IMG/VR virus record: IMGVR_UViG_3300028840_002431
Coordinates: 248,001 to 312,000 of that record
Direction: 5' to 3' (one strand)
DNA: 64,000 bases
The translations under genes and the position numbers were made by a program. The notes below the pieces were generated by a model. It worked only from the letters and a program-made list of their open reading frames with translations. It was not told where the DNA came from and searched no databases. This document shows positions 1 through 64,000 of this stretch, one piece after another. Numbering within the stretch: position 1 is the stretch's first letter; the number at the start of each line of letters is the position of its first letter.

Positions 1-915
1 TTTCTGGCCGACGACGAATTCCGCGAGTACACCCTCAAAGAAGCCGCGAAAGCCCTGAGAAAGCTAACCACAGAGCGAGCCAAGGAGATTGCTGCCGCTG
101 CCGAGAAGAAGACGGAAGACCTCAAGGAGGCCGCCGCTGCCCTGATGGACGGCGGCGAGATGTCGGACGAGCAAAAAGAAGCTCTCGAATCAGCGGCCAC
201 CCGCATTGGCGTCAAGGCCGGGTTCGATGCCCTGGAAGCGTCTGTGCTCTCTGGCGCGAAGTCGTTCAACAAGGGGTTGGCCAGTTATGTGGCTTCCAAA
301 GCATTAGGGCGGGCGTTGAAAAACCCAAAGGGCGTCGAAGGTCCTCCGGAGGAGGCTATCGTTCATCTCGTCGTGGGAGCCATGGGTAAGGAGATCAACG
401 GTCTTGACGACAAGGGTCTCACGGAGGTGTTAGAAAAGATGAAGCCGGAAAAGACAAAAACCAGTGCCGCTCGCGTTGCCAGCCGGTTCATAGAAGCCTC
501 CGATATACGGGTCGTGAATGTGGATTTTGTCGGAGACAGACAACCTCGCTGGGACGGCGATCCTGACTTTACCGCCGACGTTACTGTCACCTTCGACGTA
601 TCCGGCATGGCTCTGGCTCGTTTGTTCGGCAAGCAACGAAGGGTGCTGGAAGGCTTCCTCGAAAAGCTGGACGAAAAAACAGCGATCAAACGGATCGAGG
701 CTGGCGGCAGTCGCACCAGCCAAATCATGAGAGCCATCGAACCTGAGGTCAACGACCTCATCATTGACTACAACTTGAACGAGTTCGATTCTGACTCCAA
801 GGTCAGAGACTTCACACCCTCTGAGGACACATCATTCTGGGAAGCCGACATCGATCCCAGAAAGCAGAGAATCCGGTACACCATCGAGGTGGACGCGCAC
901 GGACTCTGGCAGTAG
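1..915 (+). CDS. Multi-domain hypothetical protein, 5'-truncated by the window edge; carries the internal RVASRF tag (candidate virion protein)
   Basis: Frame is open from base 1 to TAG at 913-915; KTSAARVASRFIEA (RVASRF at 472-489) separates two segments. Confidence 0.6.
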   Translation, partial: FLADDEFREYTLKEAAKALRKLTTERAKEIAAAAEKKTEDLKEAAAALMDGGEMSDEQKEALESAATRIGVKAGFDALEASVLSGAKSFNKGLASYVASKALGRALKNPKGVEGPPEEAIVHLVVGAMGKEINGLDDKGLTEVLEKMKPEKTKTSAARVASRFIEASDIRVVNVDFVGDRQPRWDGDPDFTADVTVTFDVSGMALARLFGKQRRVLEGFLEKLDEKTAIKRIEAGGSRTSQIMRAIEPEVNDLIIDYNLNEFDSDSKVRDFTPSEDTSFWEADIDPRKQRIRYTIEVDAHGLWQ

Positions 916-916
916 C

Positions 917-1819
917 TCAGGGCTGGCGCTGGAAGAACCCGGACCAGCGATCCCCAGCGGTCTCGGATGTAAAGTCCAAGGTAGCGAGAGGGGTCGAGAT
1001 CACCCCCGAAATATCGGGGGCACCGTAAACGGCTTTCCCGGTGAGGACTCTCAGGTTAGGGGCGGGTTGACACTCGCCATAACTATGAGTGTGCCCACAG
1101 AGCACCAGGATTCTATTCTCTGGGTGCTTAGCCGCCGCCGCAAGTAACATCTGACCCATGGCCTCACATGTGAACCAGGGGAGCCAACGGGAGTCAGAAA
1201 TAGCTCCTTCGTGCCAACACGCCTCTTTGAAGGGCGGGAAATGCGTGGCGAATATAACAGTCTCACGGAGTTTGAGAGCTTCCAATAGTTTGGGTTTGGC
1301 CGACTCAGCCGCCTCAACCCCCAAGGCTCTTACCTTGTCCAGAAACGCCAGCCGCCCACGGCCGCCTCTCTCTTGCCATTCGAAGCGGTTATAGAACGCG
1401 GAAAGGTCGCTGATAAGCTCGAAGTCGTTAAGGACAACATGCGATTTTTTGGGCTTTCCGATACGAGCATCAAACCACCCCTCGTGTCCTGTCAGAGCGG
1501 TCTTGTCACCCAAGAGAAAAATACCCGACCGGTCGAGCCAGGAAAGACTACCCGCAGCGGTTTCGAGTATTTCTTCTCGAACCTCCTCGAAGCTACTCTT
1601 GTAGTAGTCGTGGTTCCCCAGCGTGAAATACACTTGGCACCCGACACCTTCGGCAAACTGTTTCAGGTGCCCGGCGACGTTGTCCCCCTCACCTATGTCC
1701 CCGGTGAGCACAACTGCGTCGAACTTTCTCTCAGACGTAAGGTATCGTCCGAAAGAACGGGCGGCTCCCTTGGCGGGGAGAAAGTTCAAGTGCGGATCTG
1801 TGATCCAGAGTAGATCCAT
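917..1819 (-). CDS. Calcineurin-like metallophosphoesterase (Icc/CpdA-like)
   Basis: Motifs TDPH, TGDI, GNHD, THFPP, GHTH in canonical order. Confidence 0.9.
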   Translation of the reverse strand: MDLLWITDPHLNFLPAKGAARSFGRYLTSERKFDAVVLTGDIGEGDNVAGHLKQFAEGVGCQVYFTLGNHDYYKSSFEEVREEILETAAGSLSWLDRSGIFLLGDKTALTGHEGWFDARIGKPKKSHVVLNDFELISDLSAFYNRFEWQERGGRGRLAFLDKVRALGVEAAESAKPKLLEALKLRETVIFATHFPPFKEACWHEGAISDSRWLPWFTCEAMGQMLLAAAAKHPENRILVLCGHTHSYGECQPAPNLRVLTGKAVYGAPDISGVISTPLATLDFTSETAGDRWSGFFQRQP

Positions 1820-1842
1820 AACGCGAGCCGTTTCGGTAGAGG

Positions 1843-2253
1843 TTAGGAGGGACGCCGGTATTCGCGGGGAGGGTCCCCACGATAGTCTCGGTCATCCCGA
1901 CGGTGATTGTTCCGTCGATGGTTTCCGCCGCCATTCTTTTTACGGTAGGTATTCTCGCGTGGCTCCTGGCCGTCCAGGTGGATGATAACCTTCCGGCCGT
2001 CAAGATAGGCCGATTTGCCGAACAGATGAATTATGGCGTTCAAGGTCTGCCGGTTGCGGCCTATGACATGGCCACGGTCATCAGGATCAACAGTCAACGT
2101 CAAAAGCGTCACTGCCTTGCCACGAGCAACGTCAACTGACACCTTCTCTGGTTTGCGGACGATGGAACGTGCGAGTTCGAGCAGAAGTTCCTCTTCTGTT
2201 AGGACGAGGCTTTCTGAATCGGTGCTTATTGTTTCGGATTCGTTAGTCGGCAT
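1843..2253 (-). CDS. khpA: KH-domain RNA-binding protein, KhpA (UPF0109/YlqC) family
   Basis: ELARSIVRKPEKVSV...LTVDPDDRGHVIGRNRQTLNAI matches the KhpA pattern; basic/acidic C-terminal tail. Confidence 0.75.
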   Translation of the reverse strand: MPTNESETISTDSESLVLTEEELLLELARSIVRKPEKVSVDVARGKAVTLLTLTVDPDDRGHVIGRNRQTLNAIIHLFGKSAYLDGRKVIIHLDGQEPRENTYRKKNGGGNHRRNNHRRDDRDYRGDPPREYRRPS

Positions 2254-2719
2254 AGTCTTCCGGGTTGATTTCTTCGTCGTCGATATCTATATCGTCGTCG
2301 CTCATGTTGAGAAAAGGGTTAGAATCCGTGAGCCAACCTAACTCTTTGGCGTGTTCTCGACGGAAGCTTGGTCGGCGTGCGTATGCTAACCATTTACCGA
2401 TTTCTAGGTTGATTGGTTTACGAGTCAGATAATGGATACGTCTCTTGATTGCCTTGATGTTTCGCCCTTCGGAGGCGAGGTAGGCGTACCATTCTCGGAG
2501 AGTAAGATCTTTTTTAACAGAATTGCAGGATCGGCAACAGGTGACTAGATTAGCAGGGTTGTGCCCTTTTGTCGAGTCAAGGTGGTCCAGGGACAACCCG
2601 TAACCTAAGGGGTCAACAGGAAACACTCCCTTACACCATACACAATCAAACGAATCTCTGTGGTAGACGGCCATACGTTTGGGTAAACGTATCCAGTCCA
2701 TGCCCTTGTTGTGCGGCAT
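2243..2719 (-). CDS. HNH endonuclease
   Basis: RD..CVWC...LSLDHL...HNPANLVTCCRSCNSVK. Confidence 0.85.
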   Translation of the reverse strand: MPHNKGMDWIRLPKRMAVYHRDSFDCVWCKGVFPVDPLGYGLSLDHLDSTKGHNPANLVTCCRSCNSVKKDLTLREWYAYLASEGRNIKAIKRRIHYLTRKPINLEIGKWLAYARRPSFRREHAKELGWLTDSNPFLNMSDDDIDIDDEEINPEDYAD

Positions 2720-2731
2720 TGAGCCTCTAAA

Positions 2732-3022
2732 TCACCGACTCTTACGCCGCTTCTTGGATTTCTTCTTAGCCTTCTTAGCCTCTTCCCGGATATCTCTTTC
2801 TAACTCCCGGACGTGTGTGCGGCAATCGTCACACAGGGTACTAGGCTTCCCGTTTGGTAGGAGACGGGCCGGGTTCGGGCAGCGTGAACATAAGCCTTGT
2901 TTCTTACGTCCAGCCCGGTACTGAGCCATCTTCTTTCGTTGATGATCTAAGTGACGCTTGCAAAGGCGTTTGCCATCATGCACAACCTCACCGCAACCAA
3001 AAGCACAAAGTTTTTGAGTCAT
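2732..3022 (-). CDS. Small basic Cys-rich (zinc-finger) protein
   Basis: CAFGC, CKRH, CSRC, CDDC pairs; Lys/Arg tail; ATGA overlap with the upstream gene. Confidence 0.6.
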   Translation of the reverse strand: MTQKLCAFGCGEVVHDGKRLCKRHLDHQRKKMAQYRAGRKKQGLCSRCPNPARLLPNGKPSTLCDDCRTHVRELERDIREEAKKAKKKSKKRRKSR

Positions 3023-3438
3023 ACTATATCATCGTCCAAATGGGCAAATAGGTCTTTTGTCTCCGACTTGCCTTCTTCCGGCTCCCTGTCAGTGTACAGA
3101 GGGCCTTCTATTGTGGTTTCGCCCGTCAGGGTTAACGTGAAAGTCCTCGCTTCATCGTACGAAGCGAATTCGGAAAAGAGGTAGGCACCTTCTTTATGAT
3201 ATCTTACAGTCCAAATCGAGGGTTCGGCTTTCAATTCTTGTTCTTCGTAGACAGCCGCGACAATCTCGTCCTCATGACTCACGAGATAAGTAGCCCCTAA
3301 GTGGTCCACAACAAGACCAGGGCAGTCCGACCGTCGTGCCTCTTGATGGACTTTGGCCGCAACGAAGGCACGTCCCTCCAACAACGAGGATGCAGTTCTC
3401 ACTGTTTCGTTCTTCATAAAACGCATTGGTGACATCAT
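3019..3438 (-). CDS. Hypothetical protein with C-terminal DLFAHLDDD tag
   Basis: ORF directly follows the CCGGTGTAGAAT motif. Confidence 0.6.
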   Translation of the reverse strand: MMSPMRFMKNETVRTASSLLEGRAFVAAKVHQEARRSDCPGLVVDHLGATYLVSHEDEIVAAVYEEQELKAEPSIWTVRYHKEGAYLFSEFASYDEARTFTLTLTGETTIEGPLYTDREPEEGKSETKDLFAHLDDDIV

Positions 3439-3450
3439 ATTCTACACCGG
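3439..3450 (-). promoter_or_regulatory. Recurrent phage promoter motif CCGGTGTAGAAT
   Basis: One of about 13 intergenic (C/T)GGTGTAnnn copies at gene-block starts. Confidence 0.65.
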
Positions 3451-3523
3451 AATTATTGCGGAAGACATCGTTTTTTAGGGTCTTTCGCATGGACCTTTTA
3501 TCCGTAAGCAGTAGAGAGGACGA

Positions 3524-4738
3524 ATGACGAAAGCGACCGCACTGATGAAGTTTCTTTCCCAGGCCGCCAAACGGCTTGGGGTTGCCGACCACGTGTACAT
3601 CGTTGGAGGGGCGGTCAGAAACTACCTCATGGGTATCGCCCCCAAAGACGTGGACATGGTCATCGACTCCCTGGCTCTGGGCCGGGGAAGGGACTCTGAG
3701 TGGTTCGCAAAGAAGCTCCAAAGGGTAATCCCAGCCAGGACGAGCCTCACGACCAACCAGTACGGGGTAGCCATCCTGACGGTTGCCGACTCCTGGGAAC
3801 TGGGCGGCCACGACATGAAAGGGGAGGTGTTGGAAATCGCCAACGCCCGTAAGGAGTCGTATGGAGGCCCAGAGGGCAAAGGCTACAAACCCCACACAGT
3901 GGAACCGGCGACCATCGAAGAGGACCTCCTGAGGCGGGAGTTCACATTCAACACCCTGTTGTGGCGGCTTCTGGATCTCGAACACGGTGCCGAGAGAGCC
4001 GAAGTCATCGACCTCCTTGGCCGGGGACGCAAGGATCTGGAAGAACGACTGCTAACCACGCCTGTCGATCCGGACAAGACGTTCTCCGACGACCCTACCC
4101 GGATGCTCAGGGCCATCAAGTTCGTGGCCAAGTATGGGTTCAAGATCCCACCGGACGTGAAGGCAAGCATCCAGAGGAACGCCGGGAAGCTTTTGCGGAT
4201 GCCATGGGACGCCGTTCGTAAGATTCTGATTGAGGATATCCTCGAAGGCCCGGCTCCCCGTAAAAGCGTGAAGCTGTTACACGACCTTGGGTTGGGAGAG
4301 GTTCTCAAGGACATGCTCCAAAAGGAATCCGGTTTCGCGGCGGCGTTAACCCGGAGCCTGAGCGAGAAGGAAATCCATCTGGTCCTGGATCTTCTCGACC
4401 TGGGTTGGACCATGAAGACGCCGGTATCCTTCTTGGACGCGAAAGGGTTGAGACGCCTCCGAGAAATCCTACTGTCGAATGCGAACGACCCGGCCTTCGA
4501 GAAACGGTTCCTGGCCTCCTTGAAGAAGCCTCCCATTGATCAGGTACGCCTCTTCGAGACCTATCAGTTGAAAGGCCAGGATCGAGGTGAGGTCGCACAG
4601 TTAGCCCGTGCCGCTCTCTTGGAAGAACCGGAGCTTGCTGAGAAGCCGTCAGAGTTGGAGCGGCATGTTGAAGAGGCGGTCGAGAAGAGATTCAAACGTA
4701 CGGCACGGATCGTGAAGAGATACCTCAGGAGTCTGTAG
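3524..4738 (+). CDS. Class II tRNA nucleotidyltransferase (CCA-adding/poly(A) polymerase family), no HD domain
   Basis: YIVGGAVRN, KDVD, EDLLRREFTFN, FSDDPTRMLRAIKF; RBS GAGGA. Confidence 0.9.
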   Translation: MTKATALMKFLSQAAKRLGVADHVYIVGGAVRNYLMGIAPKDVDMVIDSLALGRGRDSEWFAKKLQRVIPARTSLTTNQYGVAILTVADSWELGGHDMKGEVLEIANARKESYGGPEGKGYKPHTVEPATIEEDLLRREFTFNTLLWRLLDLEHGAERAEVIDLLGRGRKDLEERLLTTPVDPDKTFSDDPTRMLRAIKFVAKYGFKIPPDVKASIQRNAGKLLRMPWDAVRKILIEDILEGPAPRKSVKLLHDLGLGEVLKDMLQKESGFAAALTRSLSEKEIHLVLDLLDLGWTMKTPVSFLDAKGLRRLREILLSNANDPAFEKRFLASLKKPPIDQVRLFETYQLKGQDRGEVAQLARAALLEEPELAEKPSELERHVEEAVEKRFKRTARIVKRYLRSL

Positions 4739-5237
4739 CCTCAGGTAGACGCTTTCTGACAAGGCACAACATCCGCCCCAGTTTGTTCTGGCCCGAACCA
4801 TCTTTCCCAGTACCCCAGTAATAGTCGTAAGGGGAAGCCTCCACGAGAAGTTGGTCGCCAGTAGAACGGAGAGCCGCAGTAAGGTCGTGACGTTGCGTGA
4901 ATTTTGCCACGAGCGCTGCGAACATGTAGTGGTCCTTGACCAACTCCACAACGACGCCTTGATCGTCACGGAATATATCGTGGAGATGCTTTGTGCCCAC
5001 AGAGGTTTCCCAGTCCTGTCTCATCTGACAAGCCCTTCCGAGTTTCTTTGCCAGTCCTGGTCCACCCGCGTCGGCAATACGTTGACGTTCTTCCGGCGTC
5101 GCAGCCTTACTGGCTTGGAAGAAGTGCTCGACAGTGATCCATTGCCGGTCTTCTATCTCGAACACAGCCTCGTAGAAGTTGGAAAGGAATCCGTGTGGAC
5201 CCTTAGGGCTGAAAAATTCTATCGTCATGTCTTCCAA
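4725..5237 (-). CDS. NADAR (YbiA-like) family ADP-ribose/N-glycosidase
   Basis: GFLSNFY, TVEHFFQASK, AKFTQ, LVEASPYDYYWG, GQNKLGRML. Confidence 0.9.
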   Translation of the reverse strand: MEDMTIEFFSPKGPHGFLSNFYEAVFEIEDRQWITVEHFFQASKAATPEERQRIADAGGPGLAKKLGRACQMRQDWETSVGTKHLHDIFRDDQGVVVELVKDHYMFAALVAKFTQRHDLTAALRSTGDQLLVEASPYDYYWGTGKDGSGQNKLGRMLCLVRKRLPEATDS

Positions 5238-5779
5238 TCCGAGACGAAGGGAGCCGGGTCGGCCGTAAGCTCTCGCAACGTCTCTAGGTATTTGGGTAGC
5301 ACCTTATCGAACAGAGCCACAGCATATGGCCCTCTTCGTTTTTTAACAGGAACCCGGAGTGTTATGATGCCCTTCTCCGGATCGGCCGGGAAAGTGAAGG
5401 TCGCCCCCAGGTTCTCAGTCTTCAACAGCTTTATGATCTGGTCCTCGTCCGGCGTCCCGGCTGGCCAGCCCTCGTCCTTGTAGGGCCACACTCTGCCGTC
5501 CCAGCCGAAGTCCTGGAGCAGTGAGCAGACGTGACGCTCCGTCTTCGGGTTGAAGGGAAGGCTCATGAGCAAGCCGCCGACAGATTTGGCCATCGTCTTG
5601 CTGAGCAACGCCAAACGAAGTATGACGACCGGCCAATGTTTCTTCCGGCTCGCCGTCCATCCTAACACAACAAAAGCCGGGTAAATTCCAGGACGTACGG
5701 CACCTTCCACCACGACGGCGGTGGGCACGTCTTTCCGCCCCCAAGCTTTTATATAGTCCTGTGTTCGCTGGTCTTTCAC
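5225..5779 (-). CDS. Hypothetical protein
   Basis: 184-aa ORF overlapping the NADAR start on the same strand. Confidence 0.55.
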   Translation of the reverse strand: MKDQRTQDYIKAWGRKDVPTAVVVEGAVRPGIYPAFVVLGWTASRKKHWPVVILRLALLSKTMAKSVGGLLMSLPFNPKTERHVCSLLQDFGWDGRVWPYKDEGWPAGTPDEDQIIKLLKTENLGATFTFPADPEKGIITLRVPVKKRRGPYAVALFDKVLPKYLETLRELTADPAPFVSDWKT

Positions 5780-5786
5780 GTTATTT

Positions 5787-5798
5787 CCGGTGTAGTAT
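5787..5798 (+). promoter_or_regulatory. Promoter motif CCGGTGTAGTAT, 5 nt before ATG (leaderless)
   Basis: CCGGTG-TAGTAT-taggt-ATG(5804). Confidence 0.7.
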
Positions 5799-5803
5799 TA
5801 GGT

Positions 5804-6349
5804 ATGCTTATAGATGTTTCGCGTAAGCCAATCAGGCTGATTCCAGAGGAGTGCGCGTCCGTTGTCGTCGTTCGCACGATGGCGATTCGTGGCGGTGCTT
5901 CTGGTATTATACACCAGCACATAAAGACCAAATACACGAGCAAGGACTCCTCGTTAGCCCCGACTGTTACAGTCCCCAACGGTGACGTGGAGCACATAGA
6001 GACACTTTTACCAGCCCCGAACATCCTGGTACCCAAGGTCAAAGCACAACACGGCCTACATTCCCGGCCGGAACACCACACCGTATCAGGCTACCAAGAC
6101 CTCACAACCAAACGGACCGGGACGTGGCGCGTCAATTTCATTTTCGACGGCACACAGAAAGATGACTACTTGCTCACGTTGTTCGACGAGACCAACAGTG
6201 TAATGTTGTTCACGGTCCAGATACAACCGTCGGACAACCAACTGTGGCGTGTGACAACACCTCTACGGCGTTTTCTCAATCGCCAGATGAACGACGGACT
6301 CGAAGGAGCGGACGGTCTTTGGGGCGCGGTCCTGGACGACGACTTCTAG
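5804..6349 (+). CDS. Hypothetical protein with C-terminal GLWGAVLDDDF
   Basis: 181-aa ORF directly after the promoter motif. Confidence 0.6.
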   Translation: MLIDVSRKPIRLIPEECASVVVVRTMAIRGGASGIIHQHIKTKYTSKDSSLAPTVTVPNGDVEHIETLLPAPNILVPKVKAQHGLHSRPEHHTVSGYQDLTTKRTGTWRVNFIFDGTQKDDYLLTLFDETNSVMLFTVQIQPSDNQLWRVTTPLRRFLNRQMNDGLEGADGLWGAVLDDDF

Positions 6350-6376
6350 AACCACCGAACGGTCAAGGAGGAGAGC

Positions 6377-6649
6377 ATGAAATTGAAACCCACCCACCGC
6401 GAGTTTTTCGAGGCGTTAGCGAAGCTCTGTGACCGGCACGCGGCCCAGATGGAGGGCGTCATCTGCATCGAGTTCCAGGACAACCTCCTCGCAGACGATG
6501 AGCCGGGGACCTTCGCAAAGAAGGGGACGGCAGAGGTCACGCAGGAATACTGTCTCACGCAGGTGAAGCAAGACAGCGGCGCTCACACCGTCCGGTTCCA
6601 CGACCCGAACGACACGGGCACGCGGGAGTTGTACATCGATTGCCGATAA
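6377..6649 (+). CDS. Hypothetical protein
   Basis: Strong RBS AAGGAGGAG before ATG. Confidence 0.6.
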   Translation: MKLKPTHREFFEALAKLCDRHAAQMEGVICIEFQDNLLADDEPGTFAKKGTAEVTQEYCLTQVKQDSGAHTVRFHDPNDTGTRELYIDCR

Positions 6650-6850
6650 TCAGAGCCTGGGTGTGAGCAGAGCCGTCACCCACACCAAAGCGGTCCCAAT
6701 AGCCGCAGCCGCTTGCGACGGTTGTCCGTGTCGAGAGAGCGCCCAAACCAACACGGTTGTCCCCGCCATGAAGTGTATACCCAAGCCGCCCATTAGGATC
6801 ATAACGAGTTCCTTCTTCGCAGCGGCTATCTTTGCCTTTGTTTCGCTCAT
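6650..6850 (-). CDS. Small two-TM membrane protein
   Basis: Two hydrophobic stretches; ATGA overlap with the upstream ORF. Confidence 0.5.
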   Translation of the reverse strand: MSETKAKIAAAKKELVMILMGGLGIHFMAGTTVLVWALSRHGQPSQAAAAIGTALVWVTALLTPRL

Positions 6851-7185
6851 TTCACATCCTTGACACAATCGAAGAAGTTGAGGGAGGGCTTCACGGGTTT
6901 GGTTGGTTTCCGTCCGCGTCGTAAAACCATACCGTCTTCGAACGGGACGGTTTCCTCTCTGTAGACCACGTACCAGTTCCGTTTTTTCTGGTAAACGTGA
7001 AAGCCGAGTCCGAACTGCTCGCTCGTTTCGTTCATACGCTTTTTCGTCGTGGTTGTCTTATGCCCACCGGAATCCAAGACTATACGCTTGTAGTTGAAAC
7101 CAACGACTCTCGTTCCATGGTAAATGACGTTTGTTGAGTTCTCGTCCGTGTAAACCTGAGTCCCGGTTTTTCCTATGGTCATCAC
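6847..7185 (-). CDS. Hypothetical phage protein
   Basis: Coupled to the kinase stop; GHKTTTTKKRMN motif; ends SLNFFDCVKDVK. Confidence 0.6.
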   Translation of the reverse strand: MMTIGKTGTQVYTDENSTNVIYHGTRVVGFNYKRIVLDSGGHKTTTTKKRMNETSEQFGLGFHVYQKKRNWYVVYREETVPFEDGMVLRRGRKPTKPVKPSLNFFDCVKDVK

Positions 7186-8093
7186 ACCGCTCGCTCAGGC
7201 ATCGGGAACGGTCGGTACTTGCGTTTGCCTATGGCTCGTTTGAGCACGCCATCGAACTCCTCGTGGGCGTCCCATGCGTCCTGTGGGCGTTTGGAGGGTA
7301 CCGACCAGAGACAGGTCTTTAAGAAATCTCGAACGAGCTTGGGGACAGAGTCCGACATCTGGTTGGTCGAGACATTACCCCCAACCAGCGCAACGGCACA
7401 TTTGGCAGCCATGTAGATGTCTGTAGCAGCGGTGGGGGTCTCCTTGGCCAGAATCTCCGGAGCGTAGAAATCCTTGTAAGGAGCGCTGATCGCTTTCACG
7501 TGCGGGTTCGAGAGAAAGGTGTCATCCGTCAGGTAGTCGTATAACGTCGGACCCTTCTTGGCTTTCGCCTTCTTGGGTGTGATGTCCACGGCATAGGACC
7601 AGTCGATGATCTTGGCCCCGTGGTCGGTTGGATGGATCAGCACGTGGGGCGGTATCAGAGCACCATGCACAATGCGATTCGTGTGAGCGAACCCTATGCC
7701 ATGCAGGATACGGTTGAACATCCACACCATATCCCGGAAGTCGATCCCATCTGGAAAAGCCTCCAACACTTCCGCGAGCGAGCGGTGCTCATTGAACCAA
7801 GGCAGGATGTTGACTCGCCGTTGGGACGGGACCAGGAACGAATCTAACACCCGTGGGAGAAAACGGTAAAACTTCTCGTCCTTGGCCGTCGGCGGGTACA
7901 ACCTTCCCAGGATCTTGGCTTCGTTCTCAACAAGATCATTGTCTGCGCTTTGTTTGACCACTTTGAAAACTACCGGGTACTCGTTGGTCCCGTTGAACAC
8001 TACGCAGTTATAAACGTCGCAGATGTCTCCCGACGCGAGTTTGTCAGTGAGGACGTACTTCTTGTTCTTGTGTTCGATCGCTATCGGTTCCAT
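7182..8093 (-). CDS. Ser/Thr protein kinase-like protein (atypical catalytic loop)
   Basis: LASGDICDVY, VFKV, NEAKIL, IVHGALIPPHVLI, IIDWS, YAPE, TDIYMAA. Confidence 0.8.
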   Translation of the reverse strand: MEPIAIEHKNKKYVLTDKLASGDICDVYNCVVFNGTNEYPVVFKVVKQSADNDLVENEAKILGRLYPPTAKDEKFYRFLPRVLDSFLVPSQRRVNILPWFNEHRSLAEVLEAFPDGIDFRDMVWMFNRILHGIGFAHTNRIVHGALIPPHVLIHPTDHGAKIIDWSYAVDITPKKAKAKKGPTLYDYLTDDTFLSNPHVKAISAPYKDFYAPEILAKETPTAATDIYMAAKCAVALVGGNVSTNQMSDSVPKLVRDFLKTCLWSVPSKRPQDAWDAHEEFDGVLKRAIGKRKYRPFPMPERAV

Positions 8094-9444
8094 GTCTTTC
8101 TTCTTCCCGAGGCCACGGGGTCTTGTCTTCGTATGTGGGTCCGGTTGAGCACAGTGTTACAGGTGTCTTGAGTTCTTGCGCTATATCGTCCAGGAAAGCG
8201 CTTCTGTCAAAAAGCTTCACGACCGGGATTGCGTTTTCGATCTTACGAGTTAACTCTTCTTGCTTGTCGAGATTGGGTTCTAGCCCTCGAAGGCAGCCGT
8301 AGAGATCCAGACGCTGTTGGACCGGCAGTTTGGTAATAGAGACGCCTTTTTCTAACACATAACCTACACACACTGACGGCCGGTCCGTTACTCTCAATTT
8401 ATCGAGGTTGGTGATCACCAATTCATCTACACCACCGATAACTTCAAGGGCGTATCTGGCCAGGACCATGTCGAAGTGCCCCAGGCGGAAGCTCTGTTGC
8501 CACTCGCCGTATTTGTTGTGTGTATCCGTGGCGTACTCTGTACAATTTCCGGCCGCGTCCTTGTCATGGACCTCCGTTGGGAAGGGGCCAGCGCCGTGCC
8601 TTGTCATGTAGGCGCGTAGAATTCCCATCCTACGTACCGGCCCGTTGAAATCTCCGAGTAGTTCGTAGGCGTTGTTGAAGGTTATGTCGGAGCGCGTGAC
8701 GTAAGGGAAGAAACCGTAATCCTGGTCCAACAAGACCCCCTGCGCTCCCTCGAAGATAACGGTCGAATCCCGCGACAACCGGAATTCTAACCAGTTGCGA
8801 TCGACGATGTTAATCTTGCAGCCAAAGGCGTGATACCGCACCGCGTAGTAAGACAATGCCGCTTCATCCCGGAGCAAGAGCAGGTTGGGGTCCCCGGCAT
8901 CAATGTCACACCCCTCGAACTCCTTCAGTTTCAGGTTTCGCGAGAAACGCAACTTCTCGTGAACCTTATCCCGATTCGGGAGATCCCCGATCCTCAGTGC
9001 CATGTCAGGATGCTCCAAGGCGTCCTTGGCTGTTTCTCCGATACCCATTCCGCAAGATCCGTGACGCTTGTTTCGAATGGTCTCTCGTAACCGGTTGGCG
9101 GCCACCTGATAGACGTTCGTTACCAGGGCTTCGCCTTCGACGAACAAGACGTTGTAGGGAGAGTGGCCAAGGGCCACAAGAGCTTGGACCTCCTCCTCCA
9201 AGGCGAGCGGGTTGACCATCATGTATCGGCTCAAGAGAGTGTCCGCCCCGGCCAGCGTCCCGCTACCAAACTGTGCAAACGTGTGGTGAGTTCCGTTGGG
9301 GAGAACGACGTTGTGAGCGGCTTGAGCACCTCCACAGTATCTGACTACCAGTTTGGAATGGTAGAGGCGGGTCAGGTAATCGACGATGGAGCCTTTGCCC
9401 TCATCCCCGAAACCCAACCCGGCTATGAGGATCACCTTTGCCAC
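8044..9444 (-). CDS. Adenylosuccinate synthetase-like protein (divergent PurA family)
   Basis: GLGFGDEGKG, GGAQAAH, GSCGMGIG, FEGAQGVLLD..FPYVTRS, AYMTRHGAGPFPTE; GTG start overlaps the NAMPT stop (TAGTG). Confidence 0.88.
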   Translation of the reverse strand: MAKVILIAGLGFGDEGKGSIVDYLTRLYHSKLVVRYCGGAQAAHNVVLPNGTHHTFAQFGSGTLAGADTLLSRYMMVNPLALEEEVQALVALGHSPYNVLFVEGEALVTNVYQVAANRLRETIRNKRHGSCGMGIGETAKDALEHPDMALRIGDLPNRDKVHEKLRFSRNLKLKEFEGCDIDAGDPNLLLLRDEAALSYYAVRYHAFGCKINIVDRNWLEFRLSRDSTVIFEGAQGVLLDQDYGFFPYVTRSDITFNNAYELLGDFNGPVRRMGILRAYMTRHGAGPFPTEVHDKDAAGNCTEYATDTHNKYGEWQQSFRLGHFDMVLARYALEVIGGVDELVITNLDKLRVTDRPSVCVGYVLEKGVSITKLPVQQRLDLYGCLRGLEPNLDKQEELTRKIENAIPVVKLFDRSAFLDDIAQELKTPVTLCSTGPTYEDKTPWPREEERHGTDSDRTQEQEVRPH

Positions 9445-10844
9445 TACAACTCCGCCCGCTCCCTGATGTGGGCCAGCGACTGATCCCACAGAAGCTCACC
9501 GTCCCGGAAGACCTCTGTCAGTTGTGGGACGCCCGCTGTTATGAAATTCCCTCGTTCGGGTACCGTGTGCCATGCCCCGTCTTGCTCGCGGATGACCAGG
9601 AAACGGCCCCGCTTGCTCTTCTTGGCCGACGACGTGACAGGGTCTTTGTACACGTCCCGCTCGTAGTCCTTACCCTTGGCCCACGAGCATTTGAAGGCGA
9701 ACTGTAGGGTATCCCTGTTGAACTTCTGTAACAGGCCGCCGCCGCTACCGAAAGCGATGTTGTCGATCGACCACCCCGAGTTGAGCAAGGCCCTGACTAT
9801 CGTCCCCAACATCTCCCTGTCGATACCATCTCCCTGGATGACGCGGACTTGCGGGGGAAGGACCTTGTACCCTTTCTCGTTCTTCTCCACACCAAAAGCG
9901 TCTCCCAGACCCTTGAGGACCTGGAGCACGGTGATGGGAAGCTCTCCCGAGTCAGGACGGACTACGAGCGTACCGTCACGGCTCAGGATCTGGTCTTTCA
10001 GTTCCTGACCCCAGTACACTTCGACGGCCCTCATGATGTCGAAACTGTCGCTCACACAGGCCACCAGACCCGTGGGGTACTGGTTCAACATGTTCCTGAA
10101 AGCGTCGAGTTCGTGCTCTTTGCCCCATGCTGTGATGGTCGAGTGCTCCGAGGCCGGGATGCTAACACCCGGCATCTCACAGCCGTAGAAGTCCATCAAC
10201 ATGTTACAGGCGATGAACGTGTCGGTGCCCTGGAAGTTGACCAAGTGGGCCGCCCCTCCAAGGGCCGCTTGCTCTGGGCACGAGACCCCACGGAAGCCGA
10301 AATCGTGGAGCTTGAATGGCAGCCCAGCAAGGTCTCCGCTCTTCTCCAGAGCGTCGTGGAGGATTTCCTTACACCCTCTCGAATTGGTGGCGATCGTGCT
10401 GGCGTACCAGACCTCAACGAGTATGGTTTCCAGCCAGTTGGTCAGCCAGTAGCACTCCGGGTCGGTGTTCTCGATCGTCATCAACGGCGTGCTCGTAGGA
10501 ACGACCGATCCTTCCGGCACTGCCTGTATGGAGACGGGCAGCTTGCCGCCGTGTTTGTCGATAATGTGCTGCCAACCGGCGACATTGAAGAGCTTGTCGT
10601 TGCCGAAGTGGGCCGCCCAACGCTTCGCAGACTTGTCAAGCCCCTCCTGCGTTACAACGACACCAGCGAGGTATTGTTTCAAGAAGTATTGCAGCCCGAA
10701 GAACACGACATAATCGCTCCACGACAGAGGTTTGCCGCGTGACTCGAAGTACGAGTAGACGTTCGTCGTGTCAGGTGGGTATTGAAGCCAGTGGGTTCCC
10801 TTGTAGCTGTCGGTTGCCCGTGTGATATCAAGTATTGGTTGCAT
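9444..10844 (-). CDS. nadV: Nicotinamide phosphoribosyltransferase (NAMPT)
   Basis: TDSYK..H..QYP, KLHDFGFRG, SIPASEHS, VSDSFD, VRPDSG, IQGDG, FGSGGGLLQ..RDT..FAFK. Confidence 0.95.
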   Translation of the reverse strand: MQPILDITRATDSYKGTHWLQYPPDTTNVYSYFESRGKPLSWSDYVVFFGLQYFLKQYLAGVVVTQEGLDKSAKRWAAHFGNDKLFNVAGWQHIIDKHGGKLPVSIQAVPEGSVVPTSTPLMTIENTDPECYWLTNWLETILVEVWYASTIATNSRGCKEILHDALEKSGDLAGLPFKLHDFGFRGVSCPEQAALGGAAHLVNFQGTDTFIACNMLMDFYGCEMPGVSIPASEHSTITAWGKEHELDAFRNMLNQYPTGLVACVSDSFDIMRAVEVYWGQELKDQILSRDGTLVVRPDSGELPITVLQVLKGLGDAFGVEKNEKGYKVLPPQVRVIQGDGIDREMLGTIVRALLNSGWSIDNIAFGSGGGLLQKFNRDTLQFAFKCSWAKGKDYERDVYKDPVTSSAKKSKRGRFLVIREQDGAWHTVPERGNFITAGVPQLTEVFRDGELLWDQSLAHIRERAEL

Positions 10845-11757
10845 GGCTTCTCCTTATTGCGCGGGTTGCGATATCCAACAGTTCGGAATGGCTGTCGGCG
10901 TAGTCGTATTGCTCTAACCGGTCGATATTGACCCAGAGACATTCGTCCAGATCGTCGTTGCCCTTGGCCGATCCGAAGACGTATTTGGCCAGATACAACG
11001 TGGTGAACATGGCGTAGCCAGGGGCGTCCCGCGCCACCACTCGAATCTGAGACAGGGGCGTGAAACCAGCGGCCTCGATACCGGTCTCTTCCAAAAGCTC
11101 ACGTTTGGCGGCGGCTTCTCCCCCGGCGTCGTCGGCATTGATATGGCCGCCTGGGAGCCTCAAGATACCGCCCTCCCGTTCACGCCTACCGAGTAGGACC
11201 TCAATCCCGCCGTCTTCCGTCGGCCGCCACACACAGATATCCACGACCGGGTCACAGCGGGCAAACTGGTTTGTCGCGCCGTAGATGACACCTCTACGAA
11301 AAGCCTCCGACACCTCCTGGCTACGTCCCGCTTCTAACCGCAGTTCGGTTGCCGACACATGCGGGATCTCTTCGATCTCCCGAACCTGGAAAGGGCCATG
11401 ATACCCGCTTTGAAGCGACTTCTTGGAGTTAGGACGGCCGCAGTAGATCACCACGTCATCCGTGGGGAACATGATGTTGATAAGTTGGTTGAGGTGTTTG
11501 GTCCAGCGCTCGTCTGTCGGTTGGTCGGGGAGCGGTACGACCACAGCACGCGGGTACTCCTCCTTGATCATCTGCTCACGCGCTTGGTAATCCAGGGGGT
11601 CTCGCGGCGTTCCGATAACCCGACTGACACCGACGCAGACCAGTAACTTGCTGTGGTTCCCGGCTGTGTTGAGCAACGCTCTGTGCCCCTCAGTCAACCT
11701 GTGGCACTGGAAACGTCCAATAACAACTCCGACGCTGGCTTTTCTCTTTTCGCTCAT
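10828..11757 (-). CDS. nadM: Bifunctional NMN adenylyltransferase / ADP-ribose pyrophosphatase (NadM-Nudix)
   Basis: IGRFQ...TEGH and SATELR in the N-terminal domain; Nudix box GGHINADDAGGEAAAKRELLEETG. Confidence 0.9.
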   Translation of the reverse strand: MSEKRKASVGVVIGRFQCHRLTEGHRALLNTAGNHSKLLVCVGVSRVIGTPRDPLDYQAREQMIKEEYPRAVVVPLPDQPTDERWTKHLNQLINIMFPTDDVVIYCGRPNSKKSLQSGYHGPFQVREIEEIPHVSATELRLEAGRSQEVSEAFRRGVIYGATNQFARCDPVVDICVWRPTEDGGIEVLLGRREREGGILRLPGGHINADDAGGEAAAKRELLEETGIEAAGFTPLSQIRVVARDAPGYAMFTTLYLAKYVFGSAKGNDDLDECLWVNIDRLEQYDYADSHSELLDIATRAIRRSHATNT

Positions 11758-11772
11758 GTTTCCTGGAGAGAT

Positions 11773-11798
11773 GGGGAGGGGGCCGGAACCCCCTCCCC
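11773..11798. other. GC-rich intergenic hairpin between the vWA gene and nadM
   Basis: GGGGAGGGGG-ccggaa-CCCCCTCCCC, 10-bp perfect stem with no U-tract on the coding strand (stabiliser or attenuator?). Confidence 0.6.
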
Positions 11799-11811
11799 TA
11801 TGGGTTAGGGT

Positions 11812-12792
11812 TTACAGTCGTACGTTTGTGCTCGCCTTATCTCCGTCCGGGACATCCCCGACGGTCGCGTCTCGAAGGGCTTCGCTGTTGGCCAGGGAGT
11901 TCAGGGCGGCCGTGACCACCTTGGCGTCCTTGCCGCCGCCGAGATCCGCCTCCACCTTGTCCAGGGTCAGCGCGTTCTCGAACATACCGACGCACGATCC
12001 GATGGCCTCACAGACCACTTCCGGGTCGTCCAGCATAAGGACGTGCTCTTCACCGACCAGTTCGGACCACGTCTCCTTCAGCCACGGCTCGCTGTAGTAG
12101 GAACTGCCGCCCGGAATGATGAAGAACAGGTTGTAACGCTCCTGGACCTCCTTGATGAGTTCCTTCGTCGTCACGTTCTGGTTCACCTTGTCCCCGAAGA
12201 TGTCCTTGATCTCCCGAGGGGTGGAACCCCCGTAAGGCCGCTCATCTCCGATCAGGAACAGGTAGCCCTTCTTGCCCCGCTTCTCCCAACAGTCGATGCT
12301 GGTCTTGCGGGCGAAGAAGTACAGGGCATTCTGGTAACTCTCTTCCCGGCTACCGCCACCCCCGCCTTCCAGGTACAGAAGGCCGAGTTGCTCGTCGATC
12401 TCGATTCCGGACTCGAACTGTCCGACTTGCAGTGGGACCCGGTCGGAGTTGTAGTCCCCAACACCGCCGACCATGATCTGAGGATCTTCGCAGTACTCCT
12501 TCTCCAGCAAAATCCCCATGAGCTTGGTCAGCTTCTCCTGTAACCGAGTCGGGACACTCCTCATGGAACCGGTGACATCGAACATGACTCCGATGGCTAC
12601 CGAGTTCGGATGAGCGTCCGAATCCCGAGACTCCCGGACCTCCACTCCCTTTGGGTCCAGCATGTCGTGGGCCTTGGCCGTCGTTCGCCCCCTTCTGATG
12701 TTGTCATCGTGGGCAAACGTCGGTGTGTTCGTCGCGGCCCGGTGACGGGCGCGGTCTCTGTACAGATCACTGCTCCAACTTGAACCACCCAT
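11812..12792 (-). CDS. vWA (MIDAS) domain protein
   Basis: MFDVTGSM MIDAS-like motif, GGGG..ESY, FLIGDE. Confidence 0.8.
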   Translation of the reverse strand: MGGSSWSSDLYRDRARHRAATNTPTFAHDDNIRRGRTTAKAHDMLDPKGVEVRESRDSDAHPNSVAIGVMFDVTGSMRSVPTRLQEKLTKLMGILLEKEYCEDPQIMVGGVGDYNSDRVPLQVGQFESGIEIDEQLGLLYLEGGGGGSREESYQNALYFFARKTSIDCWEKRGKKGYLFLIGDERPYGGSTPREIKDIFGDKVNQNVTTKELIKEVQERYNLFFIIPGGSSYYSEPWLKETWSELVGEEHVLMLDDPEVVCEAIGSCVGMFENALTLDKVEADLGGGKDAKVVTAALNSLANSEALRDATVGDVPDGDKASTNVRL

Positions 12793-12794
12793 TG

Positions 12795-13550
12795 TTATTG
12801 TTCCTTCCTTTTGTTCGTTGTTTGCATCTCGAAGTTGAATCCGTCGCGTACAGCCTTCTCGTAAGCCTTCTTGTTGAACCGGTAGAGTGTCGCGGGCGGA
12901 CCGGGGCGCTTACTGTTCCGGCGTTCCCCCGCCTTGACCAAGATACCCGTGGCCTGATTGAGTATCCGAATGCGTTTCCGGAAGTTGCCCCTGTCCAGAG
13001 GCCGAAAGAGAACGGCCTCGTACAGCCTTTGAAGCTGTGCCAGCGTGAAGCGCCTAGGCAACAGGTTGAAGCCGACGATGGGCGCGTACATAACCTTGCC
13101 TTGAAGACGGGTAACTGCTGTTTGAAGAATCTCGTGGTGGTCGAAGGCCCAGTCGGATGGAGGCAACGCCATGGCGTCCGCCACCGACATCCACAACGCC
13201 TCTGTGGCGTCCGTGCCGCACTTCGCTATGTGGTCCTGAGTGCGAACAAGGCCGTAGTAGGCGACCGACAGGACACGACCACGAGGGTCGCGGTCCGGAG
13301 CGTCGAACGTGTAAAGCTGTTCCAAGAAACCGACCGTGATGCCAGTCTCTTCTCGCAGCTTCCGTTCGGCCGCGTTTTCGGCTGTCTCGTCAGGGAGATT
13401 GATAAACCCACCGGGAAGCGCCCACTTTCCCTTGAATGGCTCCACGCCCCGACGGATCAACACGACCTCGATACGCCCTTCCGGGTGAAAACCAAAGAGG
13501 ACGCAGTCCACGGTTACATCGGCCTTCGGGTATTTGTACGTGTGTGCCAT
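12795..13550 (-). CDS. nrtR: NrtR-family ADP-ribose-responsive transcriptional regulator (Nudix + wHTH)
   Basis: TVDCVLF, WALPGGF, RDPRGRVLSVAY, AFDHHEI; C-terminal FTLAQLQRLYEAVL..DRGNFRKR..PATLYRF. Confidence 0.9.
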   Translation of the reverse strand: MAHTYKYPKADVTVDCVLFGFHPEGRIEVVLIRRGVEPFKGKWALPGGFINLPDETAENAAERKLREETGITVGFLEQLYTFDAPDRDPRGRVLSVAYYGLVRTQDHIAKCGTDATEALWMSVADAMALPPSDWAFDHHEILQTAVTRLQGKVMYAPIVGFNLLPRRFTLAQLQRLYEAVLFRPLDRGNFRKRIRILNQATGILVKAGERRNSKRPGPPATLYRFNKKAYEKAVRDGFNFEMQTTNKRKEQ

Positions 13551-13560
13551 ACCAGCCTTC

Positions 13561-13602
13561 GTGTACTATGGACACTGTGCCCTTTGGACACAAATATGTC
13601 AA
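13561..13602 (-). promoter_or_regulatory. Tandem NrtR-box-like operators overlapping a sigma70-type promoter
   Basis: GTGT-actatgg-ACAC (13561-13575) and GTGc-cctttgg-ACAC (13577-13591); TTGACA on the minus strand at 13597-13602. Confidence 0.7.
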
Positions 13603-13684
13603 TAAGAGAATGAAACAGATTCGCAACTTACCGGAACCATTAGAATAAATAGGGCCGAAAAGACACAAATAAGCCGATGAACCG

Positions 13685-13873
13685 TCAGCGCTTGGCCAGA
13701 TACTTTTCGTTCAAGGTCTCGACCCAGAGCTTCTGGTGCGGGTCCAAATCCCCACCCTCCGAGACGTTCTTGGCTAATTTCTCGAAGGCCGCACGCTCCG
13801 GTTTCGTCAGTTTCTTGGATTCGAGTAGAAGTCGAACCAGAGTCTTGTGGGGAAGGTTTCTTCTCTTCGGCAT
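13685..13873 (-). CDS. Small hypothetical protein
   Basis: ORF MPKRRNL...; start uncertain. Confidence 0.45.
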   Translation of the reverse strand: MPKRRNLPHKTLVRLLLESKKLTKPERAAFEKLAKNVSEGGDLDPHQKLWVETLNEKYLAKR

Positions 13874-13932
13874 TAAGAGGCGGTACACCACCAAAACCGA
13901 AGACTTCCCTCAGTCGCTAGTACACCGTGGTA

Positions 13933-14145
13933 CTATAGTTGATAATTTGATGGATCTATGCCCAACCAGTCCGCGAATAACCGATCGTCGTTCAAAACGA
14001 CGCGGCAAAAGTGATCCCTCTGCCGTTCATATTCGCTGCGGCACTCCTGGCTACAGCACATATCTCCATCAATACTAACAACCACCGCGCCCATGCTTTT
14101 GAGCGGGTCCTTACCACAGTTCTCGTTCAAGCATCTGGCCATCAT
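13933..14145 (-). CDS. Small Cys-rich protein
   Basis: CLNENC...CCSQEC; overlaps the upstream stop. Confidence 0.5.
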   Translation of the reverse strand: MMARCLNENCGKDPLKSMGAVVVSIDGDMCCSQECRSEYERQRDHFCRVVLNDDRLFADWLGIDPSNYQL

Positions 14146-14438
14146 TCAACCCTCGTGCAAACACCATAGATAGAGTTACGCCCTATCCAACCGTTAATGC
14201 GTCCTTTGTTGTTGCCGATCTGGAAGCGCTCTCCCTGGACTGCCTTCACCAGATGCAGGTACTGGCTCCCTCGAACCTTACAAAGGACGATGTCTCCGAC
14301 TTCGATTACTTTGGAGATCGGTTCGACCGTACACAACTGGCCGGACTCGATCTTCCCTTTCATGGAAGTACCGCGTGGGCGAAACCGAACCGTCTTACCA
14401 GCGTTGAGTTTCTCGATATGTTGAGTCGCCCAGCCCAC
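14142..14438 (-). CDS. S24/S26 peptidase-like protein
   Basis: GTSMKGKIESG...GDIVLCKV..YLHLVK...GNN. Confidence 0.65.
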   Translation of the reverse strand: MGWATQHIEKLNAGKTVRFRPRGTSMKGKIESGQLCTVEPISKVIEVGDIVLCKVRGSQYLHLVKAVQGERFQIGNNKGRINGWIGRNSIYGVCTRVE

Positions 14439-14468
14439 GGAACAGCCTGAGTAGTTTAGCCACCGACG

Positions 14469-15188
14469 TTATGTGCGAGCGGCGGCCCGGCTCGATTTTT
14501 TTGAGGACTTGCCATTGTTGGCGTGTCGCAGTTTCCGAAGCTCCGCGTCCTGGTCGTCGTACTTGCTCTGCAACTCTTCGTACTTTCTCCGTAACTTGTA
14601 GTTCTTTTCCCGTTCCTGGTTGAGTTCGTCCCGTTCCGCTCGTAGCCGAGAGTAGTTGGCGAACAGAGCAGCGACGTGCTCACCTTTAAAGGTCTTCAAC
14701 ACATCGGCGGCGGCGTGAAAAGTGTCGCCCCTGGTCCGGCTTCCGCGAAACTCACGGATGAATTCTTCGCGGTGCTGCCATGGCGAGAAGAATTCCACCA
14801 CATGCCCCCTCAAATTCGCGTTCATCTGTAGCTCGTGCCCCTTGCTTCGTAGCAAGTGTTCGATCGCCTCCATCTCGTCGCCCCTCGACCCTTGAAGATC
14901 CCCGAGGCTGGCCGCCATCCTGTCCAATTCCTGTTGAGCTTCTTCGGAAACTCTCTCTACCTTTCTGGACTCGATGTCGAAGCACAGGTTGAGAAGGTCG
15001 ATTAACTTGACCTTCTCGTCTTTGGTGACGTGTTCGTTGTCGAACGCTTCCGTCACGATTTTACGGAGGGCGTCAACCTCGATCTCCGTGCTCTCCTGAG
15101 TGAGATTACCAGCGACAAGGGACGCCTTGCTCGTGATGTCTCTTTTGAGGGACTGAAAGTTAACTGCGGGTTTTTCGGTTTCTGGCAT
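14469..15188 (-). CDS. Hypothetical coiled-coil protein
   Basis: RBS GGAGA before MPETEK; heptad-like C-terminus. Confidence 0.55.
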   Translation of the reverse strand: MPETEKPAVNFQSLKRDITSKASLVAGNLTQESTEIEVDALRKIVTEAFDNEHVTKDEKVKLIDLLNLCFDIESRKVERVSEEAQQELDRMAASLGDLQGSRGDEMEAIEHLLRSKGHELQMNANLRGHVVEFFSPWQHREEFIREFRGSRTRGDTFHAAADVLKTFKGEHVAALFANYSRLRAERDELNQEREKNYKLRRKYEELQSKYDDQDAELRKLRHANNGKSSKKSSRAAART

Positions 15189-15226
15189 AGTATCTTCTCC
15201 ACGTAGGTTATTAGGGTTATTAGGTT

Positions 15227-16021
15227 TCAAAGGTCTTGAGTGTCGATCCACCATCCGATAAGGAATGTCAGTCCGACCTCAGTGTAAGGTCCATCCCGGC
15301 GAACGATACGGCCGGTGACAATCGGATCACGAGCGCGACGACGGGCGCGACGAGCCGGTAACACGCCGATCTCGTCAAAGAGTTTGAGGGCCATGGCTTT
15401 CCCGGCGTTGTCAAGAATCTGGGGTTTCACCCGTTTCATGGGGAAGTCAGGAGGCTTCCAGGAGTCCGCCCAAGCTGTGACCCTGGTGCGAGTCTTGCCG
15501 TTGCTATCCGTTATCTCTTTACTTCTCTCGCGCAACTCAGCCTCAGGGCTTTGGTACTCACCCTCCCCAAGAGGCGGAGAGTCTGTTTGTTGATCCTGGA
15601 TGTCGGGAACCCAACCGTGCTCGTTGGAGCGGGTGTTCTTCCGGGGCTTCTTCTTACTGGTACGGATGGCGAATATCTGGGTCGGAAAGTCGGGTATGAT
15701 GCAAAACCCCTCTTCCAGGGCCGCCAAGCCCTTCTCGTAAAAGTTGAAACGGCCACGAGCGAGACCGACCTGACGTGTCCAGCCGCGAGTGGCCCACTTT
15801 CGTTTCTTGGCCTGTTCGAGGTTGGCTTCTGCGTCGTCTAGTTCCACCCTGGCGAGCCGGACCCTCTCCTGAAACCAGCCGATCAATTGCTTCTGGCTGG
15901 CCGCCATCTCTTGTGGGTCCTTGGCCAGGACCACCATGTTCTCAGCCAGGGGGAAACTGGGTAAGTTCTCCTGGGGCGGCGGTGCGACTATAGCTTCACC
16001 AGGGTTGGTTTTCTCGTCCAT
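15227..16021 (-). CDS. Hypothetical protein
   Basis: RBS GGAGGAG before MDEKTN; follows the promoter motif. Confidence 0.65.
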   Translation of the reverse strand: MDEKTNPGEAIVAPPPQENLPSFPLAENMVVLAKDPQEMAASQKQLIGWFQERVRLARVELDDAEANLEQAKKRKWATRGWTRQVGLARGRFNFYEKGLAALEEGFCIIPDFPTQIFAIRTSKKKPRKNTRSNEHGWVPDIQDQQTDSPPLGEGEYQSPEAELRERSKEITDSNGKTRTRVTAWADSWKPPDFPMKRVKPQILDNAGKAMALKLFDEIGVLPARRARRRARDPIVTGRIVRRDGPYTEVGLTFLIGWWIDTQDL

Positions 16022-16041
16022 AACACTCCTCCAATCTCCTA

Positions 16042-16105
16042 GTATTACACCGGATTTCAACACCCTGCAATTTATTTTGGATTTCCCAAAGGTGCGGTGT
16101 AGTAG
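16042..16105. promoter_or_regulatory. Divergent pair of promoter motifs
   Basis: CCGGTGTAATAC on minus (16042-16053) and GCGGTGTAGTAG on plus (16094-16105, 6 nt before ATG 16112). Confidence 0.7.
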
Positions 16106-16111
16106 TAGGAA

Positions 16112-16462
16112 ATGAGCCGCCCCACATTTACCGCCGAATTCTACGAAAAACTCTATGATCTCTTAGTGGATCTCGCCGGGGCACCGGCTTCGATGAAAGA
16201 GAATTTCGTACACTACGCCACCAACGAAGCGGGCGATCATTTCGAGTACCGGTTCCAGGGGAAGTTCGGTTTCGGGGGCAAGATCTGGCGACGGGCAGCC
16301 GATTACGACTACGAGACGCAAACCACCGCCTACCGCCACGACATCAACGCCTACACCGAAGATTACACCCCGGAACTACGTAGGCTTCAAAAGGAGATCA
16401 ACAAGCGTCTAGCTCAGATGGACGCCGACTTCTGCGAGGGAAAATGGAAATCCAATCACTGA
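16112..16462 (+). CDS. Hypothetical protein
   Basis: First gene of a plus-strand block; EYRFQGKFGFGGK motif. Confidence 0.6.
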   Translation: MSRPTFTAEFYEKLYDLLVDLAGAPASMKENFVHYATNEAGDHFEYRFQGKFGFGGKIWRRAADYDYETQTTAYRHDINAYTEDYTPELRRLQKEINKRLAQMDADFCEGKWKSNH

Positions 16463-17322
16463 GCATTTGCGTCCCGTCAAAAGGATGTCCCAACAGGTGT
16501 CCTTTCTGTGTTTCTCGCCAACACGATGAGCGTTGGAAGGCTCCATCGGATTTCGTGTACGAGAGGGACTTGATACGCCGAATGCAGTTCGCCCGTGACA
16601 ACCACTGCAACACCGTTGTCCTGACGGGAACCGGCGAACCGATGCTCAACCATGACTTCTTTTCCGTTTTCGGCAAGATCAACTGCGAGCTAACGACGCC
16701 TTTCCAGTGGATCGAGCTTCAAACATCCGGCGTCACGTTGAACGACACCCATCTGCTCGACCACCTCTACGATACAGGCGTAAGCACAATCAGCCTGAGC
16801 GTTGCCAACATCTTCAGCGGTGAGGGCAATGCCGACCTGATGGAAATCCCCGCGAAGCTCCGGTTCTCTCTGCGAGAGCTTTGCAAGAAAATCAAGGATC
16901 GAGGGTTGAATCTACGCCTCTCGTTGAACATGACGGATCTTTACAACGATCGGTCGCCGGACGAGATCTTCGGCGCGGCCCAGTTGCTGGGAGCCGACCA
17001 ACTAACGTTTCGGTACCTTTTCGAAAACAACGGAGACTCAAAACAGGCCCAGTGGGTGAAGGGCCATCGTTACGATCCTGACCCGGAGGTGCAAAAGACT
17101 GCCCTCTACCTGGACCCCATAAAGCGGTACATCGTGGGAGAGGGCCGCGAATTGGAGACGCTACCTTTCGGCGCTACCCGTTACTCTGTCCACGGGATCT
17201 CAACGGTGATCGACTCCGACTGCATGAGCGTCAAGGCAGACAACGTTATCCGATATCTGATTATCCGTGAAAACGGCAAGCTGTACACCAAGTGGGACGA
17301 TGAAGGGTCCCTGTTGTTCTAG
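16444..17322 (+). CDS. Radical SAM protein
   Basis: CPNRCPFC (CxxxCxxC), LTGTGEP. Confidence 0.85.
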   Translation: MEIQSLSICVPSKGCPNRCPFCVSRQHDERWKAPSDFVYERDLIRRMQFARDNHCNTVVLTGTGEPMLNHDFFSVFGKINCELTTPFQWIELQTSGVTLNDTHLLDHLYDTGVSTISLSVANIFSGEGNADLMEIPAKLRFSLRELCKKIKDRGLNLRLSLNMTDLYNDRSPDEIFGAAQLLGADQLTFRYLFENNGDSKQAQWVKGHRYDPDPEVQKTALYLDPIKRYIVGEGRELETLPFGATRYSVHGISTVIDSDCMSVKADNVIRYLIIRENGKLYTKWDDEGSLLF

Positions 17323-17330
17323 GAGAAGAG

Positions 17331-18068
17331 ATGCCAAGACCAAAAACAGAACCCATCGAGCGGACGGCAGAAGGATTCGGAGGCGACCAGGAGGAGATCG
17401 AGAAGCACCCGGCTTTCGGTCTGATTCAGTTCAGTCGAATCCAGGGAAGGCCCGGCAAGCTGTTCGGCACCCATCTGAACGACCACGGCTCGTTTATCCG
17501 AATGTCCGTGCTCAGGGCGGAACGCCGCCACCACCTGAGCTACGACCGGTATCACGGCACCATGCGGGGCCGCCCGGTAGTGGAACTCGAACTGTCCGCT
17601 GTCCAGTTCTCGGAACTGCTCACCTCCATGAACATGGGCGACGGCGTCCCCTGTACCCTTCGCCATTACGAGGGTCAGGCCATCCCTTACATCCCGGAGG
17701 ACCTCGAAACCGAGCAAGAGAAGGTGGCCGAGAACTTCAAACGCGAGATGAAGGACCTTGCGGAGACACTGACAAAGGCGGAAGCCGATGTCAGGGAAAT
17801 CCTGGCTAAGAAGTCTCTCCTGAAAGCCGACCGGGAAGCCATCAAACGTGCTTTCAGCAAAGTCGCCACGTTCCTGGCTTCTCACGCACCGTTCATCATG
17901 GACCAGTTCACAGAGAGCATCGAGAAGTCCACCAAGGCTGGCAAAGCCGAGATCGAGGCGTTCATGACAAACGCTCTGGTTTCGGCCGGACTCGAAGGTC
18001 TCAAAAAGAAGCTGGCGGAAGCTACCCAGGAACCGGCGCTCGTTTCCGGGGACCCGGAGGACGAATGA
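17331..18068 (+). CDS. Hypothetical phage protein
   Basis: RBS AGGAG; 245 aa; coupled to the next ORF. Confidence 0.65.
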   Translation: MPRPKTEPIERTAEGFGGDQEEIEKHPAFGLIQFSRIQGRPGKLFGTHLNDHGSFIRMSVLRAERRHHLSYDRYHGTMRGRPVVELELSAVQFSELLTSMNMGDGVPCTLRHYEGQAIPYIPEDLETEQEKVAENFKREMKDLAETLTKAEADVREILAKKSLLKADREAIKRAFSKVATFLASHAPFIMDQFTESIEKSTKAGKAEIEAFMTNALVSAGLEGLKKKLAEATQEPALVSGDPEDE

Positions 18069-18295
18069 GAAAGCCGTTCTTAGCACGGTTGTTCGGGTGG
18101 GAGCCTTTCACCTTCCGGCACAGGGAACGCGAGGAGGCTGTGATCACGTTCTACGCTCGTGACGAAAAGAGTGCGTGGAAGAAGATGCGTGCCTTCGTGC
18201 GAGACAAAATGTATGGCCCATGTGCGTTGTGGTACCACCCGGCTGCGGTGAATCAGGCCATGGAGGGGATCTATTTGGAGGCCGAGAATGAGTGA
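18065..18295 (+). CDS. Small hypothetical protein
   Basis: ATGA overlap, RBS GGAGG. Confidence 0.55.
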   Translation: MRKPFLARLFGWEPFTFRHREREEAVITFYARDEKSAWKKMRAFVRDKMYGPCALWYHPAAVNQAMEGIYLEAENE

Positions 18296-18530
18296 AGACG
18301 CGAAGACGAACCAGATCTTGAGGCTGATCCGGAACCGCCTGAAAGAAGAGAACAAGACCCTCGAAGCTGCATTCAAGGGCGCGACAGACGAGTTGGAATG
18401 GTTGCGCACCAAAGGGAAAGAAGCACGGGTCCCGTCCGTAGAAGATCTGACACGCCGGGTCGGTAACGTAAGAACGACGTTGGCGCGGATCGAGCTTCTA
18501 CGGGAACTCGAAGAGGAAATCTCAGATTGA
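18288..18530 (+). CDS. Small hypothetical protein
   Basis: RBS GGAGG; part of a coupled chain. Confidence 0.55.
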   Translation: MSEDAKTNQILRLIRNRLKEENKTLEAAFKGATDELEWLRTKGKEARVPSVEDLTRRVGNVRTTLARIELLRELEEEISD

Positions 18531-18790
18531 CGAAAGAAGAGAGGATAACAAGAGCCGTAGCCGAAATTAACAAACGGTTCCGATTACGCACAGAGGACTT
18601 CGACCGGATTGTTGAGGCTCACAGCCTAGACCCAGATGACGACGACCTAATCAGCAAGCTCATCGACGACGGCTGGGAGCACGTCCTCTGGGAAGCGTAT
18701 AAAGGAGGCTTCGCGTACATGAACACCAACGATGAACCCGAACCACCTCCGCTACTTTTTCAAGAAATCATGAGGGACGAAAGGCGATAG
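18527..18790 (+). CDS. Small hypothetical protein ending PPPLLFQEIMRDERR
   Basis: TTG start overlapping the previous stop. Confidence 0.5.
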   Translation: MTKEERITRAVAEINKRFRLRTEDFDRIVEAHSLDPDDDDLISKLIDDGWEHVLWEAYKGGFAYMNTNDEPEPPPLLFQEIMRDERR

Positions 18791-18794
18791 AGAG

Positions 18795-19022
18795 ATGGCG
18801 AAGCCGAAATGTGCGCTCTGCAAGGAAAAATCCGCGAAGATGTTGCCGCGTGTGCAGAATCGAGTTGGGTCGGCAGAGGAACCAGGATTCTGCTCAGTGA
18901 CGTGCGCGGCGATCTACGGACTGATCGCGCTGAACGGCAACGAACACCTGTGCTCGAAAACAGGCGAGTGGGAGATCGAGCCGATCGCGTGCGCCGAGTG
19001 TATGGCTAACGACGAGGAGTGA
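18795..19022 (+). CDS. Small Cys-rich protein
   Basis: CALC, CSVTC, CAEC. Confidence 0.5.
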   Translation: MAKPKCALCKEKSAKMLPRVQNRVGSAEEPGFCSVTCAAIYGLIALNGNEHLCSKTGEWEIEPIACAECMANDEE

Positions 19023-19023
19023 A

Positions 19024-19311
19024 ATGGGCGACGTAGGCGACATGGGTCGTGCGATACGAGAGCACACACGGGAGAAGCACGCCGAGTGGCATCGACGGAA
19101 CCGTGGCCGCCTGGAGAAGTCAGGTATCCCGTTCACGGACCGGGGAGAAACCCTCCTGTTCCGAGAAGAGGGCAAGCCGATGGTGGACTTCTACCCTTCG
19201 ACCGGGCGCTGGCGAGTTCCGAACGAGAACCTCAAGACGTTTAGCGGCGGAGCGGGCAAGTTCCTCAAGTGGTACGAGAGGCAAAAACGAGATGTCAGAT
19301 CCGACATATGA
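19024..19311 (+). CDS. Hypothetical protein
   Basis: RBS GAGGAG; VDFYPSTGRW motif. Confidence 0.6.
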   Translation: MGDVGDMGRAIREHTREKHAEWHRRNRGRLEKSGIPFTDRGETLLFREEGKPMVDFYPSTGRWRVPNENLKTFSGGAGKFLKWYERQKRDVRSDI

Positions 19312-19780
19312 AATAGGCAAAAACGAGAAAGGGGAGCGGTACATCAAGTGCCTGACGTGCGGGATGGCGAGCTACCATCCGCAAGACATTGCGCACCTGT
19401 ACTGCGGGAAGTGTCATAAATTCCACTACGGCCCTAACGATCTCGACCCCGGCGATTATGCCCCGATTCACATGTGGTTCGGCTTGACCTACGCCAGTTG
19501 GTTGACCATACCCCGTGTCCTCATGGAAGCCATGCCGCTCCAATGGCAGAAGGATATGGTGCGTTTACTCAACGAGTTCAACGAGGAGTTCCCCCGCTGG
19601 TTGCCGGAAGACTTGTCCATCCATCTGTCCGGGAAACGACGCGGCAAGTATGCGTCCTTACCCAGAGAATTACACGAATACCGGCACCCGGACCGGCAAT
19701 GGTTAGCGCAGCAACACAGGAGTCATAACCATGACGAAATGCTCAATGAAACCGATAAAGATATACGCGGAAAACGCTGA
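19292..19780 (+). CDS. Zinc-ribbon-containing hypothetical protein
   Basis: CLTCG...YCGKCH followed by WFGLTYASWLTIPRVLM. Confidence 0.55.
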   Translation: MSDPTYEIGKNEKGERYIKCLTCGMASYHPQDIAHLYCGKCHKFHYGPNDLDPGDYAPIHMWFGLTYASWLTIPRVLMEAMPLQWQKDMVRLLNEFNEEFPRWLPEDLSIHLSGKRRGKYASLPRELHEYRHPDRQWLAQQHRSHNHDEMLNETDKDIRGKR

Positions 19781-20855
19781 CCCCAAAGCGCTGCACCAGT
19801 TCTATACAGCCATGGAACAGGACGCCGCCGTCCAGGGGGCGGTCATGCCCGACGTTCACGCGGGCTACTCATTACCCATCGGAGGGGTGGTGGCCACGGA
19901 GGGTGTAATATTTCCTTCGTGGGTCGGGTACGACATTGGGTGTGGAATGTGTGCTCAAGGCTTCTCTTTCGGAAGGGGAGCCGTCGAAGCCTACAGGCAA
20001 GAGATCTTCGAGAAGATCTATGAAGCCGTCCCGATCGGCCTTGGTAAATACCACGAGGGTCGGAAAAAGCTCACCTGGAAGAACGGTCCGCGCCCGATGC
20101 CCGAACACACGGAAGCCGTAAAAGAGATTCTCGCCAAGAAGAACGGCGAGTCACAGTTGGGCACTCTTGGGAGCGGGAACCACTTCATCGAGATAGGCTA
20201 CGACGAAGACGATATGATCTGGGTGATCGTCCACTCAGGGTCGAGAGGCGTTGGCCATGCGACGGCCACACACTACATGAAGCTGGCCGGGGGAGGAAAA
20301 GCCAGGGAAGGCCACTTCGGACTCAGGGTCGATAGCACAGAGGGCCATGCCTACCAGATTGACCTGAACTTCTGCCTGGAGTTCGCCCTGGAAAACCGAC
20401 GGCAAATGCTGACGACGATCTACACGGTGATGAAATCGTTCTGTGACGGAGAGCCGACGACAGAGCTTATCAACCGAAACCACAACCACGCCGAGAGTAA
20501 GGACGGCCGGTGGATTCACCGGAAAGGGGCCACCCACGCCGAAGAAGGAATGGCAGGAGTCATCCCCGGCAACATGAGGGACGGCTCCTTCATCGTGGAG
20601 GGGAAAGGCAACCCGGAGTCCCTGTGCTCCAGTTCCCACGGTGCCGGTCGTGTGAAGAGTCGGAGTCAAGCGAAGAAGACCATCGACTTCACGACGTTCA
20701 AGGAGGAGATGGAGGGCATCACCGCGAAAGTCGAGCCGTCAGTCATCGACGAGTCTCCGGGAGCCTACAAGGACATCTTTGAGGTCATGAGGCTACAGTC
20801 CGGACTCGTGGACGTGAAACACCACGTGAGACCGATCATCAACGTAAAGGCGTGA
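19731..20855 (+). CDS. rtcB: RtcB family RNA ligase
   Basis: PDVHAG, VGYDIGCG, GTLGSGNHFIE, HSGSRG, HNH, HRKGAT, HGAGR, DESPGAYK. Confidence 0.95.
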   Translation: MTKCSMKPIKIYAENADPKALHQFYTAMEQDAAVQGAVMPDVHAGYSLPIGGVVATEGVIFPSWVGYDIGCGMCAQGFSFGRGAVEAYRQEIFEKIYEAVPIGLGKYHEGRKKLTWKNGPRPMPEHTEAVKEILAKKNGESQLGTLGSGNHFIEIGYDEDDMIWVIVHSGSRGVGHATATHYMKLAGGGKAREGHFGLRVDSTEGHAYQIDLNFCLEFALENRRQMLTTIYTVMKSFCDGEPTTELINRNHNHAESKDGRWIHRKGATHAEEGMAGVIPGNMRDGSFIVEGKGNPESLCSSSHGAGRVKSRSQAKKTIDFTTFKEEMEGITAKVEPSVIDESPGAYKDIFEVMRLQSGLVDVKHHVRPIINVKA

Positions 20856-20856
20856 C

Positions 20857-21357
20857 ATGCCGACCAAAGAGCAGAAGAGAAGGGCCGAAGTAAAAAAGAA
20901 GAAGGCCGAAGCCGAAGCCCAGCATCTGGACGTAGCTGTTAAAACGGTGAACTACTGGCTCCAGCGTGCCAGGGCCGACGGCCGGGAAGAGTTCGTTGTG
21001 ACTGTGGAGCCGATGCGCCTGATTCTGGCCGCTCTCGAAAAGGAACTGGACGCCCTCAAGGACTGGAAGCGCGAGGCCAAGAAGAAAAAGAAGGCTCTCA
21101 AGCAACTGTCCGGTTGCGTCTCGTCTTTCCTGGTCTCCCTGGACACCCTCATGAACGAACCGGAGTCCTACGAGAGAGGCCGTAAATTCGCCCGAATTGC
21201 TAACACCCTGGACAGGGCCAATGATGAAGCCCGGTATTTCGAGCTAGGGGTGGACCACCGGAAAGACGAGAAAAAGCATGATCCTCTTGTAAGCTCGCAG
21301 GGGTATGAAGCTTGCCGAACGTGTGGCTGCCCGGTACCGGGAAGCGATAATTCGTAA
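20857..21357 (+). CDS. Hypothetical protein
   Basis: ORF immediately after rtcB. Confidence 0.5.
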   Translation: MPTKEQKRRAEVKKKKAEAEAQHLDVAVKTVNYWLQRARADGREEFVVTVEPMRLILAALEKELDALKDWKREAKKKKKALKQLSGCVSSFLVSLDTLMNEPESYERGRKFARIANTLDRANDEARYFELGVDHRKDEKKHDPLVSSQGYEACRTCGCPVPGSDNS

Positions 21358-21673
21358 AGAAAAGGGCGAATTCTGCGTCCGCTCGCCTAACAATCCCGAC
21401 TGGAACGGGGGTTGTTACCCCACCGAGGGAGAGGCCAAGAAGCGCCTCCAACAGGTGGAGTTCTTCAAGCATAAGAAAGCCTGGGAAGGGAATGAACCTA
21501 ACGAGTCTGAAGATCTGGCCGTGACGACATACGAAGCGTCAGAGGCCGCCGCCGACTACATCAAGCGGCATCTTCCCCGTTACTTCAAAATCGATTCCGG
21601 GACCCTTAGGCAGATCCAGAAGGCCACGTACTCAGCCATGGCTGATATCCTGTCTCGGAAGTACCAACAGTAG
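21305..21673 (+). CDS. Small protein with N-terminal RVAARY tag (candidate virion protein)
   Basis: MKLAERVAARYREA followed by IIRKEKGEFCV...EAKKRLQQVEFFK. Confidence 0.6.
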   Translation: MKLAERVAARYREAIIRKEKGEFCVRSPNNPDWNGGCYPTEGEAKKRLQQVEFFKHKKAWEGNEPNESEDLAVTTYEASEAAADYIKRHLPRYFKIDSGTLRQIQKATYSAMADILSRKYQQ

Positions 21674-21675
21674 GC

Positions 21676-22104
21676 TCACTTCGGCCGCATTCTAACAACG
21701 CGGATAACTTGCGCGGGGGAGAACGGTGTCGTTGTGGTCGATGTCGTAGCCCAAGAAGTAAACGGCGACGCGCCAGCCCAAGTGTAAGATCCGTTATCCA
21801 CCGTGTAAGTAACCTGGAAGGTGGGAACTGGTACGGGAGCCTGAACCTTTGTCTTGTCTAACTCTTCGAGGACACGGCCTAACAAGACAAAGAACTCCGC
21901 CTTGTCTTGGTCTCCCTGTGTCCGGTCGGGGTGTAGCTCTAACGCCAGCTTCTTATACTGCCGGTGCGCTTTCTTCTTGAGATCATCAAGGAGTGTTTGC
22001 GCCTGAGGGAGTGGTGATCTACGGATAGCTTCTAGATCCGTCTGGGTGACGCCGAGCGCTTGTAACGCCTTCTGGGCATCTTGTGGCGGAATCGGTGCTG
22101 GCAT
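21676..22104 (-). CDS. J-domain (DnaJ-like) protein
   Basis: YKKLALELHPDRTQGD (HPD motif); likely start MPAPIP at 22104. Confidence 0.7.
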   Translation of the reverse strand: MPAPIPPQDAQKALQALGVTQTDLEAIRRSPLPQAQTLLDDLKKKAHRQYKKLALELHPDRTQGDQDKAEFFVLLGRVLEELDKTKVQAPVPVPTFQVTYTVDNGSYTWAGASPFTSWATTSTTTTPFSPAQVIRVVRMRPK

Positions 22105-22120
22105 GGTGTAACCTACACTA
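22104..22120. promoter_or_regulatory. Overlapping bidirectional promoter motifs
   Basis: Plus: TGGTG-TAACCT; minus: TAGTG-TAGGTT-acacc-ATG. Confidence 0.5.
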
Positions 22121-22137
22121 GCCGAGAAACAAGAAGA

Positions 22138-22860
22138 ATGCCCGCAGATAGCCCGCAAATTGGCGAGACTTGGTTCAACCCGGTCGCCCAAGTGAATGGT
22201 ATTGTCGCTTCCATCGACGAAGAACGAATTTATTTCGTGAGCCTCACCGGGAAACGAGCGCCCATACCATTGAGGAGCGTTCTCCACGTTTGGGAGTTTC
22301 GAAAAGCTGCACCGAATACTTACAGACGGTGTTCCCGAGAGGGGTGCGACCGGAACGCCTTTATCCAATACGAACGCCCACGAAAGGGGTTAGAGATCGT
22401 CTGCCCCTTTCACGTCCCCAGAGGCGTCGAATCAACCATTTACACAGACGATACGCGCCGACGAGACTTCTTCAAAGCTGAGACGTGCGAGAAGTGCGGT
22501 ACGGACGGAACCGAAGTCTTCGGGGAGATGCCCGTGGAGTTAGCGGTAAAGGCGACCATGTGGAACTGCCAAACGTGCGGGATATGGTGGCTCAACGGGA
22601 CCATACCGGAAATGGAGACTCCGGAGCGGTTCGTTCGAGGCTCAAAATCAGTAGAGAACGCTGGCTCTGACGTTCTCAACGAAGCGATCCGAAAATTCCA
22701 CGGCATCCCTGGCTACCGAGGTGTTCGCGCCGAGACGTGGGTCAATCCACACAACATGGACTTGGGTTTCAACGTGTTCCTGAAACCCGGCCGCGATCAC
22801 GAGTTGAAAGGGCCTCAACCCCTGACCCTCTTTGACTACTTGAAGATGGACGACTTTTAG
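22138..22860 (+). CDS. Cys-rich hypothetical protein ending TLFDYLKMDDF
   Basis: CSREGC, CPFH, CEKC, CQTC; start MPADSP. Confidence 0.6.
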   Translation: MPADSPQIGETWFNPVAQVNGIVASIDEERIYFVSLTGKRAPIPLRSVLHVWEFRKAAPNTYRRCSREGCDRNAFIQYERPRKGLEIVCPFHVPRGVESTIYTDDTRRRDFFKAETCEKCGTDGTEVFGEMPVELAVKATMWNCQTCGIWWLNGTIPEMETPERFVRGSKSVENAGSDVLNEAIRKFHGIPGYRGVRAETWVNPHNMDLGFNVFLKPGRDHELKGPQPLTLFDYLKMDDF

Positions 22861-22987
22861 CGAAGAGCGCTCTCAAGGCCGGGGTCGGAGGTCGTGGGTT
22901 CTCCAACAGATCGAGCACTCGTGCGGCCGACCCAGGTGTTAGAATCAGCGGTTGGAGCCAGGGCTTCTTTTTAGGCGTACCGGTCAC
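22769..22987 (-). CDS. Possible DUF1778 (TacA antitoxin) C-terminal-like peptide
   Basis: LILTPGSAARVLDLLENPRPPTPALRALF; overlaps the convergent gene by about 90 nt. Confidence 0.35.
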   Translation of the reverse strand: MTGTPKKKPWLQPLILTPGSAARVLDLLENPRPPTPALRALFAKSRPSSSSQRGSGVEALSTRDRGRVSGTR

Positions 22988-23561
22988 GCCGTCCCCACGC
23001 TGCGACCTGGACCGCGATTCTGTAGAAAGCCGTATCGTTGACAGACGCCGTCTTACTCCCCGGCAGACTCAACGGGAACTTGACGACAAGGCGGCCCGTA
23101 CCACGATTGGAACCCCACAGGACGAGTTCGTGAGCACCCCACGTTATTTCGGGGATGTCCAGGTCCACTTTTGTTTCCTCGTCGGGGGAGTAGGCCAGGG
23201 TCGTGTGAGGCTTGTAATCCGGGAACTTCTTATCGTAAGGGATCGCCGCTCTGTCCAGGGCCTCGCAGAGTTTCTCGCGGAACTCATGTAAGGGAGGGGA
23301 CTCAATTTCAGCGATTACAGGAACCCCGTCTTCTCCCGCTGGGAAGTTAGATATGTGGTTGGTTGAGACGGAGAAGGGAATTGTCTTTGAAACCACGTCG
23401 AAAATAACCGGGACTGCCTTTCCTACCCGCTCGATAGGAATATCTTTCCCGAGATAGATGATCGTGATGTGCGGGTCCTCTTTTTCGGAATCTCCTGGTA
23501 CAGGAACTTCTCTTAGAACCCTTGCAGTCTCCTCAGGCACCTGTAGCATCAACGCGGCCAT
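22971..23561 (-). CDS. 2H phosphoesterase (LigT/Acb1-like)
   Basis: Two HxT motifs: PHITIIYLG and KPHTTLAY. Confidence 0.85.
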   Translation of the reverse strand: MAALMLQVPEETARVLREVPVPGDSEKEDPHITIIYLGKDIPIERVGKAVPVIFDVVSKTIPFSVSTNHISNFPAGEDGVPVIAEIESPPLHEFREKLCEALDRAAIPYDKKFPDYKPHTTLAYSPDEETKVDLDIPEITWGAHELVLWGSNRGTGRLVVKFPLSLPGSKTASVNDTAFYRIAVQVAAWGRRDRYA

Positions 23562-23600
23562 AACTCTCCCTTACCGTACCATTTCTTACAAGTCGAATTT

Positions 23601-23612
23601 CCGGTGTAAATT
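23601..23612 (+). promoter_or_regulatory. Promoter motif CCGGTGTAAATT, 5 nt before ATG
   Basis: CCGGTG-TAAATT-atatt-ATG(23618). Confidence 0.65.
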
Positions 23613-23617
23613 ATATT

Positions 23618-24319
23618 ATGACCTCACTTCTTGTTTGTCTCGCTCTGTCGATCGCCTTCTGTTTTGTGTTCGTGAAGGCCCAAGACAAGATCGCCCGGTT
23701 CATAGCCAAGAAGATGATCGAGAACGATGAGAAAAAGAAAGCCGAAACGGAGCGAGAAAAGTTAGACAGATTGATCTCCAAGACCGCTGAAAACATCGGT
23801 AGGGGCCTTAATGAGAGAGAAGAAACTCGTGAGCAAGAAAACCCCGCCGAAGAAGCACAAGAGGGACGTGGGGTCGTAGGTATAAGCGGCACCAGTGGGG
23901 GCCAATTTTCAGGTGTTTTAGGCACAGGTGTTATAGGACACAATGGAAGCACGGGGGAACACCACTGGGAAATACGCGGCAGCGATGAGCAGTTGAGGCG
24001 TCTGGAAGCCAACCTGGAAAGAATGACACAGGCTCTGGAACGTGCGGGTGATCGGACCGATGCGCTGTCCAACAGCATACGGTCCAACCTTGTTCGATCC
24101 ATGGCCCAAAGCCCGGACTACTCCGTCTTTCTCGAAGAAATGCAACGGAGGCAAGAGAACATAAGTCAACGCCTTGTTCCCGGCAACCTTCATTTTTCCA
24201 TGTCGGCAACCATGTCTGAGTCGAAGACAACGAAGCCAAAACCAGAACCCAAGGCGGAACCCAAAGAGCCGCCGCCAAAGACGCTCTACGACCACCTGAC
24301 CGAAGACGGCTCAGAGTAA
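23618..24319 (+). CDS. N-terminally membrane-anchored protein ending TLYDHLTEDGSE
   Basis: Hydrophobic residues 4-19; coiled coil; Pro/Lys linker. Confidence 0.65.
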   Translation: MTSLLVCLALSIAFCFVFVKAQDKIARFIAKKMIENDEKKKAETEREKLDRLISKTAENIGRGLNEREETREQENPAEEAQEGRGVVGISGTSGGQFSGVLGTGVIGHNGSTGEHHWEIRGSDEQLRRLEANLERMTQALERAGDRTDALSNSIRSNLVRSMAQSPDYSVFLEEMQRRQENISQRLVPGNLHFSMSATMSESKTTKPKPEPKAEPKEPPPKTLYDHLTEDGSE

Positions 24320-24751
24320 TCGAGGCGCTACCCACTCCGGGAGTAGAAGGTCGTCTTTCGTACACCCAAACGCCAGCCAGCGTTCCGGCTCCTTTTCGAA
24401 CATGGGTCTGCCGATGATCGACACCTTGTTGAACATCAGACCGTAACCTCTGGCGACGTACGCCCGGTCGGGCCATTTCATACAACCCGCGAATACAACA
24501 TCCGCGATCTTACTGAACTGATCTAACATCCACGCTTCATTGGCCGGTGGAGCGAAAACAAAAACACGATCGTTAACTGTACCAAAAGTTAACGCTGCGA
24601 CGATCACGGCTTCTAACAACTCAGAATCCAAGGATTGATTAGAAACTCCTCGAAAACTTGGAAACTTGTTATAAAATTCTTGTTGTTTTTCCGTCGCCTC
24701 TTTATCGAGTAATGTACGATGCTTCACTCTGAGTGGTGTATTAACGGGCAT
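24311..24751 (-). CDS. Hypothetical protein
   Basis: ATG lies 5 nt after TGGTGTAATAT (24757-24767, minus). Confidence 0.6.
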   Translation of the reverse strand: MPVNTPLRVKHRTLLDKEATEKQQEFYNKFPSFRGVSNQSLDSELLEAVIVAALTFGTVNDRVFVFAPPANEAWMLDQFSKIADVVFAGCMKWPDRAYVARGYGLMFNKVSIIGRPMFEKEPERWLAFGCTKDDLLLPEWVAPRLL

Positions 24752-24907
24752 ATACGATATTACACCAAAGATACGAGGTCGGTAGTCTTCTTGTCATAAA
24801 TGTACCTGCGAATATAAAACCGGGACGAGATCCAGACCAAAAACTAGCATAGTTAGAATCAGCTAGTCGCTGGAACTCGGAAGATGGGATTCAGTGTAGG
24901 AGCTTAT

Positions 24908-25786
24908 ATGCGACTCTTATTGCCTTCGTTATCGTTCATCGTTGTTGTGCTGGCGCTAACGCCGATCAAGGCAGAACATAACCCAAAGGTTCCGCCAGAA
25001 GAGTGGACCCTAGAGACACAACTTAAGGCCGCTCACATGTTGTATGGAGAGGCGTCGTTTGAGTTCCAGGATATTCAGATCCTCAACATCGCCAAGAGGA
25101 GACAGAACATTCTGAACGCCGCGCAACAACGAGAGTGTAAGCGGAAAGGCATACCTGCGAACGAGTGTTCCCACGTCACATTTCTCGACACCATGCAAGC
25201 CTACTCGTTCGCCATCAAGCCCGGACACGATAAGGTTCTCCGTCGAATGTTGAAACACGCCAAGGCGAAAAGGGCGAAGGCCGAGATCGAGTTGCAGGAG
25301 CTTATCGAGGCCGGGGCGGATATGAAGAACCAGAAGCGTCTACGCCGAGACGTAGACAGGTTCACCAAACGAGCCAACAATCTCCGGAAGCGTTTACGCC
25401 GTTGGAAGCAGGTCCAGGATATGCCGTGGGGCGACTATGACGGGTGGCCCAGCAACTACAACAAAGAGCGCTGCAACAAGAAATGGGCGACAATCCGAGA
25501 GCTTGTAATCCGTTGGAATAACGGGGAAATTCGGGACGCTTGCCCGAACACGACCCACTGGGGCGGCCGAAAAATCGACCCTGTTCAGCCGGGCTACAAA
25601 GAAGAACCTTGCCACAACACGGCCGGTGGTTTACTGCCCCAAAAGACAGAGACCGTGAACGCCATGTTGAAACAGACAGGTTATCGGGGAATCAAACGAC
25701 ACAGGAGTCGTGGCCGTGTTATCGACGCCCAAAAGGTGAAGAAGGCGTTCCAGAACGGACCGCTGACGTTCACCAATATCCGATAA
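24908..25786 (+). CDS. Secreted protein, possible SleB/Hydrolase_2-like cell wall hydrolase
   Basis: Signal peptide; AAHMLYGEAS..ILNIAKRR and DACPNTTHW resemble SleB-type motifs; RBS AGGAG. Confidence 0.45.
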   Translation: MRLLLPSLSFIVVVLALTPIKAEHNPKVPPEEWTLETQLKAAHMLYGEASFEFQDIQILNIAKRRQNILNAAQQRECKRKGIPANECSHVTFLDTMQAYSFAIKPGHDKVLRRMLKHAKAKRAKAEIELQELIEAGADMKNQKRLRRDVDRFTKRANNLRKRLRRWKQVQDMPWGDYDGWPSNYNKERCNKKWATIRELVIRWNNGEIRDACPNTTHWGGRKIDPVQPGYKEEPCHNTAGGLLPQKTETVNAMLKQTGYRGIKRHRSRGRVIDAQKVKKAFQNGPLTFTNIR

Positions 25787-25828
25787 GTTGAACATCCCTT
25801 TATTCGATTATCTCAGTAGAGGGGTACT

Positions 25829-26299
25829 ATGAAAGATCACGAGCTAGTCGAATTCCGGGTCCGTTGTGCAACTGCTCAAACCTTTCAGCGGAAGATTGCA
25901 AACGCAGATGTGTATGCCGCTGAGTTGGAAGGTGAGACCGGGCCACTTCCACTTCCGCCCGGAGTGCCAAAGCATTCCCCGGCACATCTGATCCTTCTCC
26001 TCGACAAGGTCATCAAGATCCGATCCGGGAAGGAAAAGAAGGCCGAGCCGCCAAAGGCTAAGGCCGAGCCTAAGCCGAAAGCAAAGGCCGCTCCTAAGGC
26101 AGCGCCGAAGGCCAAGGCCAAGAAGGCCGAGCCTAAGCCGAAAGCAAAGGCCAAACCAGCCAAGAAGAAGGCTGCGCCCAAGAAGAAGAAAGCTGCCGCG
26201 AAGAAGGCTAAGCCAGCCGCCAAGGCCAAGAAGAAGGCTGCCCCTAAGAAGAAGGCTGCTACCAAGAAAAAGGCCGCTAAGAAGAAGGCCCGGCGCTAG
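25829..26299 (+). CDS. Histone H1-like Lys/Ala/Pro-rich DNA-binding protein
   Basis: C-terminal ~85 aa of KAEPKPKAKA / KKKAAP repeats. Confidence 0.75.
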   Translation: MKDHELVEFRVRCATAQTFQRKIANADVYAAELEGETGPLPLPPGVPKHSPAHLILLLDKVIKIRSGKEKKAEPPKAKAEPKPKAKAAPKAAPKAKAKKAEPKPKAKAKPAKKKAAPKKKKAAAKKAKPAAKAKKKAAPKKKAATKKKAAKKKARR

Positions 26300-26730
26300 T
26301 ATATGGTGGCGTAGTACTCAGCCCACTGCTCGTCCCAGTAGGCGTGGTGCTCTCTCGCACACTCCCGGCATAAAGGAGAGGGGGCGTTAGGATCGGGCGG
26401 TTTATCATCGTACATGACCGCGATCCAGAGAGAGTAATCAGGTTCCACGTAAGCCGTTCGGGAATCTTCTAACTCCACGCCCTCAGTGGAACCACAACGC
26501 TCGCACGCCTCTTTCGTCGGCGGGTATTTTCTTCTGTACGTGTTCTTGCCAGGACTCAGTTTGGCGAACTCCACGTTACCGGAAGTGGCCGTGGTCGTTG
26601 TTACTGGAAGCTGGACATCCCCGTTGGCGTTGGCCTCCACATTATAATCGACCCGGATGGTGTTGTCAGACGCAACCGTGGGGACAGTCAGGTTGTAAAC
26701 TGCGTTGCCGTGATTGAGGATGACCGGCAC
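26296..26730 (-). CDS. Hypothetical protein with CxxC pairs
   Basis: CERC...CREC; internal SLWIAVMYDD. Confidence 0.5.
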   Translation of the reverse strand: MPVILNHGNAVYNLTVPTVASDNTIRVDYNVEANANGDVQLPVTTTTATSGNVEFAKLSPGKNTYRRKYPPTKEACERCGSTEGVELEDSRTAYVEPDYSLWIAVMYDDKPPDPNAPSPLCRECAREHHAYWDEQWAEYYATIY

Positions 26731-26731
26731 A

Positions 26732-27202
26732 CTACCTCGCGCTAACCATATCCACGGCGGCCCGGCAAACGGCGCTCAACGTGTCGCCGCCTGGGACCCG
26801 GTATTTGTTGGCGTAGTAACGCTGGTATCTGACCCTGACCGCGTCAGGGGGAGCGCCGAACACCACCTTGCCTGACTTCTTCCAAAAACCCCACTCATCA
26901 TTGGTCGTGAGCGCTGGCATCGTTTCCATGTCACGCGGAACCCAGAACAGGATACAGTCGGCCCGGTTGAGAGCCTTCTCCTCCCATTCGATTTGAGCGG
27001 TATACACACCCTTCCAGACACCGTCAGCCGGTTCCGGAACGAAAACGTAACCGTCATGACCCATGGCAGCGAGAAGTTGGAGAGCGCGTGGCCTCCAACT
27101 CCCGACCGTCTTGTCACGCGGTGTCGGCCCTGCCAGAAAAATGGATCGGAGCGTCTCTGACCGAAGATACGGAAGAGGCTCAGTGGCGTAGATCTGGATC
27201 AT
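26732..27202 (-). CDS. Nucleoside 2-deoxyribosyltransferase-like protein
   Basis: SIFLAGPTPR..SWR, QIEWE..ADCILFWVPR, TTNDEWG. Confidence 0.8.
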   Translation of the reverse strand: MIQIYATEPLPYLRSETLRSIFLAGPTPRDKTVGSWRPRALQLLAAMGHDGYVFVPEPADGVWKGVYTAQIEWEEKALNRADCILFWVPRDMETMPALTTNDEWGFWKKSGKVVFGAPPDAVRVRYQRYYANKYRVPGGDTLSAVCRAAVDMVSAR

Positions 27203-27369
27203 AGATCACCTTTGCTCTTCACGGCCACAAACCGTTTCAATAGCCTGTTCTCTTCCCGGAGCCGTTTAAGCTCCTTGAGCCATCGGGCGAGTTGCCGGTG
27301 TTCCCGGCCGCAGTCGGTCTTCTCGCGTCCGAGAGTCTCAGCGTGAGATATGGCGGCATCGATCTTCAC
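27199..27369 (-). CDS. Small hypothetical protein (MKIDAAISHA...EHRQLARWLKELK)
   Basis: GTG lies 5 nt after GCGGTGTAAGAC (27375-27386, minus). Confidence 0.55.
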   Translation of the reverse strand: MKIDAAISHAETLGREKTDCGREHRQLARWLKELKRLREENRLLKRFVAVKSKGDL

Positions 27370-27435
27370 ACTAAGTCTTACACCGCTTGTCAAACCCCAG
27401 ACCGAAAACAAAAGTTGAATCGGGCAAAATAAAAG

Positions 27436-27464
27436 TTGAATTCCCCGTATCTCCGGTGTAGTAG
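27436..27464 (+). promoter_or_regulatory. Promoter TTGAAT-17 nt-TAGTAG containing the CCGGTG motif
   Basis: Followed by RBS AAGGAGG and ATG 27482. Confidence 0.7.
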
Positions 27465-27481
27465 TAGTAAGGAGGAACAAC

Positions 27482-28450
27482 ATGCACGGAATCGAATACA
27501 CCAACGACGCATGGTCCATGTTCTACGTCGGAGAGGTCCCCTGGCACGGGTTGGGAAAATCCCTGGAAGACCCTCCGACCATCGAAGATGCCATTCGTTT
27601 CGCGGGGTTAGACTGGAACGTCGAGCGCGTCCAGTTGGTCATGGAGGACACCGGAACCAAGGTCTCGGCCTTTGCCAACGTCCGTTCGACCGACCGGAAG
27701 GTGCTGGGCGTCGTGGGTCCGACCTACCGACCGCTACAGAATATGGACGCTTTCAAGTGGTTCCAGCCTTTCCTGGATTCAGGACAGGTGAGCCTGGAAA
27801 CGGCCGGTAGCCTACGCGGCGGCCGACACGTCTGGGTTCTGGGCCGAGTCAAGAGCGACCCCATCGAGATCGTCAAGAACGACCCGGTGGCGGCTTACAT
27901 TCTGCTCTCCAACTCGCACAACGGAACGGCCAGCATCCGCGCCGGGTTCACTGGCATCCGAGCCGTGTGTATGAACACCCTGGCAGCCGCTCACGACAAC
28001 AAGTCGAGCAAGCTTCTCAAGGTGCGCCACACGGAGAACGCAGTCATGGCTCTGGACGACATCCGTGAGTCGATGGACGTTGCCCGTCGCGAGTTCGTGG
28101 CGACCACGGAGGGCATGAAGCTGATGGCCCGCAAGGGTGTGAGCGTGGAGACCCTCAGGCAGTATGTGAAGGCCGTCTTCGAGCCGAGAATGACCCTCAA
28201 GGACGAGGCCGAGAAGAACGAAAAGCTGGAACGCCAGCTTGCCCGCGTCATCCCGCTCTTCGAGAACGGCCGGGGCACCGACGTACCGGGCGTCAAGGGC
28301 ACCGTGTGGGGCGCTTACAACGCCGTGACCGAGCTTCTGACCTGGGAGCGCGGCCGGTCCAACGACACCCGCCTGGAGAACCTGTGGCTGGGCGACGCCG
28401 GTAACATCGCTCAGAGGGCATACACCGAAGCCGTCAAGATCGCGGCGTAA
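27482..28450 (+). CDS. DUF932/DUF945 family phage/plasmid protein
   Basis: PWHGLG, AGLDWNVE, Y.PLQN..AF, ETAGSLRGGR.VW, LLSNSHNG, R.VC.NTL, GT.WGAYNAVTE. Confidence 0.85.
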   Translation: MHGIEYTNDAWSMFYVGEVPWHGLGKSLEDPPTIEDAIRFAGLDWNVERVQLVMEDTGTKVSAFANVRSTDRKVLGVVGPTYRPLQNMDAFKWFQPFLDSGQVSLETAGSLRGGRHVWVLGRVKSDPIEIVKNDPVAAYILLSNSHNGTASIRAGFTGIRAVCMNTLAAAHDNKSSKLLKVRHTENAVMALDDIRESMDVARREFVATTEGMKLMARKGVSVETLRQYVKAVFEPRMTLKDEAEKNEKLERQLARVIPLFENGRGTDVPGVKGTVWGAYNAVTELLTWERGRSNDTRLENLWLGDAGNIAQRAYTEAVKIAA

Positions 28451-28470
28451 CGATTCTCCGGTCGAAGACA

Positions 28471-28513
28471 GCCGACCGGTGTAATATATAACACCATTAC
28501 GGCACCGGTCGGC
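28471..28513. promoter_or_regulatory. Promoter motif CCGGTGTAATAT nested in inverted repeats
   Basis: GCCGACCGGTG (28471-28481) / CACCGGTCGGC (28503-28513); inner GGTGT...ACACC. Confidence 0.55.
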
Positions 28514-28539
28514 ACACCCGGCCGGTGCTACAGGACCCA

Positions 28540-29940
28540 ATGAAAACCGTCGAGAACCTCAGATACTGGTTCGCGTGCAACAGTTCCAGCACGCACAGCG
28601 TTGTATTCTACCCCGATCGTAAGCTGGAAGATGAGCTTTGCGAGGACGGCGAGTTCGGCTGGCAACCCTTTGTCGCCGCGTCCGACGAGATGAAGAGGAG
28701 TTATCTGGCGTCCATTCTCGATCACCGGCTGGATTACCTTGGAGACGGAGACGCCTCCGAAACCGCAAAGATGATCGTCGATCATCTTTTCCCATCGGTG
28801 ATGACCGGCTTCATCGACCATCAATCAGTGCCCGTAATCCCTCGACGCTACGGATCGTCGGAGCCGCACTACGACTTCTTCCATGAGATGGTCTCGTACG
28901 TCATGAGAGAAGGCGTCGTCATCCACGGCGGAAACGACAACGGAGATATAAACGATAATACGACGCCCCCGGCGACCAATATAGAATGGTACCGGCAGAT
29001 ACCACTGGACTCACGGGATGATAAGTGGGTCTGCCGTCAAGAGGGCGACTGGTGGCTCCTGTTCAACCACGAAGAGGGTATCAAAGCGACCGTCTCGTTC
29101 GAGGACAACCCCCGGCCCAGACCTTACGCCATGGTCCCGGAACTGGTCGATCTCAAGATCACCGACTTTTGCCCCTACGCTTGCCCCTGGTGTTATCAGG
29201 GAAGCACCCACAAGGGAGGTTTTGCAGAAAACGTCTCTAGCTGGCTCTACGCCTTTCACAGAATGGGTGTCTTCGAGGTTGCCATCGGTGGTGGTGAGCC
29301 GACTCTACACCCGGAATTCAAGCAAATCGTGGGCCACTCGTTGACCGATCTGAGAGTCAACTTCTCCACCCGTAACCTTGACTGGGTCTGCCACAATGCC
29401 CGGCTGATCAGAGAACACTGCGGTGGTTTTGCTTTCTCCGTGGACGGCGACCTTCACAAACACCTGGATGTGATCAGGGCGTTGAAAGAAGCCGAACTGT
29501 TGGAGAAGGCTACCCTACAGTACGTAATGGGAACGGGAACGGACTACGACTTCGAGAATCTCGTCGAAGACTGTAGCAAGCACAACGTCCGCCTGACGCT
29601 GCTTGGCTACAAAGTGACCGGGCGTGGAGCACACGCACGAGGCAATTTACCAGTGACGCCGGTCCAGGACGGAGACGAGTGGATCGAGATCGTCAATAAG
29701 CACAGCTACAACCTCGCTATCGACACAACTCTCGCTGCCCGCGTCCCTAAAGAAGTCTTCGACGAAACCCTCCTCCGGAGAACAGAAGGCACCCATAGCA
29801 TGTACGTTGATGCTGTGACATCGACGGCGGGTCCTTCCAGTTACGTGCCACAAAACGAGATGGTATCGCTCAGTGGCCGAAGACTCCAAGAGAGCCTCCT
29901 CAACGCCTTCGAGTCCTTCCAGACCAGGAGCACAAAATGA
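28540..29940 (+). CDS. Radical SAM protein with N-terminal 'NSSSTHS' domain
   Basis: CPYACPWC, EVAIGGGEPTLHP. Confidence 0.85.
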   Translation: MKTVENLRYWFACNSSSTHSVVFYPDRKLEDELCEDGEFGWQPFVAASDEMKRSYLASILDHRLDYLGDGDASETAKMIVDHLFPSVMTGFIDHQSVPVIPRRYGSSEPHYDFFHEMVSYVMREGVVIHGGNDNGDINDNTTPPATNIEWYRQIPLDSRDDKWVCRQEGDWWLLFNHEEGIKATVSFEDNPRPRPYAMVPELVDLKITDFCPYACPWCYQGSTHKGGFAENVSSWLYAFHRMGVFEVAIGGGEPTLHPEFKQIVGHSLTDLRVNFSTRNLDWVCHNARLIREHCGGFAFSVDGDLHKHLDVIRALKEAELLEKATLQYVMGTGTDYDFENLVEDCSKHNVRLTLLGYKVTGRGAHARGNLPVTPVQDGDEWIEIVNKHSYNLAIDTTLAARVPKEVFDETLLRRTEGTHSMYVDAVTSTAGPSSYVPQNEMVSLSGRRLQESLLNAFESFQTRSTK

Positions 29941-30164
29941 AACGACTCATCGAGATCATCGTCGTCGCTGCGATCCTTATCATCGGAGGCGCGGTGACGT
30001 GGTACCCAGCCAAACACCTACGCCCAGCGCGGGCTACCTCGTATAACGAAGGGGAGCAACGAGAACGGCTGATAAGAGCCTACCAGGAGCAAACCAAGGC
30101 GCTCAGGGAACAAACCAGGGCGCTTCAATCCATAGCCACGAGTCTTAAACGGAAGTGTAAGTGA
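29937..30164 (+). CDS. Small membrane-anchored protein
   Basis: N-terminal TM helix then coiled coil; ATGA overlap. Confidence 0.55.
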   Translation: MKRLIEIIVVAAILIIGGAVTWYPAKHLRPARATSYNEGEQRERLIRAYQEQTKALREQTRALQSIATSLKRKCK

Positions 30165-30826
30165 TGGAGTTCTCAATAAAAGAAGAAACCGCGATCCTCG
30201 AAAACAGCAAGCTCCCGGATTTGCTGGGGGACCTCCTGGATAGCGTAAAGATGCAGTACGTTATCGGGGAAGCTCGTTATTACCACACCTGGGACCACGC
30301 CTTGGCGACCCTATCATGGGTCAACTGGGTTAACGAGTCTGTTCCGGCCTACGCAATGGCCCCCTTCTCTCGTTCTGACCTGTGTGTGGCCGCATTGTAT
30401 CATGACGCTGTCTATACGGCTCAGGGGTCTCCCGGTAACGAGAAAGCGAGTGCCGACCTTCTCGAAAAACAATGCCACGGAAAGATAGCCATCGAACGGC
30501 CGAGAGAACTCATCATGCTCACGGCCGAGCACGGAAAGATCGAGGCCAACGACGACCGGTTGTGTGACGCCTCACGGCTATTCCTGGACTGCGACATCGC
30601 CAGCTTCGGGGAACCCCGTTGGGATATTTTTCTCGCGACCAACGACGACATCGAGGCAGAACTATTGGCACACCACGAGGAGGACGTGGTCAAAGAAGGC
30701 CGACTCAAGTTCCTGAAAATGATGCTCAACAAGGAGAGCATCTTTCTGTCCGACCACTTTCAGGTTCGGTACGAAGTACAGGCTCGTTACAACATTCGTC
30801 GTCTCATTCGGCTATTGAGCGACTAA
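30161..30826 (+). CDS. HD-superfamily metal-dependent phosphohydrolase
   Basis: RYYHTWDH, ALYHDAVY, NEKASA, FLDCDIA. Confidence 0.8.
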   Translation: MMEFSIKEETAILENSKLPDLLGDLLDSVKMQYVIGEARYYHTWDHALATLSWVNWVNESVPAYAMAPFSRSDLCVAALYHDAVYTAQGSPGNEKASADLLEKQCHGKIAIERPRELIMLTAEHGKIEANDDRLCDASRLFLDCDIASFGEPRWDIFLATNDDIEAELLAHHEEDVVKEGRLKFLKMMLNKESIFLSDHFQVRYEVQARYNIRRLIRLLSD

Positions 30827-30838
30827 CCGGAGGCAACC

Positions 30839-31033
30839 ATGGCAGCAACCGAGATCCAAGACACGACCATACGGCAGAAGCGAGGACGGCTGGTCCTTAC
30901 CAACGCCTTCTTCAAATGCACCGGCCCCTGCGGGAGGACGAAACCCGCCTCAGAGTTTGGTGTCCGTAAGATGCCCAACGGCGAGACCCGGAACCAGTCC
31001 CAGTGTAAGAAGTGTCGCGGAGAGTACAAATAA
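30839..31033 (+). CDS. Small zinc-finger protein
   Basis: CTGPC...QCKKC; RBS GGAGG. Confidence 0.55.
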   Translation: MAATEIQDTTIRQKRGRLVLTNAFFKCTGPCGRTKPASEFGVRKMPNGETRNQSQCKKCRGEYK

Positions 31034-31069
31034 ACCTTAGGCTCCCCAAACCACACGTGTAGCAGGAGT

Positions 31070-31690
31070 ATGGACCGCTTCCCGAAAATGGTAGAGATTG
31101 TCTCCCCTGGCAAGAGCGGGGACGCCGAGATACGACACACCACGGTTTCCAGGGAGGCTTCCAGGTTCACGGCCTTGCGCCCCGGTGGCTTCGTCCCGGC
31201 CGGGAAGTACGCCGAATTGCTCGTGGATGGCGCACTCGTTATGTCCGACACCCGGCACGAGCACATCACCAACATCGACGCTGTGTTAGCCTCGCAAGGT
31301 CACGTCCTCATTGGTGGCCTGGGGTTGGGGATGATCTGCCACCCCATCGCCGCCAAGAAAGGCGTCACCAAGATCACTGTTGTCGAGCGAAACAAAGGGG
31401 TCATCGATTTGGTGTCTCCCACGCTACCGAAGAAGGTCGAGGTCATCCACAGCGACATCTTTGACTACAAGCCTGAGAAGGGTGCCAAGTTCGACACCAT
31501 CTATTTCGACATCTGGACCGACATCTGCACCGACGCCCTCCCGGACATGGGCAAGCTTCTCCGCCGTTTCCGGAAGTATTTGGCCGATGACGGCTGGATC
31601 AATTGCTGGTGCCGGGACCGTCTCAAGAGCGAGCGCCGTCGGGAACTGGCCGAAGAAAGAGAGTACCGGGCACATGGAATACGAATATAA
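31070..31690 (+). CDS. Class I SAM-dependent methyltransferase (spermidine synthase-like fold)
   Basis: VLIGGLGLG, ITVVE, FDTIYFDIW. Confidence 0.8.
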   Translation: MDRFPKMVEIVSPGKSGDAEIRHTTVSREASRFTALRPGGFVPAGKYAELLVDGALVMSDTRHEHITNIDAVLASQGHVLIGGLGLGMICHPIAAKKGVTKITVVERNKGVIDLVSPTLPKKVEVIHSDIFDYKPEKGAKFDTIYFDIWTDICTDALPDMGKLLRRFRKYLADDGWINCWCRDRLKSERRRELAEEREYRAHGIRI

Positions 31691-31832
31691 GATCGAACGC
31701 TGGTTCGATTACAACGAGCGGTCTCTCAACGCCATGTCAGAGAAGGGGTGGCAGTTGGTCACGGTTTTCACCACACTCAGGCGCGGCTTAGGGACCGAGT
31801 ACGTCTGCACCTTCCGGAGGAAATGTGCCTAA
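31674..31832 (+). CDS. DUF4177-like small protein
   Basis: MEYEYKI...LNAMSEKGWQLV. Confidence 0.5.
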   Translation: MEYEYKIERWFDYNERSLNAMSEKGWQLVTVFTTLRRGLGTEYVCTFRRKCA

Positions 31833-32985
31833 CGTCTTATTCGTCGGTGGGTGGTTCGACAAAAAGGGCGGCCATCCCTCAAGGATCGTCCGGAAGTTGG
31901 CCTACGGCCTGTACGAAACCATCAACGGCGGGACTATCCAGGACCTGGAAGAGGTGCTCGATACCGTCCACCGGTATGACGCTGTCGTGTGGATGCCCCA
32001 CATATCCAACTCCGAGACAAAACTTCTTCCCCGGATCAAAGAAAACGCGCCTCGCATCGTCCTCATTAGCTCCAAGCGTAACGACCGCAGAAAGTACGAG
32101 TTCGAACACGTTATCGACCGGGCGTTGAAATCCAAGTCTCAACTGCTTATCGAGATCAGGGACTCGCCGCTATCCAACACGGCCAGATGTTACGATCTGA
32201 GGCTCGTAGACCCGCTGGGCAACGTGTCCGAATGGTTTACCACCGGCCGCATTAACGAACAGGGCGAGGAGGAGATCGCGGAGTTCCGTTGTCTCCTGTA
32301 CGAGCGAATCCAATTCCTGTTGAGAATGAAAAGAGTTAAGTCAGTCTGTAGCGCTCTCCAACCCCTTGAAAAGGCTCGTCTCGATCGGCGGTTCATGAAA
32401 GCGATTCAGAAGTACGCGGACAGATTCCACGAGTTAATCCACGGTGATAACGAGAACCCACGCTTCATGGGTAACGCCTCATTCCGATGCACGAAGGGCG
32501 GCTTCCCTTCCCAGCGGACGGAGCACGCCATCTACGTCAGTCGGCGCAATGTTGACAAGCGCTGCCTCGATTCAGACGGCTTCGTCGCCGTGGACAACAC
32601 CCTTGAACACTCCCGCATGATGCGCAGATCCCCCAGCCACCTGAGAAAAGAGATTAGTGAGCAGTCTGTCATGTACTGGGGTGAGAACAAGCCCTCCGTG
32701 GATACGCCGGTCCAGGTCGAGTTGTACCGGCTCTTCCCAAACATCAACTTCATGCTCCACGCTCACGTCTACCATAAGGACGGCGTGATGACGGCCCGGT
32801 ACGTGCCTTGTGGAGATCTCCGAGAGGTAGACGAAGTCGTGAACGCAATCGGAGACCCAGAGGCAAAACGCTTCATCGTGAACCTCAAAGGGCACGGTTG
32901 TATTCTGGCCAGCGAGAACGTGGAAGACCTTCTCGACCAGGAACCCAACTTCCGGGCCAGACCCACGGAAGAAAAGACGCTATGA
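31825..32985 (+). CDS. Protein with C-terminal class II aldolase/adducin-like domain
   Basis: GNASFR, KPSVDTPVQ, MLHAH, NLKGHG. Confidence 0.65.
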   Translation: MPNVLFVGGWFDKKGGHPSRIVRKLAYGLYETINGGTIQDLEEVLDTVHRYDAVVWMPHISNSETKLLPRIKENAPRIVLISSKRNDRRKYEFEHVIDRALKSKSQLLIEIRDSPLSNTARCYDLRLVDPLGNVSEWFTTGRINEQGEEEIAEFRCLLYERIQFLLRMKRVKSVCSALQPLEKARLDRRFMKAIQKYADRFHELIHGDNENPRFMGNASFRCTKGGFPSQRTEHAIYVSRRNVDKRCLDSDGFVAVDNTLEHSRMMRRSPSHLRKEISEQSVMYWGENKPSVDTPVQVELYRLFPNINFMLHAHVYHKDGVMTARYVPCGDLREVDEVVNAIGDPEAKRFIVNLKGHGCILASENVEDLLDQEPNFRARPTEEKTL

Positions 32986-34088
32986 CAGACTTCGACTGGT
33001 CCGTATACGACCTTGAAACCTCCTGGCTTCCCGAGCAGACGATCTACGTCACACGCCATGGGTCACAGGCGTACGGAACGTCACGGCCCGACAGCGATCT
33101 GGATCTTCGGGGTATCGCTGTCTCTCCCATGAGGTATTACCTGGGAGTGGGGGAGGGCTTCGAGCAAGAGGTCATCCGCGAACCGGACGACTTGACGGTA
33201 TACGATATACGCAAGTTTCTAACACTGGCCAAGGTTGCCAACCCAAACGTCCTCGAACTTCTCTACACAGAGCCGGAAGACCATCTAGTGGTTCACCCGG
33301 TTATGAGGTCCTTGTTCGATATCCGAGACACGTTTCTCACCCAGAAGGTCAAGCATACCTTCTCCGGGTACAGCCGAGCGCAGATGAAGCGGATTCGTAC
33401 CCATCGCCGCTGGCTGATGGACCCGCCAACGACCCCTCCCACGCGAGCCGAGTATGATCTCCCGGAGCGAACTGTGATCCCGGCCGACCAGCTTGCGGCG
33501 GCTCAGGCGGCGGTCCAGAAGCAAATCGACCAATGGTCCTGGCACGAGATGGAAAACCTGGAACCGGCCCTACGCCGGTCCCTGCAAGACGAGTTCACCC
33601 GACGCCTGTTGGAGATCACCCAGTGGTCCTGGGAAGAAATCGATGACAAGGTCTGGTTCGCCGCTTCCAGGGCCGTGGGCCTGGACACCAATTTCATCGA
33701 ACTGTTGGACCGTGAGCGCCGGTACACGGGTGCCCAACGGGAGTGGGCCAACTACCAACGGTGGAAGAAAGAACGTAACCCGGCGCGAGCCGCCCTGGAA
33801 GCCAAGCACGGGTACGACACCAAACACGCCATGCACCTCGTGAGACTCGCCCGCATGTGCCGGGAGATCCTCACGGAGGGTGTTGTCAGGGTCCGTCGTC
33901 CCGACGCCGAAGACCTGTTGACCATCCGGGACGGGGCATGGACTTACGACCAGCTTGTCGAGTTCTCCGACAAGCAAGACGCCGAATTGGACGCCCTTCT
34001 CAAAACCTGTTCGCTGCCGTGGGGTGTTGACGAACGGCAAATCAGCAAAACCTGTATGGAGATTATCCTACACTTTCAAGGAGCATGA
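32982..34088 (+). CDS. Pol-beta superfamily nucleotidyltransferase (RlaP/YcgL-like)
   Basis: HGSQAYGTSRPDSDLDLRG, NPNVLELL, GYDTKHAMHLVRL; ATGA overlap at 32982. Confidence 0.85.
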   Translation: MTDFDWSVYDLETSWLPEQTIYVTRHGSQAYGTSRPDSDLDLRGIAVSPMRYYLGVGEGFEQEVIREPDDLTVYDIRKFLTLAKVANPNVLELLYTEPEDHLVVHPVMRSLFDIRDTFLTQKVKHTFSGYSRAQMKRIRTHRRWLMDPPTTPPTRAEYDLPERTVIPADQLAAAQAAVQKQIDQWSWHEMENLEPALRRSLQDEFTRRLLEITQWSWEEIDDKVWFAASRAVGLDTNFIELLDRERRYTGAQREWANYQRWKKERNPARAALEAKHGYDTKHAMHLVRLARMCREILTEGVVRVRRPDAEDLLTIRDGAWTYDQLVEFSDKQDAELDALLKTCSLPWGVDERQISKTCMEIILHFQGA

Positions 34089-34089
34089 A

Positions 34090-34326
34090 ATGGAGATACC
34101 GACCCTGGAAGAGATGCCTCATTACGTAGTCGCCTTGAACCCGGACACCGGAAAATACGAGTCCGTCACGGACAAACCGTTCCTCCTGGTAGAGAAAGCG
34201 GCAGAGGTCCGGGATCGGATTTCTGCCGATCGCAAACCGAGCGTCGTCTACGACTCCCGAGGCATCGGCGTTTTCCTGGCCGAGAAAAACGCAGAGTTAA
34301 GTTCGACGAAGCCCCTGGAAAGCTAA
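34090..34326 (+). CDS. Small hypothetical protein
   Basis: RBS AGGAG; start MEIPTL. Confidence 0.5.
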   Translation: MEIPTLEEMPHYVVALNPDTGKYESVTDKPFLLVEKAAEVRDRISADRKPSVVYDSRGIGVFLAEKNAELSSTKPLES

Positions 34327-34355
34327 GCCCCAAAGCTTTCGGCTCCGTCAATCCT

Positions 34356-34393
34356 GAAACCCCGCTGGTCCCCCCGCCAGCGGGGTTTCTTTT
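34356..34393 (+). terminator. Intrinsic terminator
   Basis: GAAACCCCGCTGG / CCAGCGGGGTTTC 13-bp stem followed by TTTT at the end of a long plus-strand block. Confidence 0.8.
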
Positions 34394-34440
34394 GTAAGAA
34401 CAACATGGATATAGATCGTTCACAACGAGGAGAGGCTTGT

Positions 34441-35091
34441 ATGATTAGTGACGTTCTGTCCGACGCTATCCACGCGATCAAAGAGTATAGAAGGCACCCT
34501 GGAACGAGGGATGCGTACTCAGACCCTAAGATCTCTCGAAAAATTGACCGGGTCGTGAAAGTCATGGACGACCTTAGGAGTGAACTCGACACCCCTCCTC
34601 GTATCGCGAGTTATGATCGCCGGGCGTCAACTCCAGGTGTCCGCGAACGCCAAAGAGCCAAGAAGGACTTAGTCAATGCCTTATTCACCCAATACCCGAA
34701 CGTCCCCAAGAAAGAGCTTGGTAAGCTCGTGGATTCAGCAATTAGCGGCGTGGGATACAAGGCGAAAGAACTCAACAAGCGAAAGTCAGCGTCGGAACGG
34801 GTGGCCCGCCAATCCGGAAGGGAGATTTTCTACTCCATCGTTCCTGAGAGGCAAGCCGTTCGGCTTTATGACAAGTTGGAGAAAGAAGACGAACAGTCGG
34901 CCCAACTGTTTCTAGACGTGATCCAGGAGCTTCAAGACCAGTTGGACATCAGTCCCGGAGCGGAGTCGGCCCTGAGCAGAATCCGCAACGTGGTGGATAA
35001 GGGGTCAAGTTGGGACGCAGCACTCATTCGGAACAATGTGTTCAAGGCAGCCAACTCGTTGGGTATGAAGCTGCCGTCTCACATGTTCTAA
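34441..35091 (+). CDS. Multi-segment hypothetical protein (candidate virion protein)
   Basis: RBS GGAGAGG; junctions PRIASYDRRA and KSASERVARQSG. Confidence 0.6.
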   Translation: MISDVLSDAIHAIKEYRRHPGTRDAYSDPKISRKIDRVVKVMDDLRSELDTPPRIASYDRRASTPGVRERQRAKKDLVNALFTQYPNVPKKELGKLVDSAISGVGYKAKELNKRKSASERVARQSGREIFYSIVPERQAVRLYDKLEKEDEQSAQLFLDVIQELQDQLDISPGAESALSRIRNVVDKGSSWDAALIRNNVFKAANSLGMKLPSHMF

Positions 35092-35101
35092 GGGGTTATC
35101 C

Positions 35102-35659
35102 ATGAGTGAATATGACAAGATGATCGCGGAGTTAGAAGATGAGTTTCCGAAGTTCCGGCTCATAGAGAAGAAAGATAGCTTCATGATGAAAGCTATCGAC
35201 ATCTTTCTCAAGGTCATCACCTTCTGGAAGATGAAAAGCTTCATGACCAAGTTCACAACCACGGTTGGTTATCTAGTGTACACACCATCCGGCTGGGGAA
35301 AGATGGACAAGGTCGGAATACTAGACCACGAGCGCGACCACATGAGAAGGATGCGTAAGGTCGGCCGGATCTGGTTCACCATCTCCTACCTTGCCGTGTG
35401 GTTCCCTGTGGGGCTTGCCTACTACCGAAAAGAATACGAGCAGTCGGCGTATGAAATAACCATGCGTCGTGTTGCGAAAAGATTCGGAATAGAGACGATC
35501 GAGGGCGACGCATACAAGAACCACATGATCAAGCGCTTCACTGGCCCGAAGTACGTATGGACGTGGCCGTTCCGAAAAGACATGGAAAAGTGGTACGACG
35601 GGGCTGTCAAAAAGATCAGGTTGGAGATGGGCCTTCCGCCGAAGGACAAAGCTGCCTGA
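35102..35659 (+). CDS. Putative HExxH metallopeptidase-like membrane protein
   Basis: ILDHERDH, hydrophobic segment, YEQSAY. Confidence 0.55.
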   Translation: MSEYDKMIAELEDEFPKFRLIEKKDSFMMKAIDIFLKVITFWKMKSFMTKFTTTVGYLVYTPSGWGKMDKVGILDHERDHMRRMRKVGRIWFTISYLAVWFPVGLAYYRKEYEQSAYEITMRRVAKRFGIETIEGDAYKNHMIKRFTGPKYVWTWPFRKDMEKWYDGAVKKIRLEMGLPPKDKAA

Positions 35660-35676
35660 TGGTGTAGCTATCGGGC

Positions 35677-36369
35677 GTGCCATCGATCCCCGATAGCTTG
35701 GCCCGCGAAATTGACAGACACGAGTACGTCTGCGGCTCCGACGAGGTAGGGTACGGAGCGTGGGCCGGACCGCTCGTGGTCTGTGCCGCCGTATCGTCAA
35801 ACCGGGAGATACTGGCATCCCACAAAGACGGCATGGTCGTATCTCCCACGGACTCCAAGAAGCTCACCATCGCCCAGCGGGAGAGCCTGTATCCAGTCCT
35901 GGTCAAGACGGTCACACACGCCATTGTCCGTATCGAACCGGAGGAGATAGACGCACAGGGCCTTGGGAGAGTCTGGGAGGCGGCCCACGTGAGGGCCATC
36001 CAGGAGGCCCTGGACGCCCACAAGGGCAACGGGCACGAGGAGGTGCCCCTCGTCATCGTAGACGGTAACAGGAGCGTCTTCGGGGCCACAGCCCTACCAA
36101 AAGCCGACCTCCTCGTGCCAGCGGTCTCCATGGCCTCCATCCTGGCCAAGGTCTACCGGGACCGCCTCATGTACGAGATGGACGAGAAGTACCCCGGCTA
36201 CGGCTTCAAGAAACACGTCGGCTACGGAACCGCTCAGCACAAGACGGCGTTATCCCAGCACGGTGTAACTCCCATTCACCGTAAGAGTTACGCACCCATC
36301 GCCGCCATGCTCAAACCGGAAACCTCGAATGTGTTGGACCTGATCGAAAGCCTCGAACAGGATGTCTGA
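35677..36369 (+). CDS. rnhB: Ribonuclease HII
   Basis: GSDEVGYGAWAGPLVVCA, DSKKLT, IVDG, KAD..VSMASILAKVYRD; preceded by TGGTGTAGCTA. Confidence 0.92.
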   Translation: MPSIPDSLAREIDRHEYVCGSDEVGYGAWAGPLVVCAAVSSNREILASHKDGMVVSPTDSKKLTIAQRESLYPVLVKTVTHAIVRIEPEEIDAQGLGRVWEAAHVRAIQEALDAHKGNGHEEVPLVIVDGNRSVFGATALPKADLLVPAVSMASILAKVYRDRLMYEMDEKYPGYGFKKHVGYGTAQHKTALSQHGVTPIHRKSYAPIAAMLKPETSNVLDLIESLEQDV

Positions 36370-37327
36370 CCGAACTTCACCCTTTTTGAAATGGGTTGGG
36401 GGTAAGAGACAGCTACTCCACAGCCTTTCCCGTGTGATCGCCAAGAAGAGTCTCACATACTACGAGCCTTTCCTTGGAGGCGGGGCTGTGTTCTTCCATT
36501 TCGCGGACAGACGGCGCTTTCGGGAGGCAGTCCTGAATGACCGTAACCCTGAGTTGATCAATTGCTTCGAGGTGGTCAGAGACCGTCTGCCGGAACTCCT
36601 ACAGGGACTCGACACCATTCGGTCGCAACCGGGTTGGAACACCAAGCCCTTTTTCGAGGCTGTCCGGACATCGACACCCTCGAACCCTGTCAGCCGGGCC
36701 GTTCGAACCATCTACCTGAACAAGACGTGCTTCAACGGCCTGTATAGAGTCAACCAAACGGGTGACTTCAACGCTCCTTTCGGCCGGTACGACAACCCCC
36801 AGCTATACAACCGGGCTAATATAACGGCGTGCTCCGAGGCCCTACAGCGCTTCGCCACGTTACGGACCGGAGATTTCACGGACGCCGTAAAAGACGCTCA
36901 AGCCGGGGACCTCGTGTACTTCGACCCTCCTTACGTGCCGGTGTCAGAAACGGCCAACTTCACCTCGTATGCCGGTCAGTTCGGGCCAACCGAGCAAGAG
37001 GCGCTGGCTTCGTTGTTCCGGGAGTTATTCGACCAGGGTGTGATCGTCATCCAGTCTAACTCCGACACCCCACGTGTCCGCGAACTCTACGCGGGTTTTG
37101 ACTTCCACGTCGTGGGAGCCAGACGCAGCGTCAACTCCAAGGCGGACGGACGAGGAGAGGTCAACGAACTCGTGGTCGTAGGGCAGCCGGAAAACCTGAA
37201 AGTTGACGTTCCGGCCGTGTCTTATCTGCCGGACATCTTCCCCCTGACATGCGCTGATTGTGGGACCCTATACAGTTCGTCTGATATCGTGTGTACGGAG
37301 TGCGGCTCGACTCGCACAAAGGAATAG
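36362..37327 (+). CDS. dam: Dam-family DNA adenine methyltransferase with C-terminal zinc ribbon
   Basis: PFLKWVGGKRQL, YYEPFLGGGAV, FNGLYRVN, YFDPPY; CADC..CTEC. Confidence 0.9.
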   Translation: MSDRTSPFLKWVGGKRQLLHSLSRVIAKKSLTYYEPFLGGGAVFFHFADRRRFREAVLNDRNPELINCFEVVRDRLPELLQGLDTIRSQPGWNTKPFFEAVRTSTPSNPVSRAVRTIYLNKTCFNGLYRVNQTGDFNAPFGRYDNPQLYNRANITACSEALQRFATLRTGDFTDAVKDAQAGDLVYFDPPYVPVSETANFTSYAGQFGPTEQEALASLFRELFDQGVIVIQSNSDTPRVRELYAGFDFHVVGARRSVNSKADGRGEVNELVVVGQPENLKVDVPAVSYLPDIFPLTCADCGTLYSSSDIVCTECGSTRTKE

Positions 37328-37330
37328 CAA

Positions 37331-37855
37331 TTTTGAGCCTCTTACGCGACCATGGAACCTGGAAACTCTCGGCCCCTACTCGGTGCCTACCCAGTCAGAA
37401 TGCTACTTGATTATCGGAGCTACTTCACCTGACATCTCTTCGTCAGCGAACTTCCAGCAAAACCCTTGGGCACTACTGTCTGTCCAATGTACAACCGAGG
37501 TGATGTTCTCCTTCACTGTCTGGCGTCCGTATTGATCCTCCGCGCCTTCGTTCTTATCAACGACGACCAGATTCACACACGGCCAATGCTTCCCGGCTTC
37601 TTTGTAGTCGGAAAGGATATGACCTTCTTCGTCCGTCTCAAAGATGTACGTGTCGTCCGTCCCCGTTGGGTTCGGGTTCGGCTTCCGACGTGACACCACC
37701 AAACGGCCTTTCGGATCACCGTGTATGCAAATAAGCAGGGCATCTCGCTCCTGCCTGTTCGCATCTACAAACACCAGATGCTGTCCGATTCTCAATTCAC
37801 GTTCCATGTTACCTGCCTTTCAGCGCGGCTCCATTGCCGCGTAAAAGGCTCAAAA
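37331..37855. repeat. 29-bp imperfect inverted repeat pair (37331-37359 and 37827-37855) flanking one ORF
   Basis: ttttgagcctcttacgcgaccatggaacc vs ttttgagccttttacgcggcaatggagcc, 25/29 identical. Confidence 0.7.
37403..37807 (-). CDS. Hypothetical protein
   Basis: 134-aa ORF between the inverted repeats. Confidence 0.55.
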   Translation of the reverse strand: MERELRIGQHLVFVDANRQERDALLICIHGDPKGRLVVSRRKPNPNPTGTDDTYIFETDEEGHILSDYKEAGKHWPCVNLVVVDKNEGAEDQYGRQTVKENITSVVHWTDSSAQGFCWKFADEEMSGEVAPIIK

Positions 37856-39094
37856 CTCTTCGGGTGCCCCACCGCAGTCTTCACACAACTCGTGGATGAT
37901 AATTTTGTTGGGGCCGCTGCAACGGCATTGGCTGACGACCGTCCCGCAGCTAGGACAAATGACTGTGTAGTGGTCGCCCGGCCCCACGTCGTCCATGGTC
38001 TTTGGCGCAGAAGCGAGCCTGATGGCAAGTCCAAAAGCGCCCAACTTGTCGATAATGGAGCCGTCTTTCAAATAGTTCTCGGCAAGACCCGGCACGAGAT
38101 ATTGACTCTTGAGAGTGGACGCCTCGTGGCCCACGGCTTCGGCCGTCTCTTCTAACGCCTTCTTGAACTCTTCTTTGAGCTTGGCCTTCCGTTTCTTGGG
38201 GTCGCTGGGCAACGCTCCTTTCCGGGCCGCTTTGAGGCGCTTACGCATCTCGTCATTCGCGTGGTAGCCACGGATATCCTTGGACGTTACCTCAAACGGT
38301 TTCAGGTAGGCGTTGACCTTGTCGGCTGTTACTTTGCCGCCATCCCAAGCCAGGATGTTAGAATCGCCCCCGTCCATGTCGTCATAGGCTTGCCGAAGAG
38401 CTTTCTGGATCGCCTTATCCGCGACCTTCTTCTCCTGTTTGACCCCGGACTTTCCCACGTACTTGATGAACGCCCCGTCCGGCTTGAAGCTTACCTGACT
38501 CCGTTTCCAACCCGTGACCCCGTAGTGCCCGTCTTTGGCTGACTGGTCATTCCCGATTCTCTCGTATGTGTGGTCCATGAGCGCCACAGCGAGAGCAGTG
38601 CGAGCCGTTTCCGGGTTGCTCGACTTCATGTCCTTCTTGACCTTGGCCCTAATCCGTCTGATAGCCCGGCCTAGCTTTTGTAACCGTTCCGCCTTCTTGC
38701 GGTTCCGGTCAGCTATCTGACGCTCCGAGTAGACGTAGACCGTGGTCTTGCCGCCATTCTCAGACTTGACTTCTTTCTTCTGTTTGTACTTACCGGTCAG
38801 GTACCTCTCGACGACGCCTTTCTTTTTCTTGAGGGCCGCCTCTTCCATCGCCATCGCTTCTGGCACCTTGTCGGGCGACATCTTACGAATCGTATAGAGG
38901 CCCATGGTCCGATTCTTCTTACGCCCCTTGGGAATCGGCTGAAGCTCGATCTTTGGGTTCCCTTTCTCGTCCAGGAACATACGAACGATCTTACCCCGCT
39001 TGTTCTTGAATTTGCCGAAGAGGATATATTCCCCCGGCTTGAAGTAAGCGGTCAGGTAGCGCGTCGCGACCCGGTGTGTGAGAGGTTCACCCAT
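37850..39094 (-). CDS. DNA topoisomerase IB (bacterial/poxvirus-like core) with extra N- and C-terminal modules
   Basis: ERIGN..YGVT, YVGKSG, KDIRGYHAN, VGH..STLKSQY (catalytic Tyr). Confidence 0.88.
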   Translation of the reverse strand: MGEPLTHRVATRYLTAYFKPGEYILFGKFKNKRGKIVRMFLDEKGNPKIELQPIPKGRKKNRTMGLYTIRKMSPDKVPEAMAMEEAALKKKKGVVERYLTGKYKQKKEVKSENGGKTTVYVYSERQIADRNRKKAERLQKLGRAIRRIRAKVKKDMKSSNPETARTALAVALMDHTYERIGNDQSAKDGHYGVTGWKRSQVSFKPDGAFIKYVGKSGVKQEKKVADKAIQKALRQAYDDMDGGDSNILAWDGGKVTADKVNAYLKPFEVTSKDIRGYHANDEMRKRLKAARKGALPSDPKKRKAKLKEEFKKALEETAEAVGHEASTLKSQYLVPGLAENYLKDGSIIDKLGAFGLAIRLASAPKTMDDVGPGDHYTVICPSCGTVVSQCRCSGPNKIIIHELCEDCGGAPEEF

Positions 39095-39121
39095 ATTTAC
39101 AAGAGCGACAGTAAATATGGA

Positions 39122-40090
39122 TTAATCCCCCTCATACTCCTTGAGGAACCGCCGAAGCTCCGTATACGGGTCCACGCGCTCCGAGTCCGGGTCAAATGTT
39201 ATGCTGAATCCAGCGGCTTTGGTGTGGCCCCCGCCGCCGAACTTATTGCAAAATTCCGCACAGTTGAAATTCGTATGCGACCGTGTTGAGAACGTAAGGT
39301 TGGCCCTCCCGTCCTCCTCGATGCCGCCATACTTGAACCCGACCAACAGGTCAGCGTCTTCGTGGATGGCGTCGGCCGTGTCGCTGGTCAACTTGGTCCC
39401 GCTGATCACGGCGACTCTGGTCCCGCGAGGAGTCGTGAAGCGGAGAGCCTTGTTAACGGCGTAGTCAACATACCCCTCTGTGCGCTGCCTCAGGATCTGG
39501 CCAACCTCCCAGCGCTCTTCCCACCATCTCTTGAACTCCGCAGAGAAGATCCGATCCTTGGCCGCCACCTCCAACCAGGATTTCTCCGGGTAGAATCGGA
39601 ACGACTCCGCCAGAACGCACGCCATACGCCATTGTTCGCTGTCTCTCTGCCATGTATCTCGAATACCCGACAGGGTAGCTACCTTCTTGGCAAACGCACG
39701 CTCCTCATCGCTGTGATTGCCGATAGCGCTCCACACGTGGTCATGGGCCAGGACCGCCCCGCAAACACCAGGGTCCTTGTTCTCATCCCCGAAGATGCCG
39801 TTCTCACCGAACGCTTCGACGACCTCCCGGCTCGTCATGTGGTGGTCCAGGACGATCGCCCCGGCGTCCACGAACTCCTTGAGACGATCTGGATGCGGAG
39901 AGAAGTCGCAGAAAAGCATACCCGGAGTCGCTTCTAACATCCGGTGCTCCAAGGTGCTGTACTGGATGAACCTGACTTCCGCTTCCGGTAAAACGCTCTT
40001 ACAGAAAACGGCAGCGGCAACACCGTCAGCACACCAACCATGCGATATGATGGTCCTGACCTCTTTCAACTTGTCGAGCGAAATACTCAT
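39122..40090 (-). CDS. DHH/DHHA1 phosphoesterase (NrnB/oligoribonuclease-like)
   Basis: HGWCADG, CDFS, LDHH, GGGGHTKAAG. Confidence 0.85.
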   Translation of the reverse strand: MSISLDKLKEVRTIISHGWCADGVAAAVFCKSVLPEAEVRFIQYSTLEHRMLEATPGMLFCDFSPHPDRLKEFVDAGAIVLDHHMTSREVVEAFGENGIFGDENKDPGVCGAVLAHDHVWSAIGNHSDEERAFAKKVATLSGIRDTWQRDSEQWRMACVLAESFRFYPEKSWLEVAAKDRIFSAEFKRWWEERWEVGQILRQRTEGYVDYAVNKALRFTTPRGTRVAVISGTKLTSDTADAIHEDADLLVGFKYGGIEEDGRANLTFSTRSHTNFNCAEFCNKFGGGGHTKAAGFSITFDPDSERVDPYTELRRFLKEYEGD

Positions 40091-40461
40091 GGGAACAAAA
40101 TCTCGTATCTAACACCCGCGTCCCACAGCCTACCGGCCATGTCCTTGCTTCCACGGCTCTTGGCCCCTGTAGCGAAACCGTAAGCCTTATCAATTATTAC
40201 ACCATCTAGGTCCGGGTTCTCTTTTTCTAGCATTTCGGCGTTTCGTATTGGCCCGGCCGCTCTGCCATGTCTGTCCCAGTCGGCCGGGTATTCTCTCACC
40301 TCGAAGCCGAGTTCTTTGCCGATGCGTCCAGCGGCCCGATCCGCTCCGCGAGCACCTCCGTGAACCAGAGTTATGTGGTCCAGCTTCGCCAGCTTGGACA
40401 ATACCCTTCGAATTATATCATCTCGAACCCAGTTCCGAGAACCGAAAACCAGGATTTTCAT
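40087..40461 (-). CDS. SLOG family protein (YspA/DUF2493-like)
   Basis: ILVFGSRNW, LVHGGARGAD, PADW..HGRAAGPIRN.EM. Confidence 0.85.
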   Translation of the reverse strand: MKILVFGSRNWVRDDIIRRVLSKLAKLDHITLVHGGARGADRAAGRIGKELGFEVREYPADWDRHGRAAGPIRNAEMLEKENPDLDGVIIDKAYGFATGAKSRGSKDMAGRLWDAGVRYEILFP

Positions 40462-41135
40462 GATAACAGCGAGTGCTTCTTTGCCCGGATGCCGTCTAAC
40501 AGCGCGTTGCGCAATTTTTGTGTGACGATCTTGTCCCGCAGTTCTTTCGTCTCAGCATACCACTCATTCAGGTTTTCCATGTTTTCTATTCTATTGAGGT
40601 CGGCCAGTAGTCGTCGCTGGATTTCGTACTCCTGGAACTCGGCTGGTGGTTTCTTGAACGCTTCCGCCGCTTCGCTCGTCGCCGCCTCTGGAACGTCTTC
40701 CAGCTTGTCCGTAAGCTCTGTGGCCTGTCTCGTGGCTGTCAGAGCCATCTCCAGGGCTTTCTGAGCCTCCTTCTCCGCCGACGTGTCCTGGGCCAGAATG
40801 GCGTTCAAAACGAGCTTGAGGGCGTCCATAGCGCCGACAACGGCGTCGTACTGCCCCTGCGACTTGATGTCCGGCATCTGGCCCTTGAGCAGATCGGCCA
40901 TGACCGCCTCAGGGTCCTTTTTCTCGGGTTCGGGGAGGCTCTCGGCCTCTTTCTCCAACGCCTCCCAGTCGAGCCAAGCGTAGTTTTCCCCCTTGGTCAG
41001 TTCTTTCCAGAACTCCTTGTGGCGTGGGCCGGTTTTGATCGCCTGGACGGCCAGCCTTTTGACCTCATCTTTCCAGGCTGCCTCGCCCATGGTCTTGCGG
41101 AACTGTTCCAGATACTTTTCGACCTCGATATTCAT
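40458..41135 (-). CDS. Hypothetical helical protein
   Basis: 225-aa ORF in a coupled chain. Confidence 0.6.
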   Translation of the reverse strand: MNIEVEKYLEQFRKTMGEAAWKDEVKRLAVQAIKTGPRHKEFWKELTKGENYAWLDWEALEKEAESLPEPEKKDPEAVMADLLKGQMPDIKSQGQYDAVVGAMDALKLVLNAILAQDTSAEKEAQKALEMALTATRQATELTDKLEDVPEAATSEAAEAFKKPPAEFQEYEIQRRLLADLNRIENMENLNEWYAETKELRDKIVTQKLRNALLDGIRAKKHSLLS

Positions 41136-41416
41136 CAGTGGGGTTTCCCTCTCTTGATGAGACGTTGGTAGAAACGGTCAGACATCGTACGAGTCATGGT
41201 CCCAGGTACACCGGTTTCCCGTAGACCCATTTCATAAAGACCTTTGAGCAGTTGCGCCCCCGCCTCCTGGTCTTCCATGACCTTTATACACGGGCCGCAG
41301 TAGTCCACCTCGTCAGAAGCGCTCTCTCCGATGGCTTTCTTCTCCTCGTCGGTGAGGACGAACGTCTTACCGCCGCTCTCGAACTCTTTTTGGCACACGC
41401 AACACGTCTTAGGCAT
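41135..41416 (-). CDS. Small zinc-binding protein
   Basis: CCVC...CGPC. Confidence 0.55.
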   Translation of the reverse strand: MPKTCCVCQKEFESGGKTFVLTDEEKKAIGESASDEVDYCGPCIKVMEDQEAGAQLLKGLYEMGLRETGVPGTMTRTMSDRFYQRLIKRGKPH

Positions 41417-42014
41417 AGAAGTCCTTTGTGTACTGAAACCTCAGATCATTGATCTCCAGGCTTCCCATTTCCAGGGACGCTCCTAACAACACGGCTTCTG
41501 ACAAAGGCATCAAAGCTTCCAACATCTCGATTCGACGCAACCGTGCCAGAAGAGTCTCGCAATACTCCACGACGACCTCTGAACTGGGTATCAACATCGT
41601 CGAGTTCCCCAGTGAATGTGGATGACACATCTCGGGATCACCCACAGAGAAGGTGGCACGGCAATGCAAGGGGCGGATGCTGTACGCCGCACACATCCCG
41701 TCCTCCAATAACGGACACGGGATGTTGGTGAGAAGCCAGACCTCAATAGAAAGGCCCAGCGTCTTTTCTCTATGCTCTTCGAGCGCCTTCTGTAGAGAAG
41801 GGGTCCAGTGTCCGCGAGAAGCCAAGTCGCGGTGCAACAGAATACCTTCCGCCACCGTGATCAGAAAAGGGTAGTGACAACAGTAGTGGCAGCCCTTTCT
41901 ACAGGAAAATAGAACCTCGTCTTGCCGTAATTTACGCTCGTACTCAAACCCGGCCTGGGTTTGAAAAGCCTTGATCTCTGTCAAAGCCTGTTCGATTACG
42001 AGGGGGAATTTCAT
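41409..42014 (-). CDS. YkgJ-type cysteine-cluster (CxxxCxxCC) protein
   Basis: CRKGCHYCC, CPLL...CAAYSIRPLHCR. Confidence 0.8.
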   Translation of the reverse strand: MKFPLVIEQALTEIKAFQTQAGFEYERKLRQDEVLFSCRKGCHYCCHYPFLITVAEGILLHRDLASRGHWTPSLQKALEEHREKTLGLSIEVWLLTNIPCPLLEDGMCAAYSIRPLHCRATFSVGDPEMCHPHSLGNSTMLIPSSEVVVEYCETLLARLRRIEMLEALMPLSEAVLLGASLEMGSLEINDLRFQYTKDFYA

Positions 42015-42019
42015 TAAGG

Positions 42020-42538
42020 CTATTCATCACCCATCAGGTGGTCGTAGAGGTTGGGCTTGGTAGCAGCTTTGGCCGCCTTGGCGTCTTCTCTCGCCTTTAT
42101 TACCTTTTGTTTATCATTCAGCGGTTGGAAGTCACGGGGAATGTCGATCGGAAATTCTACAAGCCGGGTCCGCCCCGGACGAGAAAGACGTAAAACGAGC
42201 CGGTCTCCGTATCTTAAACTGAAGACTGGGTTAAGATACAACGAGCCTCCCATCTGAAACTCGTCTATCTTGACCCAGTCTAGGAGCCATCTCAAAGGCA
42301 CCGGGCCGCTTGGAGTCGGCATCAACAGAGCGTCCAGGGTGCCTTTTCGAGAAGGGAGCGTAACCGCTGGCCAGTCCAGAGTCGGATTGCAGACGATCGG
42401 GCAATCCGACTCTGTGCCTAGTATCTGTTGTTCGTGGTCCTGGGACTCGACGAAAGCAGTTTGTGTGGCTGGATCTATCTTGCGAACCAGCCACACCTTG
42501 GATTGCCATCGAAGTAAGTCACCAGTCCGGATCGTCAT
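42020..42538 (-). CDS. Hypothetical protein ending PNLYDHLMGDE
   Basis: Follows CGGTGTAGTGT (42547-42557, minus). Confidence 0.6.
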   Translation of the reverse strand: MTIRTGDLLRWQSKVWLVRKIDPATQTAFVESQDHEQQILGTESDCPIVCNPTLDWPAVTLPSRKGTLDALLMPTPSGPVPLRWLLDWVKIDEFQMGGSLYLNPVFSLRYGDRLVLRLSRPGRTRLVEFPIDIPRDFQPLNDKQKVIKAREDAKAAKAATKPNLYDHLMGDE

Positions 42539-42558
42539 TGACTAATACACTACACCGT

Positions 42559-43458
42559 CTAAGGCGTCGGGTCCGGCTGTTCCGTCAGGCCAAGGCCCTC
42601 CTTCGACACACCCAACTCGGAGAGTAGCTTGTCCGCCTCGTTCTCACCGTCTCCGGTTTCACTGGCCGGTGGAGTCGCCGCCGCTTCTTCTACGGCGGGT
42701 TGTTCCGGTTCGGCCGGTTTCTCCGGGGGTGAGGCGCTGGTCGTTGGAGCCGCCTCCGGGCTGCTAGGAGCCGTCTCCTCACCGCCTTTTGGGGACGAGG
42801 TCTTTCGGGTTGCCGTTATCTTGCCGTTCCGCTTCCGGACCCAGTCGGCCACCTTGAAGCGACCCCGATCGACCGTATCGAAGACCTTGGCCTTCATGGG
42901 CTTACCGTCCTTGTCGCGAACGATCTTACCCTTCTTGTCGATCTCATTCGGAGCGTCCTTGGAGCCACGGGCACCGCTGAACACCGAACTGATGTAGGCC
43001 GGGAGGTTGTTGCTGGGCGGGTCGATCCCCTTCTCCGTCAGGGCTTCGGCAACGTCCTTAGCGCCCATGGTCTTCGCGCCCATGAGCTTGATCATGGTCT
43101 CGACCAAAGTACCCTTGCGCTTGTTCTTGCCACCCTTCCCCTTGGCCGGTGCTGCCTTCTTCTTAGGGGCTGCCTTCTTCTTCGCCGGGGCTGCCTTCTT
43201 CTTGGCTGCCTTCTTCTTCGGGGCCGCCTTCTTCTTGGTGGCTGGGGCCGCTGCCTTGCCGTTCTTCTTAGGGGCCTTGAAGAAATCGCGGAACCTGTCA
43301 GATTGCTCCTTGGTGTCTTCGTACTCCTTGAGAGCGGCCTCGTGTTCCGATGTCGCCTTGGCCAGAGCTTTCTCGGTCACACCCAATCTGTTTTTGGCCG
43401 CCGAGACCGCTTTATCCAAGTCCCGTTGAACCTTGTCGAATATGACATTTGTTCCCAT
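42559..43458 (-). CDS. Histone H1-like / nucleoid-associated protein
   Basis: Coiled coil, KKKAAP repeats, possible winged-helix segment, acidic Pro-rich tail; RBS AGGAGA. Confidence 0.65.
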   Translation of the reverse strand: MGTNVIFDKVQRDLDKAVSAAKNRLGVTEKALAKATSEHEAALKEYEDTKEQSDRFRDFFKAPKKNGKAAAPATKKKAAPKKKAAKKKAAPAKKKAAPKKKAAPAKGKGGKNKRKGTLVETMIKLMGAKTMGAKDVAEALTEKGIDPPSNNLPAYISSVFSGARGSKDAPNEIDKKGKIVRDKDGKPMKAKVFDTVDRGRFKVADWVRKRNGKITATRKTSSPKGGEETAPSSPEAAPTTSASPPEKPAEPEQPAVEEAAATPPASETGDGENEADKLLSELGVSKEGLGLTEQPDPTP

Positions 43459-43626
43459 TTATCATCTCTCCTATTTGATTTGATACTAGGCGTACGACGC
43501 CTTGATACGATATACATACACCTCTTAACAGACTTCTGAATCTAACCCTCCTTACACCCATCCGCAATAGAAACAAGCGATTTAACACTACCGGCGTAAT
43601 AGCCTGTAATTTGCCCACTTTACGGG

Positions 43627-43881
43627 TCAGGCTCTGCCGGAAAATTCTCGGTTGATATCTACCTCGTGAATGATTCCCAGGCTCCTAAGATGACGCTCTG
43701 CTTGGTCCTTGATCAATGCTCTCCTGAGTCCCTCAAGTCTACGGTCCTGGGTCGATTCGGCCCGCTTGATGGCCTTCTGTAGAAGCTGTTTCCAATCCTC
43801 CCGACGTGTCGGGGCTTGAACTCGTTTCTTGGGCTTCGTTTTCTGGGCTGTCTTCCCCCGCCCTAGTAGTCGTGTCGGCAT
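43627..43881 (-). CDS. Small basic hypothetical protein
   Basis: 84-aa ORF overlapping the upstream ORF. Confidence 0.4.
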   Translation of the reverse strand: MPTRLLGRGKTAQKTKPKKRVQAPTRREDWKQLLQKAIKRAESTQDRRLEGLRRALIKDQAERHLRSLGIIHEVDINREFSGRA

Positions 43882-44215
43882 CTAACTTCTCCCGTATTTG
43901 GGCTTCCATCGTAAGAACATCCTCTAGAGGAATATCCATGCCCGTGGCGAACATGCGGAGATACACCTGTCTTTGTATATCAAAGCTGGCCTTTAGCTCC
44001 GCATTCTCTGACTGAGCTTTTTCAAGGGCTTCGTTGGCGGAATCCAACGCCGCGCCCAACTGTTCTACGTTGTCGGTATACGGCTTGAGGCGCTCAACCA
44101 AGCCTGTGAGTTCCTGTAAGGATTCCAACGACGAAAGAGCCTGAGTAAGCTCTTTCGGCAGATTCTTCGGCCCAGAAGTTGTCTTCTTCTGTGCCCTGCG
44201 TTCACGTCGGTTCAT
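43739..44215 (-). CDS. Coiled-coil hypothetical protein (MNRRERRA start)
   Basis: ATGA overlap with the upstream ORF. Confidence 0.55.
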   Translation of the reverse strand: MNRRERRAQKKTTSGPKNLPKELTQALSSLESLQELTGLVERLKPYTDNVEQLGAALDSANEALEKAQSENAELKASFDIQRQVYLRMFATGMDIPLEDVLTMEAQIREKLDADTTTRAGEDSPENEAQETSSSPDTSGGLETASTEGHQAGRIDPGP

Positions 44216-44616
44216 TGTGCGAAAGGCGGCCGTCCTCGAAAGATGGCATAGAAGGGTAACGAGCCGGGATTATTCGGTTCGTTATACAAGGCTTGTTCTG
44301 CGTCGGCCTGTTCGACAACGGGTAATTTGGGTGTCGTCGCGGCCAGTTCCCGTAGACGTTCGTCCGAGGTCACTCTTAACAGGTCCGCACGGGCCTTGTC
44401 ATCCCGTTGCAGGATGTATACGACCTGACACTCCTCCATCGTGTCGAGCATACACACGCCCGGAGCATTCACATCGTTCGGGCTGTCCCCTCTCTCCACC
44501 CAAACATTAGGTGTGCCGGGGACGTAGAGATCACATTTGGTAGTCGGAGTCGGAGGGCACTCCTCTTCGGTGGCCGGACATGCACACGGTTCGTTCTGAC
44601 AAGTGACACAGGGCAT
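44212..44616 (-). CDS. Cys-rich hypothetical protein
   Basis: RBS GAGG; N-terminal Cys cluster. Confidence 0.55.
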   Translation of the reverse strand: MPCVTCQNEPCACPATEEECPPTPTTKCDLYVPGTPNVWVERGDSPNDVNAPGVCMLDTMEECQVVYILQRDDKARADLLRVTSDERLRELAATTPKLPVVEQADAEQALYNEPNNPGSLPFYAIFRGRPPFAQ

Positions 44617-44640
44617 CGTTACCTCTTACCTAACTGATTG

Positions 44641-44904
44641 TTAAGAGGATAACCAGTCTGCCCGGAACACGATATTACCATCGTGCCCATTGGTACACCG
44701 AAAGCCCATGCGTGCGTAGAAAAAAGGCGTTCGTCTTCGCAAGGCATGGGCGTTGACCTCGACTTCCCCATCGCACTCCTGGCAGCGGAGTTGCCGTAGA
44801 CGCTCTAGCATGGCATCCACAGACGGTACCGCAACCGCTGTTTCAACTTCGGCGTCGGTAAGGTCCTCAGAGTCCTCTTCTAACTCGCTTGGTAAATTCA
44901 TCAT
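44641..44904 (-). CDS. Small zinc-ribbon protein
   Basis: CQEC...CTNGH. Confidence 0.5.
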   Translation of the reverse strand: MMNLPSELEEDSEDLTDAEVETAVAVPSVDAMLERLRQLRCQECDGEVEVNAHALRRRTPFFYARMGFRCTNGHDGNIVFRADWLSS

Positions 44905-45698
44905 GTCGTGTCCCGCCGTTCGGCAGACAGGCTACTGTCCGCTGTGTAACAGTAGGCGCATTTATAAAGACACGCTTCATTAATCGTGAAGGGGTCAGCC
45001 ATTAGAACGCACCCGCAGTCTTCCAGGGAGACCGGTGCGCCTGGGAAATCCGACTCCGGTACACAATGACCCGTCTCGAACGGAACGCCCGGCTTCACGA
45101 GGCTCTGGTCGTCGGAACACAGAATCACCCGCACGTCCCGCTCCGCAGCCTTATCTGCCAGCATGTTCAGTATATCGGATTTCTCCGGGCCGGTCCTGGT
45201 TTCCGGCATCCGATCGTTTTCCTGGAGAAAGGACACGTACACGCGATCCAGACCGCCGCTCAGGGCGGCATACATCAGAATCTCAGAGAAGCGACGTAGC
45301 AACTCCTCGTTCGGCAAGAGAGGGACCGGGCTGAATCGCCAGTAGACCTTTTTGAACGCCTTGGCCGCGTCCGCCAAAAGGAGGGCCGATTCCCGAAGAC
45401 CGGGAGCGCCTTCTTCCGCTTCTTCCCACCCCGTGGCCGTCATGTGGACGCTCACATCATACTCCTCGAAAATATGCTTGGTTCTAACAAGCATCCGGGG
45501 ATTTTTCGTCCAGAAGACGAGGCCCAGCGTGTCCTCAGGAGCCAGAGACCACGCTTGCGGGGCGATCGACTTGGGGTCAAAAGCCACCATTTGACCCGCT
45601 TTCAGACAGGCCCGGAACCAGTCCCATTTGCTGGCAACAACGTCCGTCCACCGGGACAGACTGTAAGGAATTCCGTCGGCACGGCCACTTCTAACCAT
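44901..45698 (-). CDS. DUF1848-like (radical-SAM-related) protein
   Basis: SRWTD, VFWTKNP, WRFSPV, C-terminal CLYKCAYCY; ATG lies 5 nt after CCGGTGTAATAT (45704-45715). Confidence 0.75.
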   Translation of the reverse strand: MVRSGRADGIPYSLSRWTDVVASKWDWFRACLKAGQMVAFDPKSIAPQAWSLAPEDTLGLVFWTKNPRMLVRTKHIFEEYDVSVHMTATGWEEAEEGAPGLRESALLLADAAKAFKKVYWRFSPVPLLPNEELLRRFSEILMYAALSGGLDRVYVSFLQENDRMPETRTGPEKSDILNMLADKAAERDVRVILCSDDQSLVKPGVPFETGHCVPESDFPGAPVSLEDCGCVLMADPFTINEACLYKCAYCYTADSSLSAERRDTT

Positions 45699-45735
45699 GC
45701 CTAATATTACACCGGTTTTCTAACTATTGCGAGCC

Positions 45736-47373
45736 TTATTTCCGGGTCTTGGGTTTATAACCCCTCCGGGTCGGCTCGACCTTGAAGCCGAACTTCTTAC
45801 CCACCTTGGCCAGGGCTGCAAGGGTCGCTCTCTCGGAAGTGTCAACATCGCCGCCTTCATCGAGCGGGAACTGCACGTCAACACGGGTCTCGCGCTTCCA
45901 ACCCATCTTCTCCTGTTGATAGGTCAGCGGTCCGGAGTACACGTTGTTCAAGACCTTGAGATTCACATCGTGGACGTTACCGTCGTCGGCAACCACGGGA
46001 ATCGTTGTACGATTGATGACCCTGATGGTGTCGATGTTGAAAGGAACGGGCTTGCGGCCCTCAACAAACAGAACACTCATCCGGTCAGTCGCGTAGCTGA
46101 AGCCGCCGACCTTCTCCAAGAAGCGACCGACGACCGACCCGGCTGATTTGAACTTGTCCTTGTTCTTCTCGTTTTCTTCACGCCATTTCTTGGCGTCTTC
46201 GGGACTCATGTTCTTCGTTGGGTCGGCTGGCTTACCCTCTTCAAACCGGCCGATCATCCCCTCATCCGCCGTTTCAGCGGCGGCCTTCAAACCTTTTTCT
46301 CTCATACTCTCCTCACGACGAGCTACGAAACGGTCCCAGTCATGCAGACGGTTACTAACGGTCAACGCCATCTCGGGGAAGGTGGCCCGGCCGCCGCTCT
46401 TGTTAGAGTCGAAGTGTGTCCACCGTCCGCCGTCTGACATGCGGACGAAATCCCGAAAACTCCAGGTCAGCTTCAAGGTATCGGTACCGCCGTATACCTT
46501 GTCCGTGATGGAGACCTCCTGTCTGAAATCGTAATCTGCCCAGTCGCTACGGCCTGAGCCATAGACCGGCGTCGGCTTCCCCAGCTTCACGTTGAACCCA
46601 AGATCCTCGAACTCGGGCAGACTGGCGCGTTCGAAACCCACCAAACGCCTCACAAGACGCTTAGCCGCCTCGTTGATGATATCGTTGATCTCTTCGAGTT
46701 CTCTTTGGTACTGCGGGAGGATGTGCTCGTGGAAGCCCTCCTCTTCCGAACGCCTCTGATACTCTTCGTCTCTGGAGTCAGTTACCCAGTCCACCTTCGT
46801 TCGCTGGGACACCATGCGATCGATTAGCTTGCAGTCCTTTGTCTCAACGGACTTGAACTGCGGGGCAGCGGCGTCCTTCTTGAATTTATCTTTGTTCTTC
46901 TGGTGCTCCTCACGCCACTTTTTGGCGTCCTCAGGACTCATATTCTTCGTAGGGTCAGCGGGTTTCCCTTCTTCGAAGCGAGAAACGACCTCTTCGCTCG
47001 ACGTGTCGGTCATGCCGGACTCCTTCGCGTAGCGCTCCCAACTTCTGGAGTAGACTTCTTCGTCATCGACTTCCATCTCGAACTTACGCCAAGCGTCTTC
47101 GGCCTTCTTGCCTACCATGAAAGTCTTGGTTCGCGGCCAGTACAACACGAGATCGCCGCGTTTAAACGGTGTCCCGTCGTCTGCCTTACCTGGGTATCTG
47201 GCGTGTATCCAACGGGGGTCGCCTTTGACGTAGCGAGCGCTCTTGAATTTATCCCCGTGCTCCTCGTTCATCTCCCGCCACTTGGCGGCCTGTTCGGCGC
47301 TCATGTTCTGAGTCGGGTCAGCGGGCTTACCCTTCTCGAACTTGGAGACTACGTTTTCCCTGGCATTAGGCAT
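45736..47373 (-). CDS. Repeat-punctuated multi-domain protein (candidate virion polyprotein)
   Basis: Three FE(K/E)GKPADPT(Q/K)NMS.E.A.KWRE...DKFK repeats. Confidence 0.75.
   Translation of the reverse strand: MPNARENVVSKFEKGKPADPTQNMSAEQAAKWREMNEEHGDKFKSARYVKGDPRWIHARYPGKADDGTPFKRGDLVLYWPRTKTFMVGKKAEDAWRKFEMEVDDEEVYSRSWERYAKESGMTDTSSEEVVSRFEEGKPADPTKNMSPEDAKKWREEHQKNKDKFKKDAAAPQFKSVETKDCKLIDRMVSQRTKVDWVTDSRDEEYQRRSEEEGFHEHILPQYQRELEEINDIINEAAKRLVRRLVGFERASLPEFEDLGFNVKLGKPTPVYGSGRSDWADYDFRQEVSITDKVYGGTDTLKLTWSFRDFVRMSDGGRWTHFDSNKSGGRATFPEMALTVSNRLHDWDRFVARREESMREKGLKAAAETADEGMIGRFEEGKPADPTKNMSPEDAKKWREENEKNKDKFKSAGSVVGRFLEKVGGFSYATDRMSVLFVEGRKPVPFNIDTIRVINRTTIPVVADDGNVHDVNLKVLNNVYSGPLTYQQEKMGWKRETRVDVQFPLDEGGDVDTSERATLAALAKVGKKFGFKVEPTRRGYKPKTRK
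46141..47352 (-). repeat. Three dispersed ~39-codon repeats: 47236-47352, 46870-46989, 46141-46257
   Basis: Near-identical peptides separated by unrelated domains. Confidence 0.85.
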
Positions 47374-47376
47374 CTG

Positions 47377-48066
47377 TCACCGCCACTGCGAGAAATGGGT
47401 TTCCCAGTTGATCTTGTTCTTCCGGAACCAGTCAGTGAGGTTCCCCCAAGATACGTTCTTCAAGGCAGTAGGGTCGGCCTTGAGAATCTTGTACAGCTTA
47501 CGGGCCGACGCCGGGGCCGTGGACTCGTACATCGTGTAGTGCGGGTCGGCTTGCTGGAAATCAGACTTGGGGTCGTAGACCTTGAAGCTGGTCCACCTTG
47601 CGTGAAGAGTGAAATCCTTGCCCTTGGCTTCGATCGGGTCCGTGTCCTCAGGCTCGATCTTGAGAAAGTGCTCGGTGAACTCGTCCCATCTCGGCTCTTT
47701 CTTGATCCACTCGAAGTGCTCTTTTTTATCCGGCTCCTGCTTCTCGTAGGCTATGTCGGCGGCAGTCCTCAGGGCCTCAGTGAGCTTGTCCTTCACCCGG
47801 TCGTAGTTGTCGGACCGGCTTAGCTTGGCATCGTCCAGGACGTTCTCCGGGATGAAAGAGGAGAAGCCGTGCCAACCCCTGTCCATGAAGGTGCTCGCGG
47901 TAGATACCCGAAGCTTCTTTTTACCCTTCTGGGGCATCTCTTCCAAACGCCATACGTTACGGTTCCACCGAAGGCGGCAATCGCGGCCTAGGAACTTGCC
48001 GTCCCAACTGCCATAACGACCGGTCCTGCTTTGGAATCGAGTCAAAATCTGTTGCGCGTCAATCAT
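47377..48066 (-). CDS. Hypothetical protein, N-terminal QILTRFQSRTG (candidate virion protein)
   Basis: RBS GAGG; same block as the repeat protein. Confidence 0.6.
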   Translation of the reverse strand: MIDAQQILTRFQSRTGRYGSWDGKFLGRDCRLRWNRNVWRLEEMPQKGKKKLRVSTASTFMDRGWHGFSSFIPENVLDDAKLSRSDNYDRVKDKLTEALRTAADIAYEKQEPDKKEHFEWIKKEPRWDEFTEHFLKIEPEDTDPIEAKGKDFTLHARWTSFKVYDPKSDFQQADPHYTMYESTAPASARKLYKILKADPTALKNVSWGNLTDWFRKNKINWETHFSQWR

Positions 48067-48071
48067 AAGCC

Positions 48072-48479
48072 TCACCCTAACACCACGGTCACGTCGTACT
48101 TTTCGAGGGGGTCCTCAAGAGTCCCCGCTCCCGCCGCCGTGATGGTACCGTGGATGATTTGTTCCCTGCCCCTCTCGTTGACGTAGGGGATCTCGATTCG
48201 CCACACCTTTGAGCTAGGCATCTTTGGCCGGGGTATCGTCCGCGACCACTCGTAGTCAGCCCGCTTTATTTCATACGGGATATCGTGATTCCTGAAAATC
48301 TTGAAGATCTCGTGAACGGGCTTCCAGTACGTGTCTCGGAAAATACCGTCCGGCGTGTTGCCGATCAGCTTGTAGAGGTACCGGACCGCTTTCTGCTTCC
48401 GCATGGAATCCAGCGGGTTAGCTTCTTCCAGGGCGGATTTGTAGCGAGCTACGACCCGATCAGAGGCATTCGCGTCCAT
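48072..48479 (-). CDS. Hypothetical protein, N-terminal DRVVARYKSA (candidate virion protein)
   Basis: RVVARY at 48441-48458. Confidence 0.6.
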   Translation of the reverse strand: MDANASDRVVARYKSALEEANPLDSMRKQKAVRYLYKLIGNTPDGIFRDTYWKPVHEIFKIFRNHDIPYEIKRADYEWSRTIPRPKMPSSKVWRIEIPYVNERGREQIIHGTITAAGAGTLEDPLEKYDVTVVLG

Positions 48480-48502
48480 GCCTTACAGAAAACACAAATA
48501 CT

Positions 48503-49768
48503 CTAAGCGTTTTCCGCAGCCGCTTTTCTGACTATCAGGGCAGATCCAGGATTGGCCACCGCCTCTGCGGTGATTCGGATAGCGGAAACGTCAGGGCTGT
48601 CCGGAGCGTCGAAAGAGTAAGGTTTGAGCACGTCCTCCATGATGGTCCTGAGCGCCCTGGCTCCGGTCTCACGCTTCTGGGCCAATTTGGCGATATCCCT
48701 AAGCGCTTCTTCTTCGAATTGAAGGTCGATGCCGTCAAGGGAGAACATGGCCCTGAATTGCTTGCAGATGGCGTTCTTCGGCTCAATGAGAATGCGAATC
48801 AACTCGTCTTCTGTCAGTTCGTAGGTCGATGTTAGAATCGGGAACCGGCCGACGGTCTCCGGTATCAGACCGAACTCCAGGACATCCTCAACTGTGATGT
48901 TCTTGTAGATATCGGTCTTGTCCCGTTCTTGGGCGTGTTCCCTTCCGAACCCGATGCCCGTCGAAGCGTTGAGACGATTATCAACAAGCTCCTCGATTCC
49001 GGCGAACGACCCGGCCGCTATGAAAAGGATGTTGGTCGTGTCGATGACATCGACAGGGGAAACCCCGGAAACCGCTCTCGTCCCGTGCCCCCGTGGGACC
49101 GGAACCTGATGGCCTTCCACGAGCTTGAGCAACGCCTGTTGCACACCCTCACCGGTTACGTCTCGATACCCGGAGGGACTACGGCCCGATTTGCGGGCGA
49201 GCTTGTCGAACTCGTCCAGAAAGATGATACCCCACTCGCACCGCTCGATGTTCTGTTGGGCGTCCGCAAACAAGCCTTGAAGGATGGATTCGGGGTCGTC
49301 TCCGACGTACCCAGCTTGGGTCAGTCTGTTACAATCGGCCACGTAGAAGGGGACATCTAACGCTCTTGCGATCGCTCTGGCGATCAGGGTCTTACCAGAT
49401 CCGGACGGGCCGGGGAGTAATATGTTAGATTTCTCGATCTCGACCCTTTCACCTTCTAACACTACCCCGCCATTCTTACTCACTTCCCGACGGCGGAAAT
49501 GCTTGTAGATGGCTATGGCCATATCCCGCTTGGCGGCCTCCTGTCCGATGACAATCTCGTCCAGTAAAGCCATGATTTCACGAGGCTTTTTCAGCGGTAC
49601 GTTGGAAGTGGACTCGGCCTTTCGCTCGACTTCCGCGATAGCCCTGGACGCCTCCTCGATGCAACCCTCGCAGATGTGCGGGCCGTCCGTAGCGCCCACG
49701 AGATGGTTGACCTCGTTTCGGGGACGGTCACAAAAATCACACTTCTTCTTAGGGTCCTTATCGGCCAT
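48503..49768 (-). CDS. clpX: ATP-dependent Clp protease ATP-binding subunit ClpX
   Basis: C4 zinc domain, IGQEAAK, KSNILLPGPSGSGKT, GYVG, FLDEFDK, RDVTGEGVQQALLK, IGF loop; promoter motif at 49778-49789. Confidence 0.95.
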   Translation of the reverse strand: MADKDPKKKCDFCDRPRNEVNHLVGATDGPHICEGCIEEASRAIAEVERKAESTSNVPLKKPREIMALLDEIVIGQEAAKRDMAIAIYKHFRRREVSKNGGVVLEGERVEIEKSNILLPGPSGSGKTLIARAIARALDVPFYVADCNRLTQAGYVGDDPESILQGLFADAQQNIERCEWGIIFLDEFDKLARKSGRSPSGYRDVTGEGVQQALLKLVEGHQVPVPRGHGTRAVSGVSPVDVIDTTNILFIAAGSFAGIEELVDNRLNASTGIGFGREHAQERDKTDIYKNITVEDVLEFGLIPETVGRFPILTSTYELTEDELIRILIEPKNAICKQFRAMFSLDGIDLQFEEEALRDIAKLAQKRETGARALRTIMEDVLKPYSFDAPDSPDVSAIRITAEAVANPGSALIVRKAAAENA

Positions 49769-49792
49769 GACCCTAATATATTACACCGGAAA

Positions 49793-50362
49793 CTAGGGTG
49801 TCAACCACAAACCCAAAGACTGCAAAAGAGCTTTAGCAGCCTTGTATAGCTTCTCGACCAAACTTACGAGCGGTCCCACATCGTTGGCTCTCTCCGCCAT
49901 TTTTATAAAAGAACTGGAACCTACAAAACTTAGCTGTTCGACGACTTTTTCATCAAGCCCTACCCGACCCGTTCCGATTCTCTTTTGCATGACGGCGGTG
50001 TCTCTGTCGTTCAGATCGGTTTTGAACTCGTTGATTGCCTTCTTCCACTCTCCTTCACGTACGTTATCGTCGAAATCCCCAAACGTCACATCACGCAAGG
50101 TAAACCGGTCCCCAAACTGTCCCCGTTTCGCCTTGGCGATTCTGTCCCACTTGTTCCTGATCTGTCGATCGGCGGACAACCAAATCAAATAGCCCCAACT
50201 GTTGTACGGTAGCAGGTGGGTGTCGATAAAAGTCGATGGGATGTGTAAGGATTCCAGATACCCCGGCCCCCAATAGCGATCGGGAGGAGGTCCCCGCCAT
50301 TCTTCAACCCGCGCTTCTCTATGAAACCCCTCAACATAACGTTTGACGACGTTGTGTTTCAT
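49793..50362 (-). CDS. Hypothetical protein, N-terminal NVVKRY..REA (candidate virion protein)
   Basis: RBS GGAG before MKHNVV; ATGA overlap with the nitrilase stop. Confidence 0.55.
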   Translation of the reverse strand: MKHNVVKRYVEGFHREARVEEWRGPPPDRYWGPGYLESLHIPSTFIDTHLLPYNSWGYLIWLSADRQIRNKWDRIAKAKRGQFGDRFTLRDVTFGDFDDNVREGEWKKAINEFKTDLNDRDTAVMQKRIGTGRVGLDEKVVEQLSFVGSSSFIKMAERANDVGPLVSLVEKLYKAAKALLQSLGLWLTP

Positions 50363-51144
50363 GACACTACTCCATAGACGATACAATCTTGGCCCCAGAC
50401 GAGGCCCTCGCACTGCACTCGGCCGTCCGGATAAATGATACAAACCCCGCCGTCCCCGAAATCGTTGTTGGCCTCCACACCGTACCTGTTGGACACAACG
50501 AGCACGGTGTTATTCTCTTCCGCGAACTCCATCCAGGCCGTGGCCGGAAACGAACCCTTACCCCAATTCGTGGACAAGGCTACGATGTCGGCATCACCCC
50601 TCTCGTAGAAGGACTTCCACTCGTTGTCCTTCTTGTCCCGTACGTCCCGACACAACAACAGGCCGACCTTGTGCTCTTTGAAGAGTTCGGTTTCCCCTGG
50701 TTCTCTGATCTTGACGATGGGTGGATTGGCTCTTCCCGGCGTGCTCCACAGAAAGTCGTTTCCGAACCCGTTTATCTTACGGACAGACTCAAACCTACCG
50801 TCAGGGCACATGAGGACCTGAGTGTTATGAAGCTTGGCGGTCCCACAGTCTTTCTCGACTAGGCCCCAAACGATATATACCCCGCGTTTGTCCGCTATGG
50901 AGTAGAACACGTCCATACTGGAAAGCGGGTCAACTACGTTGGTCGGGTCAAAATCCGTGATGGTCTCTGACAGCGGCTCCGCCTCTGCGAAACTCATCAT
51001 GGAATACCCGGTCGTAGCGAGTTCCGGCAACACAATGAGTTGTGCCCCGTTCTCGGCGGCCTGATGAACCAGCGGGATCAAGGCCCCGATATTACCTCTA
51101 CGCTCTCCGAACCGTGGTCGGAATTGAACAGCGGCAACTTTCAC
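50359..51144 (-). CDS. Carbon-nitrogen hydrolase (nitrilase superfamily)
   Basis: MKVAAVQ, LIVLPEL..TGY, RK, GLLLCRD (E-K-C triad). Confidence 0.88.
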   Translation of the reverse strand: MKVAAVQFRPRFGERRGNIGALIPLVHQAAENGAQLIVLPELATTGYSMMSFAEAEPLSETITDFDPTNVVDPLSSMDVFYSIADKRGVYIVWGLVEKDCGTAKLHNTQVLMCPDGRFESVRKINGFGNDFLWSTPGRANPPIVKIREPGETELFKEHKVGLLLCRDVRDKKDNEWKSFYERGDADIVALSTNWGKGSFPATAWMEFAEENNTVLVVSNRYGVEANNDFGDGGVCIIYPDGRVQCEGLVWGQDCIVYGVVS

Positions 51145-51154
51145 ACCCGGCCTC

Positions 51155-51937
51155 CTATTGGGCCTTTTTCATAGGTGGAAGTTCATCGTGGGTCTTATAC
51201 TGGTAGATCCACCGCTTTAACTGGGTCCCGGAGAAGGTGTGGCCCATCCCCATTCGAGCGGGAGAGCACATGGCGGCTGTGGGGTAACGGCCTTTCTTGC
51301 CGCCATTGATGTTAACCCTGAAACCCTCAACATCTGGGACAACGTACGAGCGTCCCAACCGTTTAATAATGGGGAACACGTCCTCTATATCGGCTCGGAA
51401 CCGTACGAAATTCGTCACACCGATCGCCGGGGTATCTAACACCTGTATTTTACGGAACAGGATCTTCAACGCATCAGCCGCCTCAGTTACGACGTACGCC
51501 ACGTCTTTGTAGTTTTCACCTCTCAGACGTTCGACGGCGAAATAGGTGCCCATCGAAACCCTGGCTCTGGGCGCTAATGTTATACGCGACGATCTCTTCG
51601 GTTTTTGGTAAATAGGATCGGACGGAGAGACCTCTTCGGGCATCAGTGCGTTCCGGGGCAGCGGAAGTTCAGACAACGGCAACTCCTTTGGAGGAGGGAA
51701 CTCAGGTACCGGGGTGGCGGGTATCTTTACTGGCGGTACATCGGTCAAAGGCGGCGGGTTGATAGCGTCTTTTCTAAACGTCTTTCTCAGCCGCCAGATT
51801 GTTTTTCTACTAACGCCAAACGATTTGGCGAGCTTGGTGTCGGAAGGCTCGTCCGGGAGTCTGGATAAAATCGCCTGTCGAACTTCGTCCGCTATTTTTG
51901 AAGTCACTATGAGATCCTGTTTCCCACCTACAAACAA
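51155..51937 (-). CDS. HTH-containing protein
   Basis: SDTKLAKSFGVSRKTIWRLR followed by a Pro-rich linker. Confidence 0.6.
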   Translation of the reverse strand: MFVGGKQDLIVTSKIADEVRQAILSRLPDEPSDTKLAKSFGVSRKTIWRLRKTFRKDAINPPPLTDVPPVKIPATPVPEFPPPKELPLSELPLPRNALMPEEVSPSDPIYQKPKRSSRITLAPRARVSMGTYFAVERLRGENYKDVAYVVTEAADALKILFRKIQVLDTPAIGVTNFVRFRADIEDVFPIIKRLGRSYVVPDVEGFRVNINGGKKGRYPTAAMCSPARMGMGHTFSGTQLKRWIYQYKTHDELPPMKKAQ

Positions 51938-51973
51938 TAATAGACTATGGGAACGGATCTTAGTCCCGGCCCA

Positions 51974-52237
51974 CTACTCGTGCAATGAATTCTTCGGGGG
52001 ATGGGGCAACGCTATCCACGACTCTCCGTCTTCTTCCGTTATTACGTGGGCATCTTCTCCGTCGAGTTTATTTACCTCGTCAACTCGAACACCGTCGGCC
52101 TTCAAGACCTCTACGAACCCATCAATGTCGTCCGTCAGCACATTGAAGACGTTCATCCCCGGTTCGATAAAGATAACGGAAGGCTCTTCGTATTGAACCG
52201 AGACGGTCGAGAAGGCTTTAACAGAATAGTAATTCAC
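51974..52237 (-). CDS. Small hypothetical protein
   Basis: GTGA overlap with the upstream stop. Confidence 0.45.
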   Translation of the reverse strand: MNYYSVKAFSTVSVQYEEPSVIFIEPGMNVFNVLTDDIDGFVEVLKADGVRVDEVNKLDGEDAHVITEEDGESWIALPHPPKNSLHE

Positions 52238-53481
52238 GATACAACCTCTACCGACAAACCAGACTCTGGAACGTCTTTCAGTTGGTACACCGAAAACGTT
52301 CCTGGTTTGACGTAGAGTGTGTACGAGAATACGGCGGCCACTTCCCAACGCTCCAAGAACTCACGCGAGTCGCATTTGTATGAGTCCGGGTCCACACAAA
52401 GGTACGCCACCGGAGCCGACCAATCATGGAGCAGTATAGTTCTAACACCCGGTACCGGTAAGACTTTTTTGTCGGACGCCGCCTCCCGAAACGCCATGGC
52501 CACGTTGGGGTCAGCTATCCAAAACCCCGATGGCAGCGAATCTAACACTGACGCTTCGACGATATCGTCACGCAAATGGTCCCAGAGATCGTTCTGAGTG
52601 TTGGCCAGATGTGTGGCGATCTCCGTGGCCCACTTCGAGGCGATTTGACGTTTGAGGAGAGTGTAAGGATCGTGACGAAGATTGGAAGCAAGCGGGTCCA
52701 CGACTGGAGTTATCACACTAGCGCGGGCCTCAAAGCGATAGGCATCGCACTTGCCTTCTTGGTGTTCCTCCGTGCTGTCGCAACCACAGGCTTTGATCCC
52801 GCTACCTTCTACACACTCGACGGGGACCTCTGAAAGCTCGCAGAAATGGAGTAGGTCCAGGAACTCCCTGGCTATCCCGGACGGAGGGGGCAAGAGGTTG
52901 GGAAGGTCTTCTCGAAGGAGATCCACGATACGTTTCCGGCCGCCTCTGGTAGCCCTGAGGAGCCGGTTATCCCCCTCCTGAGCCAGGAACTCGGTCTGCG
53001 TCACCCGCTTGGCCAAGGTCTCCAAAACACGTTGGTCGCGGCCCCTACTGAACTCGTACTGAACAATCATTCCTTCCAGGTCGGGCCGTAAACGAGGCAG
53101 CGGTTTGACGGCCATCTTCCCGGTCTCACGCCTCACCGGTTCCGGGACGTAGATGTCCTTCTCGGAAACCGTGAAAAGCGCTCGTCCCGTTTCACGTGAA
53201 ACGATGAGCGTCTTGCCTTCTTTACCAAACTGGAAGAACTCATCAGCGAGGTAAAGGCACGTTTCCCAGAGGTTCTCCGCGTCCAACACATACTCGGGTA
53301 GCCGAACATACAAGGCGTCGGCCAACTTATCCGGAGGCCAGTTCTCAGCTTTGGCCGTCTTGAACACTTCTTGAAGATCCGGCCGCACTCGAATCGCTGT
53401 CCTGGCTGCCAGAAGAGAATCAGCGACGGGCTTTGCCAAGGTGTTGACCTTGGCTTCAACTGTGGCGAGTTTATCTGACAT
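52234..53481 (-). CDS. Hypothetical protein
   Basis: 415-aa ORF; TGATG coupling. Confidence 0.65.
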   Translation of the reverse strand: MSDKLATVEAKVNTLAKPVADSLLAARTAIRVRPDLQEVFKTAKAENWPPDKLADALYVRLPEYVLDAENLWETCLYLADEFFQFGKEGKTLIVSRETGRALFTVSEKDIYVPEPVRRETGKMAVKPLPRLRPDLEGMIVQYEFSRGRDQRVLETLAKRVTQTEFLAQEGDNRLLRATRGGRKRIVDLLREDLPNLLPPPSGIAREFLDLLHFCELSEVPVECVEGSGIKACGCDSTEEHQEGKCDAYRFEARASVITPVVDPLASNLRHDPYTLLKRQIASKWATEIATHLANTQNDLWDHLRDDIVEASVLDSLPSGFWIADPNVAMAFREAASDKKVLPVPGVRTILLHDWSAPVAYLCVDPDSYKCDSREFLERWEVAAVFSYTLYVKPGTFSVYQLKDVPESGLSVEVVS

Positions 53482-53900
53482 CAGAAACCGTCATCCTTGA
53501 TACACGCAAAGAGGTTTAGAACAGGATGGTCAAAACTACGATGTGACGGAAGGCGACGCCACCATTTTACACCCTTCTCTGGTATAGCCGTATAACCCCA
53601 GTATCCCGTCCCGTCTTCCGTCGGGACCGCTGGAACCAACCACCCTATGGTGTCTGTCTTCTCTAAGGTGATTATGGTGTTGCCGTTCGCGTCTTTACCG
53701 TCAGTCCCGGAGTCAACGAACTTACCGTCATCACCCATCGCGGTGATGTTCTTACCCTGATCGGCCGCCGCACAATCAGCGCAGTAAAGTTGAATATGGT
53801 TGGTCTGGTACGGACGCCAGAGTTTGCAGTCTCTAGCCAAACACTCCCCGCAGTAGTAGTTGTCTGGCACCACGCCGTTGAGATAACGGGCGCGTGCCAC
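53481..53900 (-). CDS. Zinc-binding hypothetical protein ending NLFACIKDDGF
   Basis: CGEC..CKLWR..CADC; GWLVPAVP..YWGYT. Confidence 0.6.
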   Translation of the reverse strand: MARARYLNGVVPDNYYCGECLARDCKLWRPYQTNHIQLYCADCAAADQGKNITAMGDDGKFVDSGTDGKDANGNTIITLEKTDTIGWLVPAVPTEDGTGYWGYTAIPEKGVKWWRRLPSHRSFDHPVLNLFACIKDDGF

Positions 53901-53904
53901 GAAA

Positions 53905-55452
53905 CTACCCTACGGAAAGTTTACGATCCTGACCGGTTGGATCGGCAGCGAAACGTGCCCGAACGCCGTCGTCGGCCTCCGGATCAAAGCCAACCCAATC
54001 CAGAGTCTCTTTGATCTCGTCCGCCATGGTGTTGACGATACGGGGTTTCCGCTCCAACGCTTTCAAGAATATAGCCTGATCGAGCTTCTTTTTCTTGTTG
54101 CTGAAGCTCTCCACCAGAGAGGACTTCATACACTGCTCGATCTCACGGGGGACCATCCGCTCCGCCGCTTCTGCTAACTCGGCCAAGTTGAACTCGGACG
54201 GCTCCTGGCCACGCTTTCGCAGATGGATCTTGATGACATCGATCCGATCCTCTTTCGAGGGAAGGTCGAAGAACCAGCGTTCGTCGGCCCGGTTGGTCAT
54301 CTCGACCGGAAGCGTCTTGAGTGAGTTGGCCGTCATCGCCAGACAGACCGGGGCCTGAGTCTCCTGTAACCATGTGGAGATGATCCCGATCATACGGCTT
54401 GTGGTCCCGGCGTCCGTGAAGGACGAGGAGTGGCCGCCCGCAAAGGACTTTTCCGCCTCGTCGGTCCAGACCACGCACGGGGCCACGGACTCGATAATCC
54501 TGAGGGCGCGGTAGACGTTGCTCTCCGAATCCCCGACTCCGGACTGCCGTAGACTCCCCAGGTCGAACTGGACCAGTGGAAGCCCCCAAGCGTTGCCCAG
54601 AGCCTTTATGCACAGGGATTTACCCGTGCCCCAGACCCCCACGGCAAGGACGCCACGGGGTGGTTCGAGGCCGAATTCCCGCCCTTCCGGAGTCCAGACC
54701 GCCGCCGTCTGGGCGGCCCATTCCTTGAACCGTCCGGCACCGCCTACCTGTTCAAATGTGTAGTCGGTCGTGTCGATGTACCGGACAAGGTCGGTCTTTT
54801 TGAGTTGCTTGAAGCGGTACTCGGTCAAGACCTTTGGGTCGGCGTGCCCTTGGGTTTTCTTGTAGGACTGAATGAGAGACGCCTGAGCCTCGAAAGAGGT
54901 CAGACCACGAAAAAGGTCCTCTACGTTTTCAGGGATCTCCATCTTGAGAGGCGTGCAAGTCTTCTCCACCACCTCGTAGATCTCTTCTTTGGAAAGCCCG
55001 GTATCGTAAACGACCTCCGTGTAGCGGGCCAGCTTGGGCGGGATCATCGGGGCATTGCCCACACAGATCAAAACCTTCACCGTCCCCACATCGTTATGGA
55101 CCTGATGCAGGATATTCAAAATCCGCCGCTGGACATGGGCGTCCTTCAACCACCTCTCCGGATCGGTGATCACGTAGAATTTACGCTCTTTGGGGGTAGG
55201 CTCTTTATAGATATTGATCAGAGCGTCGTGAATTGGCATCGTATCACGTTCGACTTTGTGAGCCTTGGAACTCCAGTCCGAAATGAGGTCGGACAGACCC
55301 ACAAGGCCAAAGGCGGCGTTGTACACTTTGACGTGCGCCGCCTTATCTCGCATGGCCGTTTGAAGCTGTACGAGGAACCGGTCTTCTTCTTCAGTCACGA
55401 AGTAAATAAGCCTCGTGACTGCCCGGAGATGAAATTCTAGTTCTGGGAACAT
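53905..55452 (-). CDS. Ycf46-like AAA+ ATPase
   Basis: TEEEDR N-domain, PRGVLAVGVWGTGKS, VGDSESN, WTDEAEK, FFDLP. Confidence 0.85.
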   Translation of the reverse strand: MFPELEFHLRAVTRLIYFVTEEEDRFLVQLQTAMRDKAAHVKVYNAAFGLVGLSDLISDWSSKAHKVERDTMPIHDALINIYKEPTPKERKFYVITDPERWLKDAHVQRRILNILHQVHNDVGTVKVLICVGNAPMIPPKLARYTEVVYDTGLSKEEIYEVVEKTCTPLKMEIPENVEDLFRGLTSFEAQASLIQSYKKTQGHADPKVLTEYRFKQLKKTDLVRYIDTTDYTFEQVGGAGRFKEWAAQTAAVWTPEGREFGLEPPRGVLAVGVWGTGKSLCIKALGNAWGLPLVQFDLGSLRQSGVGDSESNVYRALRIIESVAPCVVWTDEAEKSFAGGHSSSFTDAGTTSRMIGIISTWLQETQAPVCLAMTANSLKTLPVEMTNRADERWFFDLPSKEDRIDVIKIHLRKRGQEPSEFNLAELAEAAERMVPREIEQCMKSSLVESFSNKKKKLDQAIFLKALERKPRIVNTMADEIKETLDWVGFDPEADDGVRARFAADPTGQDRKLSVG

Positions 55453-55464
55453 GTTGTCTCTGGA

Positions 55465-55791
55465 TCAGCCCATGTGCCACATCAGAACGATGTCGCCTTC
55501 TTCGTTGACCTCGCGGCTGTCGATGATAGTACCGTTCTTGAGGTACTCGGCCTTGACCTTGGCCTCGCTGTAGTGTTGACGAAGCAACCCCAGCTTCGCG
55601 GACGTGTGACCGTAGTCGCTGTCCCCGGAGATGGTGCCGGTTTTGAGATCCAGGGTGGCGTTGCTGTAGGTGCCGGACCCCAGGTGAATCATGTTGCCTT
55701 GCACCTGATGAGAAATACCGGCCGCCTTGAGAGCGTCGATCGCCAGATCCTTGTCCGTGATCTCCGTGCGGGTTTCGATACGCCGTGACAT
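55465..55791 (-). CDS. DUF1257/Ycf35-like protein
   Basis: MSRRIETRTEITDKDLAIDAL...LRQHYS; adjacent to the Ycf46-like ATPase. Confidence 0.65.
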   Translation of the reverse strand: MSRRIETRTEITDKDLAIDALKAAGISHQVQGNMIHLGSGTYSNATLDLKTGTISGDSDYGHTSAKLGLLRQHYSEAKVKAEYLKNGTIIDSREVNEEGDIVLMWHMG

Positions 55792-55818
55792 GTGGTTCTC
55801 CCTTTCCTTGTTTCGAAC

Positions 55819-55992
55819 TCAGTCGGTTGTTGTCTCGTGAACTTCGTCGCAGTCCGGACCGGTGATTTCCTCACCTACCGTCTTGCCGACGTTTTCGGTA
55901 AGCCTGTGTACATCCTTACAGTCTTGACCTTCCCGGTCAATGACCTCCGTGACGACCTTGCCGTCCTTTTTGATTATGGTCTTGCCTCTCAT
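55819..55992 (-). CDS. DUF2997-like small protein (57 aa, absent from the ORF track)
   Basis: MRGKTIIKKDGKVVTEVIDREGQDCKDVHRLTENVG...; RBS AAGGAGG; promoter motif GCGGTGTAACGT at 56010-56021. Confidence 0.65.
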   Translation of the reverse strand: MRGKTIIKKDGKVVTEVIDREGQDCKDVHRLTENVGKTVGEEITGPDCDEVHETTTD

Positions 55993-56021
55993 TGGTAGCC
56001 TCCTTCTTTACGTTACACCGC

Positions 56022-56681
56022 TCAGCCCAGTTTAATTTTCGTTCCCGGTTTAACCACACGAACATTTTCCGTATCCGCCGAAGAAATGGGGGCATCCCAT
56101 GAGTCGCCTTGCGGTATTTCTTTCTGTGGTTTGATCATCTGACCTTGCTCGACCGGGGTATTTTCAAGGGCTAAATTGTTAGGTAATTGGCCTTTCGGCT
56201 CAGGTTTAGGGGTTTTAGGGGGTTCCGGAGTTGGCTCGGGAACAGGAACTGGTTCGGGGGTGCTCGGTTTTTCCGGCTCAGGGGTTTGCGATTCGTCTTT
56301 GGTCTTTAGGGATCGTAGTTTAGAGACGGCGTCGGGGAAAGTTTCTGACACCGGGGCTTGTGAAGTTTCTACTGAGGGCGGTAAGTCTAATATTAAAGGA
56401 TCTACCCAGTCTGGGTTTATGTCGCCAAGCGACGGTTTGATATTTACGAATTTTTGAGCCGCGATTTTAGAGTAGTTAGAATCTCCAGGGTCCATCCTGG
56501 GAGTGTCTGTGAATAGCCTTTCATACCATGTGCTCGTACGAATTTCAAATTTAGATTTGCCGAAAGTGCTGCGGGAACACTTGGGGTTGATACAGAAAAC
56601 ACAACACTCCGCCGTGAAAACGTCTACCGGCGCGTTCTCAACATTACACTCACCATAGAGATCAGTCCGATCCATCTTCAT
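56022..56681 (-). CDS. Hypothetical protein with Cys cluster and Pro/Glu-rich linker
   Basis: CCVFCINPKC; PEP repeats. Confidence 0.55.
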   Translation of the reverse strand: MKMDRTDLYGECNVENAPVDVFTAECCVFCINPKCSRSTFGKSKFEIRTSTWYERLFTDTPRMDPGDSNYSKIAAQKFVNIKPSLGDINPDWVDPLILDLPPSVETSQAPVSETFPDAVSKLRSLKTKDESQTPEPEKPSTPEPVPVPEPTPEPPKTPKPEPKGQLPNNLALENTPVEQGQMIKPQKEIPQGDSWDAPISSADTENVRVVKPGTKIKLG

Positions 56682-59643
56682 TCTCAGACGAGCAGAGCAA
56701 GTTGTGGTCCTGTAGTTTCGATATTAGGTTAGCCCGATTGACCCTTAGATTCAACGAAGCCGGTATTAGAGTTGTCCCAACGATATCAGTAAGATGTAGA
56801 AGAGGGCCGTCCTTGTCGCCCTCCTCCAAGACAAAACACACTAGCTGATTCACAGTCCGCTCGTTCAACTGGTTGATCCGCAAAACAAGAGTATCGTCGG
56901 ACACGGGTTGTTCGGGTTCCTCAGGCTCGGGTTCGGGGTCCGGAATCGGCTCATCTTGAGATTTAGGCTCTTCGGCCGATTTCTCAGATTCTGGTTCAGG
57001 GTCAGGTTCCGGCTTCGGTTTGGCGATCTTCTCAGGGTCAGGGACCGGTTTATCGACGGCCGGACCTTCTAACACTACTTGCTCTCCGGGTTTCGTCCCC
57101 ATGAGCCATGGCGGGTCCACTACCCGGAACACCTTCCCATCCTGGACTTCGTTACGATCCAGGGTCTCGACGATCTCGTCATCCTTACCCGTGCGGGGCT
57201 TCCGGGTCATGCTGTAGGCGAAACCGTTCATAACGACTTCACCGTCTTTCGCCGGGTGAGCCTCTGTCACAAGCCGGGCCTCATAACCAGAAGCCCAGTT
57301 GAATCCAACGAGAGGTTCGACGATGAGAGGGACTCTCCAGGTCGGCTGCCGTGGCATCGTCCAGGGAGACTCCATCAGATCCACAATAAGAGGGATTGCT
57401 TCCGCGACGCGATCGTGACGAATCTCGCACACAACTTCGTCATGCACGGTCAAGAGCATCCGTACAGAATCGTCCCCGTTCTTGAGCCAGCCCCTCTTAT
57501 AGAAAGCCTTGTGGAGCAAGATCATGGAAATCTTCATGATGTCAGCGCCGGTTCCCTGAACGACATAGTTGACGGAGTGCCGTTCACAGGCGGCCCTGAT
57601 GGCTCGTTCTTCGCTGTTAGCGTCCGGAATGGGCAGCCAGCGACCGAAAGCCGTCCAGACCCCCATTTCCTTTTTCACACGTTTGTGTTGCCCCTTGATC
57701 CAACCGGCAAAAGTGGGGACGGCCTTGTCGAAAGCCTTTTTCCTCGTCCTGGCCACGTCCAGGGAGCAACCGGTTGCCCGGATAATCGCTTGCGGGCCAC
57801 CGCCATACAACAACGAGAAGTTGGCGATCTTACCGCCCTTGCGTTCCTCCTTCGTGACCTCTGGTTTGTTGAAGAAGGCTCTCGCGGTAATCGAGTGGAG
57901 ATCCCCGTCCCCGTGTAAGAACTCGTCGATCCACACAGGTTCCTCGGACTCGTTGGCCGCGATACGTAACTCTTCGCCCGCGTAGTCCGCCTTGACCATC
58001 GTGTACCCTTCACGGGCCTCGAAGACACGCCTGATCTCGGAGCCGCCTGGAATCCCGTGTACAGGAATCCCGGAATACCCGTGGTCCGGCTGCCCGGCCG
58101 GGGCAGAAAAACGGCCACTAGCAGCCCCTGTCTGCTTGAAGCTGAATCTCAATTCGTCGTTTTCGTCCGGGTTGTTGACCAGACCCGTTAGGTAGGTCCC
58201 TATGAACTTCTCAACCTCTCGGAACTCCACGATGTCTTTCAGGATCGGGGGAGCGTGTTCTTTCTTGGCCAGATTCTTGAGGGTCTCGGCATCCGTCTTG
58301 TATTGACCGCTGGCCTTGTTTATGTCCGGCTTGGGAGTGATATCCATCCCGCTCCTACTGAACAGGAACTCCGAAAGCTGTTTTGGCGAGTTGGGGTCAA
58401 CTTCGTTTCTGCCTTGAAGCTGAGCGAACTTCTGAATCCTGTTGTATAACTCCTCCCGCTTGCTTTCCTCTTCGGCCAGGGTCTTCCGCACCTCTTCCCG
58501 CGTGATCCTGACCCGGTTACGTTCCATGGCGCGAAGCACACACGTTGTTTGCTTTTCGAGCCGGTATGTGAACTCGTACTTCTCGTGGCAAAGTGGCACA
58601 AGATCCGGGTGGACACATAGCTTGTAGGTGCAGATGCCATCCGCCCCTGTGTACTTCTTCACCCCCGGCTCGTCCGGCGCTAACTTGTGGAACTGGATGT
58701 TCCGTGTCTTCCCGAAGAACAACTCTTTCAGTTCAATTTGCTGGTAGGGGTTGCCATCAGGGTCGGCCAGCATCTGTCGGGATTTGACCTTCAAACTGAT
58801 CCGTTTGTCTGACGAGTTCACGACAAAGGCGGCAAGCATTCCGTCTTCAAACGACTCAGGGTGCCACCAGTCGATTCCAGTTACCGGGTAAAGAAATTCC
58901 TGGTCAAACTGGGCGTTCCAAAAGCCGATGACGACTTTCGGAGGCTCACACTTGTAAGATAAAGGGTCCTTCTCGATATCTTCGGGAGTGCCTTCCGGAA
59001 CCGCCGCGTGACACAACCGGTTGATAGCCTTATCAACCTCAACAGGATTCAGATTGAGGTTAGGGCCACCGTCGGTCGGTTGGTGACGAACAGGGATGTA
59101 GAACCCTTCTTCCCCATCGTACGATATGCAATAACCGACAATCTTATGAACGGTCTCGGGCTTCCCGTCATCATTGTAAATGATCCGATTGTCCAGACCC
59201 TCGCACTCTAGATCGAGAGCACAGAACCCTCTCTCGATACACTCGTCCACGATTCGGTTAACTTCCAGGATGGTCGCCACCAACGTGAATGTGTGATGCT
59301 TCATCCACGGATACGTAATATCCGGTACCTCTCTGTCCTCTTTTAACCCAGACGATTCCCGCCACGCTTCCGGGTCTTCAAAAGCAGCGTCAGGCCCAGT
59401 CTTTGCTGGCGCGGTCGGTGGCGGAGCCTTCGGAGCGGGACCGCCGTCAAGGTCGTCGAGAAAATCGGCGGCGTCGGTATCAGTATTGAGGTCAACCTCT
59501 ACCGGTGTCGGCTTCGGCTTCTCCTCCTCGATATCAAGTGTCTGTTGAATAGCCTTCTGCTCTTTCTTCTGAGCGGGCTTATCATCAGAATCACCGAAAT
59601 CCACGGTCTCAAGAAAATCGGAAACGTCGTCATACTCGGGCAT
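56662..59643 (-). CDS. polA: Family A DNA polymerase with 3'-5' exonuclease domain
   Basis: LDLECEG, SGRFS, KADYAGEELR, ERKGGKIANFSLLYG, VQGTGADIMK, TVHDE; RBS AGGAG before MPEYDD. Confidence 0.95.
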   Translation of the reverse strand: MPEYDDVSDFLETVDFGDSDDKPAQKKEQKAIQQTLDIEEEKPKPTPVEVDLNTDTDAADFLDDLDGGPAPKAPPPTAPAKTGPDAAFEDPEAWRESSGLKEDREVPDITYPWMKHHTFTLVATILEVNRIVDECIERGFCALDLECEGLDNRIIYNDDGKPETVHKIVGYCISYDGEEGFYIPVRHQPTDGGPNLNLNPVEVDKAINRLCHAAVPEGTPEDIEKDPLSYKCEPPKVVIGFWNAQFDQEFLYPVTGIDWWHPESFEDGMLAAFVVNSSDKRISLKVKSRQMLADPDGNPYQQIELKELFFGKTRNIQFHKLAPDEPGVKKYTGADGICTYKLCVHPDLVPLCHEKYEFTYRLEKQTTCVLRAMERNRVRITREEVRKTLAEEESKREELYNRIQKFAQLQGRNEVDPNSPKQLSEFLFSRSGMDITPKPDINKASGQYKTDAETLKNLAKKEHAPPILKDIVEFREVEKFIGTYLTGLVNNPDENDELRFSFKQTGAASGRFSAPAGQPDHGYSGIPVHGIPGGSEIRRVFEAREGYTMVKADYAGEELRIAANESEEPVWIDEFLHGDGDLHSITARAFFNKPEVTKEERKGGKIANFSLLYGGGPQAIIRATGCSLDVARTRKKAFDKAVPTFAGWIKGQHKRVKKEMGVWTAFGRWLPIPDANSEERAIRAACERHSVNYVVQGTGADIMKISMILLHKAFYKRGWLKNGDDSVRMLLTVHDEVVCEIRHDRVAEAIPLIVDLMESPWTMPRQPTWRVPLIVEPLVGFNWASGYEARLVTEAHPAKDGEVVMNGFAYSMTRKPRTGKDDEIVETLDRNEVQDGKVFRVVDPPWLMGTKPGEQVVLEGPAVDKPVPDPEKIAKPKPEPDPEPESEKSAEEPKSQDEPIPDPEPEPEEPEQPVSDDTLVLRINQLNERTVNQLVCFVLEEGDKDGPLLHLTDIVGTTLIPASLNLRVNRANLISKLQDHNLLCSSENEDGSD

Positions 59644-60052
59644 AAGGCTCCTGTACAACCACTACATACACCTCTGACCGCCATAGTTTGACAACTTCGG
59701 CAGCAAGATTTCCTGGGGAAATACCGTCCGGCTCAAAACACCAGGGCATCTTCGACGAAAAAACATCGCAGCGTCTTTGAACGTAGAACGGGCAACTGTT
59801 TTCATGGGCGCATCGTTTAGCGGCGTCCGGCAATTTGCGCAGCTTTCCTTTTGGAGACGGTCCCAAATTATCAACTAACGGTTTGGTCCACGTGTGCAGT
59901 GCATGGTCCATCGTCTCCTTGGGTATGGTGGGAAGATCCATCACACCTTGTAGCGGTTGCCATTCCTCTTCCCACGTGCCGTCGTAGTCGTAGATGAGAT
60001 ACAAATCGATTGTCCCCATCTCGTGGGTCGGGATCGTCAACCTGCGAGGCAT
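59630..60052 (-). CDS. Hypothetical protein
   Basis: TGATG coupling; Cys cluster. Confidence 0.55.
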   Translation of the reverse strand: MPRRLTIPTHEMGTIDLYLIYDYDGTWEEEWQPLQGVMDLPTIPKETMDHALHTWTKPLVDNLGPSPKGKLRKLPDAAKRCAHENSCPFYVQRRCDVFSSKMPWCFEPDGISPGNLAAEVVKLWRSEVYVVVVQEPYARV

Positions 60053-60417
60053 CAGCCTACCGTCACCCAAGTAGTGAAAGTGACTTCCGGTTCGTAGGGT
60101 ATTGTCGGGGCGTTCGTATCCGTGTTGTTCCTGTATGTTATTGTGTAGCCGGGTCCCGTCACGGTGAGAGTTGGAGCAGTGGTGTCCGTGAACTCCTCTT
60201 CTCTTCTACGCGCCGCCTCCAACCGTTCCGCCATCTCCGCTTTTATCTCTTCCAGTATCCTCTTGTGGTTGTCATACCACTCGTGACAAGGCCGCTTGGG
60301 AAGGCGTGGTAAGCGCATCGGCTCCTTGCGAATCCCTCTTGTGATCCAGAGAGGTGGACCAGGGGATAAAGCGCGTTCTCTACGCCGGTACCAATTTTTG
60401 AGACCCGTTGCCTTCAC
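60052..60417 (-). CDS. Hypothetical protein
   Basis: GTGA overlap in a coupled chain. Confidence 0.45.
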   Translation of the reverse strand: MKATGLKNWYRRRERALSPGPPLWITRGIRKEPMRLPRLPKRPCHEWYDNHKRILEEIKAEMAERLEAARRREEEFTDTTAPTLTVTGPGYTITYRNNTDTNAPTIPYEPEVTFTTWVTVG

Positions 60418-61037
60418 CCACGCACCTTCTCACCTATCTTATCCAACACTTGATCCAAGCGGAGTTTGACCTCTTCGAGCGGCAAGAGATTGTTCTCGTG
60501 GGCATAGCGAAGACGGTCTACGATTGAACCCAGCTTCAAATGGGTCTCCATCTCGAACTGGTCCCGCTCTTGCCGCAATCGACTCTCACACGCCTCGAAC
60601 TGGCTTTTGACCTCTTCTTGGAGAGGGTCATATTCCTCCTCGACGATTGCCGTAGGGAGTCTCGATTCTGGCGGCGAGATCCCAAATGCCCTCTCTATGT
60701 TGAAAAGCAACTCGGAGAATTTTGACTCACCGTTAAACTTCTTCCACAGACCGATCGCGTCCCATTGTTCCCGGCACACGAAGCACCAAACGCTGGAAGA
60801 GCCGTTATTGTTTTGAGGGTAATAACGAGCACTCGGTTTCCGGTCCTCCCCGTGAAAAGGGCACGAGATTTGCTCTTGCTGATGGCCGTTCTTGTGTAGC
60901 GTGATGCCATTACGGACGAGGACATCAGCCGCCGTGATGTTGGCGTGGATGTTAGCCACCCGGTCCTTCATCCATTGTTGGATCGCTAGATTACGCTCGT
61001 GTTCGGCGTACGCCTCCTGTTGATAATCACGAGCCAT
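60414..61037 (-). CDS. Stand-alone CHC2 zinc-finger protein (primase zinc-binding-domain-like)
   Basis: CPFHGEDRKPSA...WCFVC; no TOPRIM domain. Confidence 0.8.
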   Translation of the reverse strand: MARDYQQEAYAEHERNLAIQQWMKDRVANIHANITAADVLVRNGITLHKNGHQQEQISCPFHGEDRKPSARYYPQNNNGSSSVWCFVCREQWDAIGLWKKFNGESKFSELLFNIERAFGISPPESRLPTAIVEEEYDPLQEEVKSQFEACESRLRQERDQFEMETHLKLGSIVDRLRYAHENNLLPLEEVKLRLDQVLDKIGEKVRG

Positions 61038-62521
61038 CAGACAGCGTACTCGTCCAAGAGACCACCCAACGAATCGTCATGATCATTCGCCTCGAACCCC
61101 TCCCCGGACATCTTGTCAATGGATTGGATACGACGGCACGGAAACTTCACCTGAGCGATAAACGGGTCGAAGAGAGGGTTGTCTCGGTTCTTGAGGTTGG
61201 TAAATTTGGTCTGGCTTTTCGACCGCAGAGTATCGTTCAGGTAGGTGGTTGTGATGACATCGGCCGTCTTTTCTGCGGCGTTGGCGTATGTAAGAGCTTT
61301 AATTTTGTACACACCGTCGTTCTTATCGGCGTCGTCTTTACCCATCCGGTTGATCTGAAAGAGCATCAGGACAGGCACGCCGTTATTATGGTCGAACGTA
61401 AGCGCGAAACGCTTGGCGTCATTGATAACGGAGTTGAGTTCTATCGTGTAGTCCCTGTTCCTACGGCTCTTACGGGCTTCAACCCATTGCCCGTGGTCCA
61501 AAATAACAAGGCCCACATCAAACTCTTTTTGAAGCAACTCCACATGGGCCGTCACGTCGTCCATCGACCACTCACGATCCGGCGTCACCACTTCGGGGGT
61601 CGTGTAAGTCGGGTTGGTTGTGAAATCAGGTATCACCTTATTGAAATAGAAGTCCTTTTCCTCCGGGGTGAGCAGACCATCGCGGATCTTGTCGTAGTCC
61701 AGAGGTTTGTGCCCCTGAGCCGCGAAACGACGATTCGTGCTATGAATCGCATAGAGTTGACGCCGTATCTGTTCGTAAGTCATCTCGAACGAGATGTAGA
61801 CGACGTTACTCTTAAACCTCGTGATAGCGCTGTAGGCCCAGTTGACAGCGAACGTGGTCTTTAGCTCGGAAGGGAAGGCAGCGTGTATCCACAGGTCGCC
61901 TCTCTTCACACCCTTGCAGACGTTATCTATCTCCTTGATGCCTGACAGCACACCATAGACAAGGCTCTTGTCGCTCTCGGCTCGCTCGTACTCCTCAACC
62001 ATCTCCTGGTGATCCTTACGGATATCCCCGTGGATTCGAACGTTTGTATCCACTAGCCGGATGTCCTGTGATTGCTTAGTAAAATGAAGGATGGCGTCTT
62101 CTACACCCTTGAGTTCCTTCTTGGTGCTCTTGTCTTCGACACCCTTGATCAGAATCTCGTGCGTCTCCTTGAGAAGCGCGACAGTCCTGATCTTGGCTTG
62201 CTCCTCTTGCAGCGTCCGCAAGAGATGGACGAAATTCGTGCGTGCGTAAGGGCGGTTGGCCTGGACATCCTTCAATCGCTCAATCGTGTCCACGGCATTG
62301 ACGCTCTGGAAATAGTCCAGAACAGTCTGGGCCGACGGCATCTCAAAGTGTTGGATAAAGAAACCTAGGACGTACTTGTACAACTGGTCGTCTTCCGGGC
62401 GGCCCCACTCAAACTGACCTATCTCAATAGCCCGCCGAAGAAGCTGAAAGTTCCGCACGAGGTTCTCAGGAGAGACCTCTTTGTCGAACTCTATAACCGA
62501 CCGTAGTAACCGCTTAGGCAT
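61037..62521 (-). CDS. DnaB-like replicative helicase
   Basis: SGIKEIDNVCKG..RGDL, AFPSELKT, YISFEM, LVILDH, FQINR, LKNR. Confidence 0.8.
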   Translation of the reverse strand: MPKRLLRSVIEFDKEVSPENLVRNFQLLRRAIEIGQFEWGRPEDDQLYKYVLGFFIQHFEMPSAQTVLDYFQSVNAVDTIERLKDVQANRPYARTNFVHLLRTLQEEQAKIRTVALLKETHEILIKGVEDKSTKKELKGVEDAILHFTKQSQDIRLVDTNVRIHGDIRKDHQEMVEEYERAESDKSLVYGVLSGIKEIDNVCKGVKRGDLWIHAAFPSELKTTFAVNWAYSAITRFKSNVVYISFEMTYEQIRRQLYAIHSTNRRFAAQGHKPLDYDKIRDGLLTPEEKDFYFNKVIPDFTTNPTYTTPEVVTPDREWSMDDVTAHVELLQKEFDVGLVILDHGQWVEARKSRRNRDYTIELNSVINDAKRFALTFDHNNGVPVLMLFQINRMGKDDADKNDGVYKIKALTYANAAEKTADVITTTYLNDTLRSKSQTKFTNLKNRDNPLFDPFIAQVKFPCRRIQSIDKMSGEGFEANDHDDSLGGLLDEYAV

Positions 62522-63378
62522 TATTCCAGATCCGATAAACCGCCACTTCCGCTTCCGCCATTCCTGCGTTTCTTCCAGGGAGGTCTTCGCTCCGCTCCGG
62601 GGACCTCGAAGGTGCCATCCTCCTCGTGATAAGCAGGGGTTTGGATATTAACCCCCATAGCAATCCCCATCTCGACGGCATCTTTGAGTTCAAAGGCAGT
62701 CGCCTCTTTCCTTTCCTTCGCCGCTTCCCTTTCAGCCTCTTTATCCCCGCCTAGATCAACGATGTCGTACCGGCTCTCTATGTACTCAGCCACCGCATCG
62801 CTGTAGGCCGGGTGTAGATGGTTAAAAGGGTCCACACCCTCAACGATCCATGTGGGCTTGAATCTGACTTCCCTGGCCCTAAGAGTTTCGAGCAAGACAT
62901 CCGGAATAGCCCGGTTGCGTGACACTTGTCCGATCCGAATGATGGTCAGAGTAGAGTCAACCACCAAATCAAGAAGGCTGTTGTAGGACTGGACGCTGTC
63001 CCTCACCTCTTTTGATCGTTGCGCATACTTTTCCGCCCCCAGCCACACACGGAGAAGCCTGTTGTCGTCCAGAATCTGGTGCGTGAAACCGGGCCAGTGC
63101 CAGAACTTCGCGCTTAACACCCACAGCAAATGGCGGCAAACCTCTTCCCAGGTACCCTTGATAAAGAGGTTGTCCTCCGTTCGATCCACGTCATTGGTAA
63201 GCAACTCGCTACGGATTAACTTGGCCTTGAAAATCTCAGGCCCAAGATGCTCCAGGAGCATCTTTCTTTTCAGGCATTTGCAGGGACGGGGCACCATCTC
63301 TACCCCATCGTCCCTGTAGAGCCATTGCTCGCCATCACAGATCGGGCAAACCTTCTCGTTCTTCTTTTTCTCTGCCAC
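62521..63378 (-). CDS. Putative helicase loader (DnaC/IstB-like, degenerate)
   Basis: CPICDG...PCKC zinc motif; position directly upstream of the helicase. Confidence 0.5.
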   Translation of the reverse strand: MAEKKKNEKVCPICDGEQWLYRDDGVEMVPRPCKCLKRKMLLEHLGPEIFKAKLIRSELLTNDVDRTEDNLFIKGTWEEVCRHLLWVLSAKFWHWPGFTHQILDDNRLLRVWLGAEKYAQRSKEVRDSVQSYNSLLDLVVDSTLTIIRIGQVSRNRAIPDVLLETLRAREVRFKPTWIVEGVDPFNHLHPAYSDAVAEYIESRYDIVDLGGDKEAEREAAKERKEATAFELKDAVEMGIAMGVNIQTPAYHEEDGTFEVPGAERRPPWKKRRNGGSGSGGLSDLE

Positions 63379-64000
63379 TGCCGTTCTCTACACCACTAGA
63401 ACGTAAACGCTCCATCAATTCGAAAGTGAAGCTACGGTCCCCTTCAAAGTCGAGAGCACCAACCGCGCTCTCCCCTAACACCTGATCAATCACCTTCTTC
63501 TTACGTTGTAAGATTTCCAGCGTGTAGTGGTCGATCGTCTTTCGCCCTCTACCTGGACGTTCTGCGACAAGATGGATAGCGACGACGTGTTGGTGCGGGG
63601 AACCGATCCGGATAGGTCGGCCCAAAAGCTGGACGTAGTTACCCCAGGACCACGGAGCGTTATAGAAGACCATGACTTCGGCGGCCTGTAGATTGATGGC
63701 CTCTGACCCCGCGTCGGAGATGAAGATAACCCTGGTGTCGGACTTCATGTCCTGGAAAGCCTTCATAGCCTTCTGCCGGGCCGGGTTTTTCTTTGTGTCC
63801 ACAACCTTGCCGGTGATGGCTGTGGACTTGATCTTGGCCTTCTTGCAGAGTTCCTGGAGCCTGGGGATAAGAGACGCAAACCTCGTATAGACAATGATCT
63901 TCTCGCTATCGAACTCCCCAGTAAGCAGATCCATGAGAGCCTGTTCCTTGGAGCTAAGCTCGGAGAGTTCGACCTGTTCTTGGTGGAACATGTCCACGTC
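63335..64000 (-). CDS. SNF2/SF2 helicase, C-terminal domain (5'-truncated by the window edge)
   Basis: KIIVYTRF, SDAGSEAINLQ, APWS..QLLGRPIRIG. Confidence 0.85.
   Translation of the reverse strand, partial: DVDMFHQEQVELSELSSKEQALMDLLTGEFDSEKIIVYTRFASLIPRLQELCKKAKIKSTAITGKVVDTKKNPARQKAMKAFQDMKSDTRVIFISDAGSEAINLQAAEVMVFYNAPWSWGNYVQLLGRPIRIGSPHQHVVAIHLVAERPGRGRKTIDHYTLEILQRKKKVIDQVLGESAVGALDFEGDRSFTFELMERLRSSGVENGSGREKEEREGLPDL

What the first reader, a model, noticed from the sequence alone, without database searches (positions are those of the whole stretch)
45736..48479. Beads-on-a-string protein: three 'FEEGKPADPTKNMSPEDAKKW...DKFK' repeats, each preceded by the tag and followed by a different domain
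Seen: repeats at 47236-47352, 46870-46989 and 46141-46257. Each starts with VVSKF, VVSRF or MIGRF and ends DKFKSA or DKFKKDAA, and they separate unrelated domains of about 80, 200 and 130 aa. The two upstream genes also start with the tag. Inference: the repeat is a capsid-interior anchoring or spacer module, and the protein is a cleavable cargo polyprotein with interchangeable payloads. The repeats could also promote domain shuffling by recombination.
Basis: partly seen in the sequence, partly recalled or inferred. Interest (0 to 1): 0.65.

Follow-up and report, generated by a model that had tools for sequence, protein, structure and literature searches.

The report
Shared address repeat on huge-phage proteins
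A 545-residue protein of an uncultured 416-kb phage carries three copies of a highly conserved 40-residue peptide between three unrelated domains. The same peptide marks a very variable gene of the head-gene cluster across this phage clade, so it most likely directs swappable payload domains to the virion, though this has not been shown.

Summary
ORF 45736-47373(-) encodes 545 aa with three copies of a ~40-aa module (core SRFEEGKPADPTxNMSPEDAKKW...KDKFK). They separate three unrelated domains: A 75 aa, B 198 aa, C 131 aa.

The window is part of a 416,539-bp viral record from sediment and seawater metagenomes. The module occurs almost only in a clade of 200-536-kb phages that share a 292-aa major capsid protein (median 92% identity). 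It is essentially absent from 185,579 cellular species genomes.

Its main carrier is not this gene. In 49-51 of 77 viral loci it sits on a helical protein in the head-gene cluster: protease, acidic scaffold-like protein, capsid protein, then the carrier. That carrier has 1-4 repeats and very variable payloads, including domain A.

In the closest relative, domain C is a free-standing gene with only the short N-terminal tag. The neighbouring gene there has a full repeat plus the tag. Payload swapping at repeat and tag boundaries is therefore shown.

The short tag ([VI]-h-x-[RK]-[FYW], 3-12 residues after the start) is also real. It occurs in 20 genes, against 3.4 expected.

A virion or capsid address function fits the context but is inferred. 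Cleavage was not tested. Recombination driven by the repeats is not supported at the DNA level within this gene.

The parts
45736..47373 (-). P0001, 545 aa: [repeat 1]-domain A-[repeat 2]-domain B-[repeat 3]-[tag]-domain C
47227..47364 (-). Repeat 1 (aa 4-49), starts VVSKF
47002..47226 (-). Domain A (aa 50-124): small beta domain plus helix, pLDDT about 95. It recurs in 33 repeat proteins, 30 of which are head-cluster carriers.
46864..47001 (-). Repeat 2 (aa 125-170), starts VVSRF
46270..46863 (-). Domain B (aa 171-368): helical hairpin plus beta sheet, pLDDT about 70. Found only in the three closest homologues.
46132..46269 (-). Repeat 3 (aa 369-414), starts MIGRF
46120..46134 (-). Internal tag VVGRF (aa 414-418), directly after repeat 3 and before domain C
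45739..46119 (-). Domain C (aa 419-545): alpha/beta, ferredoxin-like arrangement, pLDDT about 95. It recurs in about 20 proteins and is a free tagged gene in the closest relative.
47377..48075 (-). Upstream gene (232 aa) with N-terminal tag ILTRF (48034-48048). Its orthologue in the 398-kb relative has a full repeat plus a tag at this position.
48072..48479 (-). Upstream gene (135 aa) with N-terminal tag VVARY (48441-48455). The tag is kept in its orthologues.
48503..49768 (-). Phage ClpX (zinc finger plus AAA+). A neighbour, and a candidate but not favoured reader of the tag.
49793..50362 (-). Gene of 189 aa starting MKHNVVKRYVEG (tag at 50336-50350)

Best explanation
The ~40-aa repeat is a peptide-level docking or address module specific to one clade of huge phages.

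Structure. It has a disordered, nearly invariant N-terminal half (SRFEEGKPADPTxNM) followed by an amphipathic helix (SPEDAKKW...KDKFK).

Main carrier. The module sits mainly on a helical protein encoded in the head-gene cluster. Payload domains are strung behind it, each bounded by a repeat.

What P0001 is. It is a detached string of three such payload units. One unit, [repeat-A], belongs elsewhere to the head-cluster carrier. The other, [repeat-B-repeat-tag-C], is typical of the locus next to ClpX.

Most likely function. The repeat, and the short N-terminal tag that resembles its first residues, bind a conserved virion component during head assembly. The best candidates are the very conserved capsid protein or the scaffold core. 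Unrelated payloads would then be incorporated into the particle and probably delivered with the DNA. This would resemble the T4 capsid-targeting sequence, the coat-binding end of scaffolding proteins, or encapsulin cargo-loading peptides.

Shown: the module, its selection at the peptide level, its restriction to this clade, the head-cluster home of its main carrier, and fusion, fission and swapping of payload units at repeat and tag boundaries.

Inferred: binding to a virion component, location inside the capsid, delivery into the host, and any cleavage by the head protease.
For: 1. Peptide-level conservation. Over 95 copies the mean column identity is 71%. D, P, T, M and W are invariant and 11 more positions are at least 90% conserved. 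The carrier domains around the repeat are only about 49% identical. Synonymous codons differ between the three copies in P0001.

2. Predicted structure. The N-half has pLDDT under 50 and the helix 73-89, as expected for a motif that folds when it binds.

3. Distribution. Only 2 loci were found in 185,579 species genomes, both on MAG contigs, and one of them is also a viral record. 77 loci were found in IMG/VR, many on contigs of 200-536 kb. All 8 complete repeat-bearing genomes have the same capsid protein at 85-99% identity to this phage's (83-99% in 23 of the 24 matching records, 66% in the other).

4. Genomic context. The genome's other copy ends P0124, an all-helical 391-aa protein. P0124 lies a few genes from the major head protein (phrog_2522, E 2e-49) and the head maturation protease. 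The same order is seen in 49-51 of 77 loci.

5. Carrier domain. 113 of 179 repeat proteins carry the P0124 N-domain, and 30 of these also carry domain A.

6. Unit equivalence. In the closest relative, domain C is a free gene with an N-terminal tag. The neighbouring gene there has repeat plus tag plus domain.

7. Terminal copies. Copies at the N-terminus (20) and C-terminus (25) show that the module is not a mere linker.

8. Payload types. Payloads in relatives include Peptidase_C39, intein-bearing regions, DUF2958 and an HMG box. These are effector-like rather than fibre-like.

9. Precedent. Giant phages package about 50 head proteins, many of them ejected. T4 propeptides target proteins into the prohead core (PMC10052503).
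Against: P0001 itself lies among replication and metabolism genes, not structural genes.

No virion proteomics exists for this uncultured clade.

The single complex prediction, capsid protein with repeat, gave no answer.

Co-occurrence with the capsid protein follows from shared ancestry and is not independent evidence.

The head-cluster position shows only that the carrier lies among virion genes. It does not show that it sits inside the capsid.

The payload folds gave no functional match.

The family of the protease and its cleavage specificity are unknown.
Confidence: 0.45

Rival explanations
1. External display. The head-cluster carrier is a fibre-like or decoration protein on the outside of the virion. 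The repeats anchor or space variable surface domains for adhesion or receptor binding. P0001 would dock to the same site.
For: The carrier gene lies in the structural cluster, upstream of a collagen-like ORF of more than 1900 aa. The carrier is long and all-helical. Fast turnover of C-terminal domains behind a conserved N-terminal anchor is typical of receptor-binding proteins (own knowledge).
Against: The payloads seen are Peptidase_C39, intein-bearing regions, an HMG box, DUF2958 and a small ferredoxin-like domain. None is a beta-helix, Ig-like or lectin domain. About 20 tagged proteins, including a type IB topoisomerase, are unlikely surface proteins.
Confidence: 0.15
2. Recognition by an unfoldase or chaperone. 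The tag and repeat are signals read by the phage ClpX, or another AAA+ protein or chaperone, for timed turnover, remodelling or unfolding of a set of phage proteins.
For: Four tagged genes flank ClpX in this window. The tag is an N-terminal hydrophobic-basic-aromatic peptide, loosely like known N-terminal ClpX signals (own knowledge). ClpX is present in 15 of 22 related records.
Against: Two of the 8 complete repeat-bearing genomes have no ClpX match. No ClpP was found in this genome. Most repeat carriers lie in the head cluster, not near ClpX. The other tagged genes are scattered over the genome. The motif has one residue more than the published N-motif-1 pattern (own knowledge).
Confidence: 0.12
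3. Host-hub binding motif. The repeat is a short linear motif that tethers each payload to a conserved host or phage intracellular machine, for example the polymerase, clamp or ribosome. It would have no role in the virion.
For: The N-half is disordered and invariant. Several copies per protein suggest multivalent binding. P0001 lies among replication genes.
Against: This does not explain why the main carrier is a conserved gene of the head cluster. The hosts are unknown, and the motif is absent from cellular genomes.
Confidence: 0.13
4. Passive cassette boundary. The repeat is a neutral, flexible linker kept mainly because it offers homology for recombination between phages.
For: Fusion, fission and swapping events map to repeat boundaries.
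Against: DNA identity between copies is 67-73% and exact runs are 10-13 nt. There are many synonymous differences beside invariant residues. The module also occurs at protein termini.
Confidence: 0.08

Closest known systems
T4 capsid targeting sequence (CTS) of internal proteins IPI-III and Alt
   Same: A short peptide shared by unrelated proteins that directs them into the prohead. It is encoded in a large phage with a prohead protease and a separate scaffold. About 20 tagged proteins here, many small and basic, resemble T4 internal proteins (PMC10052503).
   Different: The repeat is 40 aa, not about 10. It can be N-terminal, internal or C-terminal, and can occur in up to 4 copies. There is no sequence similarity. 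Cleavage after the signal is not shown, and function is not tested.
Coat-binding C-terminal helix-turn-helix of scaffolding proteins (P22 gp8 type)
   Same: P0124 is a long all-helical protein of the head cluster that ends in the lysine-rich helical module.
   Different: A separate acidic protein lies between protease and capsid genes and is the better scaffold candidate. The module also sits on globular payload proteins. Binding to the capsid protein was not supported or refuted.
Encapsulin cargo-loading peptides
   Same: A conserved terminal peptide is shared by unrelated cargo proteins and associated with a gene for a phage-type shell (capsid) protein.
   Different: This is a true tailed-phage head of a 400-kb genome. 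The module is longer, often internal and repeated. There is no sequence similarity.
Polyvalent proteins and MuF-type polymorphic head proteins of phages (Iyer et al. 2017, PMC5512222)
   Same: Many-domain proteins in late or head gene neighbourhoods with extensive domain mosaicism, predicted to be packaged and injected. Peptidase domains occur in some members.
   Different: No MuF domain was detected. Almost none of the payloads is a known effector domain. A conserved 40-aa junction module between domains is not part of that description ('linker' occurs 0 times in the paper's text).

Membership tests
T4-type capsid targeting sequence | Short peptide at the N-terminus of proteins that are packaged in the head | tested here: inconclusive
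   The tag is N-terminal in 20 genes. The repeat is N-terminal in 20 cases, C-terminal in 25 and internal in the rest, out of 387 copies. Packaging is unknown.
T4-type capsid targeting sequence | Removed by the prohead protease at a Glu-containing site | not testable with these tools
   The only data are that [SAG]-x-E lies upstream of 62% of repeats against 22% background. The protease family is unresolved.
Scaffolding protein with coat-binding end | Helical protein of the head cluster whose terminal helix module binds the capsid protein | tested here: inconclusive
   P0124 is helical and lies in the head cluster. The complex prediction gave no answer.
Encapsulin cargo-loading peptide | Conserved peptide shared by unrelated cargo proteins encoded beside the shell gene | tested here: met
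   The module is shared by unrelated domains A, B, C, up232, C39 and others. The main carrier lies 2-8 genes from the capsid gene. This shows a resemblance in logic only, not homology.
Encapsulin cargo-loading peptide | Binds the inner face of the shell protein | not testable with these tools
   The prediction gave no answer.
Polyvalent proteins (Iyer et al. 2017) | Two to 15 domains in one polypeptide of a phage, in a late or head gene context, with mosaic architectures | tested here: met
   Each protein has 1-4 repeats and up to 5 payload segments. There are 107 orders among 176 proteins, and the main carrier is in the head cluster.
Polyvalent proteins (Iyer et al. 2017) | Domains drawn from the known repertoire of conflict effectors | tested here: not met
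   Of 63 carriers, only 4 have Peptidase_C39, 3 an intein and 2 DUF2958. The rest have no Pfam or PHROG function.
MuF-type polymorphic head proteins | N-terminal Phage_Mu_F domain | tested here: not met
   No Pfam match was found for P0124 or for the 63 carriers.
Pfam OAS1_C / DUF2280 | Match over the family's domain | tested here: not met
   Matches cover only about 30 residues, the PADPT..W stretch, of profiles 188 and 103 positions long. This is a local resemblance only.
ClpX N-terminal recognition signal | Co-occurrence with ClpX and a match to a known signal pattern | tested here: not met
   ClpX is missing in 2 of 8 complete genomes that have the repeat. The pattern differs by one residue (own knowledge).

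The most novel reading that the evidence does not exclude
A whole clade of 200-536-kb phages uses a two-part peptide address code. One part is a short N-terminal tag (consensus R-V-A-x-R-Y/F-L-x-A) on about 20 proteins per genome. The other is a 40-aa repeat whose first residues resemble the tag. The code would load a changing set of unrelated payloads, including a type IB topoisomerase, into the capsid for delivery. The repeat would let payload cassettes move between the head-cluster carrier gene and other loci without losing their address.
Probability: 0.3. Interest if true: 0.8.

Novelty: new variant of a known kind. Interest (0 to 1): 0.62.

Why it matters
Huge phages carry hundreds of genes of unknown function, and their virion contents are unknown because none of this clade is cultured.

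A conserved peptide that marks which proteins travel with the particle would give a sequence-only way to list candidate packaged or injected proteins in metagenomic phage genomes. It would also explain how payloads are exchanged so fast beside a nearly frozen capsid protein.

Such a peptide could serve as a ready-made loading tag for putting foreign proteins into large capsids.

The module has no model in Pfam or PHROGs. No paper in the searched library prints its core motif.

Tried and rejected
- Complex prediction of the capsid protein (alignment A5) with the repeat (alignment A2) returned 'no answer' with score 0.00. This counts neither for nor against binding.
- Foldseek on the whole P0001 model against PDB and viral structures found nothing clear. 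The wide VIA search found only generic ferredoxin-like and ACT-like matches for domain C and helical hairpins for domain B, at Z 6-8.
- ESM Atlas look-ups of domain C and of P0124 gave no usable hit.
- PDB sequence searches with the repeat profile, the protease and the carrier profile gave only chance-level rows.
- The Pfam hits OAS1_C and DUF2280 were rejected as local resemblance over about 30 residues.
- A full-text search for the core motif strings returned nothing relevant.
- A nucleotide-level signal was rejected for the tag, because synonymous codons vary freely.
- A recent DNA duplication was rejected for the repeats.
- Enrichment of the tag between the capsid gene and g375 in relatives was weak: 6 of 109 genes against 29 of 1023 elsewhere.
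- The large representative-protein search was not run. The word search and viral scan already gave hundreds of relatives, and no claim here rests on absence in that library.
Full report
**What is there**

The minus-strand ORF 45736-47373 encodes a 545-aa protein, P0001. It holds three copies of a ~40-aa module at aa 4-49, 125-170 and 369-414. In window coordinates these are 47227-47364, 46864-47001 and 46132-46269.

A profile of the three copies scores each at about E 1e-29. Across all six frames of the 416,539-bp genome it finds only one further copy, at the C-terminus of a 391-aa protein, P0124.

The segments between the repeats are A (75 aa), B (198 aa) and C (131 aa). They are unrelated to each other.

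The stretch lies unbroken and without differences in contigs of three public sediment and seawater runs, which may include the source sample.

**What the genome is**

The window is bases 248001-312000 of an IMG/VR viral record of 416,539 bp. GC content is 55% and estimated completeness is 87%.

The neighbours of P0001 are replication and metabolism genes: type IB topoisomerase, a DHH-like protein, DUF1848, ClpX, a carbon-nitrogen hydrolase, an AAA protein, family A DNA polymerase and a DnaB-like helicase.

**The repeat as a family**

A word-based protein search gave 414 unnamed relatives. They carry 1-4 copies each at variable positions, and many lie on contigs of 100-536 kb.

Across 95 distinct copies the consensus is xxEEKxSRFEEGKPADPTENMSPEDAKKWKxxxEKxKDxFKxAA. 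D, P, T, M and W are invariant, and eleven more positions are at least 90% conserved. The 'VV' before SRF is a feature of this phage's subgroup, not of the whole family.

Within P0001 the copies are only 67-73% identical in DNA. Exact runs are 10-13 nt, and 12-19 of the identical residues use different codons. Conservation is therefore selected at the peptide level. It is not a recent duplication and gives a poor substrate for homologous recombination.

AlphaFold models the first half of each copy as disordered (pLDDT under 50). The second half is a confident helix. This is the pattern of a motif that folds when it binds.

Pfam's OAS1_C and DUF2280 hits cover only the roughly 30-residue PADPT..W stretch and are local resemblance. 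No paper in the library prints the motif.

**Distribution**

Among one genome for each of 185,579 prokaryote species, only two loci encode the module. Both are on MAG contigs, and one of them is the same sequence as an IMG/VR viral contig.

IMG/VR gave 77 loci. Several lie on complete genomes of 398-448 kb with terminal repeats.

24 of 26 repeat-bearing records, including all 8 complete ones, encode the same 292-aa major capsid protein. Identity is 83-99% in 23 of the 24 matching records, and 66% in one. The median identity of this capsid protein is 92%. Its neighbours are 38-63% identical.

**Where the repeat mainly lives**

P0124 lies in the head-gene cluster. Nearby are the head maturation protease (phrog_18299) and a 401-aa acidic, Q/E/D-rich protein that looks like a scaffold. 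A 212-aa protein and the major head protein (phrog_2522, E 2e-49) follow. Then come several small genes, UDG, a 375-aa protein, P0124 and a 279-aa protein with a SWIM-like zinc finger.

The same order is seen in 49-51 of the 77 viral loci. It is also seen around P0068 in an NCBI MAG contig.

The P0124 N-domain is all-helical, with modest model confidence. It is present in 113 of 179 distinct repeat proteins. In 30 of these, domain A of P0001 is also present.

In some phages the N-domain and the repeat-bearing part are separate adjacent genes.

**Payload swapping**

176 repeat proteins show 107 different orders of segment clusters. This count is rough because it rests on single-linkage clusters.

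Domains A and C recur at different positions in dozens of proteins.

The syntenic orthologue in a 411-kb relative, P0006, has a different layout.

In the closest relative (398 kb, capsid protein 99% identical) the same position holds a free 164-aa gene that is just tag plus domain C. There, the orthologue of the upstream 232-aa gene starts with a full repeat, then the tag ERVVARF, then the domain.

P0001 thus reads as two joined parts. One is a [repeat-A] cassette of the head-carrier type. The other is a [repeat-B-repeat-tag-C] string of the type found next to ClpX.

Payloads with a Pfam name in relatives are Peptidase_C39 (4 of 63), intein with LAGLIDADG (3), DUF2958 (2) and one HMG box. Most have no match.

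**The tag**

The pattern [VI][VLAIM]x[RK][FYW], lying 3-12 residues after a start codon, occurs in 20 of about 560 genes. For 119 permuted versions of the pattern the mean is 3.4 and the maximum 9. At least one of the 20 is probably a nucleotidyltransferase motif rather than a tag.

The codons vary freely. The tag is kept in orthologues whose flanks differ. It is seen across the clade with the consensus R-V-A-x-R-Y/F-L-x-A.

Tagged proteins are mostly basic and without Pfam matches. They include the type IB topoisomerase at 37850-39094 and DUF5662. Four tagged genes flank ClpX, and four lie between the capsid gene and UDG.

A tag follows a repeat more often than expected in this subgroup, 13 cases against 3.5, although a few of the 13 are not true tags. 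The tag resembles the first residues of the repeat: VVxRFxxG.

**Interpretation**

These facts fit an address or docking module read by a conserved component of the virion. The module is invariant yet disordered, and unrelated domains share it. It occurs at either terminus or between domains. Its main carrier is a conserved head-cluster gene beside a nearly frozen capsid protein.

P0001 would then be a three-payload cargo protein. Known parallels are the T4 capsid targeting sequence, the coat-binding ends of scaffolding proteins and encapsulin cargo-loading peptides. Giant phages are known to package about 50 head proteins, many of them ejected, and T4 propeptides target proteins to the prohead core (PMC10052503). 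Phage polyvalent proteins are the nearest described class of mosaic packaged proteins (PMC5512222).

Binding, an interior location, delivery and cleavage are all inferred. The one hint for cleavage is [SAG]-x-E within 14 residues upstream of SRF in 62% of 387 copies, against 22% background. This matches the A-X-E rule of a giant-phage prohead protease. However, the protease family here is unresolved, and acidic linkers make such matches easy.

**Against, and rivals**

P0001's own neighbourhood is not structural.

A ClpX-recognition reading is weakened for three reasons. Two of the 8 complete repeat-bearing genomes lack ClpX. The phage has no ClpP. Most carriers are far from ClpX.

An external display role is not excluded, but the payload types fit it poorly.

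A purely recombinational or spacer role is contradicted by the codon data and by the terminal copies.

The single complex prediction gave no answer and is not used as evidence.

**Verdict**

The capsid link is supported by family context only. Cleavage is untested.

The module and the tag appear undescribed. I rate this as a new variant of a known kind (peptide-addressed virion cargo), with interest about 0.6.

Noticed in passing
genome-wide; in the window e.g. 37850-39094(-), 21305-21673(+), 49793-50362(-): About 20 genes start with the tag h-h-x-[RK]-[FYW] 3-12 residues after the start codon (clade consensus R-V-A-x-R-Y/F-L-x-A). They include the type IB topoisomerase. Most are basic and have no Pfam match.
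   Followed up: partly
L082:12804-13682(-) and related loci: The 292-aa major capsid protein has a median identity of 92% across the clade, while neighbouring head genes are 38-63% identical. Short capsid-like fragments also occur inside other ORFs of related genomes, e.g. G004:105693-105935.
   Followed up: partly
window 48503-49768(-): The phage encodes ClpX with a zinc finger, but no ClpP was found in the 416-kb record. In some relatives (G003, G007, L023) the ClpX match is split within ORFs of 773-781 aa, which suggests an inserted element such as an intein.
   Followed up: no
L070:191-4684, L074:5497-9921: Repeat proteins of about 1,475-1,500 aa with an N-terminal Peptidase_C39 domain and an intein with a LAGLIDADG endonuclease. 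The repeat lies near the C-terminus.
   Followed up: no
L082:3-5702(-) and both contig ends: An ORF of more than 1900 aa with short, proline-rich, collagen-like triplet repeats runs off the contig start. Both contig ends lie in such repeats, which probably explains where the assembly broke.
   Followed up: no
window 42559-43458(-): A 299-aa protein with a long lysine/alanine/proline-rich stretch (AKKKAAPKKK-type repeats), reminiscent of histone H1-like DNA-binding tails.
   Followed up: no
L082:6805-7644(-): The conserved 279-aa basic protein just downstream of the repeat carrier has a weak SWIM zinc-finger match (C-x-C...C-x-H) near its C-terminus.
   Followed up: no
L082:10746-11147(-): A tagged 133-aa protein with 28% K+R and KKDD-type low complexity lies between the capsid gene and UDG. 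It resembles small basic internal head proteins.
   Followed up: no
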